Source: SAR86 cluster bacterium AG-339-G14 (GTDB taxonomy: Bacteria > Pseudomonadota > Gammaproteobacteria > Magnimaribacterales > AG-339-G14). Taken from it: 64,000 bases of DNA. The notes beneath the pieces were generated by a model that had not been told where the DNA came from, did not search any database, and saw nothing but the letters and a program-made list of their open reading frames with translations. Positions 1 through 64,000 of this stretch are shown here, one piece after another (the stretch's first letter is position 1; the number at the start of each line of letters is the position of its first letter). Position numbers and translations under genes: made by a program. The DNA lies in assembly GCA_003282105.1 (NCBI GenBank), contig QCAB01000001.1, positions 49,785 to 113,784 of the forward strand, in the 5' to 3' direction.

Positions 1-170
1 TACAAAATACAAATTTCTGTGATATTTCCTTGTTCATGAAAGAAAACATTTTAACCGTCCATATTGCAATAGATAATTTAATGAAGGGTGCTGCTTCACA
101 AGCAATTCAATGTTTTAATTTGATGATTGGTGCAAACGAATACGAAGGAGTGACATTAAAAGATGATTGA
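1..170 (+). CDS. argC: N-acetyl-gamma-glutamyl-phosphate reductase, C-terminal fragment (gene begins upstream of window)
   Basis: Frame starting at nt 3 reads ...HIAIDNLMKGAASQAIQCFNLMIGANEYEGVTLKDD*. DNLxKGAAxQAxQxxNLM is the conserved ArgC C-terminus. Stop TGA 168-170 overlaps the erpA ATG. Confidence 0.6.
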   Translation, partial: QNTNFCDISLFMKENILTVHIAIDNLMKGAASQAIQCFNLMIGANEYEGVTLKDD

Positions 171-510
171 AAAATATACGCCTCAAGAATTAACCATTTC
201 TGATGCTGCATTAGAGCGCATCGGAAAATTAGTCTCGGATGAGGCAGGTAAAAAAGTTTCTCTTAGAGTTTTTGTTACAGGTGGAGGATGCTCAGGTTTT
301 CAATATGGATTTAAACTTGAAGATCATTTCGAAGATGATGATACCTTTCTTAAAAAGGAAGAGTTTTCAGTAGTAATTGATCCGTTAAGCATGCAGTATA
401 TTTTTGGATCTACTTTGGATTACAAAGAAGATTTGGAAGGTTCAAGATTCGTAATAGATAATCCAAACGCAGTTACAACCTGTGGATGTGGGTCATCTTT
501 CTCAATTTAA
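163..510 (+). CDS. erpA: Iron-sulfur cluster insertion protein (A-type carrier, ErpA/IscA family)
   Basis: 115 aa. GGGCSGFQY and C-terminal CGCGSSF cysteine ligand motifs typical of A-type Fe-S carriers. argC-erpA-anmK neighbourhood as in Pseudomonas. Confidence 0.85.
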   Translation: MIEKYTPQELTISDAALERIGKLVSDEAGKKVSLRVFVTGGGCSGFQYGFKLEDHFEDDDTFLKKEEFSVVIDPLSMQYIFGSTLDYKEDLEGSRFVIDNPNAVTTCGCGSSFSI

Positions 511-1643
511 CTTTTAAAAATTTCTCCGGTTAAAGAAATTTCAGCATTTGTTGAAGAACGAAGGTTTATTTTTCTACTTTCAATTCTCTGTTTTGCAAGC
601 CACGCAAAAGTAGAAGTTTCTACTAACATGGGATCTATCCCTAAAGTCTTAGTGGTATAAAGCTTCCATTTTTTTGGTAATTTTGACTTTATCAAATCCA
701 TTAAAAATAAGTTTTTACTGCCCCCTCCACAAAGATAAATTCCTAACTCTTTAACATTACAGTTTTCTTTTAGAGAATTAAAAATTGATTTAGCAGTAAT
801 TTCAGTCATTGCTGAAATCCAATCAAATTTGGAAATTTGTATTTCTCTTGAGTAAATTTCAGAAAAATTATAATTTTCAGTAGAGTCACTTTTCGGAGGC
901 TTTCGATGAAAATATTCCCTTGAAAGAAATTCATTTATTAATTTATCTAATTTCTTTAAATCTCCTTTTTTCCCCCAACGACCATTTTTATCAAATGAAT
1001 TTTCTCCGTTAGAGAAAAACTTTACGCTTTGATCTATTAAACAGTTTCCTGGCCCAGAATCCCACCCCATGATTTTTTGATTTTTGAGCAATAGCGTAAG
1101 ATTCGATATTCCACCAATGTTAATTATTACTCTATTTTCCTTTTTATTTCTTAGAAATTTTTGATGAAATGCTGGAGTCAAAGGTGCTCCGCTACCTCCA
1201 TTAATAATATTAGTTTGTCTAAAATTACCGATCGTAGTTATGCCAGTTTGAATCGCAATCAAGTCTGGACTTCCAATTTGCAAAGAGTATGGTTTTTTTG
1301 AAAAAGGAGAATGCTGAATAGTTTGTCCGTGAGAACCAATAGCCGTTATATCTGAGCTGCAAAGACCTGATTTTTTAATTAATCTCTTGATAGTCTTCAC
1401 AGTAATTCTAGTGAACTCATCATCTGCTTGCTTAAGAGCTTTTGTAGGATTTTGAAACAGATTTTTTTTACTTTTTGATAGATAGAATAACTTAGCTTTT
1501 AGATCTTCAGGCATCTTGAAGGATATCGAATCAACTAGTTTTATTTTATTGGTAATTTTGTAGATAGATGCATCAATTGCGTCCATGCTTGTTCCAGAAA
1601 GCGTTCCAATAAAATAATTATTTTTTTTACTGGTTGATTGCAT
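507..1643 (-). CDS. anmK: Anhydro-N-acetylmuramic acid kinase
   Basis: 378 aa. N-terminal GTLSGTSMDAIDA and internal NIGGISN / GPGN motifs characteristic of AnmK. Conserved position next to the M23 peptidase and tyrS. Confidence 0.85.
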   Translation of the reverse strand: MQSTSKKNNYFIGTLSGTSMDAIDASIYKITNKIKLVDSISFKMPEDLKAKLFYLSKSKKNLFQNPTKALKQADDEFTRITVKTIKRLIKKSGLCSSDITAIGSHGQTIQHSPFSKKPYSLQIGSPDLIAIQTGITTIGNFRQTNIINGGSGAPLTPAFHQKFLRNKKENRVIINIGGISNLTLLLKNQKIMGWDSGPGNCLIDQSVKFFSNGENSFDKNGRWGKKGDLKKLDKLINEFLSREYFHRKPPKSDSTENYNFSEIYSREIQISKFDWISAMTEITAKSIFNSLKENCNVKELGIYLCGGGSKNLFLMDLIKSKLPKKWKLYTTKTLGIDPMLVETSTFAWLAKQRIESRKINLRSSTNAEISLTGEIFKS

Positions 1644-2916
1644 AAATTTGTAAATAAAGATTGTCTATTCTGTTGATCATTTTGATAGCTACTCTCTTAA
1701 ATTTATCTTTTTCTGAGTCAATAATCGGTTCTGCATCGGGAAGTTTTACAGTTAACGGATCGGTGTGCATACCATTTACCCTGAATTCATAGTGAAGATG
1801 ATAACCTGTCGCAAGACCTGACTTTCCTACGTAACCTATTATTTCTCCTTGGTCTACTTTATCTCCTATTTTCAATCCTTTTTTGTATTTAAATAAATGT
1901 GCGTATCTAGTTGAATAATCTTTAGTATGTTTTATTTCAATTAATCTTCCATATCCTCCTTTATTTCCAATAAAAGCAATCGTACCAGAGCTTGTGGAGA
2001 TAATTGGAGTACCTTTAGGAGCAGCGTAATCAACTCCTGTATGGGCTCTAATTTTATTTAAAACAGGATGTCTCCTGTTCAGATTATATTTTGAACTTAT
2101 ATAACTAAATTCAACTGGCGTTCTTAAAAAAGCTTTTTTTACATTTTTTCCTCTTGTTGAGAAATACTCTTTCGTTCCATCTGCGTAATAATATCTAATA
2201 GCTGTGAAAACTTTATTTCCTCTGATAAATCTCGCCGCCTTGATGTCTGAATTTTTAACCTGAATACCATTCCAATAAAAATCTTCATACAAAACATCAA
2301 ATTTATCTCCCGGTCTTATATCAAATATAAAATCAATATCCCATCCAAAAATATAAACCAAGTCCATTATTAGGCTATCTGAAAGCCCTTCATTTAGAGC
2401 AGACTCGTATAATGAATTTTCAATAATCACGGATGCAAATCTTTCCAATTTCTCTAGAGGTCTAGAGAATCTTTTAATAGTAAAGATATTATTTTCAAAT
2501 TTAGCTAAAACGCCTTCAAAGCCATTAGAAGTCAAAAAGATTTCTTTTGGCTCCCCAGATATTTTTTTTGAAATTTCCAAGGAGTCTCCAATTTTTATCC
2601 GAGCTAACTTTTCTGATCCCTTAGTTTTTATTAGCGCTTTGATGAAGCTGTCTTTTAAGCCGGACTGTTTAAGAAGATTTAAGAGAGTATCGTTTTTTTT
2701 TATTTCAAAAATTTGAATTGAATTATTAATATCATTGCCCAAGGCAAAATCGCTATTCTTAACTTCAATTTTTTCTCTTGTAACTTCCAAGATTTCATAA
2801 TCAGCGCTGTTCGAAACAAAAGAAAAGTTTGGAAAAAAAACCAAACTTAAAAAGGCGAAAATAAAAATTATTAAAATAATTAGGTAATATCTGAGTTCAA
2901 AAAAAACCTTTCCCAT
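1627..2916 (-). CDS. Murein DD-endopeptidase, M23/LytM family with N-terminal membrane anchor (MepM/YebA-like)
   Basis: 429 aa. C-terminal HTGVDYAAPKGTPI ... GYVGKSGLATGYHLHYEF zinc-binding M23 motifs (HxxxD, HxH). N-terminal hydrophobic helix. Confidence 0.85.
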   Translation of the reverse strand: MGKVFFELRYYLIILIIFIFAFLSLVFFPNFSFVSNSADYEILEVTREKIEVKNSDFALGNDINNSIQIFEIKKNDTLLNLLKQSGLKDSFIKALIKTKGSEKLARIKIGDSLEISKKISGEPKEIFLTSNGFEGVLAKFENNIFTIKRFSRPLEKLERFASVIIENSLYESALNEGLSDSLIMDLVYIFGWDIDFIFDIRPGDKFDVLYEDFYWNGIQVKNSDIKAARFIRGNKVFTAIRYYYADGTKEYFSTRGKNVKKAFLRTPVEFSYISSKYNLNRRHPVLNKIRAHTGVDYAAPKGTPIISTSSGTIAFIGNKGGYGRLIEIKHTKDYSTRYAHLFKYKKGLKIGDKVDQGEIIGYVGKSGLATGYHLHYEFRVNGMHTDPLTVKLPDAEPIIDSEKDKFKRVAIKMINRIDNLYLQIYAINQ

Positions 2917-2980
2917 TTTTTATTATCAATAATTTTATCTGTTAAAGTTATAAGTACTATTTTATGACATCTTAACTTTC

Positions 2981-4204
2981 ATGGGCATACTTCAAGAAAA
3001 AATTGAAATACTTCTCAGAGGGGTCGAAGAAGTAATACCCAAAAAGGATTTTATATCTTTGATAGAAAAGAAACAAAAACTTACTATCAAGGCAGGTTTT
3101 GATCCCACTTCTCCAGATTTACATCTTGGACACACTGTCTTAATTAACAAATTAAAACAATTCCAAGATCTTGGGCATAAAGTAGTTTTTTTAATTGGAG
3201 ATTTCACTGGCTCCATCGGAGATCCTTCCGGAGTGAGCGAAACTAGACCGGTTCTTTCAGGAAAAGATTTAAAAAGGAATGCTAAAACATATGAAAAACA
3301 GATTTTTAAAATTCTAGATCCTAAGAAAACCGAAATTAAATTCAACTCGACCTGGTTCAAAAAGATGACTCCAGAAGATTTTATAAAGTTGGCTTCATCT
3401 ATGACTGTTGCAAGAATGTTAGAAAGAGACGACTTTAGTAAGCGATACAAAAATAACCAACCAATTTCAGTTCATGAGTTTCTTTACCCTTTAGTTCAAG
3501 GATACGACTCTTTTCAATTAAAAGCTGACGTGGAGTTAGGCGGAACCGACCAAAAATTTAACCTTCTTGTGGGAAGAGATGTTCAGAGAATCAATGGTAT
3601 GAAAGAACAAATTATTATGACTCTACCAATCTTGGAAGGTCTTGACGGTGTAAAAAAAATGTCTAAATCTTTAAATAATTACATAGGTTTAACTGACAGT
3701 AGAGACGAAATGTTTGGAAAGTTAATGTCTATCTCAGATGAGATGATGTGGAGATATTACGATTTGTTGAGTTTTAAGACTAATAAAGAAATTGATAAAT
3801 TAAAAAAACTTTCCAAAACTGGAAGTAGTTTGATGGAGGCAAAACTCTTATTAGGCTTTGAGATTGTAGAAAGATTTCATGGAAAAAATAACGCTACTAA
3901 AGCATTAAATGAATTTAAAAATAGATTTAGTCAAAAAAATGATCCGACAGAAATTTCTGCAGAAAATATAAAAGTGAAGGGCAACTCTATGAATTTGATA
4001 GACGTTCTTAGCCATCCAGATCTCAAAGAAAGAAAGCTTTGCAAGAGTAAGTCGGAAGCAAAAAGAATGATAAATCAATCCGCTGTTAGAGTAGATGGAA
4101 AAAGAATATTAGATGAAAATTTTAAGATAAAAATTAACTCAAAAACTCTGTTTCAAGTAGGTAAAAAGAGGTTTTTGAAAATAACTTTAAAAAGCATGAA
4201 TTAA
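2981..4204 (+). CDS. tyrS: Tyrosine--tRNA ligase (type 2, TyrZ-like, C-terminal S4 domain)
   Basis: 407 aa. HIGH-type motif DLHLGH and KMSKS motif both present. [16 protein letters not shown]...[15 protein letters not shown]. Confidence 0.95.
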
Positions 4205-4229
4205 AGCTTTTATAAAGTCGATACCTATG

Positions 4230-4235
4230 TATAAT
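4230..4235 (+). promoter_or_regulatory. Candidate -10 hexamer (TATAAT) of an rrn promoter
   Basis: Perfect TATAAT about 55 nt upstream of the 16S processing stem. Only a weak -35 (cttta/ttttat) 16-18 nt upstream. Not otherwise supported. Confidence 0.25.
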
Positions 4236-4287
4236 CGCAATTTCCTGCGCAGTAATATACTGTACAGGGAGTTTTTTAACATATTAG

Positions 4288-4309
4288 TTCATGTAATTCG
4301 TGCGGACAC
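4288..4309 (+). other. 5' arm of pre-16S rRNA processing (RNase III-type) stem; pairs with 5961-5982
   Basis: ttcatgtaattcgtgcggacac pairs with gtgttcgctcgaattacatgaa. Hand count over 22 positions: 20 Watson-Crick, 1 G-U, 1 mismatch. Weaker pairing continues toward the 16S ends (4310-4335 with 5936-5960). Confidence 0.8.
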
Positions 4310-4399
4310 TTGCCTTGTGAACAGAGGTATGTGTCATTTTTTGAATATTTATATTCAAAACCCTTTTTTGATATTTTTTGAGAAAAATATCCGTTTAAT

Positions 4400-5934
<1,535 letters not shown>

Positions 5935-6190
5935 CTATAAACACACTATCTTTGTTGTGAGTGTTCGCTCGAATTACATGAATTAATTTCAGACCTTAAA
6001 TAAGGTTTAGAGAGTTTTTTAAAAGTATTGTGATCCAAATATTAATAATTACTGTTATCAATTATTAATAATTATTTAAAAGTTTTATAACTTTTAAACA
6101 TCAAGTTCAAGAATCGAATTCAATTCGATTCTGAATGCTAATGGCAAATAAAATTAGGCGCTTATTATTCAAAGAAACTTAACTTTTAAA

Positions 6191-6211
6191 CTTTTTTTGT
6201 TTAGAAACATT
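6191..6211 (+). other. 5' arm of pre-23S rRNA processing stem; pairs with 9116-9138
   Basis: tttagaaacatt (6200-6211) is the exact reverse complement of aatgtttctaaa (9116-9127). ctttttt (6191-6197) pairs with aaaaaag (9132-9138). Confidence 0.75.
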
Positions 6212-9115
<2,904 letters not shown>

Positions 9116-9179
9116 AATGTTTCTAAATTTGAAAAAAGACCTAATTTTTTTTGTGGATCACAATAATGAACAAGAATTT

Positions 9180-9298
9180 TGTCCGATGACAATAGCAAGT
9201 GTGGCCCACCTGATTCCATATCGAACTCAGAAGTGAAACCACTTAGCGCCGATGGTAGTGTAGTTTTTTCTATGCGAGAGTAGGACATCGTCGGACTT
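9180..9298 (+). rRNA. rrf: 5S ribosomal RNA
   Basis: tgtccgatgac...cccacctgattccatatcgaactcagaagtgaaacc...gcgccgatggtagtgt...atgcgagagtaggacatcgtcggac aligns along its length with E. coli 5S. The terminal helix is formed by gtccga/tcggac. Confidence 0.92.
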
Positions 9299-9307
9299 CT
9301 TGTTAAA

Positions 9308-10114
9308 TCAGATAGTCCCCATACAAATTGCGTATTCTCCGTTTTCGTGGAAAAGGGGCTCCATGTTTATAGTTCCTAATCCGTCCATTAACATTTCTCT
9401 GAGAAGATCATATTTATAGGATCTTCCAATCACATATACTTTTTTTATGTCATTTATAGAAGCTACCGTAATAGCTGTTTTTAAAATTGTTTGTCCTACC
9501 ATGCTAATTATTCCGGCAGCTAAATCTTCTTTGTTGCATTCAGAATAATCTATTTTTCCAAAGTTCACGGCACTTGCAGATTCTGGTAGATTTCCAATTG
9601 GACCTGAAATAACATCTTTTAATAATAGATCCACTTTTTCTCTTTTCCCTTTAGACGAAAGAGCATTTATTATTATTGGATCATCTTCACCAACAATTAA
9701 TTTACTCAAACCTCTTATAGTACCTCCACCTAATCCAGTTCCTGCGGCATGGAAAATTTCACCTTCACTAAAGATTGCGCATGCTGAACCAGACCCAAGA
9801 CTCATGACCATAAATTTCTCTTCTTTAGGATGAAAAGTATTTATTGCTCCCTTAACAATTGCGTCGACTTCGTTGTAATGTTTTATTTCAATTCCTTCAT
9901 AAGACGAACCTAAAGCTTCGTGCTTACCTCCTGTAACCCCAATTATTTGTAAATTAGAAACATCATCTGTACAAGATGAGATTAACTCTTTAAGAAAATT
10001 GACAGAAGTATTTTTTGAGGAAAAAGTTTTAAATTTTAAGTTAGCACCATCGTCTATTACTACGTCGGTATTAGTTATACCAAAATCAATTCCTAACTTA
10101 ATGGATCTAGACAT
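9308..10114 (-). CDS. coaW: Type II pantothenate kinase (fumble/CoaW family, ASKHA fold)
   Basis: 268 aa. GIDFGITNTD (phosphate-1), VTGGKH, SLGSGS, AAGTGLGGGTIRGL, DLLLKDVISG, ASAVNFGK and C-terminal ENGEYAICMGTI follow the order and spacing I remember for S. aureus CoaW and eukaryotic PanK. Alternative: another small ASKHA sugar/acid kinase. Confidence 0.55.
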   Translation of the reverse strand: MSRSIKLGIDFGITNTDVVIDDGANLKFKTFSSKNTSVNFLKELISSCTDDVSNLQIIGVTGGKHEALGSSYEGIEIKHYNEVDAIVKGAINTFHPKEEKFMVMSLGSGSACAIFSEGEIFHAAGTGLGGGTIRGLSKLIVGEDDPIIINALSSKGKREKVDLLLKDVISGPIGNLPESASAVNFGKIDYSECNKEDLAAGIISMVGQTILKTAITVASINDIKKVYVIGRSYKYDLLREMLMDGLGTINMEPLFHENGEYAICMGTI

Positions 10115-10148
10115 GAGCTGTTATGAACAGCTTAATTTTTACCAAAAA

Positions 10149-11300
10149 CTAAGCATTAGCTTGTGCTTCTTGAATTGCTGCAAGCATGTCATCAGAATCT
10201 TTTTTAACTTGATCTGAGGATTCTAAAGGCTTAGAAATTTCAGCCCAATCAATTTCATAATCACTCGCAGCATTTTCATACTCAAGAATACCAAGTTCTT
10301 CGTATTTCGGTCTTACAGAGTCTGTAAGCAGACCAATTCTTTTTAGATTTGGCATAACCCTTGAAAATAAAAAGCTTCTGAATTGGTCTAAACCACCATT
10401 ATTTAATTGAAATACTCTAGCTTCTTCATCAGACATTTTTAAAAACTTTGTCATCGCTCCAGTATTTATCAATCTATCTTTTGAAACTACGCAGGCTTCA
10501 AAAGCGAATTCGGCTCTTTCTTCAATTTCTTCAGGAGAAAGAGTTTTAACAAAATCCTCTAAATAATTAATTCCAAAAGTTACGTGACGCGCTTCATCTC
10601 TTATGATGTAGTGAAGAAGAGTTTGCAAAAGAGGGTCTCTGGCAGAAAGCTTCATATTAGTAAAGGCCGCAAGAGCAAGTCCCTCAATAATAATTTGCAT
10701 TCCAATGAACTTTAAATCCCATCTTTCATCGGTAAGTATTTTATCTAATAAAGCTTTTAAACTCGGATTTATAGGGTAGTGAAAGCCAATTTTTTCCTGT
10801 AAATAACGATTGAAAACTTCAACATGCCTAGCTTCATCGAAAGTTTGAGAAGCAGCGTACATTTTTGCGTTAAAAGTTGGAGCACAACTTGCTATTTGTG
10901 AAGCTACTAATAGAGCCCCCTGCTCACCGTGAAGAAATTGACATAGAACCTCAGCAGTTTCATGTCTGTCGAATTCAATTTTTTCTTCTTGAGATAGGGC
11001 TTTGTAAGCATCTAATTGTTCGTGAGGAAATTCAACTCCATCAACTCCCAAAAGAGGCTCATCTGCTGGATGGGTGTAACTCCAGTCTAAATCTATTGAG
11101 CCATTCCAATTTAATTCTTTCCCAAGTTCGTAAAGCTTTTTTATTCTGTTTTCAGCTACAGTGTAGTCCCAATTGTAAGAACCAGTAAGAGGTGTATTAA
11201 AGATTTCTACAACGTCTTCAACATCTTTTTCTTTAAGATCCAGTTCGTCATCAAAATAAACTAAATCTTCGGGAGGACCCGGTCTTTTTGTGATTTTCAT
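10149..11300 (-). CDS. Ferritin-like diiron-carboxylate oxygenase (AurF / acyl-ACP-desaturase-like superfamily), substrate unknown
   Basis: 383 aa. Four-helix ligand pattern E / ExxH / E / ExxH seen as FLHGEQGAL, FDEARHVEVF, IIIEGLALAAF, IRDEARHVTFG. Confidence 0.6.
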   Translation of the reverse strand: MKITKRPGPPEDLVYFDDELDLKEKDVEDVVEIFNTPLTGSYNWDYTVAENRIKKLYELGKELNWNGSIDLDWSYTHPADEPLLGVDGVEFPHEQLDAYKALSQEEKIEFDRHETAEVLCQFLHGEQGALLVASQIASCAPTFNAKMYAASQTFDEARHVEVFNRYLQEKIGFHYPINPSLKALLDKILTDERWDLKFIGMQIIIEGLALAAFTNMKLSARDPLLQTLLHYIIRDEARHVTFGINYLEDFVKTLSPEEIEERAEFAFEACVVSKDRLINTGAMTKFLKMSDEEARVFQLNNGGLDQFRSFLFSRVMPNLKRIGLLTDSVRPKYEELGILEYENAASDYEIDWAEISKPLESSDQVKKDSDDMLAAIQEAQANA

Positions 11301-11359
11301 ATGGGTAAATTATTCCTTTGAGCCTTCAAAGTCAACATTTTTAACGAGTAATATTTTCC

Positions 11360-13108
11360 TTATCTTTCGGCAAATAATTCAGTTAGTTGTTCCAACATAA
11401 CTCCACCTAATTCTTCTGCCCTATGGATTGTTACAGCCTTGGAATAATACCTTGTTACATCATGTCCAATACCAATTGCAATCAGGTCGATATCTGTTTT
11501 GTTTTCAATATCTTTAATCACCGATTTTAAATGATTGTCCAAATAGCTTGTTGAATTTGTAGATAAAGTACTATCATCGACAGGTGCCCCATCGGAAATC
11601 ACCATGAGAATTTGTCTTTGTTCATGTCTTTTAAATAATCTGCTGCAAGCCCAAAGTAACGCTTCTCCGTCAACGTTTTCTTTGAGTAATCCTTCCCGCA
11701 GCATTAATCCTAGGTTTTTCTTTGCTCTTCTCCAGGCAAGATCTGCAGGTTTAAAAATAATATGACTAAGATCGTTAAGTCTACCTGGATTGCTTGGCTT
11801 GCCGCATTCAACCCATAACTTACGACTGTCTCCACCTTTCCAATGTTTTGTTGTAAAACCTAAGATTTCTGTTTTTATATTACACCTATCTAATGTCGCT
11901 CCAATGATATCTGCTGAAATCGCGGCTGTTGTCATAGATCTTCCTCTCATTGAGCCAGAACTGTCGACAAGAATAGTCACTACAGTGTCTTTAAATTTTG
12001 TGTCTTTTTCTTGTTTAAAGCTTAAAGGCGTTAGAGGATCGGTTATTATTTTAGTTAATTTAGATGTATCCAATATCCCTTCATCTTTATCGTACTCCCA
12101 AGATCTGTTTTGCTGAGCTAACAGTAATCTTTGAAGTCTATTAGCTAATTTAGCAATTACACTTTTGCTTGGATCTATTAATTGATCTAATCTTATCCTT
12201 AACCTTTTCAGCTCTTCTTGTGCACATAGATCCTCTGCGTCGACAATTTCATCAAAGTCTCTACAGAACACTTTGTATTCTTGATTGTTTTCGACATTAA
12301 ATAATTCTTCTAGTTTGGATCTATTTTCGATCCAATTTTCATCTGAATCTTCGACCTCTTCCTCTTCAAATTCCATTTCCTCAGAAGATTCCGAATCGGT
12401 TGGAGATTCTTCTGGAGAGCCTTCTTCCTGCGGCTCTTCATCTTGATTTTCCTCATCTGATTCTTCGTCTTCACTGTCATCATCATCAGATGAGCTTTCT
12501 TCTTTTTGTTCTTCTTCTTCAAATTTAATGTTGAGCTCTTTAAGAAGATTTTGAATACTCTCAAGATATGACTCCTTGTCCTTAATATTGTTTTTAAGTT
12601 CAGGAATAAATTTTTTCTCTATTTTTTTTAAATCTTTACTGAATGGTTCTAAAATTTTTTCTTCCAGAGCTGTAAATTTATTCCCTAGAATTTTCCCTTT
12701 GATCCAAATATCTAAAATTTTATTAATGCTCTCAATTGCTGACTCCGGTTTAAATTCTTCTAATTCTTCAACGAAATTATTTCTTAGATTGCTTTTGAGA
12801 CCTTTGTACTGGAGTGAACCTAAGACTTCAATTCGAACGCTGTTTTGCACCGAGAGGCTTTGATCTAATTCATTATTACCAGTAATTTCACTTCTTAACT
12901 CATTAGAAAACTTTTCTTTCAGAGCTATCTTGTCGGCTTTCGCTCTGCTTAGGTTTAATCCATGCAAGGAGCTTTCGGGAAGAGGAATTGAATTAGAATG
13001 AATTGAATCGCTTCCGAAATTAAGTTCCAAGTCAGTTTTGGAGGAAATTGCTCTAGAAGAGGAAGAGAGCGCTTCCTTTAATATTTGTTCTTTGGATCTA
13101 TCACTCAA
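11360..13108 (-). CDS. cobT: CobT-type protein: N-terminal domain, long acidic linker, C-terminal von Willebrand A domain
   Basis: 582 aa. About 60-aa D/E/S-rich linker ([28 protein letters not shown]...). VWA MIDAS motif DSSGSM in [11 protein letters not shown]. Architecture and 4-nt overlap with cobS as in alphaproteobacterial CobS/CobT. Confidence 0.7.
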
Positions 13109-14097
13109 TCTTGATCTATCAAATTGCTTATTGAATCAGACGTTTCTTGATCAAAACATCTTTGAAAATACTCGGCTATGATTGGCTTCTCTGTCTCATC
13201 GCACTTATTCAGAAAGCTTAATTCAAAAGAAGAAACTAAATCAGAAAAAATTTGAAAATTTTCAGCCCAACTTATTACTGTTCTGGGCGACATCAAATTG
13301 GAGATGTCTCCATTTTTAAAACCCTCTCGCGTAAGATTTGCGAGTTCGATCATATTTTTTACAACTTCCGAACCTTTTTTATTGTCTAAGCTCTTTACTT
13401 TTGACAAGACTACTTTCGTTTCCAATTCAACGCTCAAATAATTTAAGCATGAGACTATTTGCCATCTGTCCATTTGACCTTGGTTGATTTGCTGGGTGCC
13501 GTGATAGAGTCCAGTACTGTCTCCAAGACCGACAGTATTTGCAGTAGCGAAAAGTCTGAAAAAAGGATTTGGAGTGAGCACTCTATTTTGATCCAAAAGA
13601 GTTAACCTTCCATCTACCTCAAGTACACGCTGAATTACGAACATAACATCAGGTCTACCAGCATCGTATTCGTCAAAAACTAAGGCGGTTGGATTCTGAA
13701 TGGCCCAAGGAAGGATGCCCTCTTGGAACTTTGTGACTTGTTTGTCTTTTTCTAAAGTAATAGCATCTTTACCCAAGAGATCCAATCTGCTGATGTGTGA
13801 ATCTAAATTAATTCTGACACAAGGCCAATTTAATCTGGCCGCGACTTGCTCAATGTGAGTAGATTTTCCAGAACCATGAAGACCTTGGATCATGACTCTT
13901 CGATTGTCAGAAAAGCCGGCTAAAATTGCGAGAGTTGTGCTTCTATCGAAACAATAAGTATCATCAATATCCGGCACATATTCGTTAGCTTCCGCAAAGG
14001 CAGGAACTTCAAAATCAGCGTCTATACCAAAAGTATTGCCAACGTTTAGTGAAATATCAGGAATATTTTTAGAGAAATTGTTATATGTTGTTGCCAT
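13105..14097 (-). CDS. cobS: CobS-type MoxR-class AAA+ ATPase
   Basis: 330 aa. Walker [10 protein letters not shown], then [31 protein letters not shown] and Walker B LVFDEYD. This closely matches my memory of CobS sequences. Confidence 0.75.
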
Positions 14098-14197
14098 AAT
14101 TTAGAATTCTTATTATCCTTTTTTCATTTAAAACAGCAAGATAATATACTTACGATCTAGTAAACTATTCGACTTCAAATCTATCTAAACTAAGCTT

Positions 14198-14986
14198 ATG
14201 ACGGAAAAAGAAATCTGGTTAAAAATCGTGGAAGAGGCCAAGTCATTATCTGGCGATCAGTCATTGTCCGATTCTTACCTAGACGAATATGTTACTAATT
14301 TCGACAAGTTATCCGAAAGCATAGGATTTAAAATCGCCAGCGATTTAGGCCAAGATGCCTCGTCAAAAGCTTTTTCAAATAAATTTCTTTTCTCTGAATT
14401 AAAAAAAGTTTACGAAAATATGAAAATTTTGGATGGATTGGTTTTAGATTTACTTGCAGTAAAACAAAGAGATCCGGCATCAACAGGATATTTATCAACC
14501 CTCTTGTTTTCTAAAGGCTTTCTAGCACTTCAAACGCACAGAGCAAGTCATTACTTTTTTAAAGGGGGAGAAACTTTGTTGGCTAATTTTCTTCACAGTC
14601 AGGCATCGAAAATATATAGCGTGGATATTCACCCAGCTGCAACGATTGGAGTGGGGGTGATGCTAGATCACGCGACCGGAATTGTGATTGGTGAAACCAG
14701 TGTAATCGAAGACGATGTATCAATATTTCAAGGTGTAACGCTTGGCGGAACAGGAAAAGTTACTGGAGATAGGCACCCTAAGGTTAGGAAGGGAGTATTG
14801 ATAAGCGCGGGAGCTAAAATTTTGGGAAATGTCGAAATCGGTCAAGGTGCAAAAGTAGCTGCCGGGAGCGTTGTCCTTGATGACGTCGAAATGAACACAA
14901 CAGTAGCAGGTGTTCCTGCAATTGCTGTGGGTAAGCCAAGTTCTGATTCTCCCGCTAAAACAGTTGATCATTCAATCAAAGAATAA
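14198..14986 (+). CDS. cysE: Serine O-acetyltransferase
   Basis: 262 aa. DIHPAATIGVGVMLDHATGIVIGETSVIEDDVSIFQGVTLGGTGK..GDRHPKVRKGVLISAGAKILGN is the left-handed beta-helix hexapeptide core of CysE. Confidence 0.9.
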   Translation: MTEKEIWLKIVEEAKSLSGDQSLSDSYLDEYVTNFDKLSESIGFKIASDLGQDASSKAFSNKFLFSELKKVYENMKILDGLVLDLLAVKQRDPASTGYLSTLLFSKGFLALQTHRASHYFFKGGETLLANFLHSQASKIYSVDIHPAATIGVGVMLDHATGIVIGETSVIEDDVSIFQGVTLGGTGKVTGDRHPKVRKGVLISAGAKILGNVEIGQGAKVAAGSVVLDDVEMNTTVAGVPAIAVGKPSSDSPAKTVDHSIKE

Positions 14987-14987
14987 A

Positions 14988-15860
14988 ATGTCAGATCAAA
15001 AACTACTAGATGAATTAATCAAAACTTTGAATCTTGAGAAACTCGAAGAAAATTTATTTCGAGGACAAAGTGAACAAACTGCTTGGGGCAGAGTTTTTGG
15101 TGGGCAGGTAATAGGACAAGCGCTAAGCGCAACTCAAGAAACTGTAGACAATTCAAGAAAAGCTCATTCTTTGCACGCTTATTTTTTAAGACCTGGAAGA
15201 ATTGATATGCCTATTCTTTATGACGTGCAAAGAATAAGAGATGGGAAAAGCTTTACCACGCGCACAGTTAATGCGATTCAAAACGGTGAGTATATTTTTA
15301 ATATGTCTGTCTCATTCAAAATATCCGAAGAAGGCCTGGAGCATCAATTTGAAATGCCAGATGTTCCGAGTCCTGAAGAACTAAAGAGCGATAGGGAGTT
15401 TAGAGAAGAGATGAAAGACAAAATTCCAAAAGCAATGCTTGAGGGGTTTTTAAGAGATAAACCAATTGAAATAAGAAACGTAGAAAATTTAAATCCATTT
15501 GACAACGAGAAGGGCGAGCCCTTCAAAAATATGTGGATAAAGGCCTCTGGAAAATTGCCTGACAATCATTTAATCCATCAAGGAGTTTTAGCTTATGCAT
15601 CGGACATGGGCTTGCTTGGTACTTCCCAGCGACCACATGGATTTAGTTTTGGAGCTTATGAAAAACTTCAAGTAGCTAGTCTTGATCATGCGATGTGGTT
15701 TCATCGGGAGTTTAGGGCCGATGAATGGCTGCTTTATTCTTTAGATAGTCCATCCGCTAGTAATGCAAATGGATTCAATAGAGGTAATATTTTTACTCAG
15801 GACGGTAAACTGGTTGCATCGGCTGTTCAAGAAGGCTTAATAAGAGTGAAGGACAAATGA
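14988..15860 (+). CDS. tesB: Acyl-CoA thioesterase II
   Basis: Start moved to ATG 14988 (MSDQKLLDEL...), 1 nt after the cysE stop. LFRGQS...GRVFGGQVIGQAL and double hot-dog length (about 290 aa) are typical of TesB. Confidence 0.85.
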   Translation: MSDQKLLDELIKTLNLEKLEENLFRGQSEQTAWGRVFGGQVIGQALSATQETVDNSRKAHSLHAYFLRPGRIDMPILYDVQRIRDGKSFTTRTVNAIQNGEYIFNMSVSFKISEEGLEHQFEMPDVPSPEELKSDREFREEMKDKIPKAMLEGFLRDKPIEIRNVENLNPFDNEKGEPFKNMWIKASGKLPDNHLIHQGVLAYASDMGLLGTSQRPHGFSFGAYEKLQVASLDHAMWFHREFRADEWLLYSLDSPSASNANGFNRGNIFTQDGKLVASAVQEGLIRVKDK

Positions 15861-16387
15861 AACGATTTCTACAGTTAGTATTCATTTTTTTAAGTATTAA
15901 TATTTCAACTGAAGAAATGATCATTGGATCGGAGACAATAGATCCTGGGATCAAAATAGTTTTTGAAGCCGCTCCAAAAGATACAGTCTTTCCTGAAAAA
16001 TTTTACTTAGCAGAATCAGAGACAGATATACATATTGAAATGTTGGCTAATTGGTCTGAAGACAATCTTGTTTCAGTGCCTTCAGGCGGTTTTGTCGCCT
16101 ATCTAAATGTGAAAGCTATCGTTGCAAATGAAAAAGGAGCAACTATTGAAACCGATTTAACTCCACATTTAAATTTAGTAGACAATTTACATTATGCTCA
16201 AAATATTAAGTTACCTGGAGGCATCGAGGATTTTTATAATGTGACTTTCATTATTGGGCCTCCTGATAGCGAGTCTTTTGGCATACATTATGATTGGCAT
16301 GAAAAGTTTGGAGGCTTAATTCAAGAAAGCTCTTTTACTTATAAAAATTTAAATTTTGAACAAATTGCTTCAAAACAAAGAAGATAA
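15857..16387 (+). CDS. Periplasmic P19/FetP/Tp34-family iron-transport protein (secreted)
   Basis: 176 aa with signal peptide. DIHIEMLANW, GGFVAYLNVKAIVAN, PHLNLVDNLHYAQNIKL and YNVTFIIGPP align with FetP DVHLEADIHA, GEWIPYLTISYTLVN, PMVASDGPHYGANIKM and YKVTYHIEPP (from memory). ATGA overlap with tesB. Confidence 0.55.
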   Translation: MKRFLQLVFIFLSINISTEEMIIGSETIDPGIKIVFEAAPKDTVFPEKFYLAESETDIHIEMLANWSEDNLVSVPSGGFVAYLNVKAIVANEKGATIETDLTPHLNLVDNLHYAQNIKLPGGIEDFYNVTFIIGPPDSESFGIHYDWHEKFGGLIQESSFTYKNLNFEQIASKQRR

Positions 16388-16390
16388 AAA

Positions 16391-16600
16391 ATGAATTTTG
16401 GAATGTTTGTCCTTGGCGCAGTGGTATTTTTGATTAGCTTTACTTTATTCAAAATAGGCGCTTTTTTGAAAACTAAAGATTCCGAAGTTTCATGGAAAAA
16501 ACTTTTTATGGTGTTTTTGGTGGACTATTTAATTCTAGTAATCGGTGTCTTGGGGACGGGCATAATTTTTGTGTCTTTATTTAATTCTTTCCATGGGTAA
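16391..16600 (+). CDS. Small two-helix membrane protein, unknown function
   Basis: 69 aa with two hydrophobic segments (FVLGAVVFLISFTLF and LILVIGVLGTGIIFVSLF). Sits 3 nt after the P19-like stop. No family recognised. Confidence 0.4.
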   Translation: MNFGMFVLGAVVFLISFTLFKIGAFLKTKDSEVSWKKLFMVFLVDYLILVIGVLGTGIIFVSLFNSFHG

Positions 16601-16609
16601 AATTGATAT

Positions 16610-17185
16610 ATGAGCATTTCCTATATTGACACAAAAAAGAGAGAGGATTTTCCTGAGTTTGAAGAATATTTTAAATTAGTTGAGTCTTTTATGGGTTATT
16701 TACCAAACTCTTATTTACTCATGGCTGATAAGCCTGAGCTGCTTGAAGCTTTCGCAAAAATGTCTTCTGCAGTGTTTAATACCGTTTCCTTAGACGCACA
16801 ATCAAAACAGCTGATTGCCTTAGCATCCAGTTTAAGTTCTGGGTGCAAATATTGTCAGTCACATACTTCTCATGGCGCGGAAAGGGCAGGAGTAACGAAT
16901 GATAAAATAGCCGACATTCTTAATTATCAAAATAGCGAATATTATGATGCTAAAGAAGTATCGCTTTTAGATCTTGCCTTTGCTTCGGGAGAGGTTCCAA
17001 ATGGCGCAACAAAAATGCACTTTGATAATTTGGAAAAATATTATTCTAAGCAGCAAATCATAGATATAGTCTCTGTTATTTCTTTCTTTGGTTTTTTAAA
17101 TCGATGGAACGATACTTTTGGTACCGAGATTGAGTTAGTGCCAGCTCAATACATAAGCGAAGTTTTAAAGCCAAAAAATTGGTAA
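16610..17185 (+). CDS. AhpD-like / carboxymuconolactone decarboxylase family protein (CxxC peroxidase-related)
   Basis: 191 aa. SSGCKYCQSHTSHG contains the CxxC...H motif of the AhpD-core fold. Confidence 0.6.
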   Translation: MSISYIDTKKREDFPEFEEYFKLVESFMGYLPNSYLLMADKPELLEAFAKMSSAVFNTVSLDAQSKQLIALASSLSSGCKYCQSHTSHGAERAGVTNDKIADILNYQNSEYYDAKEVSLLDLAFASGEVPNGATKMHFDNLEKYYSKQQIIDIVSVISFFGFLNRWNDTFGTEIELVPAQYISEVLKPKNW

Positions 17186-17297
17186 TAAAAAATTTTTTTT
17201 TTGCTTCATTTAATTCTAAATAAAAATTAAAAATTTAGAGGACTTTTGTCTAAAAAATGTTAAAAATAACCTTAAATAAACATTAAAGGGGGAGATT

Positions 17298-19901
17298 ATG
17301 TTTAAAAAACTAAGTTATTTAGCGATTTTTCTTTCTTCTGCATTTATTTATGCACAGGAAGAGGAAGTCGTCGTGACAGGTTCTTATATTGCTGGAAGCC
17401 CTACGGATGGAGCTTCGCCAGTTGAAATTTATGATAGAGAGTTGATAGAAAATATCGGCGCGATGAATGTTGCAGACATTACAGCTAATATGGTTGTGAA
17501 TTCTGGTTCTGAAAATAATGCAGACTCTTTTACTTCTGGAGCAACCCAAGGAAAAACGAACGTAAACTTAAGAGGATTAGGACTTACGTCTACTCTTGTT
17601 TTATTCGACGGCAGAAGACAAGTCTTAAATGCATCCGCTGCTAACGATGGAAGTGCTTTTGTAGATACTTCATCAATTCCAACGATTGCTTTAGAAAGAG
17701 TGGAAGTTTTAAAAGAAGGAGCTGCTTCGATTTACGGTGCTGATGCCGTAGCCGGTGTAGTGAACTATATTTTTAGAAGAGATTTTACCGGTCTTGAAGT
17801 TGACCTTAATTCCCAACAAATTGATGTTGGTTCTTCAAGGGACGATAGAGTAAGTTTCATTTTTGGAGAGCAATTTGGCGATACAAATTTTGTTCTAGCC
17901 TACAGTTCGCTAGATAGATCACCTATGACTGGAACTGATAAAGATCTTGCGCCACTTGCTGTAAGTACTTTAGGAACAACTTTCAGGTTATTTGCTGACA
18001 GTACTTCTGTAGCGGACACAACTCATCCATGGTATGGAACTGATGGTCAATACACAACTGGTTTTATTAGAGATCCAAATTGTGTAGCCAATGGAGGTAC
18101 TTTAGTTTCTGGAGGAGCTCTTTGTGGATTCCACTACGGACCTCGATTCAATATTGTTAATACAGAAAATCACGAGCAAATTTATAGCTCTGTAAACTCT
18201 ACTTTAGGCAATGGCATGGAATTTAATCTTGATGTTTTGATTTCGGAAATGAGAGTTTGGGACAACCCACAATCTCCTTCCTATCCTGCTTTATCTTATT
18301 TATCCGTAGCTAATTTAATTCAGCCTGGCACAGGTGGAAGTCCTTTTGATGAGCCAGTCATGTGGTACGGAAGACCTCTAGGTTCAGCTTACCCGTCGCC
18401 AAATGCTAATAGAAAGTCTGACACGAATAGATTTTCAGCTGGTTTAACTAGTACATTTGATAATGGATTCGATTGGGACTTTCGCTTCACAACTAGTTTT
18501 GAAAATGCATATTTTAATCAACCTGATACTGGAACTTCTGCACTTACAGCGGCAATAGGAGACAACTCTTTTGATTTATTCGTACCATCAAATAATTCAG
18601 CTGAAAAAATTGCATCGCTAGCTTCTAACCAAGAAACTTGGGTTAAAGTGCAACTCGATGTTATTGATTTTGTGATTTCAGGTGAAGTTGGTAATTTCTC
18701 AATTGCATCAGGGATTCAACTAAGAGAAGAATCAATGGATCTAACTAGAAGTGCTAATTCACTAGTTACCTTTGATGCTGATGGTAATCTTGCGACTCCT
18801 GCAGACATGATCTTTTTAGGCGGTGGTATTAACGTTGATACATCAAGGACTGCAGAAGCGATTTTTGTGGAAGCGGTAACTAACATTACCGATGACTTAG
18901 AGATTAGAGGAGCGCTAAGATATGAGAATCTTGAAAAAGACTCAACTCTGGATCCAAAAATTTCTTTAAGATATCAAGCAACTGATGATTTGGTCTTACG
19001 AGCATCTGCAAGTTCATCCTTCAGAGAGCCTTCTCTTAACCAGTTATTCAACAGTGATGTTGGTCTTGAAGGGATTCAAGATTACGACACTGATGGTAAC
19101 ACTGTTGGGGGCACAGCTTTCATTCGTATCGCTTCTCAAGCCAATCCAAATTTAGTGCCCGAGGAAGCTGATAACTTTAACGTTGGATTAATTTGGTCGC
19201 CTACCGATAATTTCCAATCTAAATTAGATTATTGGGTGGTTGACTACACAAATGTGATTACAAAAGAAGCAGCTCAAGGAGTAGTTCAAAGAACTCCTAC
19301 AGCCTCAACAGTTATCAGAAACAGTGGAGGAACTTTGATTGGTGTTACCACGCCATATTTCAATGCCTCATACGTCGAAACTGATGGAATAGATTTGGAG
19401 ATGAGCTTCAACACAGACTTGGCAAGCGGATTATTGTCTTTAGGATTTAATGCTTCCCACTTTTTGAGTTATGAAATTCCTATCAAAAACGCAGCTGGTA
19501 CTTTAGTTCGAACAGATGTAGTTGGATTGTTTAATCACGACAACTTCGCGAGATCCATGCCTGAGACTAAAGCAGTAATCTCTGGAAATTTTGTTAGCGG
19601 TTCACATTCTGTTGCTGGGTACATAAGACATGTCTCAGATTATAGAACAACGCGTGCATTGAGTGCTGCTGCAATAGCTGCCGGAACATTCTCTCAAGAT
19701 ATAGACAGTTTCACTACGCTTGATCTTCAATACACTTACGCAATGACTACTGAAGATTTAATTTGGACTGTTGGTTTAAAAAACGCCTTAGATGAGGATG
19801 TGCCTTTAGTATTTGACGATGCTAATTTCAGTTATGATCCTAAGCATCATGATCCTAGAGGAAGAATGTATACCTTAGGTGTTAAGTACGTTTTGAATTA
19901 A
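17298..19901 (+). CDS. TonB-dependent outer-membrane receptor (867 aa)
   Basis: Signal peptide. TonB-box/plug region EEEVVVTGSYI...VEVLKEGAASIYGADAVAGVVNYI. Beta-barrel-type alternating sequence to the C-terminus. Strong SD aagggggag. Confidence 0.9.
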   Translation: MFKKLSYLAIFLSSAFIYAQEEEVVVTGSYIAGSPTDGASPVEIYDRELIENIGAMNVADITANMVVNSGSENNADSFTSGATQGKTNVNLRGLGLTSTLVLFDGRRQVLNASAANDGSAFVDTSSIPTIALERVEVLKEGAASIYGADAVAGVVNYIFRRDFTGLEVDLNSQQIDVGSSRDDRVSFIFGEQFGDTNFVLAYSSLDRSPMTGTDKDLAPLAVSTLGTTFRLFADSTSVADTTHPWYGTDGQYTTGFIRDPNCVANGGTLVSGGALCGFHYGPRFNIVNTENHEQIYSSVNSTLGNGMEFNLDVLISEMRVWDNPQSPSYPALSYLSVANLIQPGTGGSPFDEPVMWYGRPLGSAYPSPNANRKSDTNRFSAGLTSTFDNGFDWDFRFTTSFENAYFNQPDTGTSALTAAIGDNSFDLFVPSNNSAEKIASLASNQETWVKVQLDVIDFVISGEVGNFSIASGIQLREESMDLTRSANSLVTFDADGNLATPADMIFLGGGINVDTSRTAEAIFVEAVTNITDDLEIRGALRYENLEKDSTLDPKISLRYQATDDLVLRASASSSFREPSLNQLFNSDVGLEGIQDYDTDGNTVGGTAFIRIASQANPNLVPEEADNFNVGLIWSPTDNFQSKLDYWVVDYTNVITKEAAQGVVQRTPTASTVIRNSGGTLIGVTTPYFNASYVETDGIDLEMSFNTDLASGLLSLGFNASHFLSYEIPIKNAAGTLVRTDVVGLFNHDNFARSMPETKAVISGNFVSGSHSVAGYIRHVSDYRTTRALSAAAIAAGTFSQDIDSFTTLDLQYTYAMTTEDLIWTVGLKNALDEDVPLVFDDANFSYDPKHHDPRGRMYTLGVKYVLN

Positions 19902-19925
19902 TTTAAGTTAATTCTATCATCTTAT

Positions 19926-19953
19926 AAAAAAGGCCCCTCTGGGGCCTTTTTTT
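19926..19953. terminator. Bidirectional rho-independent terminator between the TBDR and gltD
   Basis: aaaaa-aggcccc-tct-ggggcct-tttttt: 7-bp GC stem flanked by an A-tract and a T-tract. Confidence 0.85.
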
Positions 19954-19970
19954 ATTACTTATTTAACTTT

Positions 19971-21422
19971 TTATTCTAAGGTGGTTTGACCCATTAAAGA
20001 TAAATCGATTTCTCGAGCAGCAGCTCTACCTTCATTAATTGCCCAAACAACTAAAGATTGACCGCGACGACAATCGCCTGCGGCAAATATTTTAGGGTGA
20101 GAAGTTTTGTGAACATTATGTTCGGCTTTGAAATTAGATCTTTCATCTAGATCTAAATTTAAATTTTCATTCAAATAATGCTCTGGACCCAAAAACCCCA
20201 TTGCTAGAAGCACTAAATCTGCCCTCCAAATTTTTTCTGTTCCTGGAATTTCTTTAAAATCCTTGTCTACCTTGATAGTCTTTATCCCTGTTAATTTTCC
20301 ATTTTTATCTCTTAAAAATTCTTTTCCGGAGACTGAATACTCCCTTGGGTCTTTGCCAAAAACTTCCCTTGATTCTTCATGTCCATAATCCACTTTGTAG
20401 ATTCTTGGAAATAGTGGCCAAGGATTATTATCCGTCCTGTCCTGAGGAAGCTCTGGCATAATTTCAAAATTTGTCAGGGACTTACATTCATGTCTTAAAG
20501 AAGTTCCTAAGCAATCATTCCCTGTGTCTCCACCTCCAATAACAATCACGTTTTTATCTTTGGCATCAATATAGTTTTCATCGCTTAATTTGCTGTCTAA
20601 AAGACTTTTAGTATTTTGTCCTAAGAACTCCATTGCAAAATAGACGCCATCTCCTTCTCGATTAGGAATTTGTAAGTCTCTAGGTTTAGTAGCTCCGGTA
20701 GTAAGGAGCACAATATCATTAGATTCAACTAATCTATTTACCGATATGTCATTTTTTTTGCTCCCACCGATGTTGCAGTTCGTGTGGAACTTGATACCTT
20801 CCTTTTCCATAATGTCTATGCGCATATCTATAATGGACTTGTCTAGTTTCATGTTTGGAATCCCATACATCATGAGGCCACCAATCCTATCGGCTCGCTC
20901 AAATACTTCAACAGAGTGACCGACGCTATTAAGTTGTTGCGCAGCTGACAGTCCCGCTGGACCAGAACCAACGATGGCTATTTTTTTATTTGTTCTAACT
21001 TTCGGCACAACAGCTTTCAGCCATCCGGATTCAATACCTTTGTCAGCGATTGCGAATTCAAGATTTTTGATGGTGACTGGAGATTCGGTAATACCCAAAA
21101 CACATGCGCCTTCGCAAACCGCGGGGCAAACTCGTCCAGTAACTTCTGGGAAATTATTAGTTTTTAAAAGTCTATTAAACGCCTCTTCCCATTTTTCATT
21201 GTAAACCAAGTCATTCCACTCAGGAATTAGATTATAGACTGGGCATCCTTCTCCTGATTGACAAAAGGGTACACCACAATTCATGCACCGGGACGCTTGA
21301 GTATTAAGAAGAGATTCATCATGATCGGTATAAATCTCTTTGAAATCAATTACCCTCTCCTTTGCTGGCCTATATGGTTCGACAACTCGTTCGTGTTCTT
21401 TAAATCCAGTAACCTTTCCCAT
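19971..21422 (-). CDS. gltD: Glutamate synthase (NADPH) small subunit
   Basis: 483 aa. N-terminal Cys cluster CMNCGVPFC...CPV, dinucleotide fold VGSGPAGLSAA. Immediately downstream of gltB. Confidence 0.93.
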   Translation of the reverse strand: MGKVTGFKEHERVVEPYRPAKERVIDFKEIYTDHDESLLNTQASRCMNCGVPFCQSGEGCPVYNLIPEWNDLVYNEKWEEAFNRLLKTNNFPEVTGRVCPAVCEGACVLGITESPVTIKNLEFAIADKGIESGWLKAVVPKVRTNKKIAIVGSGPAGLSAAQQLNSVGHSVEVFERADRIGGLMMYGIPNMKLDKSIIDMRIDIMEKEGIKFHTNCNIGGSKKNDISVNRLVESNDIVLLTTGATKPRDLQIPNREGDGVYFAMEFLGQNTKSLLDSKLSDENYIDAKDKNVIVIGGGDTGNDCLGTSLRHECKSLTNFEIMPELPQDRTDNNPWPLFPRIYKVDYGHEESREVFGKDPREYSVSGKEFLRDKNGKLTGIKTIKVDKDFKEIPGTEKIWRADLVLLAMGFLGPEHYLNENLNLDLDERSNFKAEHNVHKTSHPKIFAAGDCRRGQSLVVWAINEGRAAAREIDLSLMGQTTLE

Positions 21423-24400
21423 TTAACTTACCTTTAATTTCTTTTCATCCATTTCTTGGAGAACTCTTTTAAAATCTGTAGGCATAACTTTTACAAAATT
21501 ATGTGTCTCTTTCTTCCAATTATCCAGAAGTTTTTTTGCGACACTTGACCCAGTATATCTGAAATGATTTTCAATCAATTCTTTTAATTCATCTAAGTCC
21601 TCTTTTACTTTTAATTTTTCTAATTCAAAAGTGCTTAAATTGCATCTTTTTCCAAAGGATTTGTCTTGGTCATAAACATAGGCAATACCGCCACTCATAC
21701 CTGCTCCAAAGTTACGACCAGTTTTGCCGAGGATTACAGCTCTTCCGCCAGTCATGTATTCGCAGCCATGGTCACCAATGCCTTCAACGACCACCCTGGC
21801 TCCGCTATTTCTCACACAAAACCTTTCTGCTGCAATTCCTCGAAAATAGGCCTCTCCGCCAGTAGCTCCATATAATGCGACATTACCTAGTAAGATGTTT
21901 TCTTCAGGGACGAATTTACTATCCTTGGGAGGATAAATTATTATTTTTCCACCCGAGAGACCCTTTCCAACGTAATCGTTAGCGTCTCCTTCTAAAGAGA
22001 TAGTCATTCCTTTAGTAATCCAAGCTCCAAGGCTTTGTCCTGCAGAGCCTTTCAAATTTATTTTTATTGTATCGTTGGGAAGACCATTAGCGCCCCAAAT
22101 TTTAGAAATCTCATTTGAAAGAATTGTCCCAAATACTCTGTTGGTATTGCCAATGTTTAGGTTTACGGTAATTTTTTGTTTGGTTTTGATGTTATTTTTA
22201 ATTGTTTTAACTAGAGCCATATCCATTGATTTCTGCAGGTTATGATTTTGCTCTTGAGTGTTATAGACTTCTGTGTTCTCAAAGACTTTTTCTGCTGGAG
22301 TAAGAATTTTTGATAGGTCAAGGCCATCTCTTTTCCAATGGTTGATAGCATCTTCCATTTCAAGTAAATCTACTCTTCCTATCAAATCATTTAAGGTCTT
22401 TATTCCAAGTTTAGCCATAATCATCCTTAATTCTTTGGCAACCATGAATAAATAATTCACGACATTTTCAGGACTTCCATGGAATTTTTTTCTTAGCTCT
22501 TTATCTTGCGTTGCAATACCAACAGGGCAAGTATTTAAATGGCATTTTCTCATCATGATGCACCCTAAGGTAACGAGCGGGGCAGTAGAAAAACCAAATT
22601 CTTCGGCGCCAAGGATGGCGGCAATTGCTACGTCTCTTCCGGTTTTAAGTTGCCCATCCGTTTGAAGAACTACTCTTGAGCGCAGATTATTCATCACAAG
22701 TGTTTGATGAGTTTCAGCAATTCCTAATTCCCAAGGAAGTCCAGCGTGTTTGATGGAAGTCAGAGGAGATGCTCCAGTTCCACCGTCATGGCCAGCTATG
22801 ACAAGGTGGTCTGTCTTTGCTTTAACTACTCCAGCAGCAATAGTTCCAACTCCAATTTCAGAGACTAGTTTTACACTAATCCTAGAGCTACGGTTAGCAT
22901 TTTTCAAATCGTGGATAAGTTGTGCAATATCTTCTATCGAATAGATATCATGATGTGGTGGAGGACTGATAAGGCCCACTCCAGGAGTTGAGTGTCTAAT
23001 TTTTGCGATGTAATCATCAACTTTTGTTCCTGGTAGTTCTCCGCCTTCTCCGGGTTTAGCGCCTTGCGCAATTTTTATTTGAAGTTCATCTGAGTTGGTA
23101 AGGTACCACATGGTCACTCCAAATCTTCCCGAGGCTACTTGTTTGATGGCCGATCTTTTTGAGTCTCCATTCTCAAGAGGTTTGAATCTAATAGGATCCT
23201 CACCACCTTCACCTGTATTGGATTTACCCCCGAGTTTATTCATTGCAAGAGCGAGAGATTCATGTGCTTCTGTAGAAATTGAGCCAAGCGACATAGCGCC
23301 AGTTGCGAATCTCTTCACTATTTCTTTCTCGGACTCAACCTCTTCTAGAGGGAGTTCAGAATCAGAAAATTTAAATTTCATTAAACCCCTCAAAGTACTA
23401 TTTTTTGTCGTCTGTTCATTAGCGTGATCAGCAAATTTCCAATAAGCTGTTTCGTCGTTATTTTTGGAAGCAAGTTGCAAGGCAGAAATGGTTTTAGGAT
23501 CCCACATATGGCTGTCGCCACCGTTCCGCCAATGGAAATCTCCCGGATTAGGAAGAGTACTAATTTTGTTTTGACTTATTTCAGGGAAGCCAATTTCGTG
23601 TCGCCTTTCAATCTCTTTAGTGAGCACATGAAAATCAATTCCTTGAACTCTGCTAGGTGTGCCTGGGAAAGAAAACTCAATAATTTCATCCGCCAAGCCG
23701 ACAGCTTCAAATATTTGGGCGCCTTTATAAGATTGGAGAGTGGAAATTCCCATTTTTGCCATAACTTTCAACATGCCTTTAGCCACCCCTTTTTTGTAAG
23801 CATTGACAAGATCTTTGATACCATTTAGGTTTTCGTCTTTTAGCAACCCATCTTTTAAGGATTTTGCAAGCACATCAAATGCTAGATAGGGATTAACTGC
23901 GTCTGCACCGTAGCCAACTAGTAAACAGTGATGATGAACTTCTCTAGCTTCCCCAGATTCTATAATTATCCCAATTTGTGTGCGTTTTTCTCCTTTTACT
24001 AAGTGATGATGCACGGTTGAGCAAGCAAGCAAGGAACTTAAGGCAATACTTTTTTTGGAGATGTTTCTGTCAGAAAGAACTATAAAAGAATAACCTTTAT
24101 TAATTGCTTCTTCGGATTCTTTGCAAATTCTAAATAACGCAGCTTTTAACCCCTTTTCTCCTTTTCCTCTGGGGTAGGTAATGTCTATAGTTTTAGTTTT
24201 CCAACCAAAGCTCTTCAGGTCTTTAATTTTTGCCAATTCAAGATTGGACAAAATAGGATGCTCTAGATTAAGTCGGTGTACATTTTTTTCATCATTTTCT
24301 AATAAATTACCTTCAGGACCAATGAGACATTTAAGTGACATGATCACTTCTTCTCTTATTGAGTCAATCGGAGGATTTGTAATTTGTGCGAAAAGTTGCT

Positions 24401-25976
24401 TGAAGTAATCATAGATCATCCTAGGTTTATCTGATAAGCAAGCCAGGGCAGCATCATTACCCATGGATCCAAGTGGGTCTCTTAGTTCAGTAACTAGTGG
24501 CAAGAGCATAAACTCAAGTGTTTCGGTGGTATAACCAAAAGCTTGCATTTTCGGTATTAAATTATCTTCTTTTGGATTTTTTTTATCGGTTTTGAGATCT
24601 TTAAGATTAACAATTTGGTTTTTGTTCCAATCTTTATAGGGTAATTGTGAAGCGACTTCTTTCTTTATCTCTTCGTCAGAAATTAATTTTCCTTTTTCAA
24701 AGTCGATTAAAAACATTTTACCCGGTTGAAGTCTACCTTTCGAAACGACACTCTTAGAATCCACTGGAAGGACTCCAACCTCCGATGCCATAATAACTTT
24801 GTCGTCATCGGTAACATAAAATCTGCTTGGTCTGAGACCATTCCTATCAAGAACAGCGCCAACCATTTTTCCATCAGTAAAAACTATTGAAGCCGGGCCG
24901 TCCCAAGGTTCCATGAAAGATGAAGCGTATTCATAAAAAGCTTTTTTCTTTTGAGACATCTCTTTATCGTTTTGCCAAGCTTCTGGAATCATCATCATAA
25001 TTGCTTCTGGAATTTTTCTTCCAGACATAATTAGAAACTCAAGCACATTATCGAAACTGCCAGAATCGGAACAATCAGGTTCGGCAATGGGGAAGAGTTT
25101 TTTTAGTTTTTTTCCAAAAAGTGGGCTCTCTGCCATACCTTGCCTAGCTCTCATAAGGTTTATATTTCCTTTCAGAGTGTTTATTTCCCCGTTGTGACAC
25201 ATGTACCTGCAGGGTTGAGCCCTATCCCAGGAAGGAAAAGTATTAGTGCTAAACCTTGAATGTACCATTGCGAGATGTGTTTTGAAATCTTCGTTCTCAA
25301 GATCAGGGAAAAAGGGGAACAATTGTGCAGGAGTTAACATTCCTTTGTAAATTATCAATCTTGAAGAAAGAGAGCAGGCATAAAACATCAAACCTTGAGA
25401 AAGATTTTCTTTGAACCTCAATCTTTTGCTGAAGATTTTTCTACAAAGATAAAGTTTTCTTTCAAAATCTTCTTGAGAAATTTTTCCTTTAGAGCCAATA
25501 AAAATTTGTTCTATTTCAGGCTGACAGCTCAAAGCGGCAGGACCAACGTTGGCTTTTTTCTGATTTATGGGAACTTTTCTCCAACCAATGAAGCTTAATC
25601 CTTCTTTAGCAATTGTCTCTTCTACTATTTTTTTACAAAGAAGATACTCTTTTTTAATTTGTGGGAAAAAAAGGTTCCCAACAGCATATTTGCCTTCTTC
25701 AGGCAGAATTAAATCTAAAGTTTTTGCTTCTTTTTGAAAAAACGAATTCGGTAGAGCCAGCAGAATACCAGCACCATCTCCAGTATTTTCTTCAAAGCCA
25801 CAACCTCCTCTGTGATCCATTCTGGAGTTAATCAGATAAGCGTTGTCCATTATTTCTCTGGAGGGAACTCCTTTTACATTTGCAACTAGACCTACTCCAC
25901 ACGAGTCTTTTTCAAAGTCTGGATTGTAAAGCCCCTTTTTCTTGGGTCTGTTTAAAAAATATCTATTTTTTGGCAC
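21423..25976 (-). CDS. gltB: Glutamate synthase (NADPH) large subunit
   Basis: 1517 aa. Ntn-amidotransferase Cys after a short propeptide (KDSCGVGLVAN), then FMN and 3Fe-4S regions and a C-terminal GXGXG beta-helix. GTG start. Confidence 0.95.
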   Translation of the reverse strand: MPKNRYFLNRPKKKGLYNPDFEKDSCGVGLVANVKGVPSREIMDNAYLINSRMDHRGGCGFEENTGDGAGILLALPNSFFQKEAKTLDLILPEEGKYAVGNLFFPQIKKEYLLCKKIVEETIAKEGLSFIGWRKVPINQKKANVGPAALSCQPEIEQIFIGSKGKISQEDFERKLYLCRKIFSKRLRFKENLSQGLMFYACSLSSRLIIYKGMLTPAQLFPFFPDLENEDFKTHLAMVHSRFSTNTFPSWDRAQPCRYMCHNGEINTLKGNINLMRARQGMAESPLFGKKLKKLFPIAEPDCSDSGSFDNVLEFLIMSGRKIPEAIMMMIPEAWQNDKEMSQKKKAFYEYASSFMEPWDGPASIVFTDGKMVGAVLDRNGLRPSRFYVTDDDKVIMASEVGVLPVDSKSVVSKGRLQPGKMFLIDFEKGKLISDEEIKKEVASQLPYKDWNKNQIVNLKDLKTDKKNPKEDNLIPKMQAFGYTTETLEFMLLPLVTELRDPLGSMGNDAALACLSDKPRMIYDYFKQLFAQITNPPIDSIREEVIMSLKCLIGPEGNLLENDEKNVHRLNLEHPILSNLELAKIKDLKSFGWKTKTIDITYPRGKGEKGLKAALFRICKESEEAINKGYSFIVLSDRNISKKSIALSSLLACSTVHHHLVKGEKRTQIGIIIESGEAREVHHHCLLVGYGADAVNPYLAFDVLAKSLKDGLLKDENLNGIKDLVNAYKKGVAKGMLKVMAKMGISTLQSYKGAQIFEAVGLADEIIEFSFPGTPSRVQGIDFHVLTKEIERRHEIGFPEISQNKISTLPNPGDFHWRNGGDSHMWDPKTISALQLASKNNDETAYWKFADHANEQTTKNSTLRGLMKFKFSDSELPLEEVESEKEIVKRFATGAMSLGSISTEAHESLALAMNKLGGKSNTGEGGEDPIRFKPLENGDSKRSAIKQVASGRFGVTMWYLTNSDELQIKIAQGAKPGEGGELPGTKVDDYIAKIRHSTPGVGLISPPPHHDIYSIEDIAQLIHDLKNANRSSRISVKLVSEIGVGTIAAGVVKAKTDHLVIAGHDGGTGASPLTSIKHAGLPWELGIAETHQTLVMNNLRSRVVLQTDGQLKTGRDVAIAAILGAEEFGFSTAPLVTLGCIMMRKCHLNTCPVGIATQDKELRKKFHGSPENVVNYLFMVAKELRMIMAKLGIKTLNDLIGRVDLLEMEDAINHWKRDGLDLSKILTPAEKVFENTEVYNTQEQNHNLQKSMDMALVKTIKNNIKTKQKITVNLNIGNTNRVFGTILSNEISKIWGANGLPNDTIKINLKGSAGQSLGAWITKGMTISLEGDANDYVGKGLSGGKIIIYPPKDSKFVPEENILLGNVALYGATGGEAYFRGIAAERFCVRNSGARVVVEGIGDHGCEYMTGGRAVILGKTGRNFGAGMSGGIAYVYDQDKSFGKRCNLSTFELEKLKVKEDLDELKELIENHFRYTGSSVAKKLLDNWKKETHNFVKVMPTDFKRVLQEMDEKKLKVS

Positions 25977-26099
25977 AAATTATACCTAATTTAGTAAATT
26001 GAAGTCCTTAACGCTTGGACTTAGCGTCACTTTTCGAGCATGTGAAATGCAGTTTTAATAAGATATTAGTAAAAAAACCGCTAAAAGTGAATTATTTGC

Positions 26100-27179
26100 T
26101 TATATCTTTAAGCTTTCTTTAAGAAGATTTTCATCAATTTCGTTCGAAATTTCAGCTCTGCCGACAGAATTTAAGACAATAAACCTTAATTTATTTGAAA
26201 GAATTTTTTTATCTCTGCTCATTGCCTCTCTAAAGTCGCTGTAATTAAAATTTTTTGGCAGCTTAGTTGGTAACCCAGCCAATTTTATGACCTGTTTTAT
26301 ACGATCAAATTCATTTTTCGAGATTTTTCCTTTTAATAAAGATAAATGAGAAGCACAAACCATACCCAATCCAACTGCTTGCCCATGGGAAAACCCTTCT
26401 AAAGCCATTGCTGACTCAAATGCATGGCCATAAGTATGTCCAAAATTTAAAAGAGCGCGGTCGCCAAGCTCTTTTTCATCATTTGATACTATTGAGGATT
26501 TTATTAGTGAAGACTCATAAATTATTTGAATCAGACTTTCTTTATCACTAGCAATTTTATTTACAATTTTTTTCTCCAACTCCTCGAATAGAGATTTATT
26601 AGCAATAAGCGAATGTTTGATAATTTCTGCCATTCCTTCTGCTATTTCAGCTTCTCCAAGACTTGATAAAAGGTCAATATCTATTAGAACAAGATTGGGT
26701 TGATAAAAAGCTCCAATATTATTTTTAGCGCCTTGAAAGTTAATACCAGTTTTTCCTCCTACTGCAGCGTCTACTTGAGCCAATAGAGTAGAAGGAATTT
26801 GAATAAGATTCACGCCCCTTAAGTAAGTTGCAGCTGCAAAGCCAACCATGTCTGTCGTTATTCCTCCACCTAAAGAAATTAAAACACAGTCTCTATTAAA
26901 CTTTTCTTCGTTTAATACCTCAAAGATCGGTTGAAGACCCTCTAGACTTTTATTTCTTTCATTAGTCTTAATTTCAATTGAAATTAGCTTACTTGGATTA
27001 GATCTTGATAAGTTTGTTTTTAAGTCACCCAGGAATTCTTTTGGAACGTTCGAGTCTTTTATAACAAGAATTTGTTTGCCCTCAACGAGCCACTTGAAAT
27101 TATAGTTTTTAATAAGAGCTTGATTTATAACGAGCTCATAATTTGAAGATGCAGTTTTAACTTGGATTGATTTATTCAT
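26100..27179 (-). CDS. aroB: 3-dehydroquinate synthase
   Basis: 359 aa. GGGITTDMVGFAAATYLRGV, VGGKTGIN and HTYGHAFE motifs. Confidence 0.92.
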   Translation of the reverse strand: MNKSIQVKTASSNYELVINQALIKNYNFKWLVEGKQILVIKDSNVPKEFLGDLKTNLSRSNPSKLISIEIKTNERNKSLEGLQPIFEVLNEEKFNRDCVLISLGGGITTDMVGFAAATYLRGVNLIQIPSTLLAQVDAAVGGKTGINFQGAKNNIGAFYQPNLVLIDIDLLSSLGEAEIAEGMAEIIKHSLIANKSLFEELEKKIVNKIASDKESLIQIIYESSLIKSSIVSNDEKELGDRALLNFGHTYGHAFESAMALEGFSHGQAVGLGMVCASHLSLLKGKISKNEFDRIKQVIKLAGLPTKLPKNFNYSDFREAMSRDKKILSNKLRFIVLNSVGRAEISNEIDENLLKESLKI

Positions 27180-27675
27180 TTAAAATATTGACTATTTTAC
27201 TGGCCAACTCTTCATTAGTCATTGAATCCGAAAAAAATTCCATTTTTGCTATCTTTTTATATTTATCAATTCTCTTATCATAAAGTTTTTGAAGAATTTT
27301 TTTTGGATTAGATGAATTAAGCAAAGGTCTTTTATCTGAACCTTTAGTGTTATTTAATTGGCTTTCAACTTTACTGTTCAAAAAGATCACATATTTTTCA
27401 TTCTTAAGTAAATTAAGATTCTCTTCACTTTCTACTATTCCTCCTCCAGTTGAAACTATGCAATCTTTTAATTCTAAAGATTTCTTTAAATATTTTGTCT
27501 CAATACTTCTGAAGTAAGCTTCACCATTAATTTCAAAAATCTCTTTTATAGACAGATTCAAATCTTTTTCAATTTCTTTGTCCAAGTCAAATAGATCTTT
27601 ATCCAACTTATAACTTAAAATTTTTCCCATTTTTGATTTGCCGGAGCCCATTGGGCCGATTAGAAATATTTTCAT
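27172..27675 (-). CDS. aroK: Shikimate kinase
   Basis: 167 aa. P-loop GPMGSGKS and STGGG motif. 8-nt overlap with aroB. Confidence 0.9.
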   Translation of the reverse strand: MKIFLIGPMGSGKSKMGKILSYKLDKDLFDLDKEIEKDLNLSIKEIFEINGEAYFRSIETKYLKKSLELKDCIVSTGGGIVESEENLNLLKNEKYVIFLNSKVESQLNNTKGSDKRPLLNSSNPKKILQKLYDKRIDKYKKIAKMEFFSDSMTNEELASKIVNILNE

Positions 27676-27726
27676 TAAGTGCTCTTAAATATTAAAATAC
27701 ATTTTATCTTATTGCAGTCTTAGACA

Positions 27727-30102
27727 ATGTTTTTCAATAAATATTTTTTTTCATTACTAATTATTTTTTTGCTACCCATCCAATTTGGTTTAGGTCTATA
27801 TATCTATTTATCGCACGACCTCCCTTCGACTGCAGACGTTAGGAAAGTTGAATTACAAATTCCTTTAAAAATATTTACATCTGATGGAAAGCTAATTGGA
27901 GAATATGGAGAAATTCATCGTACAAAACTATCTTTCGAACAAATACCTGAAAATATAGTTAATGCTTTTTTAGCGGCAGAGGACAGCGACTTTTTTTCTC
28001 ACAGTGGCGTGGATTTTCTTAGCTTGATAAGAGCAACTTATCAATTTGTGAAAGAAGGAGAAATTGTTAGCGGTGGGGGAACTATCACTATGCAGGTGGC
28101 AAGAAACTATGTACTGACAAAAGAACAGACCTTTGAAAGAAAGTTAAAGGAAATTTTTATGGCTTTTAAATTAGACTTATCTTTTACAAAAGAAGAAATT
28201 TTTGAGCTTTACGTAAATCAAATATTTTTAGGGAACCGTGCCTATGGCATTGCCGCTGCTTCTGAAATTTATTACGGCGAGGACCTTAGTGATTTGTCAG
28301 TTGCACAATCAGCTATGATAGCCAGTCTTCCAAAAGCCCCGTCCAGAATAAATCCTATCGCAAACCCTGAAAGAGCTTTAATAAGAAGAAATTGGGTTTT
28401 AAGTAGAATGGAATCATTGGGGTTTATTCAAGAAAAAGTTTTTGAGGAAGCTTTTAATGAGCCGATTTCTGCGTCGTTTTATGGAATAGGCTCCGAAGTC
28501 GAGGCAGATTATTTGTCCGAACAAATTAGAAGATACATGATTGAAAACTACGGGCTTTCATCTTACAAGGAAGGATACAAAGTTTATTCAACTATCAGCT
28601 CTTCGAAACAATCGGCCGCGGTGAATTCTCTTCGGAGAGGTATTGAAGAATACGAATCCAGGCATGGGTTTAGGAAACCTAATAATTTTAAAGAACTCAT
28701 TCCTAAAGAGTTCAATCAAAGAAGTGATCTCTTTTATAAAATTGGCTACGACCCAAGTAACTTCAGGGACTCCTTTGGCCTTAAAAAGGATCTTCTGAAT
28801 CCTTTGGACGATTTGCTAAATTTTCTGTCAGATCAGCCAAGATTTAATTCATTTGAACCCGTTTTAATTCTGTCGGTCGATTCATCGAAAATTTCTGTTT
28901 TAAAAAAGAATTCAGAAATTGAAACAATCTATTTGAACAATTTAAGTTCAAAAATTAGGCCTAGAATTGATGAGAATAAAAAAGGTAAAAACATGACGAG
29001 TTTCTCAAGTTTTTTTGAAACAGGAGACTTAATCTGGTCCAAAGAAATTTCGGAAAAGACATTTGAGTTAGCCATGCACCCAGAGGTACAAAGTGCACTT
29101 GTGAGCATAGATCCAAATTCTGGCAAAATTTTGGCTTTAGTTGGAGGTTATAATTTTAATTCAAGTAAATTTAATAGAGCCTTTCAGGCAAAACCTCAAC
29201 TTGGGTCAAATTTTAAACCTTTTTTATATGCAGCTGCCTTCGAGAACGGTTACAGTCCGGCGACAATTATTAATGATGCTCCAATAGTTTTTGAGGATCA
29301 AAATTTAGAAGAATTTTGGAGGCCCAAAAATGCGAGCGGGAAATTTTATGGACCTACTAGATTAAGAGAAGCACTTTTGCAGTCAAGAAATGTGGTCTCA
29401 GTAAGGCTTCTCAACGATTTAGGTATTTCAAAAGCAAAAAACTATTTAACTAGGTTTGGTTTTGAAAGAGATAGTTTGCCTGAAGATTTATCAATGGCTT
29501 TAGGATCATACGGAATAAGCCCCTACAAGAATGCCGAATTTTTTTCAATTTTTGCAAATGGTGGAAAAAAAATTGAACCTTTTTATATTGAAAGAATAAT
29601 TGATAAAAATGGAAAAGAATTAATACTAGAAAATGAAGACGTTTCTAAAGCTTCTATAGCTAAATGGTATGGAAAACAAATTCCTAAAGAAGAGACATTT
29701 GCAATCGATCCAAGAGTTTCTTTTTTAGTTAATGATATTCTTCGCGAAGCAACTCAAAGAGGGACTGGAAAAGCTATCAAAAAACTTGAGAGAGATGACT
29801 TTGCAGGAAAAACAGGCACCACCAATGATTCTGAGAGTACATGGTTTACAGGCTTCAATAATAAGATTTTAACCACCGTTTGGTTTGGATACGATCAGCC
29901 TCGATCCCTGGGAACAGATGAATATGGCAGTACAACTGCTCTGCCAATTTGGCTTAACTTCATGGAGGAGATAATTGATTCAATTGAATACTCGATTCCT
30001 GCTGTTCCTTCAAATTTAATTGCAAAAAAAATAAATCTTTCGACAGGTAAAGAGGCTAATTCTTTGGATGATAATGCTAGATTCGAATATTTTTTTGATT
30101 AA
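27727..30102 (+). CDS. mrcA: Penicillin-binding protein 1A (bifunctional transglycosylase/transpeptidase)
   Basis: 791 aa. GT51 motifs EDSDFFSHSGVD and GGGTITMQVARN. Transpeptidase motifs SNFKP (SxxK), SRN and KTGTTND. Confidence 0.93.
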   Translation: MFFNKYFFSLLIIFLLPIQFGLGLYIYLSHDLPSTADVRKVELQIPLKIFTSDGKLIGEYGEIHRTKLSFEQIPENIVNAFLAAEDSDFFSHSGVDFLSLIRATYQFVKEGEIVSGGGTITMQVARNYVLTKEQTFERKLKEIFMAFKLDLSFTKEEIFELYVNQIFLGNRAYGIAAASEIYYGEDLSDLSVAQSAMIASLPKAPSRINPIANPERALIRRNWVLSRMESLGFIQEKVFEEAFNEPISASFYGIGSEVEADYLSEQIRRYMIENYGLSSYKEGYKVYSTISSSKQSAAVNSLRRGIEEYESRHGFRKPNNFKELIPKEFNQRSDLFYKIGYDPSNFRDSFGLKKDLLNPLDDLLNFLSDQPRFNSFEPVLILSVDSSKISVLKKNSEIETIYLNNLSSKIRPRIDENKKGKNMTSFSSFFETGDLIWSKEISEKTFELAMHPEVQSALVSIDPNSGKILALVGGYNFNSSKFNRAFQAKPQLGSNFKPFLYAAAFENGYSPATIINDAPIVFEDQNLEEFWRPKNASGKFYGPTRLREALLQSRNVVSVRLLNDLGISKAKNYLTRFGFERDSLPEDLSMALGSYGISPYKNAEFFSIFANGGKKIEPFYIERIIDKNGKELILENEDVSKASIAKWYGKQIPKEETFAIDPRVSFLVNDILREATQRGTGKAIKKLERDDFAGKTGTTNDSESTWFTGFNNKILTTVWFGYDQPRSLGTDEYGSTTALPIWLNFMEEIIDSIEYSIPAVPSNLIAKKINLSTGKEANSLDDNARFEYFFD

Positions 30103-30683
30103 ACAAAAATAGAATCTTTTAGTAAGTTCCAGTGTGCTTGCCAGTCGGTAAGAGAATTTTTTTTAAAGTTGCTTCTTGTAAATGCTTGAATTTGACCTTC
30201 CATGCAGGACATCAATAAATCAGCAGAACTAGAAGAATTAATTTTAAGTTTCTTTTTTGTCTCTCTTTCATAGAATTGGAAAGATTGTTTTATTTCTACA
30301 TTTAAACGTTCAAAAATTAGAGAAATTTTGTCGTCTATTTTTGCTTCAGCTGCAGTAAGAGCTTGCTTGTTTAAAATTTTTGCAAAACCTTTATTTGTTT
30401 CACAAAACGAAAGAATTAGAGAAACTATTAAACCAGGTACCTCTTCGGAGGGATGATTTGAACGAATGCTTTCTATTCTTGGAAAAATATTGGATTCAAA
30501 AAAAATAACCATTTCTTCATAAATCTTTCTTTTACTTGGGAAATGCCTATAAATTGCGGCTTCTGTAATTTCAGTTCTTCTGGCTAATTCAGCAGTAGTA
30601 ATTTTAACTGGTTCTTTTTCCTCGAGCATTCGGGCAAGAGTTTGCATGATTTGAGTTTTTCTGGAAACTTTATCTTCAGTCAT
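30099..30683 (-). CDS. slmA: TetR-family nucleoid occlusion factor SlmA-like protein
   Basis: 194 aa. ITTAELARRTEITEAAIYRHFPSKRKIYEEMVIFFESNIFPRI parallels E. coli SlmA [43 protein letters not shown] (from memory). Confidence 0.6.
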   Translation of the reverse strand: MTEDKVSRKTQIMQTLARMLEEKEPVKITTAELARRTEITEAAIYRHFPSKRKIYEEMVIFFESNIFPRIESIRSNHPSEEVPGLIVSLILSFCETNKGFAKILNKQALTAAEAKIDDKISLIFERLNVEIKQSFQFYERETKKKLKINSSSSADLLMSCMEGQIQAFTRSNFKKNSLTDWQAHWNLLKDSIFV

Positions 30684-31544
30684 TTATTTATTTATTAAAG
30701 TGCCAACACCTTTCTGAGTTAATATCTCCAACAATACAGCATGAGGAACTCTCCCATCAACTATGTGCGCATAATTTACCCCATTGTTTAACGCTTCTAT
30801 TGCAGCTTTTAACTTTGGTACCATCCCTCCGTTAATTATTTTTTTATTTCTTTGCAATTTTTTCGATTCTTTCAAACTTATTTCGGAAATCTTTTTACCA
30901 TTTGAGTCATTGATGCCATGAACATCAGTCAGAAGAATAATTTTTTCTGCTTTTATTGATGCGGCAACAAAGCATGCAACGTCGTCTGCATTAATGTTAA
31001 GCGGCGTTTCTTTTCCACTCCATCCTATTGGCGAAATTATTGGAATTTCTCTACTTGACAGTACTTTTAAGAGTATAGATTTATTTATCTTTTTTACGCT
31101 TCCTACCTCGCCAAGTTTTTTATTTTTTTGTTTTTCTGCAGAAATAAATTTTAATTTTTTACCAGCAAAAGATTTTCCAAATCCTCCCCAAGAATCAATA
31201 AGATTCTTAATGTCCTTATTAATTTCATTATCTAAAATACTTTGGATTATTTTTATCATTTCTAGAGATGTAACTCTTAAGCCTTCATGGAATTCGTAAT
31301 TAATTTTTTTGTTTTTTAAAGCCTTCCCTATTTGAGGTCCTCCTCCATGAACAATTAAAGGATTAATGCCAACGGCTTTCATTAAAACTACATCTCTCGC
31401 AAAGCTTTTTCTTAAAAAACTGTTTTGCATTGCGCTTCCGCCATATTTGATCACAATATTTTTTCCAGAGAATTTTTGAATAAATGGTAAAGCCTCAGTC
31501 AAAACTTTAGATGTATTGATTGCGTTTTTTCTTAAAATGCTCAT
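30684..31544 (-). CDS. argB: Acetylglutamate kinase
   Basis: Start moved to ATG at 31544 (MSILRKNAINTSKVLTEALPFIQKF), which removes the overlap with algC. VIKYGGSAM and HGGGPQI motifs. Confidence 0.9.
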   Translation of the reverse strand: MSILRKNAINTSKVLTEALPFIQKFSGKNIVIKYGGSAMQNSFLRKSFARDVVLMKAVGINPLIVHGGGPQIGKALKNKKINYEFHEGLRVTSLEMIKIIQSILDNEINKDIKNLIDSWGGFGKSFAGKKLKFISAEKQKNKKLGEVGSVKKINKSILLKVLSSREIPIISPIGWSGKETPLNINADDVACFVAASIKAEKIILLTDVHGINDSNGKKISEISLKESKKLQRNKKIINGGMVPKLKAAIEALNNGVNYAHIVDGRVPHAVLLEILTQKGVGTLINK

Positions 31545-31551
31545 GTTTAAT

Positions 31552-32919
31552 TCAAAATTTAAGTTTACTATTGATTTTGAACAACTCTTTTTGAAAAAGT
31601 TCTTGTATCGATTTAAGTTCTTTATTTGTCTCTGCTTCAAACCTAAGCACCAAACTTGGCGTTGTGTTTGAAGCTCTTATTAATCCCCATGATCTAGGGC
31701 CTTCAAGACGCAAACCATCAATAGTAATTGCGTTGAACCCCTCGGGTTTAAAATTATTTTTTAATTTACTTATAACTTCAAATTTATATTTGTCATCTGT
31801 AGAAATTTTAATTTCAGGAGTATTGAACATATTTGGAAATTCATTGAAAACTTCATGAGTTGTTTTCTGTTGATTAGATAGAATTTCTAAAAGTTTTAAG
31901 CCTGAAAAAATTCCATCATCAAAACCATACCAATCTTCATTATAAAAAATATGCCCACTCATTTCCCCCCCTAAAACGGCATTATTCTTTTTAATTTCGG
32001 ACTTGATAAAGGAGTGACCGGTTTTTGTCATGATTGGGGTACCTTTATATTTTTCAATTGTTCGTTTGAGTTGATTGGAACACTTAACGTCAAACACAAT
32101 TTTTGATTCTTTATTTCTTTCCAAGATATCTTTTGACATTAAAGAGAGATAGCGATCAGGGTAGATAATTTCACCGTCACTATCAACAACACCAAGTCTG
32201 TCAGCGTCTCCATCAAGAGCGATGCCAACATCTGCTTTATGCAATTCAACAGCTTCAATTAGGTCAGATAAATTTTTAGGGTCGCTCGGGTCGGGATGAT
32301 GATTGGGAAAATTTCCATCAACTTCACAAAATAATTCTATAAGCTCATTGGAGAATTGTTTAAATATAGTTGGACCTAAAACTGATCCTGCTCCATTTCC
32401 GCAATCTAAAACTACTTTTAATTTTTTCTTCAAAGTAATTTTTTCATTCAGCTCATCAATGTATTTTTGATCGAAGGATTGATCGGATAGCTTACCTTTA
32501 CCCATTAAAAAATTATCGTCTTCAATTCTTTTTTTTAACAAAAGAATTTCTTTCTCTTTGAGAGAACTTCTATCCAAGACAATTTTAAACCCGTTATAGT
32601 TTTTAGGATTATGACTTCCAGTTACCATGACCCCATTTTCGGTTTTACCTTTAAAAGTTGCAAAATACAAAAGCGGGGTGTGAACCATTCCAATATCAAT
32701 CACATTGCATCCTGTTTTTAAGATGCCTTGTATTAAATAATCGCTAACTTCTTTTCCTGAAAGTCTGCCATCTCTTCCCACATAGATATCTTTAGCTTTT
32801 CTTCCCATCACTTCGCTTCCGATAGCCTTGCCTATATTTTCAACAAGCTTTGGTGTCAATTCTTCATCGACGATACCCCTGATGTCATAAGCTCTAAATA
32901 CTTCAGAATTCACTTTCAT
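31552..32919 (-). CDS. algC: Phosphomannomutase/phosphoglucomutase
   Basis: 455 aa. Catalytic-serine loop TGSHNP, Mg loop DGDADR, sugar loop GGEMSGH. Confidence 0.9.
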   Translation of the reverse strand: MKVNSEVFRAYDIRGIVDEELTPKLVENIGKAIGSEVMGRKAKDIYVGRDGRLSGKEVSDYLIQGILKTGCNVIDIGMVHTPLLYFATFKGKTENGVMVTGSHNPKNYNGFKIVLDRSSLKEKEILLLKKRIEDDNFLMGKGKLSDQSFDQKYIDELNEKITLKKKLKVVLDCGNGAGSVLGPTIFKQFSNELIELFCEVDGNFPNHHPDPSDPKNLSDLIEAVELHKADVGIALDGDADRLGVVDSDGEIIYPDRYLSLMSKDILERNKESKIVFDVKCSNQLKRTIEKYKGTPIMTKTGHSFIKSEIKKNNAVLGGEMSGHIFYNEDWYGFDDGIFSGLKLLEILSNQQKTTHEVFNEFPNMFNTPEIKISTDDKYKFEVISKLKNNFKPEGFNAITIDGLRLEGPRSWGLIRASNTTPSLVLRFEAETNKELKSIQELFQKELFKINSKLKF

Positions 32920-32961
32920 ATAAGATTCTCCCGCTTATAATGATTCTCTTAAAAAAGATTT

Positions 32962-33885
32962 ATGACTAATTTTGAAACTAATGATGGATTCATATGGATG
33001 GATGGAGAATTTGTCGAATGGGCTGAGGCAAAAATACATGTTTTGACACATACTTTACATTATGGGCTTGGTGTTTTTGAAGGGGTAAGAGCTTATTTAA
33101 CTCATGAGGGCACTAAAATATTCAGACTTGAAGACCATACCAACCGTTTATTTGAATCTGCCCAAGCCGTTAACATGCAAATTCCCTTCTCGAAGAGTGA
33201 AATAAATAATGCCCAAAAAGAAATTTTTATCAAGAACAACCTCAAGGAAGGATACATTCGTCCGATGTGTTTTTATGGACCTCAGGGTATGGGCTTGAGA
33301 GCTGATAACTTGAAAACGCACTGCATAGTTGCTGCTTGGGAATGGCCAAGTTACATGTCTCCTGAGGCATTTGAAAAGGGCATCAAAATTAAAATTTCTT
33401 CCTACAAACGACAAACCAATAATCTTGTATCTAGATCTAAAGTAAATGGAAATTACGTTACGTCAATTATGGCTTTGCAGGAGGCTTTGCAAGAAGGCTA
33501 TGACGAAGCTTTGCTTTTGGATGACGAAGGTAATATCTCTGAAGGATCTGGAGAAAACCTTTTCCTAATAAAAAATGGTGAAGTTTTTACTCCAGATTTA
33601 GATGCATCGCTGGATGGAATCACTCGAAAGAGTATTATCAGCCTAGCTGAAGAAGATGGACTGAAGGTAAATATAAAAAAAATCTCTTTGGAAGAAATTC
33701 TTCAAGCAGATGAACTATTTTTTACTGGAACAGCTGCTGAAGTGGTTCCAATAAAATCGGTTGACGAAAGTCTTATCGCCGACGGTAAGAGAGGAAAAAT
33801 TACCACTATCCTTCAACGAAAATATTTTGATCAAGTTCGCGGGAAAAGAACAACTTTTTCTGAATGGCTCACCCCAATAAGTTAA
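32962..33885 (+). CDS. ilvE: Branched-chain amino acid aminotransferase
   Basis: 307 aa. Fold-type IV motifs HYGLGVFEGVRAY, EGSGENLF, GITR. Confidence 0.9.
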   Translation: MTNFETNDGFIWMDGEFVEWAEAKIHVLTHTLHYGLGVFEGVRAYLTHEGTKIFRLEDHTNRLFESAQAVNMQIPFSKSEINNAQKEIFIKNNLKEGYIRPMCFYGPQGMGLRADNLKTHCIVAAWEWPSYMSPEAFEKGIKIKISSYKRQTNNLVSRSKVNGNYVTSIMALQEALQEGYDEALLLDDEGNISEGSGENLFLIKNGEVFTPDLDASLDGITRKSIISLAEEDGLKVNIKKISLEEILQADELFFTGTAAEVVPIKSVDESLIADGKRGKITTILQRKYFDQVRGKRTTFSEWLTPIS

Positions 33886-33901
33886 GTCATAAATAATTTT
33901 T

Positions 33902-35137
33902 ATGTCTAATTTGAAAGTAGCTTTGCTTAGTTACAGAAGTAACCCTTTTTCTGGAGGACAAGGGATTTATATCAAATACTTAAGTAGATCCCTTGTGAAG
34001 CTTGGGCATGAAGTGACTGTATTTTCAGGCCCTCCTTATCCAGACTTAGATTCAAGAGTAAAATTAGTTAAGGTACCAAGCCTTGATTTATACAGTAAAA
34101 AAAATAAATTCTCAGACGTCTCAATAAAAAAATTAAGAAATTTTCTTAATTTTTTTGAATGGATCAGTATTAACTCAGGAGGATTTTCTGAACCTTACAC
34201 ATTCGGAAAGAGAATAAAAAAACTTCTGAAGAATAAATTAAATGAATTTGATGTGATTCATGACAATCAAAGTTTATGTTACGAACTTTTGTATTTTCAA
34301 AGAAAAATTCCTTTGGTCACAACTATTCATCATCCAATCTCTAAAGATCTGAAATATGAATTAAAAAATATTAAATCTATTTTCTTAAAACTTTTAAAAA
34401 TTAGATGGCACTCATTTCTATGGATGCAGACTTTTGTTGCGAAACGCTTGAAGAATATTATTGCAGTTTCGTCCTCTTCAAAGAAAGATATCCATGAAGA
34501 TTTTAAGGTAGATTTGAATAAAATTTCGGTCATTCTTAATGGTATAGATAACGAAATTTTTTTTCCTCAAAATGATAAGACTGTAACTAAAAGAATTGTT
34601 ACGACAGCAAGTGCTGACGTTCCTCTAAAGGGCTTAGATTATCTCTTGGATGCTTTTTCAAATTTATCTGAACAATATTCTGATCTCGAGCTTCATGTTA
34701 TTGGAGGTAAGAAAGATGGCGGCCACACCCAAAGGAAAATAAAGGAATTAAATATAGAAAAAAAAGTTTTTTTTAATAATGATTTAACTTTTGATGAAGT
34801 AAGAGATGTATATTGTTCTGCGGATTTAGTTGTCATTCCCTCTCTTTATGAAGGATTTGGATTTGCTGTTGGCGAAGCCATGGCTTGTAACAAAGCAGTT
34901 ATTACAACAAATGGTGGGGCTATTCCTGAAGTAATCGGAGACTGTGGGATTATCGTGGATATACAAAATTCATTGCAACTAGAAGAAGGAATTAAAAAAT
35001 TATTTAAAGATGAAGTGTTAAAATCTAAATTAGCAGATAAAGGTTACGAAAGGGTAGTTAGATTTCTAAATTGGGATATTGTTGCTTCCGAAGTTACCAA
35101 AGTGTACGAAGAATCAATAAAATCTTTTAAAAAATAA
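33902..35137 (+). CDS. Glycosyltransferase, GT-B fold (family 4-like)
   Basis: 411 aa. N-terminal SNPFSGGQGIYIKYLSRSLVKLGHEV. C-terminal EX7E motif EGFGFAVGEAMA. Confidence 0.75.
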   Translation: MSNLKVALLSYRSNPFSGGQGIYIKYLSRSLVKLGHEVTVFSGPPYPDLDSRVKLVKVPSLDLYSKKNKFSDVSIKKLRNFLNFFEWISINSGGFSEPYTFGKRIKKLLKNKLNEFDVIHDNQSLCYELLYFQRKIPLVTTIHHPISKDLKYELKNIKSIFLKLLKIRWHSFLWMQTFVAKRLKNIIAVSSSSKKDIHEDFKVDLNKISVILNGIDNEIFFPQNDKTVTKRIVTTASADVPLKGLDYLLDAFSNLSEQYSDLELHVIGGKKDGGHTQRKIKELNIEKKVFFNNDLTFDEVRDVYCSADLVVIPSLYEGFGFAVGEAMACNKAVITTNGGAIPEVIGDCGIIVDIQNSLQLEEGIKKLFKDEVLKSKLADKGYERVVRFLNWDIVASEVTKVYEESIKSFKK

Positions 35138-35847
35138 TGCAAACTATCCGATACAAAAATTTTATTTTTACACCAAATAAAAAATTGCTTGACGTCGGGT
35201 GCGGTCAAGGTAGACATTCTTTTGGTGCTTATATGCATACAGACATAGAGGTAATAGGTGTCGACATGGGTTTTCAGGATGTATTGAAAGCAAAACAAAA
35301 TTTTAATCAATTCAATGAAAAAAATGATTCTAAAAGTTGTAATTTTTTTGTCGCCAATGCAAAAAATTTGCCATTCAAAAACAATGAATTTGACTATGTT
35401 GTTTGTTCTGAGGTTCTTGAACACATCATTGACTACGAAAGTGCTCTTAAAGAAATTAAGAGAGTTCTTAAACCCGGAGGATCATTTGCCTTGAGTGTTC
35501 CCAAATATTTTCCAGAATGGATTTGTTGGAAATTAAGCAAGGAATATCAAAATGAGCCGGGTGGCCACGTAAGAATTTTTAAATATAAAAAATTAAAAGA
35601 AGACGTTAAATCATTGGGTTTTGAGTTTAAAAAAAGACATTGGGCGCATGCCTTACACTCTCCTTACTGGTGGATGCAGTGTTTATTTTGGAAAACTAAA
35701 GAAAAATCTTTTTTAATTAAGTCTTATCATTCATTTTTGGTTTGGGACATGACTAAAAATCCTCTGATAACAAAAATTCTGGAATATTTGCTCCAACCTT
35801 TTATTGGCAAAAGCGTCGTAATGTATTTCGAAAATAGAGAGAATTAA
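35137..35847 (+). CDS. Class I SAM-dependent methyltransferase
   Basis: 236 aa. Motif I LDVGCGQGRH, post-I GVDM, motif II/III VVCSEVLEHI...LKPGGSFALSVP. 1-nt overlap (TAATG) with the GT4 gene. Confidence 0.75.
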   Translation: MQTIRYKNFIFTPNKKLLDVGCGQGRHSFGAYMHTDIEVIGVDMGFQDVLKAKQNFNQFNEKNDSKSCNFFVANAKNLPFKNNEFDYVVCSEVLEHIIDYESALKEIKRVLKPGGSFALSVPKYFPEWICWKLSKEYQNEPGGHVRIFKYKKLKEDVKSLGFEFKKRHWAHALHSPYWWMQCLFWKTKEKSFLIKSYHSFLVWDMTKNPLITKILEYLLQPFIGKSVVMYFENREN

Positions 35848-35848
35848 T

Positions 35849-36838
35849 TTGAAAGACAAGCAATCATTAAACTATCTAGGTGAATACATTGCAAAATGTC
35901 AAAACCCGCAGGGCGCAATAGCTTGGGAGCCTAATGGAAAAGTAGATCCTTGGGATCATGTTGAGTCCATAATGGCTTTAAATCTACTTGATTTCAAAGA
36001 TGAAGCTTTAAAGGGTTTCGATTGGCTTATATCTTCACAACAGCCTGACGGTTCTTGGTATTCAGAATATCAAGGCGAACGAGTAACAAATTTAAACAAA
36101 GAAACAAATTTCTGCGCTTATATTTCTTCTGGAGCTCTTCATCACTTTTTAAATTTTGAAGAGCAAAGTTTTTTAGAGAAAATTTGGCCAACTCTAAAAA
36201 AATCAATTGAGTTCGTTAAATCGGGTCAAACTGACGAAGGAGACATTTTGTGGGCAAAAGACAACAACGAAGAGTGGATGGATGATTCTTTGTTAACCGG
36301 TTGTGCTTCAATATTCAAAAGCTTAAATGATTTTAATAAGATTGCAAAAACTCTTGGCTATAAAGAATTTATTCTAAAAGAAGAAATAAAAAATTTAAAA
36401 GATTCAATCACTAACAAACCAGAGAGATTCGATAGAACTTGGGAGAGTAAGGCTCGCTACAGCATGGACTGGTATTACCCAGTTCTTTGTGGCATCCATA
36501 GTGTGCAAGACTCAAAAAAAATCATTAACGAAAGATGGGATGAATTTGTTGTGCCTGGTTTAGGATGCAAATGCGTTTCAGAAGAACCTTGGGTAACGGT
36601 AGCAGAATCATGTGAGTTAATTTTGGCTTTAAATAAAATAGATGAAAAAAAAGCGGCTTTGGAGATATTTGAAAATATTTCTAAACTAATTGATCAAAAA
36701 GATAAACTTTTTTGGACAGGATATGTTTACAAAGACGACAAGTTTTGGCCAATTGAAAAGCCAAGCTGGACGGCAGCTGCAGTTGTACTTGCAGCTAATT
36801 CACTTTTTGAATTCAATTCAACTTCAAATTTTTTTTAA
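35849..36838 (+). CDS. Prenyltransferase / terpenoid-cyclase-like (alpha/alpha)6-barrel repeat protein
   Basis: 329 aa, TTG start 1 nt after the methyltransferase stop. QW-type repeat SSQQPDGSWYSEY plus repeated aromatic/acidic helical hairpins. No catalytic assignment possible by eye; a glycoside-hydrolase-like barrel is an alternative. Confidence 0.45.
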   Translation: MKDKQSLNYLGEYIAKCQNPQGAIAWEPNGKVDPWDHVESIMALNLLDFKDEALKGFDWLISSQQPDGSWYSEYQGERVTNLNKETNFCAYISSGALHHFLNFEEQSFLEKIWPTLKKSIEFVKSGQTDEGDILWAKDNNEEWMDDSLLTGCASIFKSLNDFNKIAKTLGYKEFILKEEIKNLKDSITNKPERFDRTWESKARYSMDWYYPVLCGIHSVQDSKKIINERWDEFVVPGLGCKCVSEEPWVTVAESCELILALNKIDEKKAALEIFENISKLIDQKDKLFWTGYVYKDDKFWPIEKPSWTAAAVVLAANSLFEFNSTSNFF

Positions 36839-37423
36839 GACCGCTAAACTTCTTGTTAGAGAAATCTCTTCAAAATTCCCAGATTCTTTGGCTTTGCAAA
36901 AAATTTCATAAGGCGGTCTGCCACCGTCTTTTGGGTCTGGAAACACATCATGGATCAATAAAAATCCACTTTTCACGATATGAGGAGCCCAATTTGTGTA
37001 ATCTGCGTTAGCACTTTCTCTGCTATGACCACCGTCAATAAAGACCATTCCTAAGGGAATCTCCCAGTTTTTAGAAGTCTCTTCAGAGTCAGCGACTAAT
37101 GGTAAAACAAAATTTGCTAAATTTGATTCTCTTAAATTTCTTAAAAATTCTGGAAGACTATTGAAGCAAGAAATATTTTGGTCAAAAAGGTCAGAATCAT
37201 GGTATTCCTCTCCTAATTGATGTTCTTCAGAACCGGTGTGATGATCAATGGTGAAAAGTATATTTTTATTTTTTTTGCAAACATTGCCTATAATTAAAGC
37301 TGATTTGCCACAATAAGTGCCGATTTCAAGGCAAGGACCTAGCTTCGAGCACTGCTTTGCAATTTTCGCTAATTCTTTACCTTCTGTATTGTCAAGAAAA
37401 CCTTTTACAGTGTTTAATGTCAT
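36824..37423 (-). CDS. Class I SAM-dependent methyltransferase (Methyltransf_24-like)
   Basis: 199 aa. LEIGTYCGKSALIIG SAM-binding loop, VFIDGGH and LLIHDV motifs. Confidence 0.6.
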   Translation of the reverse strand: MTLNTVKGFLDNTEGKELAKIAKQCSKLGPCLEIGTYCGKSALIIGNVCKKNKNILFTIDHHTGSEEHQLGEEYHDSDLFDQNISCFNSLPEFLRNLRESNLANFVLPLVADSEETSKNWEIPLGMVFIDGGHSRESANADYTNWAPHIVKSGFLLIHDVFPDPKDGGRPPYEIFCKAKESGNFEEISLTRSLAVLKKI

Positions 37424-37449
37424 TTCTAATCGATAATAAAATAATCTTT

Positions 37450-38328
37450 ATGAAATTTGAAGCCAGAAAAACCATATCCTGTGAGGCGGGAGAATTTTCT
37501 TATTTAAAAAAAGAAGGCGAGAATGATCTGAGTCCAATCATTTTTTTTCACGCTACAGGATTAAATCTGGAAACTTACAATAATTTCTTCGAAGAGCTTT
37601 TCAATCAATTTGAAGGCAAGAGAACTTTAATTGCCTTTGATCAAAGAGGTCACGGTAAATCTAAAGCAGAAGCTGATCCAAGCAAATTATTCTCATGGGA
37701 CCAGTATGCAGACGACGCAGTTTTAATTTTAAAAGCATTAGAAATAAAAAAAGCTTCTTTTATAGGGCACTCTATGGGGGCAATTGTTGCTGCAGAGATT
37801 TGTAGAAGGAACATATTTGGAGTAGAAAATTTGGCTCTTATGGATCCAGTACTGCTTTATAACCCTAAAACTGCTTTTTTTTCCTCAATTCGTCAAAAAT
37901 TAAATATGTGGCGATCACCAACAATTGCGCATTATGCCGCCAAAAGAAGAAGTGAATTTAAAAATCTCGATGAAGCAAAAAGTCATTATCTTGGAAGGAG
38001 TATTTTTGCTTCCTGGCCAGAAACTTCAATTGAGGATTATTTGATAGGTGGCTTGGAAGATCATAATGATTCAATGAAATTGAGTTGTGATCCGACTTGG
38101 GAAGCGAAGACTTTTGAAACAGTTTCATTAAATTCTTATAGAACCTTAAAAAACATAAAAGTTCCTGTCTTGATTCTCAAAGCTAGTATGAATTCAACGA
38201 TCCCAAATGTAGGTTTAAACTATCTTGCTAAAAACGAGAAAATAAAATTATTTGAAGTCGAAGGTACTCATTTTTTTCTAATAGAAAAACCTAAAGAAAT
38301 TGCAAAAAAAATTAATCAATTTTTTTGA
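37450..38328 (+). CDS. Alpha/beta-fold hydrolase
   Basis: Start moved to ATG 37450 (MKFEARK...). Nucleophile elbow GHSMGA, oxyanion region IIFFHATGLN, late His in EGTHF. Confidence 0.7.
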   Translation: MKFEARKTISCEAGEFSYLKKEGENDLSPIIFFHATGLNLETYNNFFEELFNQFEGKRTLIAFDQRGHGKSKAEADPSKLFSWDQYADDAVLILKALEIKKASFIGHSMGAIVAAEICRRNIFGVENLALMDPVLLYNPKTAFFSSIRQKLNMWRSPTIAHYAAKRRSEFKNLDEAKSHYLGRSIFASWPETSIEDYLIGGLEDHNDSMKLSCDPTWEAKTFETVSLNSYRTLKNIKVPVLILKASMNSTIPNVGLNYLAKNEKIKLFEVEGTHFFLIEKPKEIAKKINQFF

Positions 38329-38336
38329 ATAAGAAA

Positions 38337-39062
38337 ATGGAAAATAAAGTTAATGTTATTTGTATGAAATGGGGAGAAAAATACGATTCTTCCTATGTAA
38401 ATATTTTGTACAACATGGTCGATAGAAATTTAAAGAGACCTTTTAGATTTGTTTGTTTTACTGATAATAAATCAGGCTTATTAGATTCAATAGAATCATT
38501 TGATTTGCCTAGCTTAAATCTTCCTGTGGGAATTCCTGAAAGAGGGTGGATGAAAATCTCTACCTTTGCTTCAAATTTGCATGATCTTTCTGGCAAGACT
38601 CTTTTTTTGGATCTGGATATAGTTATCATAGATAACATCGATGCTTTTTTTGACTACTCCGGTGATTTTTTAATCATAAAAGACTTTAGAAAAAAAAATT
38701 TCATAGGCAACAGCTCGGTTTATAGATTTGAAATTGGAAAGTATTATGATGTTTTGGAACATTTCAGAGAAAACTTTGAAAAAATAAAGACATCGTTTAG
38801 AAATGAACAAGAATTTTTGTCTGATTACATGAAAAAGAATCATTCTTTAGAATATTGGCCGGAAGATTGGTGCAAAAGCTTTAAAAAAGATTGTGTAGAG
38901 AAAGGAATAAAACAATTTTTTAAGCCTCCAAAAATTCCTTCTTCGGCTAAAATAATCATCTTCCATGGCAAACCCAATCCTCCAGATGCAATGATTGGGA
39001 AAGGTGGAAAATGGTATAGAAAGGTACTGCCAACTCCATGGATTAAAGATAATTGGAGATAA
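38337..39062 (+). CDS. Putative nucleotide-sugar-dependent glycosyltransferase (GT-A-like, DxD), uncharacterised family
   Basis: About 241 aa from ATG 38337 (TTG 38325 also possible). VICMKWGEKYDSSYVNILYNMVDRNL..FRFVCFTDN followed by LFLDLDIVIIDNID (DxD-like). Family membership is from memory only. Confidence 0.35.
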   Translation: MENKVNVICMKWGEKYDSSYVNILYNMVDRNLKRPFRFVCFTDNKSGLLDSIESFDLPSLNLPVGIPERGWMKISTFASNLHDLSGKTLFLDLDIVIIDNIDAFFDYSGDFLIIKDFRKKNFIGNSSVYRFEIGKYYDVLEHFRENFEKIKTSFRNEQEFLSDYMKKNHSLEYWPEDWCKSFKKDCVEKGIKQFFKPPKIPSSAKIIIFHGKPNPPDAMIGKGGKWYRKVLPTPWIKDNWR

Positions 39063-39066
39063 TAAA

Positions 39067-39879
39067 ATGTCATCGGAATCAATAAAACCTATTTCTTTAC
39101 AAACTTTAAGAGATCTAAAAAGCTCAGGGAAAAAATTTGCTGCATTAACTTCCTATGAATCAACAATGACCACCATGATGTGTGAGGCTGGAGTTGATCT
39201 AATTTTAGTCGGAGACAGTCTCGGAATGGTGATTCAAGGTCATGACTCAACTGTCCCTGTTTCGATGGAAGATATTTTATATCATCTGAGATGCGTCAAA
39301 AATGGTAATTCTAATGCACATATAATGGCAGACATGCCTTTTATGAGTTATGCAACTGAGCAGCTTGCTTACACCAATGCGACTCGACTGATGCAGGGCG
39401 GTGCAAACAGCATCAAAGTAGAAGGAGGAGAGGTGATTCTTAAAATAACAGAACTATTGGCCAATAAAGGTATTCCTATTTGTGCTCACTTAGGGTTAAC
39501 ACCTCAATCAATTAATAGAATTGGCGGTTATTTCGTTCAAGGCAGAGATCCTTCTTCTCATGACAAATTTATAGCCGAGGCTAAAGACCTAGAAAATGCG
39601 GGAGCAGAACTTATCCTTTTAGAATGTATACCAGTCGAGTTAACTGAAAAAATAGTAGATGCATTGTCCATTCCAACTATAGGAATAGGAGCTGGATCTT
39701 TGACCGATGGCCAGATAATGGTGATACATGATTTACTTGGCATCACTTGTTTGGAAACGCCGCCTAAATTTGTTAAAAATTTTTTGGAAAAAGGGGAAAC
39801 AATTCAAAGTGCCATTAGAAAATATGTTCTTGAAGTAAAAAGTGGAGCTTACCCTTCAACTGAACATTGTTTTAAATAG
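39067..39879 (+). CDS. panB: 3-methyl-2-oxobutanoate hydroxymethyltransferase
   Basis: Start at ATG 39067 (MSSESIKPISLQTL...). LTSYE, LVGDSLGMV, VKVEGG and GHLGLTPQS-like motifs. Confidence 0.9.
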   Translation: MSSESIKPISLQTLRDLKSSGKKFAALTSYESTMTTMMCEAGVDLILVGDSLGMVIQGHDSTVPVSMEDILYHLRCVKNGNSNAHIMADMPFMSYATEQLAYTNATRLMQGGANSIKVEGGEVILKITELLANKGIPICAHLGLTPQSINRIGGYFVQGRDPSSHDKFIAEAKDLENAGAELILLECIPVELTEKIVDALSIPTIGIGAGSLTDGQIMVIHDLLGITCLETPPKFVKNFLEKGETIQSAIRKYVLEVKSGAYPSTEHCFK

Positions 39880-40733
39880 TGATCAAAGTTCAATCTTTAA
39901 ATCAACTTTCAACGATTCCTTTCAAAAAACCTTTCGCATTGATACCAACAATGGGAAACTTGCATGCGGGACATATAAGCTTATTAAAGACCGCATTAAA
40001 AAAAAACTACAATCCAGTAGTCTCAATTTTTGTAAATCCGCTTCAATTTGGTCCCAACGAAGATTTAGATAAATATCCAAGGTCGTTGGAAAGAGATTTA
40101 GAAATTTTAGAAGAAAATAATTGTCATGGAGTTTTTATTCCTTCACAAAGTGAAATTCTAAAAAATATAGAATCTCTTATTGCGCCATTTGCCAATAAGT
40201 TATGTGGCAAGTCGAGACCTGGACATTTTGATGGGGTCATTACAATTGTTAATAGGCTTTTTGAGTTAATAAAACCCGATGCTTGTGTTTTTGGTATGAA
40301 AGATTTTCAACAACAGTTAATTATTAAACAGTTGATCAAGCAAAAAAAATATCAAATAAAATTTTTATTGGCTTCTACTGAAAGAGACGAAAATGGTTTA
40401 GCACTCTCGTCTCGAAATAATTACCTCAGTGAACATGAAACAATCCACGCTTCCTCGATTTTTAAATTTCTAAATGAAATAAAAAATGACATTGAATTTA
40501 GCTATCAAAAAAATACGAATTTATCGCTAGACGATCTTGATTTAATACAAAAAAAATGCAAAAAGAAAATTGAAAAGGAAGGGTTTAAGATTGATTATCT
40601 TGATATTTCGGATTCCGAAACCTTGGAGGAAATAAAATTGGATACTAAGATTGTTTTGATTGCAATTGCAGTTTTTTACAAAGAAGTAAGACTTATTGAT
40701 AACTTAATTTTAGATTTAACCTCTTTTTCTTAA
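39879..40733 (+). CDS. panC: Pantoate--beta-alanine ligase
   Basis: 284 aa. PTMGNLHAGHISL (HIGH-like), FVNPLQFGPNEDL, RPGHFDGV. GTG start overlapping the panB stop by 1 nt. Confidence 0.9.
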   Translation: MIKVQSLNQLSTIPFKKPFALIPTMGNLHAGHISLLKTALKKNYNPVVSIFVNPLQFGPNEDLDKYPRSLERDLEILEENNCHGVFIPSQSEILKNIESLIAPFANKLCGKSRPGHFDGVITIVNRLFELIKPDACVFGMKDFQQQLIIKQLIKQKKYQIKFLLASTERDENGLALSSRNNYLSEHETIHASSIFKFLNEIKNDIEFSYQKNTNLSLDDLDLIQKKCKKKIEKEGFKIDYLDISDSETLEEIKLDTKIVLIAIAVFYKEVRLIDNLILDLTSFS

Positions 40734-41609
40734 AAGGTCTTCCGGATAAAAAGACTTTTCCCCTTCTGGTCTATTTTTAAATCTCCTATGAGACCATAAA
40801 TAATTTTCAGGATTTTTCTTTATCTTTTCTTCAATTCTTAGATTTATTTCCCTTAAATCCTCTTCCATTTTATGACCTTTCAAAATTACTCTATCTAAAT
40901 TTACTTCGTATTTTGAATCTCTTTTTTCTAGAGAGAATAAATACACATCGCAATCAGCTTTTTTTGCTGCTATGTAGGGAAATTTTACCGTCAAAGCTTT
41001 GTGCCCAAAAAATTCCACGAAAATAGAGCTTTTATAACCATAATCTTGATCTGGGGCATATAAACATGCTTTACCTTTTTTCAGAAAATCTAAAAGATCT
41101 AAAATTTCATTCGGGTTAAAAATCCTCTCCGTAAATTTTTTTCGACTTGCCTTAAATAAATTATCAACAATCTTATTACTCTGTGGCCGAGCCATTCCTG
41201 AGACAGGCATAAATAATGAGGCTATTCTTACCACTAAGTCTAAGTTAGGAGTATGCATGAATAGTACTAATTTGCCCCTTGAAGGGTTTTTAAGATCTGA
41301 AACTTTTTTTATTTCCTCAAAATTTATTAATAGTTCCTTGAGTTTTTTATCTGAAGCCATAAATGCATTCAAAAAATCAAAAAGCGACTTTCCTAAAAGT
41401 AAAAAACTCTTTTTTAAAATAATATTTATTTCTTCGTCCTTTTTTTCAGGAAAGCATTTTTTTAAGTTCCATCTTGAAATTTCTCTTCTTTCTTCAAGAG
41501 TTTTAAAAAAAATATGCCCTAGAAAGGTTCCCAAAGAAAATTGGACGCTTCTGGGAAGCATATTTAATGTCTTCAACAAAGCATATATAAGAAATTCCAA
41601 TATTTTCAT
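40716..41609 (-). CDS. lpxL: Lipid A biosynthesis (Kdo)2-lipid IVA acyltransferase, LpxL/HtrB family
   Basis: 297 aa. N-terminal membrane helix, HX4D catalytic motif (HTPNLD). Divergent from waaA. Confidence 0.65.
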   Translation of the reverse strand: MKILEFLIYALLKTLNMLPRSVQFSLGTFLGHIFFKTLEERREISRWNLKKCFPEKKDEEINIILKKSFLLLGKSLFDFLNAFMASDKKLKELLINFEEIKKVSDLKNPSRGKLVLFMHTPNLDLVVRIASLFMPVSGMARPQSNKIVDNLFKASRKKFTERIFNPNEILDLLDFLKKGKACLYAPDQDYGYKSSIFVEFFGHKALTVKFPYIAAKKADCDVYLFSLEKRDSKYEVNLDRVILKGHKMEEDLREINLRIEEKIKKNPENYLWSHRRFKNRPEGEKSFYPEDLLRKRG

Positions 41610-41683
41610 TAATTTATTTTAACTTACTCAAAATTGCTAATTAGAGTATTTTGCATATTTGCCTCTGATAAAATATATGTAGA

Positions 41684-42922
41684 ATGCTTTTCTACAATCT
41701 TTTTTTGTACATCCTTTTTCCTTTTGCGATTTTGAGATTATTTTCTAAAAAAGAATTTAATATCTCAGAGTTGCCAAGAATAAAAGAAAGATTTGGAAAA
41801 GTTAATCTTGAAAATAATTTCCAAGAAAAACCCATATGGATACACGCAGTCTCTGTTGGTGAAGTAAAAGTAGCTAGCCTATTGGTAAAAGAAATTAAAA
41901 AACGGCATCCTAATATTAAAATCTTTTTAACTGTTTCGACTCTTACCGGATCACGACAGCTTAAGAAACTTTATGACAATGATTTAGAACACCAATATCT
42001 GCCTTATGATTTGAATATCTTTGTAAAAAGATTTTTATTGAGTATAAAACCCAAATGTTTAATTTTAATAGAAACTGAAATTTGGCCTAATTTAATAAAT
42101 AATTGTGTCAAACAAAACATTCCCATCGCACTCCTCAATGGACGTTTGTCGGAGAAATCGTTAAAAAAATATCAGCGTTTTGAAACTTTTTTCAAAAAAA
42201 TATTTTCACAACTAAGTTTGGTAATATCACAAAGTCAAAAAGACTCAGACAATTTTGTTATTGCAGGAGTAATTCCACAAAAAGTTTTTTTCGATCATTC
42301 ATTAAAATTTTCTGACTTAGTTTCTCCGAATGATTCAAAGAAAATATACAAGGCCGACGAAAAAAAAGAAAAAAAAATTATAGTTTGTGCAAGCACACAT
42401 CCTAAAGAAGAGATTTTTCTAATAAATACGTATAAAAAACTTAACGATTCAAACTTTCACTTGGTCTTAATACCAAGGCATCCTCATAGAAGCGAAGAGG
42501 TGCAAAATATTCTAGAGGATAATAAAGTTACTTACGCGAAATTCTCTAACGTTTTGGATTTAAGTTATGAAATGACGTTAGTTGATAAAATGGGTTTAGT
42601 TGAATCTTTTTTTAAAGTAGCTGACATTGCTTTCATGGGAGGGACTTTGATTCCTCATGGCGGACAAAATTTTCTAGAAGCTGTAAAACATGGGTTGCCA
42701 ATATATTCAGGAGCTAGCACATACAATTTTTCAGCAATCGTCGAGGATTTGCAAAGACTGAAAATATTAAATATTATAGAAACCGAGTCTGATTTAGCAT
42801 CTGCATGGAGGAATTTTTCTTACAATTCTGATTTAAAAAATCGGAGTAACGATTATCTTTTATCTAGACAAGGATCAGTCGAAAGATCGATAGAAAAGCT
42901 TTTACCACTTATAGAAGCTTGA
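41684..42922 (+). CDS. waaA: 3-deoxy-D-manno-octulosonic acid (Kdo) transferase
   Basis: 412 aa. IWIHAVSVGE motif, N-terminal anchor, C-terminal GGTLIPHGGQNFLE. Confidence 0.85.
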   Translation: MLFYNLFLYILFPFAILRLFSKKEFNISELPRIKERFGKVNLENNFQEKPIWIHAVSVGEVKVASLLVKEIKKRHPNIKIFLTVSTLTGSRQLKKLYDNDLEHQYLPYDLNIFVKRFLLSIKPKCLILIETEIWPNLINNCVKQNIPIALLNGRLSEKSLKKYQRFETFFKKIFSQLSLVISQSQKDSDNFVIAGVIPQKVFFDHSLKFSDLVSPNDSKKIYKADEKKEKKIIVCASTHPKEEIFLINTYKKLNDSNFHLVLIPRHPHRSEEVQNILEDNKVTYAKFSNVLDLSYEMTLVDKMGLVESFFKVADIAFMGGTLIPHGGQNFLEAVKHGLPIYSGASTYNFSAIVEDLQRLKILNIIETESDLASAWRNFSYNSDLKNRSNDYLLSRQGSVERSIEKLLPLIEA

Positions 42923-42946
42923 CGATTTTGGCAAGGGAGGATATTA

Positions 42947-43285
42947 ATGAAATTTGTTACTGCGGTAATAAAGCCACTCAAATTAGATGAAATTAGAAGC
43001 GCTTTAAACAAGTTGGAAGTAACTGGTCTGACGGTTTCTGATGTCAAAGGATTTGGTCGACAGAAAGGTACTACTGAACTCTATCGTGGGCACGAATATA
43101 AAACCGATTTTCTGCCTAAATTAAAAATTGAAGTTGCAATAAAAGATTCTCAAGTAGATGACGTTATTGATGCAATTTCAAAGGTCGCAAATACTGGAAG
43201 GATAGGAGACGGGAAAATATTTGTATACGATCTTGAAAAAGTAACAAGGATAAGAACTGGTGAAGTTGATGAAGAGGCAATTTAA
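42947..43285 (+). CDS. glnB: Nitrogen regulatory protein P-II
   Basis: 112 aa. T-loop GFGRQKGTTELYRGHEY with the conserved uridylylatable Tyr. TGRIGDGKIFV B-loop. Confidence 0.92.
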   Translation: MKFVTAVIKPLKLDEIRSALNKLEVTGLTVSDVKGFGRQKGTTELYRGHEYKTDFLPKLKIEVAIKDSQVDDVIDAISKVANTGRIGDGKIFVYDLEKVTRIRTGEVDEEAI

Positions 43286-43306
43286 GTAAAACTTTAAAGT
43301 TTTTAT

Positions 43307-44224
43307 TTGAACGAAGTGAAACCCATCATCGCTATATATGGGCCTACCCATACAGGAAAGACAAATCTTGCTGCTGAATTTTTTTCTAGACATCCATCCG
43401 AAATCATAAGTGTTGATTCCGTTCAAATTTATAGAGAAGCTGATATAGGAAGTAACAAACCGGACAATCTCTTTCTTAGAGAAAATCCTCATCATTTAAT
43501 TAATATTTTAAATCCTAATGAAACTTTTTCTGTAGGAGATTTTAAGGAAAAAAGCTTAAACATCCTCAAACAAATAGACAGCCGGTCAAAATTTCCAATT
43601 TTAGTTGGAGGAACTATGATGTATTTTTACAGTTTGATTGAAGGCTTGGCAGATTTACCTGATAGAGACGAACTGATTAGAGCAGAATTAATTTGTGATA
43701 TGGAAACGTTTGGCCTAGAAAGCCTTTACAAACGTTTAGAAATAATGGATTTTGAAGCCACGAAAAAGATTCATCCTAACGATACTCAAAGAATTATTAG
43801 AGCCTTAGAAGTTTGTTTAATTACAAATGAAAAATTCAGTGAGATAAGAAAAAAAAGTGTTAAAGAAAAAATCTTGGATAGAAAGATTTTAAGTTTTGCA
43901 ATAATTCCAGAAAACAAAAAAGAATATAAGGCTCAATTGGAGAAAAGATTTGAAGCCATGTTGGAAAAAGGCTTACTAGATGAAGTAGAAAAAATCATTG
44001 ATAAATATTCAAAAAATGTATCACTTTTAAAATCTGTTGGTTACAAAGAATGTTTAGAATATTTAGAAAAAAAAATTAATATGAAACAACTTGTTGAAAA
44101 GGCTGTTAATTCAACTTACAAATTAGCGAAGCGACAAATTACTTGGCTAAATAAATTTACCACAACAGAGGTATTTGAAAAAAATGAATCGAATAAAGTT
44201 ATAAAGATTGAGTCTTTTATATGA
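43307..44224 (+). CDS. miaA: tRNA dimethylallyltransferase
   Basis: 305 aa. P-loop GPTHTGKT, DSVQIYREADIGSNKP, GGTMMY. TTG (43307) or GTG (43316) start. Confidence 0.9.
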   Translation: MNEVKPIIAIYGPTHTGKTNLAAEFFSRHPSEIISVDSVQIYREADIGSNKPDNLFLRENPHHLINILNPNETFSVGDFKEKSLNILKQIDSRSKFPILVGGTMMYFYSLIEGLADLPDRDELIRAELICDMETFGLESLYKRLEIMDFEATKKIHPNDTQRIIRALEVCLITNEKFSEIRKKSVKEKILDRKILSFAIIPENKKEYKAQLEKRFEAMLEKGLLDEVEKIIDKYSKNVSLLKSVGYKECLEYLEKKINMKQLVEKAVNSTYKLAKRQITWLNKFTTTEVFEKNESNKVIKIESFI

Positions 44225-44269
44225 ATTCAGTGTTTCTTTCTTTACAATCAACACTTAGAATACGCATCT

Positions 44270-45415
44270 ATGTCTTGGAACGATCAAAATAAAAACAATA
44301 ATGGGTCAAGAGACCCTTGGGGCAACAAAAATGATGCCCCTGATATTGATGAAGCTATAAAAAGATTCAAAGCAATTCTCGGCCCCATCTTCGGCGGTGG
44401 CTCAGGAGGCGGTGGAGGCAAAAAGTTTAGCTCGTCTAAATATATTTCATATTTTTTCACTGGGCTGATCATTCTTTATGGCGCAGCAGGCATTTACACT
44501 GTTGATGCTCAAGAGGAAGCGGTAATCTTAAGATTCGGTGAGTATACCAATACAAAAGGCCCTGGAATTCATTGGAATCCTCCAATAATAGACTCTAGGC
44601 AGATTGTTAACACAGAAAAACTGTTTACCCATACTACAAATTCTTCAATGTTGACCAAGGATGAGAATATTGTAAATGTTGAAGTTGCAGTGCAGTACAA
44701 GCGATCCAATCCTGTATTTTTTCTCTTAGAAGCATCTGGTCCTGAAGATAGTCTTTCTCAAGCCGCAGAATCTGCTTTAAGACACGTAGTAGGCAGCAAC
44801 AGTATGGACAATGTTTTAACAACAGGTAGAGAGCAAATTGCTATTGATGTTAGAAGTCGCTTGCAAGAAAGATTGAATACTTACCTTACTGGGATTGAAG
44901 TGGTGACAGTAACCATTAGAGAATCTAGGCCTCCCGAAGCAGTAAGAGCCGCATTTGATGATGTGGTTAAAGCACGAGAAGATGAGGTGACTTTGAAAAA
45001 CCAAGCAGAAACTTATGCTAATGAAATAGTTCCTATCGCGAGAGGTGCAGCTAAAAGAGCAATCCAGGACGCTGAAGGATACAAAGCAAAAGTAATTGCG
45101 GAAGCAGAAGGAGAAGCGACTAGATTTGATCAGCTACTCGCTGAATACAAGAAGTCTCCAAACGTCACTCGCGAAAGACTTTATCTAGATGCCGTTCAAT
45201 CTGTTATGTCGAATAGTACAAAAGTTATGATCGATGTTAAAAATGGTAATAACATTATGTATCTTCCTTTAGATCAAATAGCTGCCGCATCATCTTTGAG
45301 ACCCTCTCAAGACGATGGTAATAATGGGTCTTCTAATGGCCTTAATCCAACTGGCATTCAAGATTTAACAGATCGGGTCATTGAAGAAATCAGAAAAAGA
45401 CAGGAGAGGAGATAG
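44270..45415 (+). CDS. hflK: FtsH protease modulator HflK
   Basis: 381 aa. N-terminal DPWG...GGGSGGGGG region, one TM helix, SPFH/band-7 domain. Confidence 0.9.
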   Translation: MSWNDQNKNNNGSRDPWGNKNDAPDIDEAIKRFKAILGPIFGGGSGGGGGKKFSSSKYISYFFTGLIILYGAAGIYTVDAQEEAVILRFGEYTNTKGPGIHWNPPIIDSRQIVNTEKLFTHTTNSSMLTKDENIVNVEVAVQYKRSNPVFFLLEASGPEDSLSQAAESALRHVVGSNSMDNVLTTGREQIAIDVRSRLQERLNTYLTGIEVVTVTIRESRPPEAVRAAFDDVVKAREDEVTLKNQAETYANEIVPIARGAAKRAIQDAEGYKAKVIAEAEGEATRFDQLLAEYKKSPNVTRERLYLDAVQSVMSNSTKVMIDVKNGNNIMYLPLDQIAAASSLRPSQDDGNNGSSNGLNPTGIQDLTDRVIEEIRKRQERR

Positions 45416-45416
45416 C

Positions 45417-46304
45417 GTGGGTGCTTTAAGATTAGGAGTCATTGGTCTTGTACTTCTTTTAATAATAATTCTTGCCAATAGCTTGTATATAGTCACTGAT
45501 AGACAGACAGCAATTCTATTAAGATTTGGTGAGATTGTTGATCCTAAAATTGAATCGGGTTTGCATTTCAAAGTGCCCATTTTGCATACAGTGAGGAAAT
45601 TTGATTCAAGAGTACTTACCTTAGATGCCGTACCTCAGCCTTATTTCACTGCTGAGAAAAAACGTTTAATTGTGGATGCATTCGTAAAGTGGCGCATCAC
45701 AGACAACGAACAATTTTATATTACATCTTCTGGCGGTCAGCTTGGGGCCATGCGTACTTTATTGACGCAAAGGGTGGATGAAGGCTTACGGAACCAATTC
45801 GGGGTTCGAACTGTCCAAGACGTAATATCTGGCGAAAGAGATCAATTGATGCAAGTACTAACAGACGACTTGAACATTGTTGCTAACCAAGAACTTGGAA
45901 TTGAAGTAATTGACGTGCGAGTAAAAAAAATTGAGTTACCAACCGAGGTAAATGATTCCGTATACAACAGAATGAGAACGGAAAGAGAGAGACTTGCTCA
46001 AGAATTGAGAGCTGAAGGAAACGAAATTGCCGAAGAGATAAGAGCGAATGCTGATAAAGAAAGAACAGTAATTCTAGCTGAAGCATATAAACTGGCTGAA
46101 ATTCTTAAAGGAGAAGGAGATGCTGAGGCGACTTCAGTTTACGCCAAAGCTTTTGATAAAGATCCCGAATTTTATGAATTTACTAGAAGTTTGAATGCAT
46201 ATCAGTCAACCTTTCAAAATAAATCTGATGTCTTATTAATAGACCCAGAAAGCGACTTTTTTAAATACTTAGACAGTTCGACGGGATCTCGAGAACAGCA
46301 ATAA
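45417..46304 (+). CDS. hflC: FtsH protease modulator HflC
   Basis: GTG 45417 preferred: it lies 1 nt after the hflK stop with SD aggagaggag upstream. TM helix then SPFH domain. Confidence 0.88.
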   Translation: MGALRLGVIGLVLLLIIILANSLYIVTDRQTAILLRFGEIVDPKIESGLHFKVPILHTVRKFDSRVLTLDAVPQPYFTAEKKRLIVDAFVKWRITDNEQFYITSSGGQLGAMRTLLTQRVDEGLRNQFGVRTVQDVISGERDQLMQVLTDDLNIVANQELGIEVIDVRVKKIELPTEVNDSVYNRMRTERERLAQELRAEGNEIAEEIRANADKERTVILAEAYKLAEILKGEGDAEATSVYAKAFDKDPEFYEFTRSLNAYQSTFQNKSDVLLIDPESDFFKYLDSSTGSREQQ

Positions 46305-46307
46305 AAA

Positions 46308-47258
46308 ATGCCTATCAAATCTTCATATCTGCCCGATGGAGTAGAAGATATAACTGCGGTCGACGCTAAAAACTTAGAATCTACTAAGCGTGCTTTAATA
46401 GACTTTTATGAGTCTGAAGGGTTTCAATTAACTTACCCATCCTTAATTGAATTCGCTGATGCAATCGGTGGAGACGAAAATCAAACTTTAAAAGACTCTG
46501 CTTTTAGTTTTAATGACGATCTTTCTACAAAAGAATTGGCTATCCGTCCAGATATCTCTCAACAGATTGCAAGGATAGATCAGGCGGAGGCAACTGATGA
46601 GGAGAGAAGATATTGTTACGCCGGTGAAGTTTTAAAAAAAAGAAAAGATTCTTTCAGTAGATCTAGAATAACTATTAAATCAGGAGTTGAAATCTTTGGT
46701 GGGAAAGATAATCAATTTGAAATCTTAAAGCTTCTTTCCAAAAGTATGGAGATTACAAAAATCAAAGATCTGACTTTGTCTTTTGGAAAAACAGAAGTTT
46801 TTGATTCATTTTTAGATACTTGCGCTTTATCTGATGAAGAAGGTAATGAATTAAACAATATTATCTCTATGAAATCTGAGTCAGACTTGACGGATTGGTC
46901 AAAAGATAAAGGAATTGAAGAAGAAGTTAAAGATAAATTAATTAAATTAACGAATTGTAAAGGCGATCTATCGGTACTTTCCGATTTGGTGGCCTTAGAG
47001 GTTGGAAAAGATTTATTAAAAGATATTGAATCGATTTGGAACTTTGTGGACAAAGAGACTCTCTTTGAACCGCATATTGATATGACAGATTTTCCTGGAT
47101 TTAATTATCACTCAGGCCTGGTTTTTTCAGTACATTCTAAGAATTTTGGATATCCTATAGCTAACGGTGGACAATACAATATCAATTCGGGCGCAACAAA
47201 TAGATCAGCAATAGGTTTCGATAAAGACTTGTTTGCTATCACGAAAATTAATTCATGA
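46308..47258 (+). CDS. hisZ: ATP phosphoribosyltransferase regulatory subunit (HisRS paralogue)
   Basis: 316 aa. N-terminal YLPDGVEDI...ALIDFYESEGFQLTYPSLIEF resembles the HisZ/HisS core. Conserved hflC-hisZ-purA position. Confidence 0.75.
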   Translation: MPIKSSYLPDGVEDITAVDAKNLESTKRALIDFYESEGFQLTYPSLIEFADAIGGDENQTLKDSAFSFNDDLSTKELAIRPDISQQIARIDQAEATDEERRYCYAGEVLKKRKDSFSRSRITIKSGVEIFGGKDNQFEILKLLSKSMEITKIKDLTLSFGKTEVFDSFLDTCALSDEEGNELNNIISMKSESDLTDWSKDKGIEEEVKDKLIKLTNCKGDLSVLSDLVALEVGKDLLKDIESIWNFVDKETLFEPHIDMTDFPGFNYHSGLVFSVHSKNFGYPIANGGQYNINSGATNRSAIGFDKDLFAITKINS

Positions 47259-47261
47259 TTT

Positions 47262-48545
47262 ATGAAAGGTAATTTTGCGGTACTAGGACTTCAGTGGGGG
47301 GACGAAGGTAAGGGAAAAATTGTAAACTTTTTGTCAGACCGAGCCAACGCAGCTTGCAGATTTCAAGGCGGGCATAACGCTGGTCATACTCTTATCATTG
47401 ATGGAAAAAAAATTGTTTTGCATTTACTTCCTTCCTCAATTTGTCATGAAAACGCGTTATCGTTGATTGGAAAGGGAGTAGTAATTTCGTGCGATGCACT
47501 TTTTGAGGAAATTAAACAAATAGAGCCAGTAGCTAAAAATATTTTGGAAAAATTAAAAATAAGTCCCGCTTGTAGTTTGATTCAGCCATATCATATTTTA
47601 GTTGATCAACTCAAAGAAAAATCCAATAGCTTTAATACTATTGGCACCACTTTGCGAGGCATAGGGCCGACTTATGAGGATAAAGTTGCAAGGCGCGCTA
47701 TAAGAATTATTGATACTTTGTCTGAAAAAAAATTATCAGAAAAGTTAGAAGAAAACATATCTTATTATGATTTTTGGCTCGAAAAATACTTTGGACATTC
47801 GAAACTAGATTTTCAAGCTATTAAGGACGAAAATTTAAAAAATGGTGAAAGACTCAAACCGATGCTTGCAGATGTTTCAGCTGAGATAAGAAAACTAAAT
47901 AGTGAGAATAAAAGAGTACTTTTTGAAGGCGCTCAAGGGGCATTATTAGATGTTGATCAAGGAACTTATCCTTACGTGACATCAAGTAATTGCTCTCCAG
48001 CAGGAATTGCTTCTGGCGCAGGCATTGGCCCGCATGACATCGATTATATCCTAGGGGTGGTTAAGGCCTATGTTACTAGAGTTGGGGAAGGACCTCTGCC
48101 AACTGAAATCGATGACGCAATAGGTAAGAAAATAGCCATAGAAGGAGGAGAGGTTGGTGCAACAACTGGAAGACCAAGAAGGTGTGGATGGTTTGACGCA
48201 GTTTCAGTAAAAAGGGTAATTGATTCCAACAGTGTTTCGGCTTTGTGCTTAACAAAAATGGATGTTCTAGATTTTTTAGATGAGATCAAAATTTGCGTAG
48301 ATTATAAATTCACTGATGATGCTGAAATTTTTTCTGAATGTATGGACCTCGATACTGCTCAACCTGAATACATAAGTTGCAAAGGTTGGAAACAATCAAT
48401 TAAGGGAATAAATAAAATAGAGGAGTTGCCTAGAGAAACAATAGATTTTTACAAAAAAATTGAAGAACTTTGTGGAATTTCTGTGGACGTTATTTCGACT
48501 GCTCCCGACGATGCAGGAACAATAATGCTTAATAAAAGCATTTAA
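47262..48545 (+). CDS. purA: Adenylosuccinate synthetase
   Basis: 427 aa. GLQWGDEGKGKIV, QGGHNAGHT, GTTLRGIGPTYEDK, TTGRPRRCGW. Confidence 0.96.
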   Translation: MKGNFAVLGLQWGDEGKGKIVNFLSDRANAACRFQGGHNAGHTLIIDGKKIVLHLLPSSICHENALSLIGKGVVISCDALFEEIKQIEPVAKNILEKLKISPACSLIQPYHILVDQLKEKSNSFNTIGTTLRGIGPTYEDKVARRAIRIIDTLSEKKLSEKLEENISYYDFWLEKYFGHSKLDFQAIKDENLKNGERLKPMLADVSAEIRKLNSENKRVLFEGAQGALLDVDQGTYPYVTSSNCSPAGIASGAGIGPHDIDYILGVVKAYVTRVGEGPLPTEIDDAIGKKIAIEGGEVGATTGRPRRCGWFDAVSVKRVIDSNSVSALCLTKMDVLDFLDEIKICVDYKFTDDAEIFSECMDLDTAQPEYISCKGWKQSIKGINKIEELPRETIDFYKKIEELCGISVDVISTAPDDAGTIMLNKSI

Positions 48546-48943
48546 CTTTTATACTTATCTAAGACTGCGTTAACGAATTTATAACTAGAGTCCTGTCCGT
48601 ATTTTTTTGCTAATCTAACTCCTTCGTTTAAAGAAACAGATCGATCAATTTTTTTTTGCATCATTTCATAAATTATCGATCTTAAAATTGACACTTCTAT
48701 TTGTCCTATGTCTTTGAAATTTAATTTTGAATTAGTTTCGATTACCTTATCTATTATTTTTTTATTTTTTTTAATTCCTTTTAAAAATTCATTAAGCTCC
48801 GATAAGTTAAACTTTTTATTTCTTTCTTTCAGCTGTTTTAAAATTTCTGTATTCGAATCACCACTAATTTCTTGTTGATATAGAGCTTGTAAAATTAACT
48901 CTCTTTTTTTTGAAGGCGAAGGAAAAGTTTTTTTTTCAGGCAT
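48542..48943 (-). CDS. nusB: Transcription antitermination factor NusB
   Basis: 133 aa. RELILQALYQQEI N-terminus and ribH-nusB linkage. Confidence 0.85.
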   Translation of the reverse strand: MPEKKTFPSPSKKRELILQALYQQEISGDSNTEILKQLKERNKKFNLSELNEFLKGIKKNKKIIDKVIETNSKLNFKDIGQIEVSILRSIIYEMMQKKIDRSVSLNEGVRLAKKYGQDSSYKFVNAVLDKYKS

Positions 48944-49379
48944 CTATTTCATTTAATAAATAAAGTGCGCTTTCGGCAAGTTCTGAACCTTTCGTTTTAG
49001 CTCTCTCAATTGCTTGTTCATTGTTATTCGTGGTTAAGACACCGAAAATCACTGGCTTTTTAAACTTAATCCCTAAATTTATTATTTGATCACTTGCTGA
49101 TTGAGAAATGATGTCAAAGTGAGGAGTTTCACCTTTAATTATTGCTCCGAGAGTGATAGCGGCATCAAAACTTTCTATCTTTTCATTAACCATGAAAGGG
49201 ATTTCAAAAGCACCTGGTACAGTAAAAGTAGAAAAATTTACTTTATGGTTGTTTAGAACCTTTAAGCAATCTTCAACCATGGGATCAATTATTTCTTCGT
49301 TCCACTTAGTTTTTACGATCAATATTTTTTTATCTGAAAAATCTGAATTGTCTAAATTTAGTTGTATGCTTTTTTTCAT
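48936..49379 (-). CDS. ribH: 6,7-dimethyl-8-ribityllumazine synthase
   Basis: 147 aa. VPGAFEIP and GAIIKGETPHFD motifs. Confidence 0.9.
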   Translation of the reverse strand: MKKSIQLNLDNSDFSDKKILIVKTKWNEEIIDPMVEDCLKVLNNHKVNFSTFTVPGAFEIPFMVNEKIESFDAAITLGAIIKGETPHFDIISQSASDQIINLGIKFKKPVIFGVLTTNNNEQAIERAKTKGSELAESALYLLNEIDA

Positions 49380-50464
49380 TTTTGAATATATTCCACAACT
49401 TCTAATCCAAATCCTGAAATTGAAGGATACCTGGTCTTAGAGCCCATAAGAGTTATCTTTTCAACGCCCAAGTCTCGCAAAATTTGTGAACCCGCTCCAA
49501 TTCTTCTGACATCAATTCCTCCAGGAATAGATTGCTTGTAAGATTTTTTTAAGTCTTGAATTTCTTCTTCTTTGTCTTTTCCTCCATCAATTAGGATAAT
49601 CAAACCCGAGCCACTCTTATAAATTTTTTTCATAGCCTCATCAAGCGACCATCTTGAGCCATACTCCTCTACTTGCAACATGTCGTGCAAATAGTTAGTT
49701 TGCTGCACTCTAACTAGAGTAGGCTTTGATTTAAGTATTTTTCCTTTTTTTAGAACCAAGTGAGTCTCGTCTGTTATGGCATCTTTATAAGAAATTAAGG
49801 TGAACTTTCCGTGTTTTGTATTGACAAGTTTTTGACTGAGTTTTTCAACAGTTTTTTCATTCATAATCCTGTAGTTAATTAAGTCAGCAATAGTTCCTAT
49901 TTTTAAATCATACTTTTTACTAAAATCCATTAAATCTTTTTTTCTTGCCATCGTCCCATCTTCATTCATGACTTCAACGATTACTGCAGCAGGATTCAAC
50001 CCTGCTAATCGGCACAAATCAGTGCTTCCTTCGGTATGACCCGCTCTGGAAAGAACTCCTCCATTGACTGCCTTTACTGGAAATATATGACCTGGTGATA
50101 CTATTTCATTAGCCTTTGCATTTGCTTTGGACGCTACTTTTACCGTTCTTGCTCGATCCGCAGCAGAAATTCCTGTGCTGATACCCGTGGCAGCTTCGAT
50201 AGAAACAGTAAAGCCTGTACCGTGGCCACTTTTATTATCACTTACCATCTGGTTTAGGTTTAATTTCTTACACTTTTCTTCACTAAGCGCTAAGCAAATT
50301 AAACCTCTGGCATTTTTTGCCATAAAATTTATTTTTTCGGACGTAACTTTTTCACCAGCTAAAATGATGTCGCCTTCATTCTCTCTGTCTTCGTCGTCCA
50401 TAAGAAGTACCATTTTGCCTTTTTTTATATCAGCAATTAAATCTTCAGTTTTATTCAATCCCAT
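49376..50464 (-). CDS. ribBA: 3,4-dihydroxy-2-butanone-4-phosphate synthase fused to a GTP cyclohydrolase II-like domain
   Basis: 362 aa. DDEDRENEGDIILAGE and SRAGHTEGSTDL (DHBP synthase). The C-terminal half is GCH-II-like; its activity cannot be judged by eye. Confidence 0.88.
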   Translation of the reverse strand: MGLNKTEDLIADIKKGKMVLLMDDEDRENEGDIILAGEKVTSEKINFMAKNARGLICLALSEEKCKKLNLNQMVSDNKSGHGTGFTVSIEAATGISTGISAADRARTVKVASKANAKANEIVSPGHIFPVKAVNGGVLSRAGHTEGSTDLCRLAGLNPAAVIVEVMNEDGTMARKKDLMDFSKKYDLKIGTIADLINYRIMNEKTVEKLSQKLVNTKHGKFTLISYKDAITDETHLVLKKGKILKSKPTLVRVQQTNYLHDMLQVEEYGSRWSLDEAMKKIYKSGSGLIILIDGGKDKEEEIQDLKKSYKQSIPGGIDVRRIGAGSQILRDLGVEKITLMGSKTRYPSISGFGLEVVEYIQK

Positions 50465-51564
50465 TTTTGTTTTCTTCTATAAATTAATTTTTTATCAATT
50501 CCAATTTTTGTTGATTCAATGATTTTGTATTTTTTTGATTTCAAAGGGTTTAATGAAGACGGTCCTTCAAAAAAAGAATCAGCGGTATTTGATAGTATCT
50601 TTGGCGCAATGTAAACAATAAACTCGTCTATTAAATCTGCTTTGATAAATGAAGTTAGAAGTTTTGGCCCTGCTTCTATCAATATTTCTTTGTAACCCAT
50701 TTTTACAGTCTTGTTTAAGAACGAAACTAAATCTAATTTTGATCCTGATTTATTAAGAACTTTTACTTCAGTATTTTTTAGCTGATTTATATTGGGAAGA
50801 TTTTTTTTACGCGAAGCAAATACAATTTTTTGAACCTTATCTTTGAAAAATTTTAAATCTTTTAAATCATTGAGCGAGTCTCCAACCACGGCCTTGTGGG
50901 GCTGTTTGAAACTTTTGTGCTTTGTAATATTTCGGTCTCTCACATTAAGTGAAGGATCGTCTTTTAATAAAGTGCCAGTGCCGGTAACAATTAAGTCAGA
51001 AATTGCTCTGTAGTGATGAGCGTCCTTTCTACTTGCTTTTGAAGTAATCCACTTATTTTTATTATTTTTAAACGATATTTTCCCATCTTTAGACATAGCG
51101 ATTTTCGCTCTAACATAAGGACGTTTTAAGTTAACTTTTTTCAGGAAGCCTTGATTTGTTTTTAAATCATTAAGATTCAATTCTTTAACTTTTAGACCTG
51201 CTTTTTTTAATTCTTCAATACCATTTTGAGATTTATCCTTATCACCAATGACAACCTCTTTAAAAGAGTATTTTTTAAGCTCATCAACACAAGGCGGTGT
51301 TTTTCCATATGTGCTGCAAGGTTCCAGCGAAACATAAATAGAGCTATTGGAAAGAGCATGTTCATAAGATTTAGGATATCTTTTTTTAACTGAGTTAATG
51401 GCGTTTACTTCTGCATGACGGCCACCATATTTTTCGTACCAACCTTGACCAATTATTTTGCCTTTTTTAACTATTACACATCCAACGTTTACTCCGGGCT
51501 TGGTAGTGTATTGACCACGTTTAGCCAAGTCATAGGCTAAAGACATGAACTTTCTTTCAGTCAT
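50455..51564 (-). CDS. ribD: Bifunctional diaminohydroxyphosphoribosylaminopyrimidine deaminase / 5-amino-6-(5-phosphoribosylamino)uracil reductase
   Basis: Zinc deaminase motifs HAEVNAI and [13 protein letters not shown], then the reductase domain. Start uncertain (ATG 51597, 51564 or 51546). Confidence 0.88.
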
Positions 51565-52009
51565 TTGAAAGCTTTTTAACTTCCTCGCTAAATTCAAGTG
51601 GGTCTTGGAAACTGCGATAAACCGAGGCGAATCTCACGAATGCAACTTCGTCGATTTTCCTTAAAAATTTCATTACCGTTTCTCCAATTTGTTTTGAAGG
51701 AATCTCTCTTTCTCCAAGCGAGCGGATGTCTTTTTTAATATCCTCTATTAATTTTAAAAACTCTTCTTGGCTAACTGGTCTTTTTTCAAGCGATCTAGCA
51801 ATTCCTTCTTTAAGTTTAGTTTCGTCAAATGGTACTCTGGATTTGTCTTGTTTGATGATTTTTGGCATAACTAGTTCAGCCAACTCGTATGTGGTCCAGC
51901 GTTCCTGACAGCGAAGACATTCTCTGCGACGACGAATCTCATTACCGTCAGCTACCAGCCGTGAGTCGATTACCTTACTTTCTTCAAAGGTGCAAAATGG
52001 GCAATGCAT
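51557..52009 (-). CDS. nrdR: Transcriptional repressor NrdR
   Basis: 150 aa. MHCPFC...CLRC zinc ribbon plus ATP-cone. Confidence 0.93.
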
Positions 52010-52012
52010 GAT

Positions 52013-53266
52013 TTATCTTGAATATACGGGAAACTGAGCACAGAGGTTCCTAACTTCATCTTTGGTCTGATCAATTAATTTTTTACTATTTACATCATTA
52101 ATAATGTCAGCGATCCAACTGGCAATCATGTCCATTTCATTTTCTTTAAAACCCCTTCGTGTAACCGCTGGAGTTCCAATTCTTATTCCTGAAGTCACGA
52201 AAGGGGACTGAGGATCATTAGGCACTGAGTTTTTATTTACCGTGATGTGAGCAGAACCTAGAGCTGCGTCCAGAGTTTTTCCAGTTAGATTGTTTTTAAC
52301 TAGGTTAACTAAAAACATATGATTTGAAGTTCCATTTGAAACAATGTCTATATCCTTCTCCATTAAAGAAGCGCTCAGTTTCTTTGCGTTTGCAAGAATT
52401 TGCTTTTGATAATCTAAGAATTCTGGTTCCATTGCTTCTTTAAAGCAAACTGCTTTGGCAGCAATTATATGCATTAACGGACCGCCTTGAGATCCTGGGA
52501 AAAGGGCCGAATTAAGTTTTTTGTGAAGCTCTTCATTTTCTTTGGCCAAGATTAGACCGCCTCTGGGACCAATTAAAGTTTTATGAGTTGTTGTAGTTAC
52601 TACGTCGGCATAGGGGACAGGGCTTGGATAAAGTCCAGCTGCTACTAAGCCGGAAACATGCGAAATATCTGCTAGTAAATAAGCGTCAATTGAATCAGCG
52701 ATTTCTCTAAATTTAGCAAAATCTAATACCCCTGAAAAAGCAGAAAAACCACAAATAATTAATTTGGGTTTGTGTTCGTCTGCAAGGCGTTTAACTTCTT
52801 CGTAATCGATGTCACCGGTCTCATCAATGCCATAACTATAAGATTCATAAATCTTTCCAGAGAAATTTACTTTTGATCCGTGCGTGAGATGGCCTCCATG
52901 ATCTAAACTCATACCAAGAATCTTGTCTCCAGCATTAAGTAACGCTAAGAATACAGCCGCATTAGCGCTGGCACCGGAATGCGGTTGAACGTTCGCAAAA
53001 TCTGCTTTGAAAAGTTTTTTTGCTCGATCAATGGCAAGTTGTTCTGCGACGTCTACAAATTCGCAGCCACCATAATATCTTTTACCCGGGTAGCCTTCGG
53101 CATACTTGTTGGTGAGAATTGAACCTTGAGCTTCTAAAATTCTAGGCGATGCGTAATTTTCTGAGGCAATGAGCTCGATATGCTCTTCTTGTCTTATCTT
53201 CTCGCCTTCAAAAGCCTCCCACAGCTCAGAATCAAAACTTTCAATTGTATAATTGTTTCCGTACAT
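52013..53266 (-). CDS. glyA: Serine hydroxymethyltransferase
   Basis: 417 aa. [16 protein letters not shown] (PLP lysine), [12 protein letters not shown]. Confidence 0.96.
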
Positions 53267-53297
53267 TGGAAAATTATACCTCCTAGCAATGGTATTT

Positions 53298-53951
53298 CTA
53301 TGCTTTATTGGTTATAACCTTACTTCTTCTTTTTGGATAGATAGCTTTGCAAATCTTGCATTCCAAACCAAAACATTCTCTTGCCGAACAGAATTCTCTA
53401 CCGTAAAAAATAATTTGTAAATGAAGCTTTCCCCAACTGTCTTCAGGAAAAAGTAATTTCAAGTCTTTTTCAGTCTCTTGAACGTTTTTTCCTTTTGAAA
53501 GACCCCACCTCTGAGCCAATCTGTGAATATGGGTATCGACAGCAAAACTTGGATGGCCAAAAGCTTGATTAACAACAACCGAAGCAGTTTTATGACCAAC
53601 GCCAGCCAAGGTTTCAAGTATTTCGATATCTCTTGGAATTCTAGAATTAAATTTATCGCAAAGAATTTTGGAAGTTTTTAAAATGGCTTTAGTTTTCTTT
53701 GGCGCTAACCCACAAGATTTAATGATTTGGTAAATCCTTTTCTCGCCCAGTTTTAGCATGTCTTTAGGATTTTTCGCCAATTTGAACAGATCTTTCGTTA
53801 CGATATTTACGCGTTCATCTGTACATTGAGCGCTTAATAAAACTGCAATTAAAAGAGTGTAGCTGTTGACAAATTTTAAAGGCGGCTTTGGATTTGGGTA
53901 GAGTTTCTCTAACTCTTTTTGAATGTAAATTGCTCGCTCCTTCCTAGTCAT
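53298..53951 (-). CDS. nth: Endonuclease III (HhH-GPD DNA glycosylase/AP lyase)
   Basis: 217 aa. [14 protein letters not shown] (catalytic Lys), VDTHIHRL (Asp). C-terminal four-Cys cluster with unusual spacing. Confidence 0.88.
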
Positions 53952-54115
53952 TATTTCTATTTTTTTGTTGCTACGAGGGACATTTTATGTAAAATTGGCT
54001 TGAGTTTAGGGAAAAACTTTTACTTTTGATAGGATTCAAGAAGAATTCGTTTCATTAGCCTTCATCAGTTCAATTTATTCCTTTCACTGCAAACAAATCA
54101 CTAAGGAGGGAGATT

Positions 54116-57109
54116 TTGAATACCTTAATAAAATATTTTTTAGTAAGCTCTTGTTTTTTTCTATTGAGCTTAACTTCTTTTGCACAGACTTTGGAAGAGG
54201 TAACCGTCACAGCAACTAGGCAAGAACAGTCAGTACAAGATGTGGCGATTTCTGTTCAAGCTATTACGTCAGATGAATTGCAAGATCAACATATTGAGAC
54301 TGCGGATGATTTGGCTTCAACTATACCTGGTTTTGATTTTACTGAAGCACTTGGCGGAGGAGTTCTTTTAAAAGTAAGAGGTCTATCGGTTGCTACAATT
54401 GGATCGGCAACTACGGCTCCAGTGATTACAGCTCAAAACGGTCACCAAATTGGTAACAGACCTTTTGCAACTATGGGTTTTTTTGATGCCGAAAGGATAG
54501 AGCTCCTTGAGGGTCCACAAGGAACTTTGTATGGACGAAACGCGTCTACTGGATTAATAAATTTTATCACCGCTAAACCTGGAGCAGATCAGTTTGTTAC
54601 TTTAACTGCTGGTGCTGACGGACTTTCTCAGCTTAAATTTGCTAGAGACATTCAACTCTCAGATAGAGCTGTTATGAGAGTTGCTGGTACCAAATTAGAC
54701 ATTGATCCAGTTATCTTCAATGCCGGGACAGGGAATGATATCGACGACCGAGATTCTTTCGGATTTAGAACAACTATTGAAGCTGAGATAGATGATCAAA
54801 ACACTCTTACTTTGCAGTTAGAAAAACTAAATGTAAATGATCAACGTCAAAATTATGGCCTTTCAGCTTGTAACAGAGACCCCTTCTTTGGCTGTGATCC
54901 TTTAACAGAAGATTTTTCTGCACATCTCAACAGAGCGACAGTTTCTTCAGGTACGATTGCGAATCAATTCAATTTATTGACCAATATTAACCACTCTGGA
55001 GCAGATCTTTATGCATCCACTGAGGCCGCGAGAATTAACAGCATCGACGTCATTAACAAAGACGTTGATCCAGTAAGAAAAGATGAATTTGACATGATTG
55101 CTCTAACCAATGTAACTGAGTTGGACAACATGACCATAACCCTGAAAGGAACACACATTCAACAAAGTTATTATCATTTAACCGACAATGATCATTCCAA
55201 TGCCTCAGATCCATTGAATGGAGCTCTTATGCCTTCTTTAGTTATTCCGTCTCTAAGGACTTTTTGTTTAGGAACCTTAACTAATGTCACGACTGACAGA
55301 GCATTTGAATGTACCGACCTAAGCAGTCTTTCTCAACAATTTGAAATAAATTTTGTGAGTGATTTCGATGGTCCTTTCAATTTTACTGCAGGTGCATACA
55401 ACTACATGGATACAATTTACAGTGCCTACACTATACAAACAACGGCATATGCCTTACTGAACGATTTCGATCAACACCCGTATTTAACCATGTTTGGAAC
55501 CGCAGCTCCGACTATGGCAACTTATGGAGGACAAGAATTTTATAAGATCTTTGGAGGTGCATTAGCTTCAACCGCTATAGTTGACACTAATGGAAATACT
55601 TTGAATGAAGCTGTTGCCGCTGTTGCCGCTGCAGGTGGCAATGCGCAAGCTCAAGCCTTAGCCACGGTTGCTTTCTTGCAAAATACTATGGCTCCAGCAA
55701 TTGCTCTTCAATGTGCTGCCTTAGCAGCAGGAGAAACTTGTGTTAAATCCATGCCCATCGAAGCCGGTGGTTTGATTGCTGACCAAAGAACGCAGAGAAC
55801 TTCGCAGGCACTCTACGGTGAATTTTATTGGACTCCTATGGATAACTTGAAATTTACTTTGGGAGCTCGTTACATGGACGATAGGTTTCATACTGCATCG
55901 ATGCAGGGCTTGTCAGATTCGGCCTATACAGGCGGCGCAGCTTGTGTGACAACTGCCTATGAAACTTGTTATCAACAAGGCGCTACTCGCACCAATTCGA
56001 AAGACGAAAATTCTACTTACAAGGCTGCAGTGCAATATGATTACGATCAAGGCATGGTTTATCTTTCATTTGTGACTGGAGTAAGACCTGAGGGAGCTCA
56101 ACCTGATGCAACTCTTTATAAAGCAGCTGAGTCAGAACAAATCGAGATTGGAACAAGAAATATATTTCTTGACGGCGCTATGCGATTAAACGTAACCGCT
56201 TTTAGGCAAGAAGTTGAAAACTCACAACAAAGTGTCATTAGGTTCTCGTCGGCTTACATTGAACCGCACGACATGGTTCACCAAGGTGTTCAGATGAATT
56301 TACAAGCCTTTGTTACTCCATCTACGATAATTTCGTTAAATGCACTTGTTACCGACAGTACTTTTGACACAGTTGCCGCGACTGCAGCCAATACTACTGC
56401 CTCTGCGACGGTAGTTGCAGACGTAACTGGTTATGCATTTGCTTCAGGATCGACTTCGCTAGAACCTCACAATCCAACCAATGCTGTATCTTTTGAGACT
56501 ATTGCTAGAACAACCGCTGCTACTACCAGCTTGGGTGGAAGCACTACCCAAGATTCAGCTTTGCAAGCCATTTGTTCAAATTTCTTTGGTGCCGCAGTTT
56601 GCGGAACGCTCAGTATGTATTCAAAAGCTACAGACGCTGAAGGAAATGTTGCTTACTTGATCAATGCCTACGGAGATGTGTTTGCAATTGCTGATGGGGC
56701 ATATAATGCTGCTGCGCAGGGGCTAGGAACATTTCAAAAGTTTGTTGAAATAGGTGGAAATCAAGTTCCCTTCACTGCAGATTTAGAGTCTACGGTGACT
56801 TTAACTCAACTTTATCAATTCGGTGGAGGTTCTGGATCTTTAAATCTTTCTTATCACTACAAAGATAAAGTATATGGTGACATTTTTAACGCTGAAAGAT
56901 ATTCAGTCGACGAAACTGAGTACTTTAATTTTAATGCGACATACTCTCCAGACAATGCCGATTGGTACGTGAATTTGTGGGCAAGAAATCTTGCTGATAA
57001 AAGATATATCAATTCAATTGCAAGAAATAGTAACCTTCAAGGAGGTTCTCCATTTCTTACTTTTGATCAAGGCAGAAAAGTTGGTTTAGACTTTGGATTA
57101 GATTTTTAA
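54116..57109 (+). CDS. TonB-dependent outer-membrane receptor, large (997 aa), paralogue A
   Basis: Signal peptide. TonB box/plug LEEVTVTATRQEQSVQDVAISVQA...IELLEGPQGTLYGRNASTGLINFI. C-terminal ...VGLDFGLDF (terminal Phe). TTG start 6-7 nt after SD aaggaggg. Confidence 0.9.
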   Translation: MNTLIKYFLVSSCFFLLSLTSFAQTLEEVTVTATRQEQSVQDVAISVQAITSDELQDQHIETADDLASTIPGFDFTEALGGGVLLKVRGLSVATIGSATTAPVITAQNGHQIGNRPFATMGFFDAERIELLEGPQGTLYGRNASTGLINFITAKPGADQFVTLTAGADGLSQLKFARDIQLSDRAVMRVAGTKLDIDPVIFNAGTGNDIDDRDSFGFRTTIEAEIDDQNTLTLQLEKLNVNDQRQNYGLSACNRDPFFGCDPLTEDFSAHLNRATVSSGTIANQFNLLTNINHSGADLYASTEAARINSIDVINKDVDPVRKDEFDMIALTNVTELDNMTITLKGTHIQQSYYHLTDNDHSNASDPLNGALMPSLVIPSLRTFCLGTLTNVTTDRAFECTDLSSLSQQFEINFVSDFDGPFNFTAGAYNYMDTIYSAYTIQTTAYALLNDFDQHPYLTMFGTAAPTMATYGGQEFYKIFGGALASTAIVDTNGNTLNEAVAAVAAAGGNAQAQALATVAFLQNTMAPAIALQCAALAAGETCVKSMPIEAGGLIADQRTQRTSQALYGEFYWTPMDNLKFTLGARYMDDRFHTASMQGLSDSAYTGGAACVTTAYETCYQQGATRTNSKDENSTYKAAVQYDYDQGMVYLSFVTGVRPEGAQPDATLYKAAESEQIEIGTRNIFLDGAMRLNVTAFRQEVENSQQSVIRFSSAYIEPHDMVHQGVQMNLQAFVTPSTIISLNALVTDSTFDTVAATAANTTASATVVADVTGYAFASGSTSLEPHNPTNAVSFETIARTTAATTSLGGSTTQDSALQAICSNFFGAAVCGTLSMYSKATDAEGNVAYLINAYGDVFAIADGAYNAAAQGLGTFQKFVEIGGNQVPFTADLESTVTLTQLYQFGGGSGSLNLSYHYKDKVYGDIFNAERYSVDETEYFNFNATYSPDNADWYVNLWARNLADKRYINSIARNSNLQGGSPFLTFDQGRKVGLDFGLDF

Positions 57110-57123
57110 TCTAAATTTTACTT

Positions 57124-57155
57124 AAAAAAGCCCGACATTAGTCGGGCTTTTTTTT
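57124..57155 (+). terminator. Rho-independent terminator after TBDR paralogue A
   Basis: aaaaa-agcccgac-atta-gtcgggct-ttttttt: 8-bp stem and T-tract. Confidence 0.88.
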
Positions 57156-57260
57156 GAAGTTTTAAAATCCTCGAACGCTTGTTATCTAAATTAAGCTAAG
57201 GTATTATCGCAAATAGGGGAGAAACCTTATCCGTCACGGACTGACGATTCTCAATTAGAA

Positions 57261-57314
57261 AGCTCAATGGAATGAGATACAAATTTGTATTTCTCCTGAA
57301 TTAATTATTGAGCT
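57261..57314 (+). promoter_or_regulatory. Nested inverted repeats in the leader/promoter of TBDR paralogue B
   Basis: Outer arms agctcaat (57261-57268) and attgagct (57307-57314). Inner perfect 14-bp palindrome atacaaatttgtat (57277-57290). Confidence 0.35.
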
Positions 57315-57330
57315 CAAGAGGGAGGAGTCA

Positions 57331-60273
57331 GTGAAAAAAATTATTAAATATACAGTCTTAAGCGCGGCTTTGGCTTTACTTAACACTTTTGCCTATGCGC
57401 AAACGGTTGAGGAAGTCACTGTCACGGCTGCTAGAAAAACTCAGTCACTGCAAGAAGTTGCGATTTCTGTACAAGCTTTGGATGGTGATGATCTTAGAGA
57501 ACAACATATTGAAACCGGGGACGACTTAGCTGAAAGATTACCAGGATTTTCTTATTCTGCAGCTATTGGGTCAGGAATTGCAACTAAAGTTAGGGGTCTT
57601 TTCATTCCTACAATTGGTGCAGCTCAGGTGGCAGCAGTGCAATATGCTATTAATGGGCACACACAAGCTGTTCAAACTCTCGGTGAAGCTGGGTTCCTTG
57701 ATTTAGAAAGAATAGAGGTTTTAGAGGGCCCGCAGGGAACTTTATACGGTAGAAATACAACTACAGGTCTCGTTAACGTCATTACCAACAAACCAGGTGC
57801 AGAAATGTATCTTGATCTTACAGTCGGTGCTGACGGACTCTCTAAAGTCATGGGTGCTTACAATTTAGATATGAGTGACAATTTGTCAGGAAGAATTGCT
57901 TTCAGAAAATACGATAAGGACGGAGTTATTTTTAACAATGTTACTTCAAATGACATTGACTCAAGAGATTCTTTTGCTTATAGACTTACTCTAGATTACG
58001 ACTTGGACGAAAATGGTCTTTTAAGATTTATGTTCAATAAAAACAATATTAATGATACAAGGCAAAATTTAGGTGCCCCAGCTTGTAAGAGAGACGAATT
58101 TTTTGGGTGTTCTCCTTTTCCTGGAAATCCTTATGACAACATAAATAATCCAGTACACCCTGTAGGATTGGTTAACAATACTTTTAACCTTTTAATGTTA
58201 ATTGCGCCAGGTACTGATACTTATTCGGATGCTGCAGCAAATAGGGTTGCAAACATTGATACAGTCCAAAAAACTCGTGATCCTCAGCAGACTATTGCTC
58301 ACGAAGGAGCACAATTAGAGTATATTACCGATCTAGTTACTCCTGCTGGAGGTTTAACTTTTAATGCTAAGGCTACTTACAATGCTACACACCAAGCGCA
58401 ATATGGCGATAATGACCATTCGCATTCTTCAGGATCGGCTGGATTAATTGGGAACGCGATTATCCCTCAAGGTTCTCTTGCTGTCGCTTCTCTTCCAACA
58501 GTCTGTTACGGAACATTGACCAATGTTGTTAGAGATGAATCCTTTGAATGTACTTTTCCTGCATATGATAGCGAACAGTACGAACTTAATTTAGTTTCAG
58601 ATTTTGATGGACCTCACAACTTCGTTGTGGGTGCTTATAATTTCCAAAGCACTGCATGGAATCCTTATTGGATTCAAACAGTTGGTTACTTGTTAATGAA
58701 CGATTTTGGAAACCACCCAATGGCAGCGATGTTTGGCAATAAATTAAATGGATATGGTGGTCAGAACTTTGCACAAACTCTTGGAGCAGTTTTAGGCGCC
58801 GATGCTACTCAAGCAGCTTTAGGTGGTGCTGCTGATCTAGCTGCAGTAACAACTATTTTAACTGGTGCAGCTGACCAGGTAATTGCAGGTTGTACTGGAT
58901 CTGCTGCAAACAATTCAAGTTGTATTAAAGATATGCCTGCAGAAGCTGGAGGCTTAATTAACGATCAAAGAACTTTCCGAGACACGATGTCAGTTTTTGG
59001 TGAATACTACTTGGATGTAACTGACAACATTAAGCTTACTTTAGGTGCTAGGTACAACGACGACAGATATTGGACTCAATCCATGCAAGGATTATCTGAC
59101 GGGGCTTATTCTAGTGCTGCTTCAACAGCTGCAGTTGCAGAATGTAACGCTGCGGATTATGAACTTTGTTATCAAGCCGGTGCTTCAATAACTACAGATA
59201 AAGAAGAAGCTGACATGTACAAATTTGTTGGTCAATATTTTTATGATCAGGGTCAAGTTTACGCTTCTTACACAACAGGTAATCGTCCGGGAGGAGCTAA
59301 CCCAGACACAACAAAATATGTAGGATCCGATTCAACTCAAATAGAAATTGGAACGAAAAATATTTTCTTTGATGGTGCGATGAGGTTAAATTTAACTGCT
59401 TTCTCAATGGAAATGGAAAACGGTCAATTCTCTCAGATTAGACAAAGTTCTGCGTATACTGAACTTCATGACTTTACTCATGAAGGGGTATCTTTAACAG
59501 CACAAGCTTATGTCACTCCTACTACAATTATTTCTGCAGCAGCTTTATACTTAGACAGCACTATGGATACTGTTGCTCCTACTGCTGAAAATACTTACAG
59601 CGTAGCTGCTCTAGGCGGAGTAATTAAAAAGGGTTCACAATCAATTAACCCGCATAATCCAACTCAAGCAACAAGTTTCACTAACTTACCTACTAATGCT
59701 GCTTTAGCTGCTGCTTACCAAGCTGCTGGTTTGAGTGCAGCTGCAGCTCAAGGTGCAGCTGATGCGATTGATGCTGGTTGTGCAGGAATTCCGGTAATCG
59801 GAGCGTTGTGTAGCCAAGCAACCTACTCTATGGACAACAATGGTAATGTTTTAATGAACATGCAAGGGTTGGCAGTACCAATTTGTAATCCATCTTGTAA
59901 TGTCTACAAGGAAGTTGGCGGTAATCAGGTTCCATTTGCTTCTGAATTGGAGAGTAATGTTACCGTTACCCAACTTTGGTCAGGCCTTGGTGGTTCTGGG
60001 CAAGTCTCTTTAATGTATACTTTTAAAGATGAATTTTATAGTGACTGGTACAATGATGAAAAGCATAAGGTTCCTGCTTCTGAATTTTGGAATTTAACTG
60101 CTTCTTACACTCCAGACAATGCTGATTGGTACTTGAACCTTTGGGCCAATAACATTACAGATAAAAGACAAATAACTTCTTTGCAAGGAACAAGTAATTT
60201 GCAAGGTCAAAATATATTTGTAACTTTTTCTGAAGGCATGCGTGCTGGATTAGATTTTGGGATAAACTTTTAA
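57331..60273 (+). CDS. TonB-dependent outer-membrane receptor, large (980 aa), paralogue B
   Basis: VEEVTVTAARKTQSLQEVAISVQA...IEVLEGPQGTLYGRNTTTGLVNVI...AGLDFGINF. Colinear with paralogue A along the whole length. GTG start after SD gagggaggag. Confidence 0.9.
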   Translation: MKKIIKYTVLSAALALLNTFAYAQTVEEVTVTAARKTQSLQEVAISVQALDGDDLREQHIETGDDLAERLPGFSYSAAIGSGIATKVRGLFIPTIGAAQVAAVQYAINGHTQAVQTLGEAGFLDLERIEVLEGPQGTLYGRNTTTGLVNVITNKPGAEMYLDLTVGADGLSKVMGAYNLDMSDNLSGRIAFRKYDKDGVIFNNVTSNDIDSRDSFAYRLTLDYDLDENGLLRFMFNKNNINDTRQNLGAPACKRDEFFGCSPFPGNPYDNINNPVHPVGLVNNTFNLLMLIAPGTDTYSDAAANRVANIDTVQKTRDPQQTIAHEGAQLEYITDLVTPAGGLTFNAKATYNATHQAQYGDNDHSHSSGSAGLIGNAIIPQGSLAVASLPTVCYGTLTNVVRDESFECTFPAYDSEQYELNLVSDFDGPHNFVVGAYNFQSTAWNPYWIQTVGYLLMNDFGNHPMAAMFGNKLNGYGGQNFAQTLGAVLGADATQAALGGAADLAAVTTILTGAADQVIAGCTGSAANNSSCIKDMPAEAGGLINDQRTFRDTMSVFGEYYLDVTDNIKLTLGARYNDDRYWTQSMQGLSDGAYSSAASTAAVAECNAADYELCYQAGASITTDKEEADMYKFVGQYFYDQGQVYASYTTGNRPGGANPDTTKYVGSDSTQIEIGTKNIFFDGAMRLNLTAFSMEMENGQFSQIRQSSAYTELHDFTHEGVSLTAQAYVTPTTIISAAALYLDSTMDTVAPTAENTYSVAALGGVIKKGSQSINPHNPTQATSFTNLPTNAALAAAYQAAGLSAAAAQGAADAIDAGCAGIPVIGALCSQATYSMDNNGNVLMNMQGLAVPICNPSCNVYKEVGGNQVPFASELESNVTVTQLWSGLGGSGQVSLMYTFKDEFYSDWYNDEKHKVPASEFWNLTASYTPDNADWYLNLWANNITDKRQITSLQGTSNLQGQNIFVTFSEGMRAGLDFGINF

Positions 60274-60285
60274 AGTCTTTATTTT

Positions 60286-60317
60286 AAAAAAGCCTCGATT
60301 CGTCGAGGCTTTTTTTT
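60286..60317 (+). terminator. Rho-independent terminator after TBDR paralogue B
   Basis: aaaaa-agcctcga-ttcg-tcgaggct-ttttttt. Confidence 0.88.
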
Positions 60318-60364
60318 ATTTTGAACATAGTATAAAAACAAGAAATTATTTATAATCAATTTTC

Positions 60365-60380
60365 CGTTTATAAATAAACG
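60365..60380. promoter_or_regulatory. Candidate operator: 7-2-7 inverted repeat cgtttat-aa-ataaacg upstream of the thiolase gene
   Basis: Perfect 7-bp arms ending 9 nt upstream of the SD (aaggag) of the thiolase gene. Confidence 0.3.
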
Positions 60381-60398
60381 TAAATTTAAGGAGATTTT

Positions 60399-61592
60399 AT
60401 GAGAAATGTAGTAATTGTAGACAGTGTAAGAACTGGACTAGCGAAATCATTTAGGGGAGGCTTCAATCAAACCAGAGCAGATAACATGACCGCTCATTTA
60501 GTTGATGCTTTGTTAGAAAGAAATCCAGGGTTAGATCCTTCCACGGTTGAGGATATGATCTTAGGTTGTGGAGCGCCTGAAGGAGCTCAAGGTCACAACA
60601 TAGCTAGAAACGTAGCTGTCTTATCGAAACTTCCAATTGAAGTTGGCGGCACAACTGTCAACAGATACTGTTCATCAGGTCTGCAAACTGTAGCCATGGC
60701 CGCAACTCAGGTTCAAAGTGGATTCAGTGATTGTATTATGGCCGGTGGAGTGGAGTCTATTTCTACAACCCAGGGGAATACAAACATGCACATGTATGTA
60801 AATGATACTCTTGCTGCTGATGTACCTGGAATTTACCATGCAATGGGTCAAACGGCAGAATGTGTCGCCAAGCGATATGATGTTTCTAGAGAAGCTCAAG
60901 ACGAGTATGCTCTCTCCAGTCAACAAAGAACCGCTGCTGCCCAAGAAGCAGGCTTATACGATGACGAAATTATTCCGATGGATACTGTTATGAAGTTAGT
61001 AAATAAAGAGACCGGAGCAGAAAAAGAGGTCGAGGTTACTGTAGACAGAGACGATTGCAATCGTCCTGAGACTACTCTCGAAGGATTGTCTTCTCTAAAA
61101 CCGGTATTCGATCCTGAAGGTGGTTCAGTAACGGCTGGAAATTCTTCTCAGCTTTCTGATGGTGCTTCTGTGACTTTGGTTATGAGCGAGGAAAAAGCTT
61201 TAGAAATGGGTCTCACGCCAAAATTATATTTCAGAGGCTTTACAGTAGTGGGTTGTCAGCCAGATGAGATGGGAATAGGACCTGTTTACTCAATTCCTAA
61301 ATTATTGAAATCAGCTGGCTTAAAAATTGATGACATCGATTTGTGGGAGCTTAATGAGGCTTTCGCTTCTCAAGTTGTCTACATAAGAGATACTCTTGGA
61401 TTGCCAACAGACAAACTTAACGTCAATGGTGGTTCGATTTCAATTGGGCATCCTTTTGGCATGACTGGTTCAAGACAAGTTGGCCACGTCGCTAGGGAGC
61501 TCAATCGCAGAGACGGCAAATACGGCATAGTCACTATGTGTGTCGGCGGTGGTATGGGCGCTACCGGTCTCTTTGAGGCATATCAATCTTAA
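60399..61592 (+). CDS. Acetyl-CoA C-acyltransferase (3-ketoacyl-CoA thiolase)
   Basis: 397 aa. Acyl-Cys NRYCSSGLQT, His GHPFGMTGSR, base Cys MCVGGGMG. Confidence 0.92.
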   Translation: MRNVVIVDSVRTGLAKSFRGGFNQTRADNMTAHLVDALLERNPGLDPSTVEDMILGCGAPEGAQGHNIARNVAVLSKLPIEVGGTTVNRYCSSGLQTVAMAATQVQSGFSDCIMAGGVESISTTQGNTNMHMYVNDTLAADVPGIYHAMGQTAECVAKRYDVSREAQDEYALSSQQRTAAAQEAGLYDDEIIPMDTVMKLVNKETGAEKEVEVTVDRDDCNRPETTLEGLSSLKPVFDPEGGSVTAGNSSQLSDGASVTLVMSEEKALEMGLTPKLYFRGFTVVGCQPDEMGIGPVYSIPKLLKSAGLKIDDIDLWELNEAFASQVVYIRDTLGLPTDKLNVNGGSISIGHPFGMTGSRQVGHVARELNRRDGKYGIVTMCVGGGMGATGLFEAYQS

Positions 61593-61616
61593 TTTAAAGT
61601 TCATCCGCTTCTTCTC

Positions 61617-62561
61617 ATGAAAGATTCGGATGAATTTAGTTTTTTAAAAGAAACATTTAAATCCTTGGGGAGTCAATATTTTGACACCTCAGGGATAATC
61701 ATTGGGCCGGGCGATGATGCCGGTTTGGTCGAAAATAACAAAGAAACTATCTATTCGGTGGACGCTTCTGTTTCAGGTATCCACTTTCCAGAAAATCTTT
61801 CTCCGCACTTAATAGCATACAGATCCGTTAGTACTGCAGCTAGTGACATTGCAGCTTGTGGCGGCAGCTTAAAATGGATTTTAGTTTCTCTGACTGTTAA
61901 TAATAAAGATTTAAGCTGGATGAGAAGTTTCGTTAAGGGATTAAAAAACTTTTCCGAAGATTACTCTTGTCCTGTTTTGGGCGGCGATCTTACTAAGGGA
62001 GCTCAAGAAAATATTTCTATCACAGCGTGCGGTGAATTGAATAAAGAAAATTTTTTAAAAAGAAGCGGTGCAAAAGAAGGAGATTTAATCTTTCTAACTG
62101 GGACATTAGGCCAAGCTAAAAAAGGTTTGAAACTCATCGAAGAAAATATGGCTCAAATAGATCTAAATTCAAATTTTGTAAAAAAATTTTTGAGTCCAAA
62201 GTTGAACTTTAAGTTTGCTGCTGAACTTTCTAGTATCGCCAATAGTTGCATTGATGTTTCTGACGGTTTGATATCAGACCTGGGACATATTCTCGAAGCA
62301 AGCAAGTTAGGGGGTGAAATAAATGTTGAAAAGATCTCGTTTGTAGGGCCAGTTGAAGACGCGCTTACTTGGGGCGATGATTATGAGCTTCTTATGACAA
62401 TTTCTCCCAATCGAAAGAAAAATTTATTGGAAATATCTAAAAGATTTAATGTCGAGATATCGGAAATAGGTAAAATTACAAAAGAAACTAATTTAAGAGT
62501 AATTGAAAAAGGTAGCTTAGTAAGTTTTCCAAAATCTGGATACAATCATTTTAATGAGTAA
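61617..62561 (+). CDS. thiL: Thiamine-monophosphate kinase
   Basis: 314 aa. GPGDDAG, AIR-synthase-like fold motifs (DASVSGIHF, GGDLT, DVSDGL). thiL-pgpA linkage. Confidence 0.85.
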   Translation: MKDSDEFSFLKETFKSLGSQYFDTSGIIIGPGDDAGLVENNKETIYSVDASVSGIHFPENLSPHLIAYRSVSTAASDIAACGGSLKWILVSLTVNNKDLSWMRSFVKGLKNFSEDYSCPVLGGDLTKGAQENISITACGELNKENFLKRSGAKEGDLIFLTGTLGQAKKGLKLIEENMAQIDLNSNFVKKFLSPKLNFKFAAELSSIANSCIDVSDGLISDLGHILEASKLGGEINVEKISFVGPVEDALTWGDDYELLMTISPNRKKNLLEISKRFNVEISEIGKITKETNLRVIEKGSLVSFPKSGYNHFNE

Positions 62562-63063
62562 AAACTTTTCAATCTTTTCTTCTCCCTTTTCATTCATAGC
62601 TACTCTATTTGGCATAGGCAAATTACCTGTTGCACCTGGAACTTGGGGATCAATTTTCGGTCTTCTGACTTATCTTTATTTCACAATTTATTTTTCCTTA
62701 AGTTTATTGGCGGTAACAGTCATTACACTATTTATTGCTTTGTTTTCAGTTTGGGTTTGTGAAAAAGCTACATTTTATCTTTCAAGAGAAGAGAAAGATC
62801 AAAAATCTATTGTGTTAGACGAATTTGCTGGAATATGGATAGCTTGTTGTCCAGCAGCGACTATTTTAATGGTTCAAGAAGTTATTGTTTATTCTCTAAT
62901 AGCTTTTCTTTTTTTTCGCTTATTTGATATTTGGAAACCTTATCCAATCAATTTCATGGATGCAAAATTAAAAAATGGTTTTGGAATAGTTTTCGATGAT
63001 CTTTTAGCGGGTCTATATGCTGCTATTTCATCGAGTTTAGTTTTTTATTTATTTGTTCAATAA
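62554..63063 (+). CDS. pgpA: Phosphatidylglycerophosphatase A
   Basis: 169 aa. GIGKLPVAPGTWGS, DEFAG and DIWKPYP motifs; multi-pass membrane protein. Confidence 0.85.
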   Translation: MSKNFSIFSSPFSFIATLFGIGKLPVAPGTWGSIFGLLTYLYFTIYFSLSLLAVTVITLFIALFSVWVCEKATFYLSREEKDQKSIVLDEFAGIWIACCPAATILMVQEVIVYSLIAFLFFRLFDIWKPYPINFMDAKLKNGFGIVFDDLLAGLYAAISSSLVFYLFVQ

Positions 63064-64000
63064 TATTTTCCTTACTGAGTCCCGCTTCTTTTTTCTGATC
63101 AAGCGGAGAACCGACTTTTGGAAAATGATCAGGGATTCCAATGTTTAAAACATTAGTTGAGATAAAATTTTGATTTAAAACTTCATTAACGGCAGATCCA
63201 GCACCTCCAGCAACGACATTTTCTTCAAGAGTGACTAATAACTTATTTGATCGTGCAAGTTTTAATAACAAAGATTCGTCTATAGGTTTAACAAATCTCA
63301 TATCGATTAAACTGTAATTTAGTTCCTCTGAAATTTCTTCAGCAATTGGAAGAAGTGATCCAAAAGAAAGCAGAACTACATCGCTGTCTACTTCTTTAAG
63401 CGTCCTTGCTTTTCCTATTTCAATTTTTTCTTCCAAATGAGTAATTTCATTTCCTGGTCCAGAACCTCTTGGGTATCTTACTGCTACCGGAGTTTTTAAA
63501 TCGTATCCAGTATTTAACATTAACCACAATTCATTCTCATCAGAGGGAGTCATTAAGGTTAAATTAGGTACACATCTAAGAAAGGTCAGATCAAATATGC
63601 CAGCATGTGTTGCACCGTCCTCGCCAACAAAGCCGGCTCTATCGATGGCTAACATAACATCTAAATTTTGGATTGCGACATCGTGAATTAGTTGATCGTA
63701 AGCTCTTTGTAAAAAAGTCGAATAAATTGCTAATACTGGTTTTTTGCCCGAACACGCCAAACCTGCAGCGAAAGTCATGCTGTGTTGCTCTGCAATCGCA
63801 ACGTCATAAAACTGATCTGGAAATACTTTTGAAAAGTTTACAAGCCCTGAGCCTTCAGTCATTGCTGGTGTAATTGCAATTAAATTGTTATCTTCCTCTG
63901 CTTTCTTGCAGGCCCATTCTCCAAAAATATCTGAATATTTAGGTTTTTTATTCATGGATAATTCAGAAGGTCCTGGCATTTTTGAAATTGCATGAAATCC
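63023..64000 (-). CDS. dxs: 1-deoxy-D-xylulose-5-phosphate synthase, C-terminal ~325 codons (5' end lies beyond the window)
   Basis: YSDIFGEWACKKAEEDNNLIAITPAMTEGSGLVNFSKVFPDQFYDVAIAEQHSMTFAAGLA...IDRAGFVGEDGATHAGIFDL matches the Dxs pyrimidine-binding and C-terminal domains. The frame stays open to nt 64000 (GFHAISKMPGP...). Confidence 0.93.
   Translation of the reverse strand, partial: GFHAISKMPGPSELSMNKKPKYSDIFGEWACKKAEEDNNLIAITPAMTEGSGLVNFSKVFPDQFYDVAIAEQHSMTFAAGLACSGKKPVLAIYSTFLQRAYDQLIHDVAIQNLDVMLAIDRAGFVGEDGATHAGIFDLTFLRCVPNLTLMTPSDENELWLMLNTGYDLKTPVAVRYPRGSGPGNEITHLEEKIEIGKARTLKEVDSDVVLLSFGSLLPIAEEISEELNYSLIDMRFVKPIDESLLLKLARSNKLLVTLEENVVAGGAGSAVNEVLNQNFISTNVLNIGIPDHFPKVGSPLDQKKEAGLSKENIIEQINKKLNSMK

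Follow-up and report, generated by a model that had tools for sequence, protein, structure and literature searches.

A conserved cobS-cobT pair without a neighbouring cobN in SAR86, and the adjacent gene for a predicted diiron oxidase

What do the motor and adaptor of a cobaltochelatase do where no gene for their large subunit, CobN, lies nearby? The question is raised by a co-directional cluster of four genes (cobS, cobT, a diiron oxidase gene and a type II panK) in a member of SAR86 (Magnimaribacterales) with a genome of about 1.3 Mb. We analysed a stretch of 64,000 nucleotides of this genome, referred to here as the window (Table 1). The original prediction had described a CobS/CobT-type pair without cobN or corrin genes, had taken the adjacent diiron oxygenase as the obvious candidate for its client, and had seen in the two a possible undescribed chaperone-client module. 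The features that it described for the cobS-like, cobT-like, diiron and PanK-like ORFs were all found in place, and the ORF coordinates agree with a 4-nt overlap of cobS and cobT (13105-13108), a 59-nt gap between cobT and the diiron gene, and a PanK-like gene behind the latter, beginning 34 nt downstream. The PanK-like gene is the last of the co-directional cluster and is convergent with a 5S rRNA gene. Its product matches Pfam Fumble (1.2e-16, 61.3 bits, cut-off 28.5) and scores 158.8 against NF009842, for which the cut-off is 234. The divergent intergenic region between cobS and cysE is likely the promoter region for cobS and cobT, perhaps together with the diiron gene and panK; a consensus scan of it returned three promoter-like matches on the plus strand and none on the minus strand.

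Table 1. Features of the cobS-cobT locus, in positions of the window
Feature	Position	Strand	Description and basis
cobS-like gene	13105-14097	-	330 aa MoxR-class AAA+ ATPase; ORF, Pfam CobS_N + AAA_5
cobT-like gene	11360-13108	-	582 aa; ORF, Pfam CobT_C + CobT
cobT-diiron spacer	11301-11359	-	59 nt
Diiron protein gene	10149-11300	-	383 aa; Pfam family AurF
Type II PanK-like gene (Fumble family)	9308-10114	-	268 aa
Divergent intergenic region, cobS (-)/cysE (+)	14098-14197	.	100 nt; gene coordinates

Judged by sequence, the two proteins are orthologues of the motor (the CobS AAA+ ATPase) and the adaptor (CobT, with its VWA-MIDAS) of the Brucella melitensis cobaltochelatase, with their motifs intact, and the claim that the pair is a genuine CobS/CobT thus holds. 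CobS, whose ORF contains GLHGSGKST and a second block [27 protein letters not shown], aligns with B. melitensis CobS (9ujv) at 474 bits over residues 10-327, with 64% identity over the alignment; its Walker A (GLHGSGKST) and Walker B (LVFDEYD) motifs both align to that protein. Pfam finds CobS_N (2e-11, 43.8 bits, cut-off 22.2) and AAA_5 (4e-12, 46.7 bits). CobT aligns over nearly its full length with B. melitensis CobT (9uka_G; 493 bits), the DSSGS of its MIDAS motif (VDSSGSM) matching DNSGS, and is recognized by CobT_C (VWA, PF11775; 5.5e-91) and CobT (PF06213; 9.4e-22). Its N-terminal domain (residues ~1-195) evolves fast, the linker that follows (~196-262) is acidic, and the C-terminal VWA domain is conserved; a close relative is named “cobaltochelatase CobT-related protein” by NCBI. 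The pair shares with the aerobic CobNST enzymes (B. melitensis 9ujv/9uka; the Pseudomonas denitrificans enzyme) the same two families, gene order and near-overlap, along with a highly similar C-terminal VWA in CobT. However, both proteins fall under the NCBIfam equivalog cut-offs (CobS, 507.7 bits against 558.55 for TIGR01650; CobT, 593.8 bits against 759.05 for TIGR01651), and the SAR86 pair differs further in lacking a cob or cbi gene nearby and in belonging to a lineage reported to be auxotrophic for B12.

The absence of cobN and corrin genes from the window was correctly predicted: Pfam annotation of essentially every ORF of at least 120 aa found no cob or cbi gene, cobN included. No cobalamin riboswitch was found in the window either, where the Rfam matches comprise the rRNA operon only, and neither cobN nor the corrin pathway lies in the 20-kb flanks of 12 related loci. 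The text of one SAR86 study states that SAR86 A-D lack every gene of the B12 pathway, and takes a B12 transporter to be in keeping with auxotrophy (PMC3358033); btuB is present across the whole order (PMC11582366), and SAR86 responds to added B12 (PMC9296465). From this literature and from the window, which offer neither a CobN nor a corrin pathway, we infer an orphan motor-adaptor pair acting on a non-corrin client. The genome-wide absence of cobN is drawn from the literature, and here the SAR86 study conflicts with itself, its Table 1 giving B12 as “Yes” for SAR86B (PMC3358033).

That entry would suit an ordinary cobaltochelatase: other parts of the genome would encode CobN and, at a minimum, the late steps of aerobic corrin synthesis, or CobST would serve a CobN-family chelatase or dechelatase that acts on a salvaged corrinoid or tetrapyrrole. 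The very high identity to proven CobS and CobT also points this way, as does a CobN homologue in Bacteroidota that is reported to act as a haem dechelatase. Moreover, alphaproteobacteria-type cobS-cobT pairs are themselves far from cobN, with no CobN-like ORF within 10 kb at 80 loci, so that little can be concluded from a window without cobN. We nevertheless consider an ordinary cobaltochelatase quite improbable, given the reported loss of the pathway, the B12 uptake and response data, genomes of 1.2-1.3 Mb and the sub-cut-off scores. A further argument comes from CobT itself, whose N-terminal domain makes the contact with CobN in the holoenzyme (bioRxiv 10.64898/2026.07.21.739949). At equal CobS divergence, conservation of this domain is lower in SAR86 than in alpha-type pairs, both in the 65-70% bin of CobS (0.20 vs 0.39) and in the 75-80% bin (0.35 vs 0.51), and the domain thus evolves faster in SAR86. 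Alpha-type cobS-cobT adjoins genes for a J-domain protein and BolA, not cob genes, and these neighbours are absent at the SAR86 pair. A hybrid query for SAR11-type cobS returned only contigs of GC 0.50-0.70 from a metagenome scan.

It had also been proposed that CobS/CobT-like pairs persist in organisms that do not make corrins. In the literature that we searched, this is documented only for viruses and for ChlID-type pairs, with nothing on orphan cobST in SAR86, SAR11 or Rickettsiales, nor on cobST beside J-domain and BolA genes; cobS, cobT and cobN have no entry in the supplements of the SAR86 isolate paper. Among the viral “auxiliary metabolic genes” of cyanophages, pelagimyophages and haloarchaeal viruses, a cobS-cobT pair is carried without cobN, its role unproven (PMC8651126; PMC7029224). 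The SAR86 pair resembles these in gene content but belongs to a cellular, alpha-type lineage. We rejected a phage origin, as phage CobT-like proteins match just the VWA part, at about 30% identity; two scans of viral contigs gave one partial cobS without cobT and one weak match, with no close relative. Pairs of small and medium chelatase subunits (chlI/chlD, frameshifted chlD), of unassigned role, occur in genomes without chlH or cobN and with neither pathway (PMC9227772). They too are motor-adaptor pairs whose large subunit is missing, but they belong to the ChlI/ChlD branch, whereas the SAR86 pair is CobS/CobT proper.

Might the pair simply be a decaying remnant or a selfish passenger without cellular function? 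Its distribution within SAR86 is indel-like, and the N-terminal domain and linker of CobT are very divergent. However, the ORFs are intact at every locus with Walker A/B and MIDAS conserved, and streamlined genomes have retained the pair throughout a clade in which the diiron proteins are down to ~62-65% identity. Between SAR86 clades, cobS shows a pN of 0.15-0.23 at a pS of ~0.8 (saturated), a constraint equal to or tighter than that of tesB in the same pN/pS comparison. The pair is under strong purifying selection, and these selection data effectively refute a remnant or passenger, which we regard as highly improbable.

One candidate for a non-corrin client is the diiron protein. The E/ExxH/E/ExxH ligand pattern proposed for it is real, as shown by its conservation across an alignment of 29 family members, in which H124, D155-E156-x-x-H159, E206 and D235-E236-x-x-H239 never vary and E126 is conserved at 90% or more. 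The protein scores 43.4 bits against Pfam AurF (PF11583; cut-off 29.6), and its AlphaFold2 model is a helical bundle (pLDDT 84.7) whose top PDB fold matches are R2-like ligand-binding oxidases (R2lox) and RNR R2, with TM-scores to R2lox of just ~0.47-0.65. By sequence, a putative aldehyde-deformylating oxygenase ranks first among PDB entries (E=9e-7 over 150 residues). We therefore predict a ferritin-like diiron (or Mn/Fe) carboxylate oxidase, orthologous to a widespread unnamed family with 2091 representatives at E<=1e-3. It shares with AurF-family (PF11583) and R2lox-type oxidases a four-helix-bundle dimetal site with E/ExxH/E/ExxH ligands, but has no close characterized relative. Fusions within the family to CAR-like A-PCP-R modules and to ABC1 kinases hint at aldehyde or lipid substrates. 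As regards arylamine N-oxygenase activity, no biosynthetic cluster surrounds the diiron gene, its neighbours being housekeeping genes, and clustering of ORFs within 6 kb at 82 loci found no neighbour conserved outside SAR86; the other contexts, too, consist of housekeeping genes (rplI-dnaB/pyrG-kdsA-eno, patatin, MFS).

If the diiron oxygenase were the obvious client of CobST, the two should travel together, and a survey of neighbourhoods and co-occurrence does not bear this out. The cobS-cobT-diiron triad was found at 9 of 80 genome loci and at 3 metagenome loci, all from one SAR86 clade, and the arrangement is present on a 1.285-Mb contig. Orthologous diiron proteins with 57-64% identity and the same motifs are encoded in sister SAR86, Alcanivorax, Halieaceae, Hyphomonas, Caulobacter and Polyangiaceae at loci without an AAA+/VWA neighbour. 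At 57 informative diiron loci from other taxa there is no CobS/CobT or other AAA+/VWA neighbour, and a phmmer search of the 6 kb around each unlinked diiron gene found no further AAA+/VWA protein. From the opposite direction, the diiron gene is present at none of 80 non-SAR86 cobS loci, 40 of which reach at least 1.5 kb past cobT. The origin of the linkage can be read from close relatives. One linked locus (L001) has the order hemE (+), tesB (-), SDR (-), cobS (+), cobT (+), diiron gene (+); two sister SAR86 loci (L009 and L012) have hemE (+), tesB (-), SDR (-), diiron gene (+), with cobST missing at that point. The linked diiron proteins group in a single clade whose sister group comprises those of these two loci, and in a third SAR86 clade the diiron gene lies between rplI-dnaB and pyrG-kdsA-eno. 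Because sister SAR86 share the synteny and the diiron gene without cobST there, and the triad is confined to one clade, the linkage traces to one indel event. The cobST pair is a two-gene indel directly upstream of the diiron gene, which one insertion or one loss would have brought under cobST read-through. With a single event behind the linkage and diiron loci elsewhere without cobST, the adjacency is best read as one insertion or loss, and not as evidence of a dedicated module.

Within the linked clade, though, several observations do stand against a purely positional reading. The triad is unbroken in 12 of 12 linked loci while both flanks vary: the upstream gene is cysE or SDR, and 0-3 different genes are inserted between the diiron gene and panK. 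Wherever the flank of a linked SAR86 locus is long enough, a panK homologue lies downstream of the diiron gene, at a distance that differs between loci. The spacer between cobT and the diiron gene measures 37-63 nt in an alignment across 8 linked loci and is poorly conserved in the window's subclade. In the window's own 59-nt spacer a consensus scan found no terminator-like or promoter-like site on the minus strand; read-through from cobST into the diiron gene is therefore plausible, and, with spacers this short and no detectable terminator, the genes are probably co-expressed. A Fur/Zur-like palindrome, considered as a candidate element of this spacer, is real in three linked loci (L001, L007 and L008) and absent from the window, and was set aside. 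In addition, one would expect a streamlined genome to retain cobST only if it encodes a client, of which the diiron protein is the sole candidate named.

Taken further, these observations would support a dedicated module, in which the diiron oxidase co-transcribed in this SAR86 clade has gained CobS6-CobT as its ATP-driven metallochaperone or activase. Such a module would parallel NorQ/NorD, which insert non-haem iron into NorB, or CbbQ/CbbO, which remodel Rubisco, and the authors of the CobSTN structure explicitly liken its motor-adaptor-effector logic to NorQD and CbbQO. The client would in this case be a metalloenzyme whose dimetal site is buried, and at one locus (L011) the diiron gene is duplicated in tandem and the duplicate, too, stands directly behind cobT. 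As in NorQ/NorD-cNOR, CbbQ/CbbO-Rubisco and CoxD/CoxE, the motor and VWA-MIDAS adaptor genes lie side by side with a metalloenzyme gene immediately downstream, which would fit a proposed 6:1:1 motor-adaptor-effector logic. These systems are nevertheless distant in sequence (CbbQ matches CobS at E ~1e-7 to 1e-6), and the conserved linkage to the client gene across taxa that defines them was found here only within one SAR86 clade. The linked diiron proteins carry no clade-specific insertion, tail or ligand change, and there is a fair chance that a random neighbour is a metalloprotein. Set beside the single evolutionary origin of the linkage and the unlinked loci of both partners elsewhere, this leaves an undescribed chaperone-client module weakly supported, and we think it unlikely that CobST and the diiron oxidase form a dedicated unit. 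The diiron protein as such stays a candidate client of CobST, if a doubtful one. Our preferred explanation, to which we give about an even chance, is an orphan CobST motor-adaptor with a non-corrin client, where the diiron gene would be co-transcribed by virtue of its position and its product would be one candidate client. By analogy with CobSTN of B. melitensis, whose structure is known, a hexamer of CobS would hold a single CobT with its shaft inside the ring; a client protein would dock on the VWA/MIDAS side of CobT, and ATP hydrolysis would be passed on to remodel the metal site of that client. A more specific version of the module, in which one SAR86 clade acquired a CobS-CobT motor horizontally and re-purposed it for the co-transcribed diiron oxidase, as an ATP-driven metallochaperone or activase that needs no CobN, strikes us as rather improbable.

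In ocean metagenomes, cobS and cobT are routinely taken as markers of B12 synthesis. The strongly conserved cobST of SAR86, which ranks among the most abundant surface-ocean bacteria and is a predicted B12 auxotroph, indicates that matches to cobS and cobT need not mean B12 production. For the question of chelatase motor-adaptor pairs without a large subunit, it offers a cellular and abundant example from a now culturable order, with the downstream diiron oxidase as one concrete candidate client. The position of alpha-type cobS-cobT beside J-domain and BolA genes may be taken as a lead towards a function beyond cobalt insertion, though not as evidence of one. Should the re-purposing be true, it would add a new class of client for CobST-type motors, and the SAR86 protein would be the first case of a ferritin-like dimetal oxidase matured by an AAA+/VWA factor.

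All four co-directional genes of the original prediction were recovered on the minus strand of window 9308-14097, with every detail as described, including the overlap of cobS with cobT and the spacing of cobT and the diiron gene. Likewise, no cob or cbi genes were found by Pfam annotation of the window, the remainder of which carries housekeeping genes only, and an Rfam scan of the window returned the rRNA operon as its sole match. This highly transcribed operon converges on the cobS-cobT-diiron-panK unit, leaving a gap of 11 nt.

Coordinates of the features in the window and in the metagenome and genome loci compared with it
Feature	Locus	Position	Strand	Remarks
cobS-like	window	13105-14097	-	330 aa; Pfam CobS_N and AAA_5
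cobT-like	window	11360-13108	-	582 aa; 4-nt overlap with cobS; Pfam CobT and CobT_C (VWA, 5.5e-91)
ferritin-like diiron protein	window	10149-11300	-	383 aa; 59 nt 3' of cobT; Pfam AurF, 43.4 bits (cut-off 29.6)
PanK-like	window	9308-10114	-	268 aa; 34 nt downstream of diiron gene; Pfam Fumble
5S rRNA gene	window	ends 9296	+	region 9182-9308
P19-type Fe2+ transport protein gene	window	15857-16387		between tesB and CMD/TonB-receptor genes
panB, panC	window	38995-40733		ketopantoate hydroxymethyltransferase, pantoate-beta-alanine ligase
metallo-beta-lactamase-fold gene	L165	6269-7231		replaces P19-type gene
tandem diiron genes	L011	400-1503 and 1513-2652		directly behind cobT
palindrome	L007	9964-9980
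palindrome	L008	9962-9978
palindrome	L001	~9960-9985
J-domain gene	L085	1016-1645
cobS	L085	1800-2828
cobT	L085	2993-4906
BolA gene	L087	8526-8840

The genomes most closely related at this locus are SAR86 MAGs and single-cell genomes, and a 1.285-Mb SAR86 contig (L165) has the identical order gltB, gltD, TBDR, CMD, tesB, cysE, followed by cobS, cobT, diiron, panK, and then by the rRNA operon and tyrS. This contig is otherwise collinear, with a different gene in the slot of the P19-type gene. The PanK-like kinase of the window appears to be of type II (Fumble), a kind that is rare in bacteria. In the cobST-linked clade its gene is present at distances that vary, and none occurs within 10 kb in two sister SAR86 loci that lack cobST (L009, L012). 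Pantothenate synthesis was scored absent in the first SAR86 genome paper (PMC3358033), whereas the window carries panB and panC.

CobS matches CobS of Brucella melitensis with 474 bits over residues 10-327 (64% identity), and CobT matches its counterpart with 493 bits, the C-terminal VWA half being very similar with an intact DxSxS MIDAS and the N-terminal domain matching much more weakly. The nearest NCBIfam families are cobaltochelatase equivalogs, with scores below the cut-off for both CobS (507.7 vs 558.55) and CobT (593.8 vs 759.05). A phage origin was considered and rejected: phage CobT-like proteins are only ~30% identical, and the pair is therefore of a cellular, alphaproteobacterial type. 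Between SAR86 clades, cobS shows a pN of 0.15-0.23 at a pS of ~0.8, at which synonymous sites are saturated, and its constraint is as tight as that of tesB or tighter. Judged by this purifying selection, the pair is functional, and that it is a decaying remnant seems scarcely credible.

The literature on B12 in SAR86 is not uniform. The text of PMC3358033 reports the B12 pathway genes as all missing from four SAR86 genomes, with thiamine as the exception in SAR86B, but its Table 1 contradicts this for SAR86B (B12 "Yes", thiamine "No"), and PMC9296465 repeats the version of the table. An isolate-anchored study found btuB throughout the SAR86 order (PMC11582366), and addition of B12 to mesocosms led to an increase of SAR86 (PMC9296465). 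Taking the 64-kb window together with this literature, the status of the SAR86 cobST as an orphan pair is well supported, though not proven. An ordinary chelatase with its cobN elsewhere in the genome would be another reading, to be set beside the similarity to the Brucella proteins on the one hand and the reported lack of B12 genes on the other; we regard it as very unlikely. The CobT N-terminal domain touches CobN in the solved holoenzyme (bioRxiv 10.64898/2026.07.21.739949). Comparing SAR86 pairs (L001-L028) with 50 alpha-type pairs (from L085-L164) at equal CobS divergence, conservation of this domain (residues ~1-195) was 0.20 in SAR86 vs 0.39 in the alpha-type at a CobS identity of 65-70%, and 0.35 vs 0.51 at 75-80%, while the VWA halves of both behave alike at higher identities. 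This faster drift would fit the loss of a CobN partner, but is only suggestive since the pairs are few and non-independent.

The original prediction named the adjacent diiron oxygenase as the evident candidate for a client of the pair, and the distribution of the linkage does not bear this out. We compared 80 genome loci with relatives of the diiron protein, each including up to 10 kb per side as far as the contig reached. The diiron gene immediately follows cobS/cobT in 9 of these, all SAR86-type; cobS/cobT are missing from 57 others, whose upstream sequence spans at least 3 kb, and the other 14 are not long enough to decide. A phmmer search within 6 kb of the unlinked diiron genes found no other AAA+ or VWA relative. 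Unlinked orthologs with 57-64% identity occur in other SAR86, Alcanivorax, Halieaceae, Hyphomonas, Caulobacter, and Polyangiaceae. Linked and unlinked proteins agree in all conserved motifs, among them the segments EIFxTPLxGxYNWDY (N-terminal) and IDWAExxKPL (C-terminal), and comparison of the two revealed no insertion or tail peculiar to the linked ones. Reciprocally, a CobS alignment scanned against metagenomes yielded 80 non-SAR86 loci (GC 0.50-0.70), with cobT 3' of cobS in 50 and the remaining 30 cut off; none of the 80 has a diiron homolog, 40 of them reaching at least 1.5 kb past cobT. Within SAR86, the linked locus L001 has the order hemE+, tesB-, SDR-, cobS+, cobT+, diiron+, and L009 and L012 read hemE+, tesB-, SDR-, diiron+, where SDR and diiron are only 16-27 nt apart. 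A neighbor-joining tree unites the linked diiron proteins in one clade, with L009/L012 as its sister group; in a third SAR86 clade the diiron gene lies between dnaB and pyrG. The shared synteny and the single clade therefore mark cobST as a two-gene indel before a resident diiron gene. On this gene order, which we consider decisive, the association amounts to a single evolutionary event.

That event, the 57 unlinked loci, and the empty reciprocal set weigh against a dedicated chaperone for the diiron protein, which we consider unlikely even though several features of the linked loci speak for it. The triad is intact in 12/12 linked loci (the 9 genome loci plus L001, L002, and L165) despite changing flanks, with cysE or SDR upstream and zero to three unrelated genes between diiron and panK. 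Between cobT and the diiron gene lie 37-63 nt; in the window, the coding strand of this spacer carries neither a terminator-like nor a promoter-like site. A tandem diiron duplicate in L011 (SAR86 AG-343-J11) also sits directly behind cobT. Together these make co-expression of cobT and the diiron gene likely; however, plain retention of an operon made by insertion would equally give these features. The first diiron copy of L011 is a deep, divergent branch of the tree. In one SAR86 subclade, the spacer holds a perfect palindrome, TGTTTACAnTGTAAACA, with AA/TT flanks, ~20 nt before the diiron start codon. Its outer halves, AATGTT...AACATT, resemble Fur-family (Zur/Fur) operators; the window has no match to it with up to 3 mismatches allowed.

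The family to which the diiron protein belongs is large and unnamed, with 2091 representatives at E<=1e-3 and 320 at E<=1e-30. The predicted E/ExxH/E/ExxH ligand set (E126, E156/H159, E206, E236/H239) is invariant or nearly so in a 29-member alignment, in which H124 is invariant as well. The confident AlphaFold2 model of the protein (pLDDT 84.7) best matches R2-like ligand-binding oxidases and RNR R2 proteins in the PDB, at modest TM-scores of ~0.47-0.65; by sequence, the PDB entry that matches best is a putative aldehyde-deformylating oxygenase (E=9e-7). Family members include CAR-like fusions of ~1400 aa with AMP-binding, carrier, and terminal reductase domains (P0156, P0180, P0181, P0207, P0262), and fusions to ABC1/UbiB atypical kinases (P0160, P0173) or a ferredoxin-reductase-type NAD-binding domain (P0252). 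The fusions suggest that members of the family act on aldehyde, lipid, or quinone-type compounds and carry their own electron supply; from matches and fusions, we infer an aldehyde/lipid-type substrate for the SAR86 protein, which would agree with the description of SAR86 as lipid degraders (PMC3358033). These data give no hint of chaperone dependence.

The 80 alpha-type metagenome loci (L085-L164) carry cobS-cobT outside any cob operon, in a conserved housekeeping neighborhood: aroK, aroB, and a CNNM/CorC transporter upstream, BolA divergent on the opposite strand, and a phytase-like esterase, DUF3108, and a Suv3-like helicase downstream. Of the 71 loci with sufficient upstream sequence, 59 have, immediately before cobS, a gene for a 209-aa protein that is Cys/His-rich at its N-terminus and ends in a J-domain. 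None of four large ORFs tested, from 15 of at least 1000 aa, was CobN-like. These neighbors hint that canonical CobST may act in a chaperone or Fe-S-related context, a linkage on which we found no paper. In the SAR86 loci, neither a J-domain gene nor BolA lies near cobST.

By analogy, the SAR86 pair would most likely work mechanically as the solved CobSTN machine does, with a CobS hexamer driving one CobT adaptor whose VWA-MIDAS face would dock a client other than CobN-bound corrin. An orphan motor with such a client, the diiron gene being merely co-transcribed, is the reading to which we give about even chances. Orphan chelatase motor-adaptor pairs are already known from viruses (PMC7029224, PMC8651126), as are ChlI/ChlD-type orphan pairs from bacteria with neither pathway (PMC9227772). 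Thus, the SAR86 pair joins a known puzzle rather than representing a new type of system.

Follow-up and report, generated by a model that had tools for sequence, protein, structure and literature searches.

[quoted passage not shown] The MMP cluster, which codes for ManT, pMeT3, MmpH, and MeT1, was described in 2019 and 2023 and corresponds to MHAS_04402-04405 in M. hassiacum and MSMEG_6481-6484 in M. smegmatis (PMC9883506). In the literature that could be searched, we came upon no description of the cluster in bacteria other than Actinobacteria, and the abundant marine SAR86 would be a previously unreported host for this known system. The block, which lies within a 64,000-nucleotide stretch of DNA (the window), is composite: the family of gene 6 occurs in LPS-core loci and gene 5 is specific to SAR86, so the six genes are not the single unit for which a sequence-only reading had taken them. 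The genes and their neighbors, with positions in the window, are:

31552-32919, minus strand: phosphomannomutase/phosphoglucomutase (syntenic homologue with PGM_PMM domains I-IV)
32962-33885, plus strand: ilvE, branched-chain aminotransferase, left border (Aminotran_4 in the syntenic homologue)
33902-35137, plus strand: gene 1, GT4 (GT-B) ManT-like glycosyltransferase, 411 aa
35137-35847, plus strand: gene 2, pMeT3-like SAM methyltransferase, 236 aa
35849-36838, plus strand: gene 3, MmpH-like (α/α)6 barrel protein, 329 aa, TTG start
36824-37423, minus strand: gene 4, MeT1-like Methyltransf_24 protein, 199 aa
37450-38328, plus strand: gene 5, α/β hydrolase, 292 aa
38337-39062, plus strand: gene 6, DxD GT-A glycosyltransferase (predicted fold), 241 aa
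39067-42922, mixed set: panB, panC, lpxL (minus strand), and waaA, right border

The six open reading frames and all of their junctions, read off the sequence, are as the sequence-only reading described them. Gene 1 starts 16 nt after ilvE and overlaps gene 2 by 1 nt in a TAATG at 35137; the gene 2 stop codon (TAA, 35845-35847) is followed 1 nt later by the gene 3 TTG at 35849; genes 3 and 4 are convergent with a 15-nt overlap; genes 4 and 5 diverge across a 26-nt gap (37424-37449); and 4 nt separate the gene 6 TAA (39060-39062) from the panB ATG at 39067. The motifs it quoted are present, namely EX7E in gene 1 (E317-E325), QQPDGSWY in gene 3 (residues 64-71), GHSMGA in gene 5 (residues 106-111), and DxD in gene 6; its family guesses for genes 1, 2, 4, and 5 are the same as the Pfam assignments, and its guesses of an (α/α)6 protein for gene 3 and a DxD glycosyltransferase for gene 6 were both correct. 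At the right border, the families in a syntenic locus are Pantoate_transf, Pantoate_ligase, Lip_A_acyltrans, and Glycos_transf_N; this border and gene 6 make up the LPS-core flank of the locus.

The proteins of genes 1, 3, and 4 share 39-42% identity with solved MMP proteins over essentially their full lengths. By phmmer, gene 1 matches M. hassiacum ManT (PDB 7qsg) with E 9.3e-84 and 39% identity over 400 columns, the next-best PDB match having an E of 1e-17. ManT residues G15, H142, K240, E313, G314, F315, and E321, among which K240, E313, and E321 have been tested experimentally and E313, G314, and F315 contact the mannosyl group, correspond to gene 1 G18, H143, K243, E317, G318, F319, and E325, and all seven are invariant in 74 homologues. 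We predict from these similarities that gene 1 codes for an α-(1→4)-mannosyltransferase elongating methylmannose oligomers. The proposed contact of ManT to the guanine of GDP-mannose, D293, is replaced by F297 in gene 1; this position is invariant in 49 actinobacterial homologues, is F, Q, R, H, or E in SAR86, and is variable in Alphaproteobacteria too, and the donor nucleotide could therefore differ. The position of ManT L317 is Phe in both SAR86 and Alphaproteobacteria.

We identify gene 3 as a putative MmpH, an (α/α)6 endo-α-(1→4)-mannosidase. It matches MmpH (PDB 7qsj) with E 2.2e-78 and 42% identity (phmmer), and the next-best PDB match is a local one of ~90 residues to squalene-hopene cyclase (E 2.5e-7). 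Gene 3 keeps every one of the 11 MmpH residues published for the active site and subsites (D33, W35, D36, N87, F88, T150, M206, Y210, E253, E256, and W307 in gene 3), including those corresponding to the mutationally tested MmpH D47, D50, and E262, and eight of these positions do not vary across 81 homologues. Because the first ATG is codon 42, which lies 3′ of D33, W35, and D36, the TTG at 35849, or a start very near to it, must serve. The protein had been read as prenyltransferase- or terpene-cyclase-like, and we rejected this on the 7qsj match, the complete set of glycosidase residues, and the Pfam scores, all of which are under threshold (12.3 bits for Prenyltrans against a cut-off of 26.5, and 12-14 bits over the Prenyltrans and SQHop_cyclase models against cut-offs of 26); the QW-like motif amounts to no more than local similarity. 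We note that a 63% identical homologue of gene 3 carries the NCBI label 'prenyltransferase'.

Both methyltransferase genes have counterparts in the MMP cluster. Gene 4 (Pfam Methyltransf_24, E 2.4e-22) matches M. hassiacum MeT1 (PDB 6g7d) with E 1.4e-50 and 42% identity over 194 residues (phmmer), and as MeT1 methylates the 1-OH of the reducing end, gene 4 is a predicted 1-O-methyltransferase capping that end; meT1 is convergent with mmpH in mycobacteria, SAR86, and Parvibaculales. Gene 2 codes for a class I SAM methyltransferase (Pfam Methyltransf_31/11/23/25, E ~1e-23), and in four bacterial lineages every locus that extends to this position has a homologue, 37-67% identical, flanked by those of ManT and MmpH. 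We assign it by this position as the predicted pMeT3, a putative 3-O-methyltransferase, as its mycobacterial counterpart is itself only putative (PMC9883506).

The proteins of genes 1-4 are predicted to be cytoplasmic: none of the six proteins in the block has a hydrophobic segment, the top 19-residue Kyte-Doolittle mean being 1.27, compared with 1.86 for WaaA. By homology to the characterized mycobacterial enzymes, all four steps would operate as a cycle. MmpH would cleave an existing cytoplasmic chain of α-(1→4)-linked 3-O-methylmannose, producing defined oligomers that ManT would extend as primers, using a nucleotide-mannose donor; the pMeT3-like enzyme would then methylate the added mannose units at O-3, and every reducing end newly formed would receive its 1-O-methyl cap from MeT1. 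The polymer would thereby 'replicate', partly conservatively. Because the chemistry comes from actinobacterial hosts only, we infer the SAR86 product. A phosphomannomutase/phosphoglucomutase gene lies two genes upstream on the minus strand and is kept upstream of ilvE in SAR86 loci that extend far enough, which qualifies the earlier statement that no nucleotide-sugar synthesis genes accompany the block; the enzyme is a possible source of mannose-1-phosphate, although adjacency need not be functional. The MMP polymer would be soluble and form an amphipathic helix able to enclose long acyl chains, and it has been proposed to sequester fatty acyl-CoA, although such buffering is debated even in mycobacteria. 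SAR86 carbon metabolism is centered on lipid uptake and β-oxidation, and the genes for β-oxidation rank among those with the most copies in SAR86; the most likely role of the polymer there would be to buffer fatty acids or acyl-CoAs. Mutation of MmpH slows mycobacterial growth at 15 °C, and the system possibly has a role in cold adaptation in SAR86 too, while the position of the cluster among LPS-core genes leaves some room for an envelope-linked role.

The four-gene set is old, vertically inherited SAR86 core content in the LPS-core region, not an acquired island. The block had looked by eye more AT-rich than its neighbors, but its GC content (0.327) equals that of the flanks (0.341 left, 0.326 right), as does the GC3 of the six genes (0.23-0.29, compared with 0.21-0.30 in flanking genes). 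In all SAR86 genome loci with flanks, the set lies between ilvE and lpxL; among marine metagenome contigs, of which those of SAR86 type have an ilvE 60-84% identical to that of the window, all 38 that continue for 4.7 kb or more past ilvE carry ManT downstream, and all four genes are in 24 of the 26 with enough sequence. The MmpH and ManT neighbor-joining trees each have monophyletic phylum-level groups, with SAR86 as its own deep clade. The suggestion that the glycosyltransferase, methyltransferase, and 'prenyltransferase' triad recurs in actinobacteria was well founded, and manT, meT3, and mmpH follow one another in this order in all 80 of the loci compared, which come from Actinobacteria, SAR86, Alphaproteobacteria, and Deltaproteobacteria, but the triad does have an assigned product, MMP. 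The cluster also occurs in Parvibaculales and Syntrophales, and in many Streptomyces loci the triad has meT1 3-6 kb away. Accessory genes are lineage-specific: an α/β hydrolase in SAR86, a different one in Parvibaculales, and a hexapeptide acyltransferase and a B12-radical SAM enzyme in Syntrophales.

Gene 5 codes for a SAR86-only serine α/β hydrolase (Pfam Abhydrolase_1/6) with an intact predicted triad. It has only 187 homologues at E≤1e-10, with marine metagenomes as the sources among the matches listed; in the two contexts examined the homologue is in the same slot adjoining meT1, and the gene is missing from one SAR86 subclade that retains the four core genes. An HATG oxyanion motif, the G-H-S108-M-G nucleophile elbow, and H274 are invariant, with an acidic residue (D132/E) after strand 6. 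The AlphaFold2 model (pLDDT 86.5) has generic esterases, lipases, dehalogenases, and thioesterases as Foldseek neighbors. Gene 5 is a possible accessory esterase or thioesterase, and we tentatively suggest that it may act on acyl groups linked to the MMP system.

No Pfam or NCBIfam model, Glyco_transf_8 included, matched gene 6, but its AlphaFold2 model (pLDDT 92) predicts a GT-A glycosyltransferase with a GT8-like fold; its Foldseek neighbors are LARGE1, glycogenin, LgtC, and UGGT (E 1e-8 to 1e-7). It resembles GT8-type LgtC and glycogenin in its GT-A fold, DxD, and a TM-score of ~0.6, although identity to these and other structural neighbors is 12-18%. The LDLD motif (D92/D94) is invariant in 26 homologues. 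Within SAR86 the gene is restricted to the nearest relatives of the window, and its 1219 homologues include one in Acinetobacter located after ilvE among GT25, Stealth, and WaaZ genes, one in Natronospirillum among O-antigen ligase, Kdo kinase, GT2, and GT4 genes, and one in Hydrogenophaga that overlaps a WaaA-Kdo kinase gene. The context of Kdo transferase, Kdo kinase, and O-antigen ligase genes is shared with the glycosyltransferases of Acinetobacter outer-core loci. Because its family sits in LPS-core loci elsewhere, we group gene 6 with lpxL/waaA; it probably acts on the LPS/LOS core, outside the methylmannose set.

The location of the block between ilvE and lpxL/waaA, where other SAR86 lineages have heptosyltransferases, HldE, and a WaaP-like kinase, together with the LPS-core affinities of the gene 6 family, raises the alternative that all six genes form one inserted island making a new methylated glycolipid or decorating the LPS core or lipid A, with the barrel protein acting on a prenyl or terpenoid lipid, as its local squalene-hopene cyclase similarity and the annotation of its homologue might suggest. 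We regard this as quite improbable. Genes 1, 3, and 4 match MMP enzymes at least 60 orders of magnitude above anything else, whereas the terpenoid models score below cut-off and the glycosidase residues of MmpH are all there; composition and universal presence oppose an island, and the same four genes occur in Gram-positive Actinobacteria that have no LPS genes. Capping of a free reducing end by MeT1 is incompatible with a lipid-linked glycan, and the set includes a dedicated endo-hydrolase. Neither a membrane segment nor a flippase, ligase, or initiating transferase is encoded in the block, and the earlier view that it is not a standard O-antigen or capsule locus holds.

An alternative to which we give a small but real chance is that the same self-priming cut-and-extend enzymes make a different polymer in SAR86, one that differs in its hexose, donor nucleotide, or chain length or that bears additional acyl groups handled by gene 5. 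Identity is only ~40%, accessory genes vary by lineage, Streptomyces griseus makes an acetylated MMP, and the D293 and L317 positions of ManT differ in SAR86 and Alphaproteobacteria. However, the D293 contact was modelled, not tested, the mannosyl contacts of ManT are invariant, and MmpH is reported to be highly specific for MMP, with every subsite residue kept here. It is far less probable still, to the point of being barely credible, that the four genes are catabolic, serving to take up methylated mannans from seawater and break them down. SAR86 is a known degrader of polysaccharides and lipids with many glycosidases in its genomes, and the set does include a glycoside hydrolase, but this has neither a signal peptide nor a membrane segment. 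The other three proteins, one glycosyltransferase and two SAM methyltransferases, are biosynthetic, as is the mycobacterial system, and neither a transporter nor a TonB receptor is encoded in the block. An MMP system remains our preferred reading of genes 1-4.

Comparable mannose homopolymers of Gram-negative bacteria include the ABC-transporter-dependent polymannan O-antigens. The O-polysaccharide of Oligotropha carboxidovorans is LPS-linked and built of α-1,2-linked 3-O-methylmannose (PMC9883506). Such LPS-linked (methyl)mannans share with the SAR86 block GT4-type mannosyltransferases, SAM methyltransferases, a Gram-negative host, and genes near LPS loci, but they depend on a lipid carrier, an ABC exporter, and a ligase, the export parts being absent from the block, and unlike the block they have no endo-hydrolase or reducing-end methyltransferase. 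Mycobacterial MGLP (6-O-methylglucose lipopolysaccharide) is likewise a cytoplasmic methylated α-1,4 hexose helix for which acyl-chain binding has been proposed, but it has another sugar, other enzymes, and a glucosylglycerate primer, and no MGLP genes are in the block. The acetylated MMP of Streptomyces griseus exemplifies the same system with a lineage-specific decoration, although the SAR86 block has no acyltransferase gene and its sole accessory enzyme is a hydrolase. The closest comparison is with the mycobacterial MMP cluster itself. The SAR86 set differs in its host, a low-GC Gram-negative marine gammaproteobacterium, in an identity of ~40%, in the replacement of ManT D293, in a product predicted from its genes, and in its position inside an LPS-core region and ahead of a SAR86-specific α/β hydrolase; nonetheless, it codes for the same four protein families, whose PDB entries, wherever a structure exists, stand far ahead of every other match, keeps all tested catalytic residues of MmpH and ManT in proteins that are all soluble, and has the manT, meT3, mmpH, and convergent meT1 order of M. 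hassiacum.

Six open reading frames lie between ilvE and panB, at the positions and with all the junction details that the sequence-only reading had described, and Pfam confirms the families it had guessed for genes 1, 2, 4 and 5 (GT4, class I methyltransferase, Methyltransf_24 and Abhydrolase_1, respectively). [quoted passage not shown]

Features of the window discussed here (window positions)
4401-9296, + strand: complete rRNA operon (16S 4401-5934, 23S 6212-9117, 5S 9182-9296)
32962-33885: ilvE, left border of the block
33902-35137, + strand: gene 1, ORF, GT4 glycosyltransferase (Pfam GT4)
35137-35847, + strand: gene 2, ORF, class I methyltransferase (Pfam)
35849-36838, + strand: gene 3, ORF with TTG start, barrel protein, no Pfam or NCBIfam family above threshold
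36824-37423, - strand: gene 4, ORF, Methyltransf_24 protein (Pfam)
37450-38328, + strand: gene 5, ORF, alpha/beta hydrolase (Pfam Abhydrolase_1, E 1.5e-15)
38337-39062, + strand: gene 6, ORF, 241-aa protein, no Pfam or NCBIfam family above threshold
39067: start of panB, right border of the block

Read from the sequence, genes 1 and 2 overlap by 1 nt through TAATG, the TTG of gene 3 lies 1 nt past the gene 2 stop, genes 3 and 4 converge with a 15-nt overlap, and gene 6, which ends 4 nt before panB, starts 8 nt past the gene 5 stop, or overlaps it by 4 nt if an alternative upstream TTG is used. Gene 3 needs its TTG start, because its first ATG (codon 42) falls 3′ of the catalytic residues D33, W35 and D36. 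Genes 4 and 5 diverge across a gap of only 26 nt (37424-37449), so that the promoters of meT1 (gene 4) and gene 5 must each fall within the opposite coding sequence. A consensus scan finds -10-like hexamers on both strands within 37424-37449, the scanned region overall being not above chance. Over 32800-41800 the scan counts 25 promoter-like sites where 31 are expected and six terminator-like sites where five are expected, and it yields nothing usable.

The MMP cluster has been described by Ripoll-Rozada et al. (2019) and Maranha et al. (2023; PMC9883506), and phmmer searches of the PDB link three of the window's proteins to its structurally characterized members. Gene 1 matches 7qsg, the Mycobacterium hassiacum ManT, which is deposited under a generic name (E 9.3e-84, 39% identity); gene 3 matches 7qsj, the methylmannose polysaccharide hydrolase MmpH (E 2.2e-78, 42% identity); and gene 4 matches 6g7d, the 1-O-methyltransferase MeT1 (E 1.4e-50, 42% identity over 194 residues). 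The runner-up matches are weaker by at least 60 orders of magnitude. Gene 2 occupies the position of pMeT3, a putative 3-O-methyltransferase of class I encoded between manT and mmpH (PMC9883506), as does a methyltransferase gene in 80 of 80 related loci. By gene order and strand, manT, meT3 and mmpH with an adjacent meT1 are arranged in the window as in M. hassiacum MHAS_04402-04405, and the order is the same in the mycobacterial loci L032, L070 and L078 of our set of compared genome loci. We thus assign genes 1, 3 and 4, on sequence similarity, as ManT, MmpH and MeT1, and gene 2, by position, as a putative pMeT3. The sequence-only reading had described its first three genes as a triad without an assigned product; these matches supply one, that of the MMP cluster of PMC9883506.

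The active sites are consistent with this assignment. The catalytic and subsite residues published for MmpH are D47, W49, D50, N101, F102, T163, M215, Y219, E262, E265 and W315, with D47 or D50 acting together with E262 as catalytic acid/base, and the D47A, D50A and E262A substitutions reportedly lower activity drastically or abolish it (PMC9883506); mapped by alignment, all 11 are identical in gene 3. Gene 1 likewise retains the ManT catalytic and donor-binding residues G15, H142, K240, E313, G314, F315 and E321, and these are invariant in 74 homologues. D293 of ManT, modelled as a contact with the guanine of GDP-mannose (PMC9883506), is not conserved in gene 1, in which F297 aligns with it (F297-D298 at 34790-34795). 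All 49 actinobacterial homologues carry D at this position; SAR86 has F, Q, R, H or E, and Alphaproteobacteria have G, S, D or F. Proteobacterial ManT-type enzymes may therefore recognize the donor nucleotide differently from their actinobacterial counterparts.

Gene 3 had been taken for a prenyltransferase- or terpene-cyclase-like protein, an appearance explained by a lone QW-like motif and a local resemblance to squalene-hopene cyclase (E 2.5e-7 in the PDB search). We reject this label: the one motif is not the repeated QW series, the Pfam scores fall far under their cut-offs (Prenyltrans, 12.3 bits against 26.5; SQHop_cyclase_C, 14.4 bits against 26.1), and it is MmpH that matches over the full length. 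There is an annotation gap here, as no Pfam or NCBIfam model covers the MmpH family, most of the more than 6000 MmpH homologues detected lack an informative name, and at least one, 63% identical to gene 3, is called "prenyltransferase" by NCBI.

With one genome scanned per species, at least 599 MmpH-encoding loci came up, from which 80 were kept for neighbourhood comparison. Among the matches listed, those closest to gene 3 are in 15 SAR86 single-cell or metagenome-assembled genomes (49-58% identity; two labelled just Gammaproteobacteria), which places the window in the SAR86 clade of gammaproteobacteria. The remaining hosts belong to the Actinobacteria (Mycobacterium, Nocardia, Streptomyces, Embleya and others), the Alphaproteobacteria (Parvibaculales, Rhodobiaceae) and the Deltaproteobacteria (Syntrophales). 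Throughout the 80 loci, Actinobacteria included, the genes run in the order ManT, methyltransferase, MmpH, which bears out the earlier suggestion that the triad recurs there; meT1 follows mmpH directly and convergently in SAR86, Mycobacterium and Parvibaculales. In neighbour-joining trees of both MmpH and ManT, the SAR86, alphaproteobacterial, deltaproteobacterial and actinobacterial sequences form separate clades, that of SAR86 being deep. The MMP-type system, thought to be actinobacterial, thus extends to SAR86 and two further proteobacterial orders. The published survey covered actinobacterial genomes only (PMC9883506), and in the literature searched, methylmannose papers from 2023 onward included, we found no report of the MMP cluster outside Actinobacteria, whether in SAR86 or in any other proteobacterium, an absence of evidence only, given the incomplete coverage of that search.

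Could the block be a horizontally acquired island? The sequence-only reading had described it as an inserted island that by eye looked even more AT-rich than its neighbours. Its GC content is 0.327 against 0.341 and 0.326 in the flanks, and in GC3 the six genes, at 0.23-0.29, stay inside the range of neighbouring genes (0.21-0.30), so that the additional AT-richness disappears on computation. Wherever the flanks of a SAR86 genome locus extend far enough, the four core genes lie between ilvE and lpxL. Using ilvE as bait in marine metagenomes, and counting as informative those contigs with at least 4.7 kb downstream of ilvE, we found ManT in 38 of 38, at a distance of either 13-30 nt or 2.5-3.7 kb; the 20 ilvE contigs without ManT all have less than 3 kb of downstream sequence. 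All four core genes are present in 24 of the 26 metagenome contigs long enough to hold them, and no presence/absence polymorphism was seen. ORF calls place no integrase or transposase in the block. On composition, the fixed site, the 38 contigs and the separate SAR86 clade, we reject an acquired island, which also fails by the two marks that the sequence-only reading itself looked to, deviant composition and presence/absence polymorphism, neither of which is seen.

Two further features of the window can be accounted for. The stretch with a GC content of 0.42-0.52, in a window otherwise at about 0.33-0.36, is due to the rRNA operon. The argB ORF (30684-31640, - strand), called from a TTG, is 318 aa long and shares 89 nt with the 3′ end of the phosphomannomutase gene; its counterparts in syntenic relatives have 286 aa, which makes the ATG at 31544 the probable real start.

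Gene 5 belongs to a small family of 187 proteins; those listed are of marine metagenome origin, and in both genomic contexts examined the homologue holds the same slot, divergent from meT1. An HATG oxyanion motif, the GHS108MG elbow, H274 and an acid after strand 6 (D132 or E) are conserved in 22 sequences, and because these elements are invariant, gene 5 probably encodes an active serine hydrolase. Its Foldseek neighbours are generic alpha/beta hydrolases (esterases, lipases, dehalogenases and thioesterases), among which there is no clue to the substrate. One SAR86 subclade lacks gene 5 and keeps the core.

Other lineages have neighbours of their own. Among the alphaproteobacterial loci (L031, L043, L045, L067, L068 and L080), those of Parvibaculales have an alpha/beta hydrolase gene upstream of manT, and two of them (L031 and L043) also have a DUF1329 protein downstream of meT1. 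In the Deltaproteobacteria/Syntrophales loci (L040, L071, L075 and L077), the genes immediately after mmpH encode a hexapeptide acyltransferase and a B12-binding radical SAM enzyme. The Parvibaculales hydrolase matches gene 5 at just 30% identity over 69 residues around the nucleophile, and we therefore reject a single accessory hydrolase common to Parvibaculales and SAR86, in favour of independent recruitment or coincidence. Such lineage-specific neighbours may point to forms of the polymer that are acylated or C-methylated, and the Parvibaculales hydrolase and the Syntrophales acyltransferase hint, if faintly, at lineage-specific acyl handling.

The ilvE-lpxL interval is an LPS-core region that varies across SAR86, its constant part being the four-gene core. 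Around this core, some other SAR86 lineages (loci L003, L008 and L010-L015) have GT9 heptosyltransferases, HldE, a WaaP-like kinase, an FkbM methyltransferase and another GT4; the window's lineage has none of these LPS-core genes in the interval and has gene 6 instead, which suggests that SAR86 contains both heptose-containing and heptose-less core types. Neither Pfam (Glyco_transf_8 included) nor NCBIfam gives a family for gene 6 at E ≤ 0.01, and its best PDB sequence match is at E 0.24. Its AlphaFold2 model (pLDDT 92) predicts a GT-A protein of GT8-like fold, with glycogenin, LgtC, LARGE1 and UGGT as Foldseek neighbours (E 1e-8 to 1e-7), and its DxD motif (D92/D94) is invariant among homologues.

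Among the 1219 members detected in the gene 6 family, an Acinetobacter homologue (loci L084/L085, 3586-6756) closely follows ilvE and a UDP-glucose dehydrogenase gene and opens an outer-core-type glycosyltransferase locus, so that a link between ilvE and the LPS core is common to SAR86 and Acinetobacter. In Natronospirillum the homologue has O-antigen ligase, Kdo kinase, GT2 and GT4 genes around it, and in Hydrogenophaga it overlaps a WaaA-Kdo kinase gene; within SAR86, gene 6 is limited to the closest relatives of the window (L081-L083 and L091). Given these contexts and this restricted occurrence, we group gene 6 with lpxL/waaA rather than with the methylmannose genes, and it appears to be an LPS-core glycosyltransferase. 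The LPS decoration that had been suggested for the whole block thus seems to hold for gene 6 and not for genes 1 to 4, whose product is expected to be free. On the other side of gene 6, panB and panC (39067-40733) are gone from this slot in several SAR86 lineages (L003, L006, L008, L010, L011 and L015), and an early SAR86 genome paper names pantothenate synthesis as a pathway that SAR86A/B lack. Pantothenate prototrophy thus seems to be a variable trait of the clade.

By homology, we infer a working scheme for genes 1 to 4 in which MmpH would cut existing polymer into oligomers, ManT would elongate these, the gene 2 enzyme would 3-O-methylate the newly added units, and MeT1 would cap free reducing ends, in keeping with the partly conservative "replication" of the polymer in the mycobacterial scheme (PMC9883506). 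None of the six proteins has a hydrophobic segment, and a methyl cap at the reducing end is incompatible with a lipid-linked glycan, so we expect a free, cytoplasmic oligo- or polysaccharide. A proposed role of MMP in mycobacteria is the sequestration of acyl-CoAs, and their growth at 15 °C is slower when MmpH is lost (PMC9883506). SAR86, which presumably lives on lipids, carries beta-oxidation genes in very many copies. Taking the mycobacterial proposal and this beta-oxidation load together, acyl-chain buffering would be the most plausible role in SAR86. We speculate, quite tentatively, that polymethylated mannose polysaccharides could be an ancient and widespread bacterial device, serving in SAR86 as an intracellular carrier or buffer of the fatty acids and acyl-CoAs that sustain the cell, with the SAR86-specific gene 5 hydrolase acting on the bound acyl groups.

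If so, the device would be common to SAR86, Parvibaculales, Syntrophales and Actinobacteria, and not peculiar to mycobacteria. Hitherto MMP has counted as a trait of mycobacteria or of Actinobacteria, and work on it has been driven by its bearing on non-tuberculous mycobacterial disease; with the complete cluster fixed in streamlined SAR86 and found in two other proteobacterial orders, the function of the polymer must make sense outside the mycolic-acid world. Because of its reliance on beta-oxidation, SAR86 offers a clean test of the debated acyl-chain chaperone idea, and the cluster suggests a bacterial source for some of the O-methyl sugars in marine dissolved organic matter. The product that marks the MMP cluster is a 1-O-methyl-capped alpha-(1→4)-linked chain of about 11-14 3-O-methylmannose units, and one of this kind would be predicted for the window's genes, which place a known system in one of the ocean's most abundant lineages of heterotrophic bacteria.
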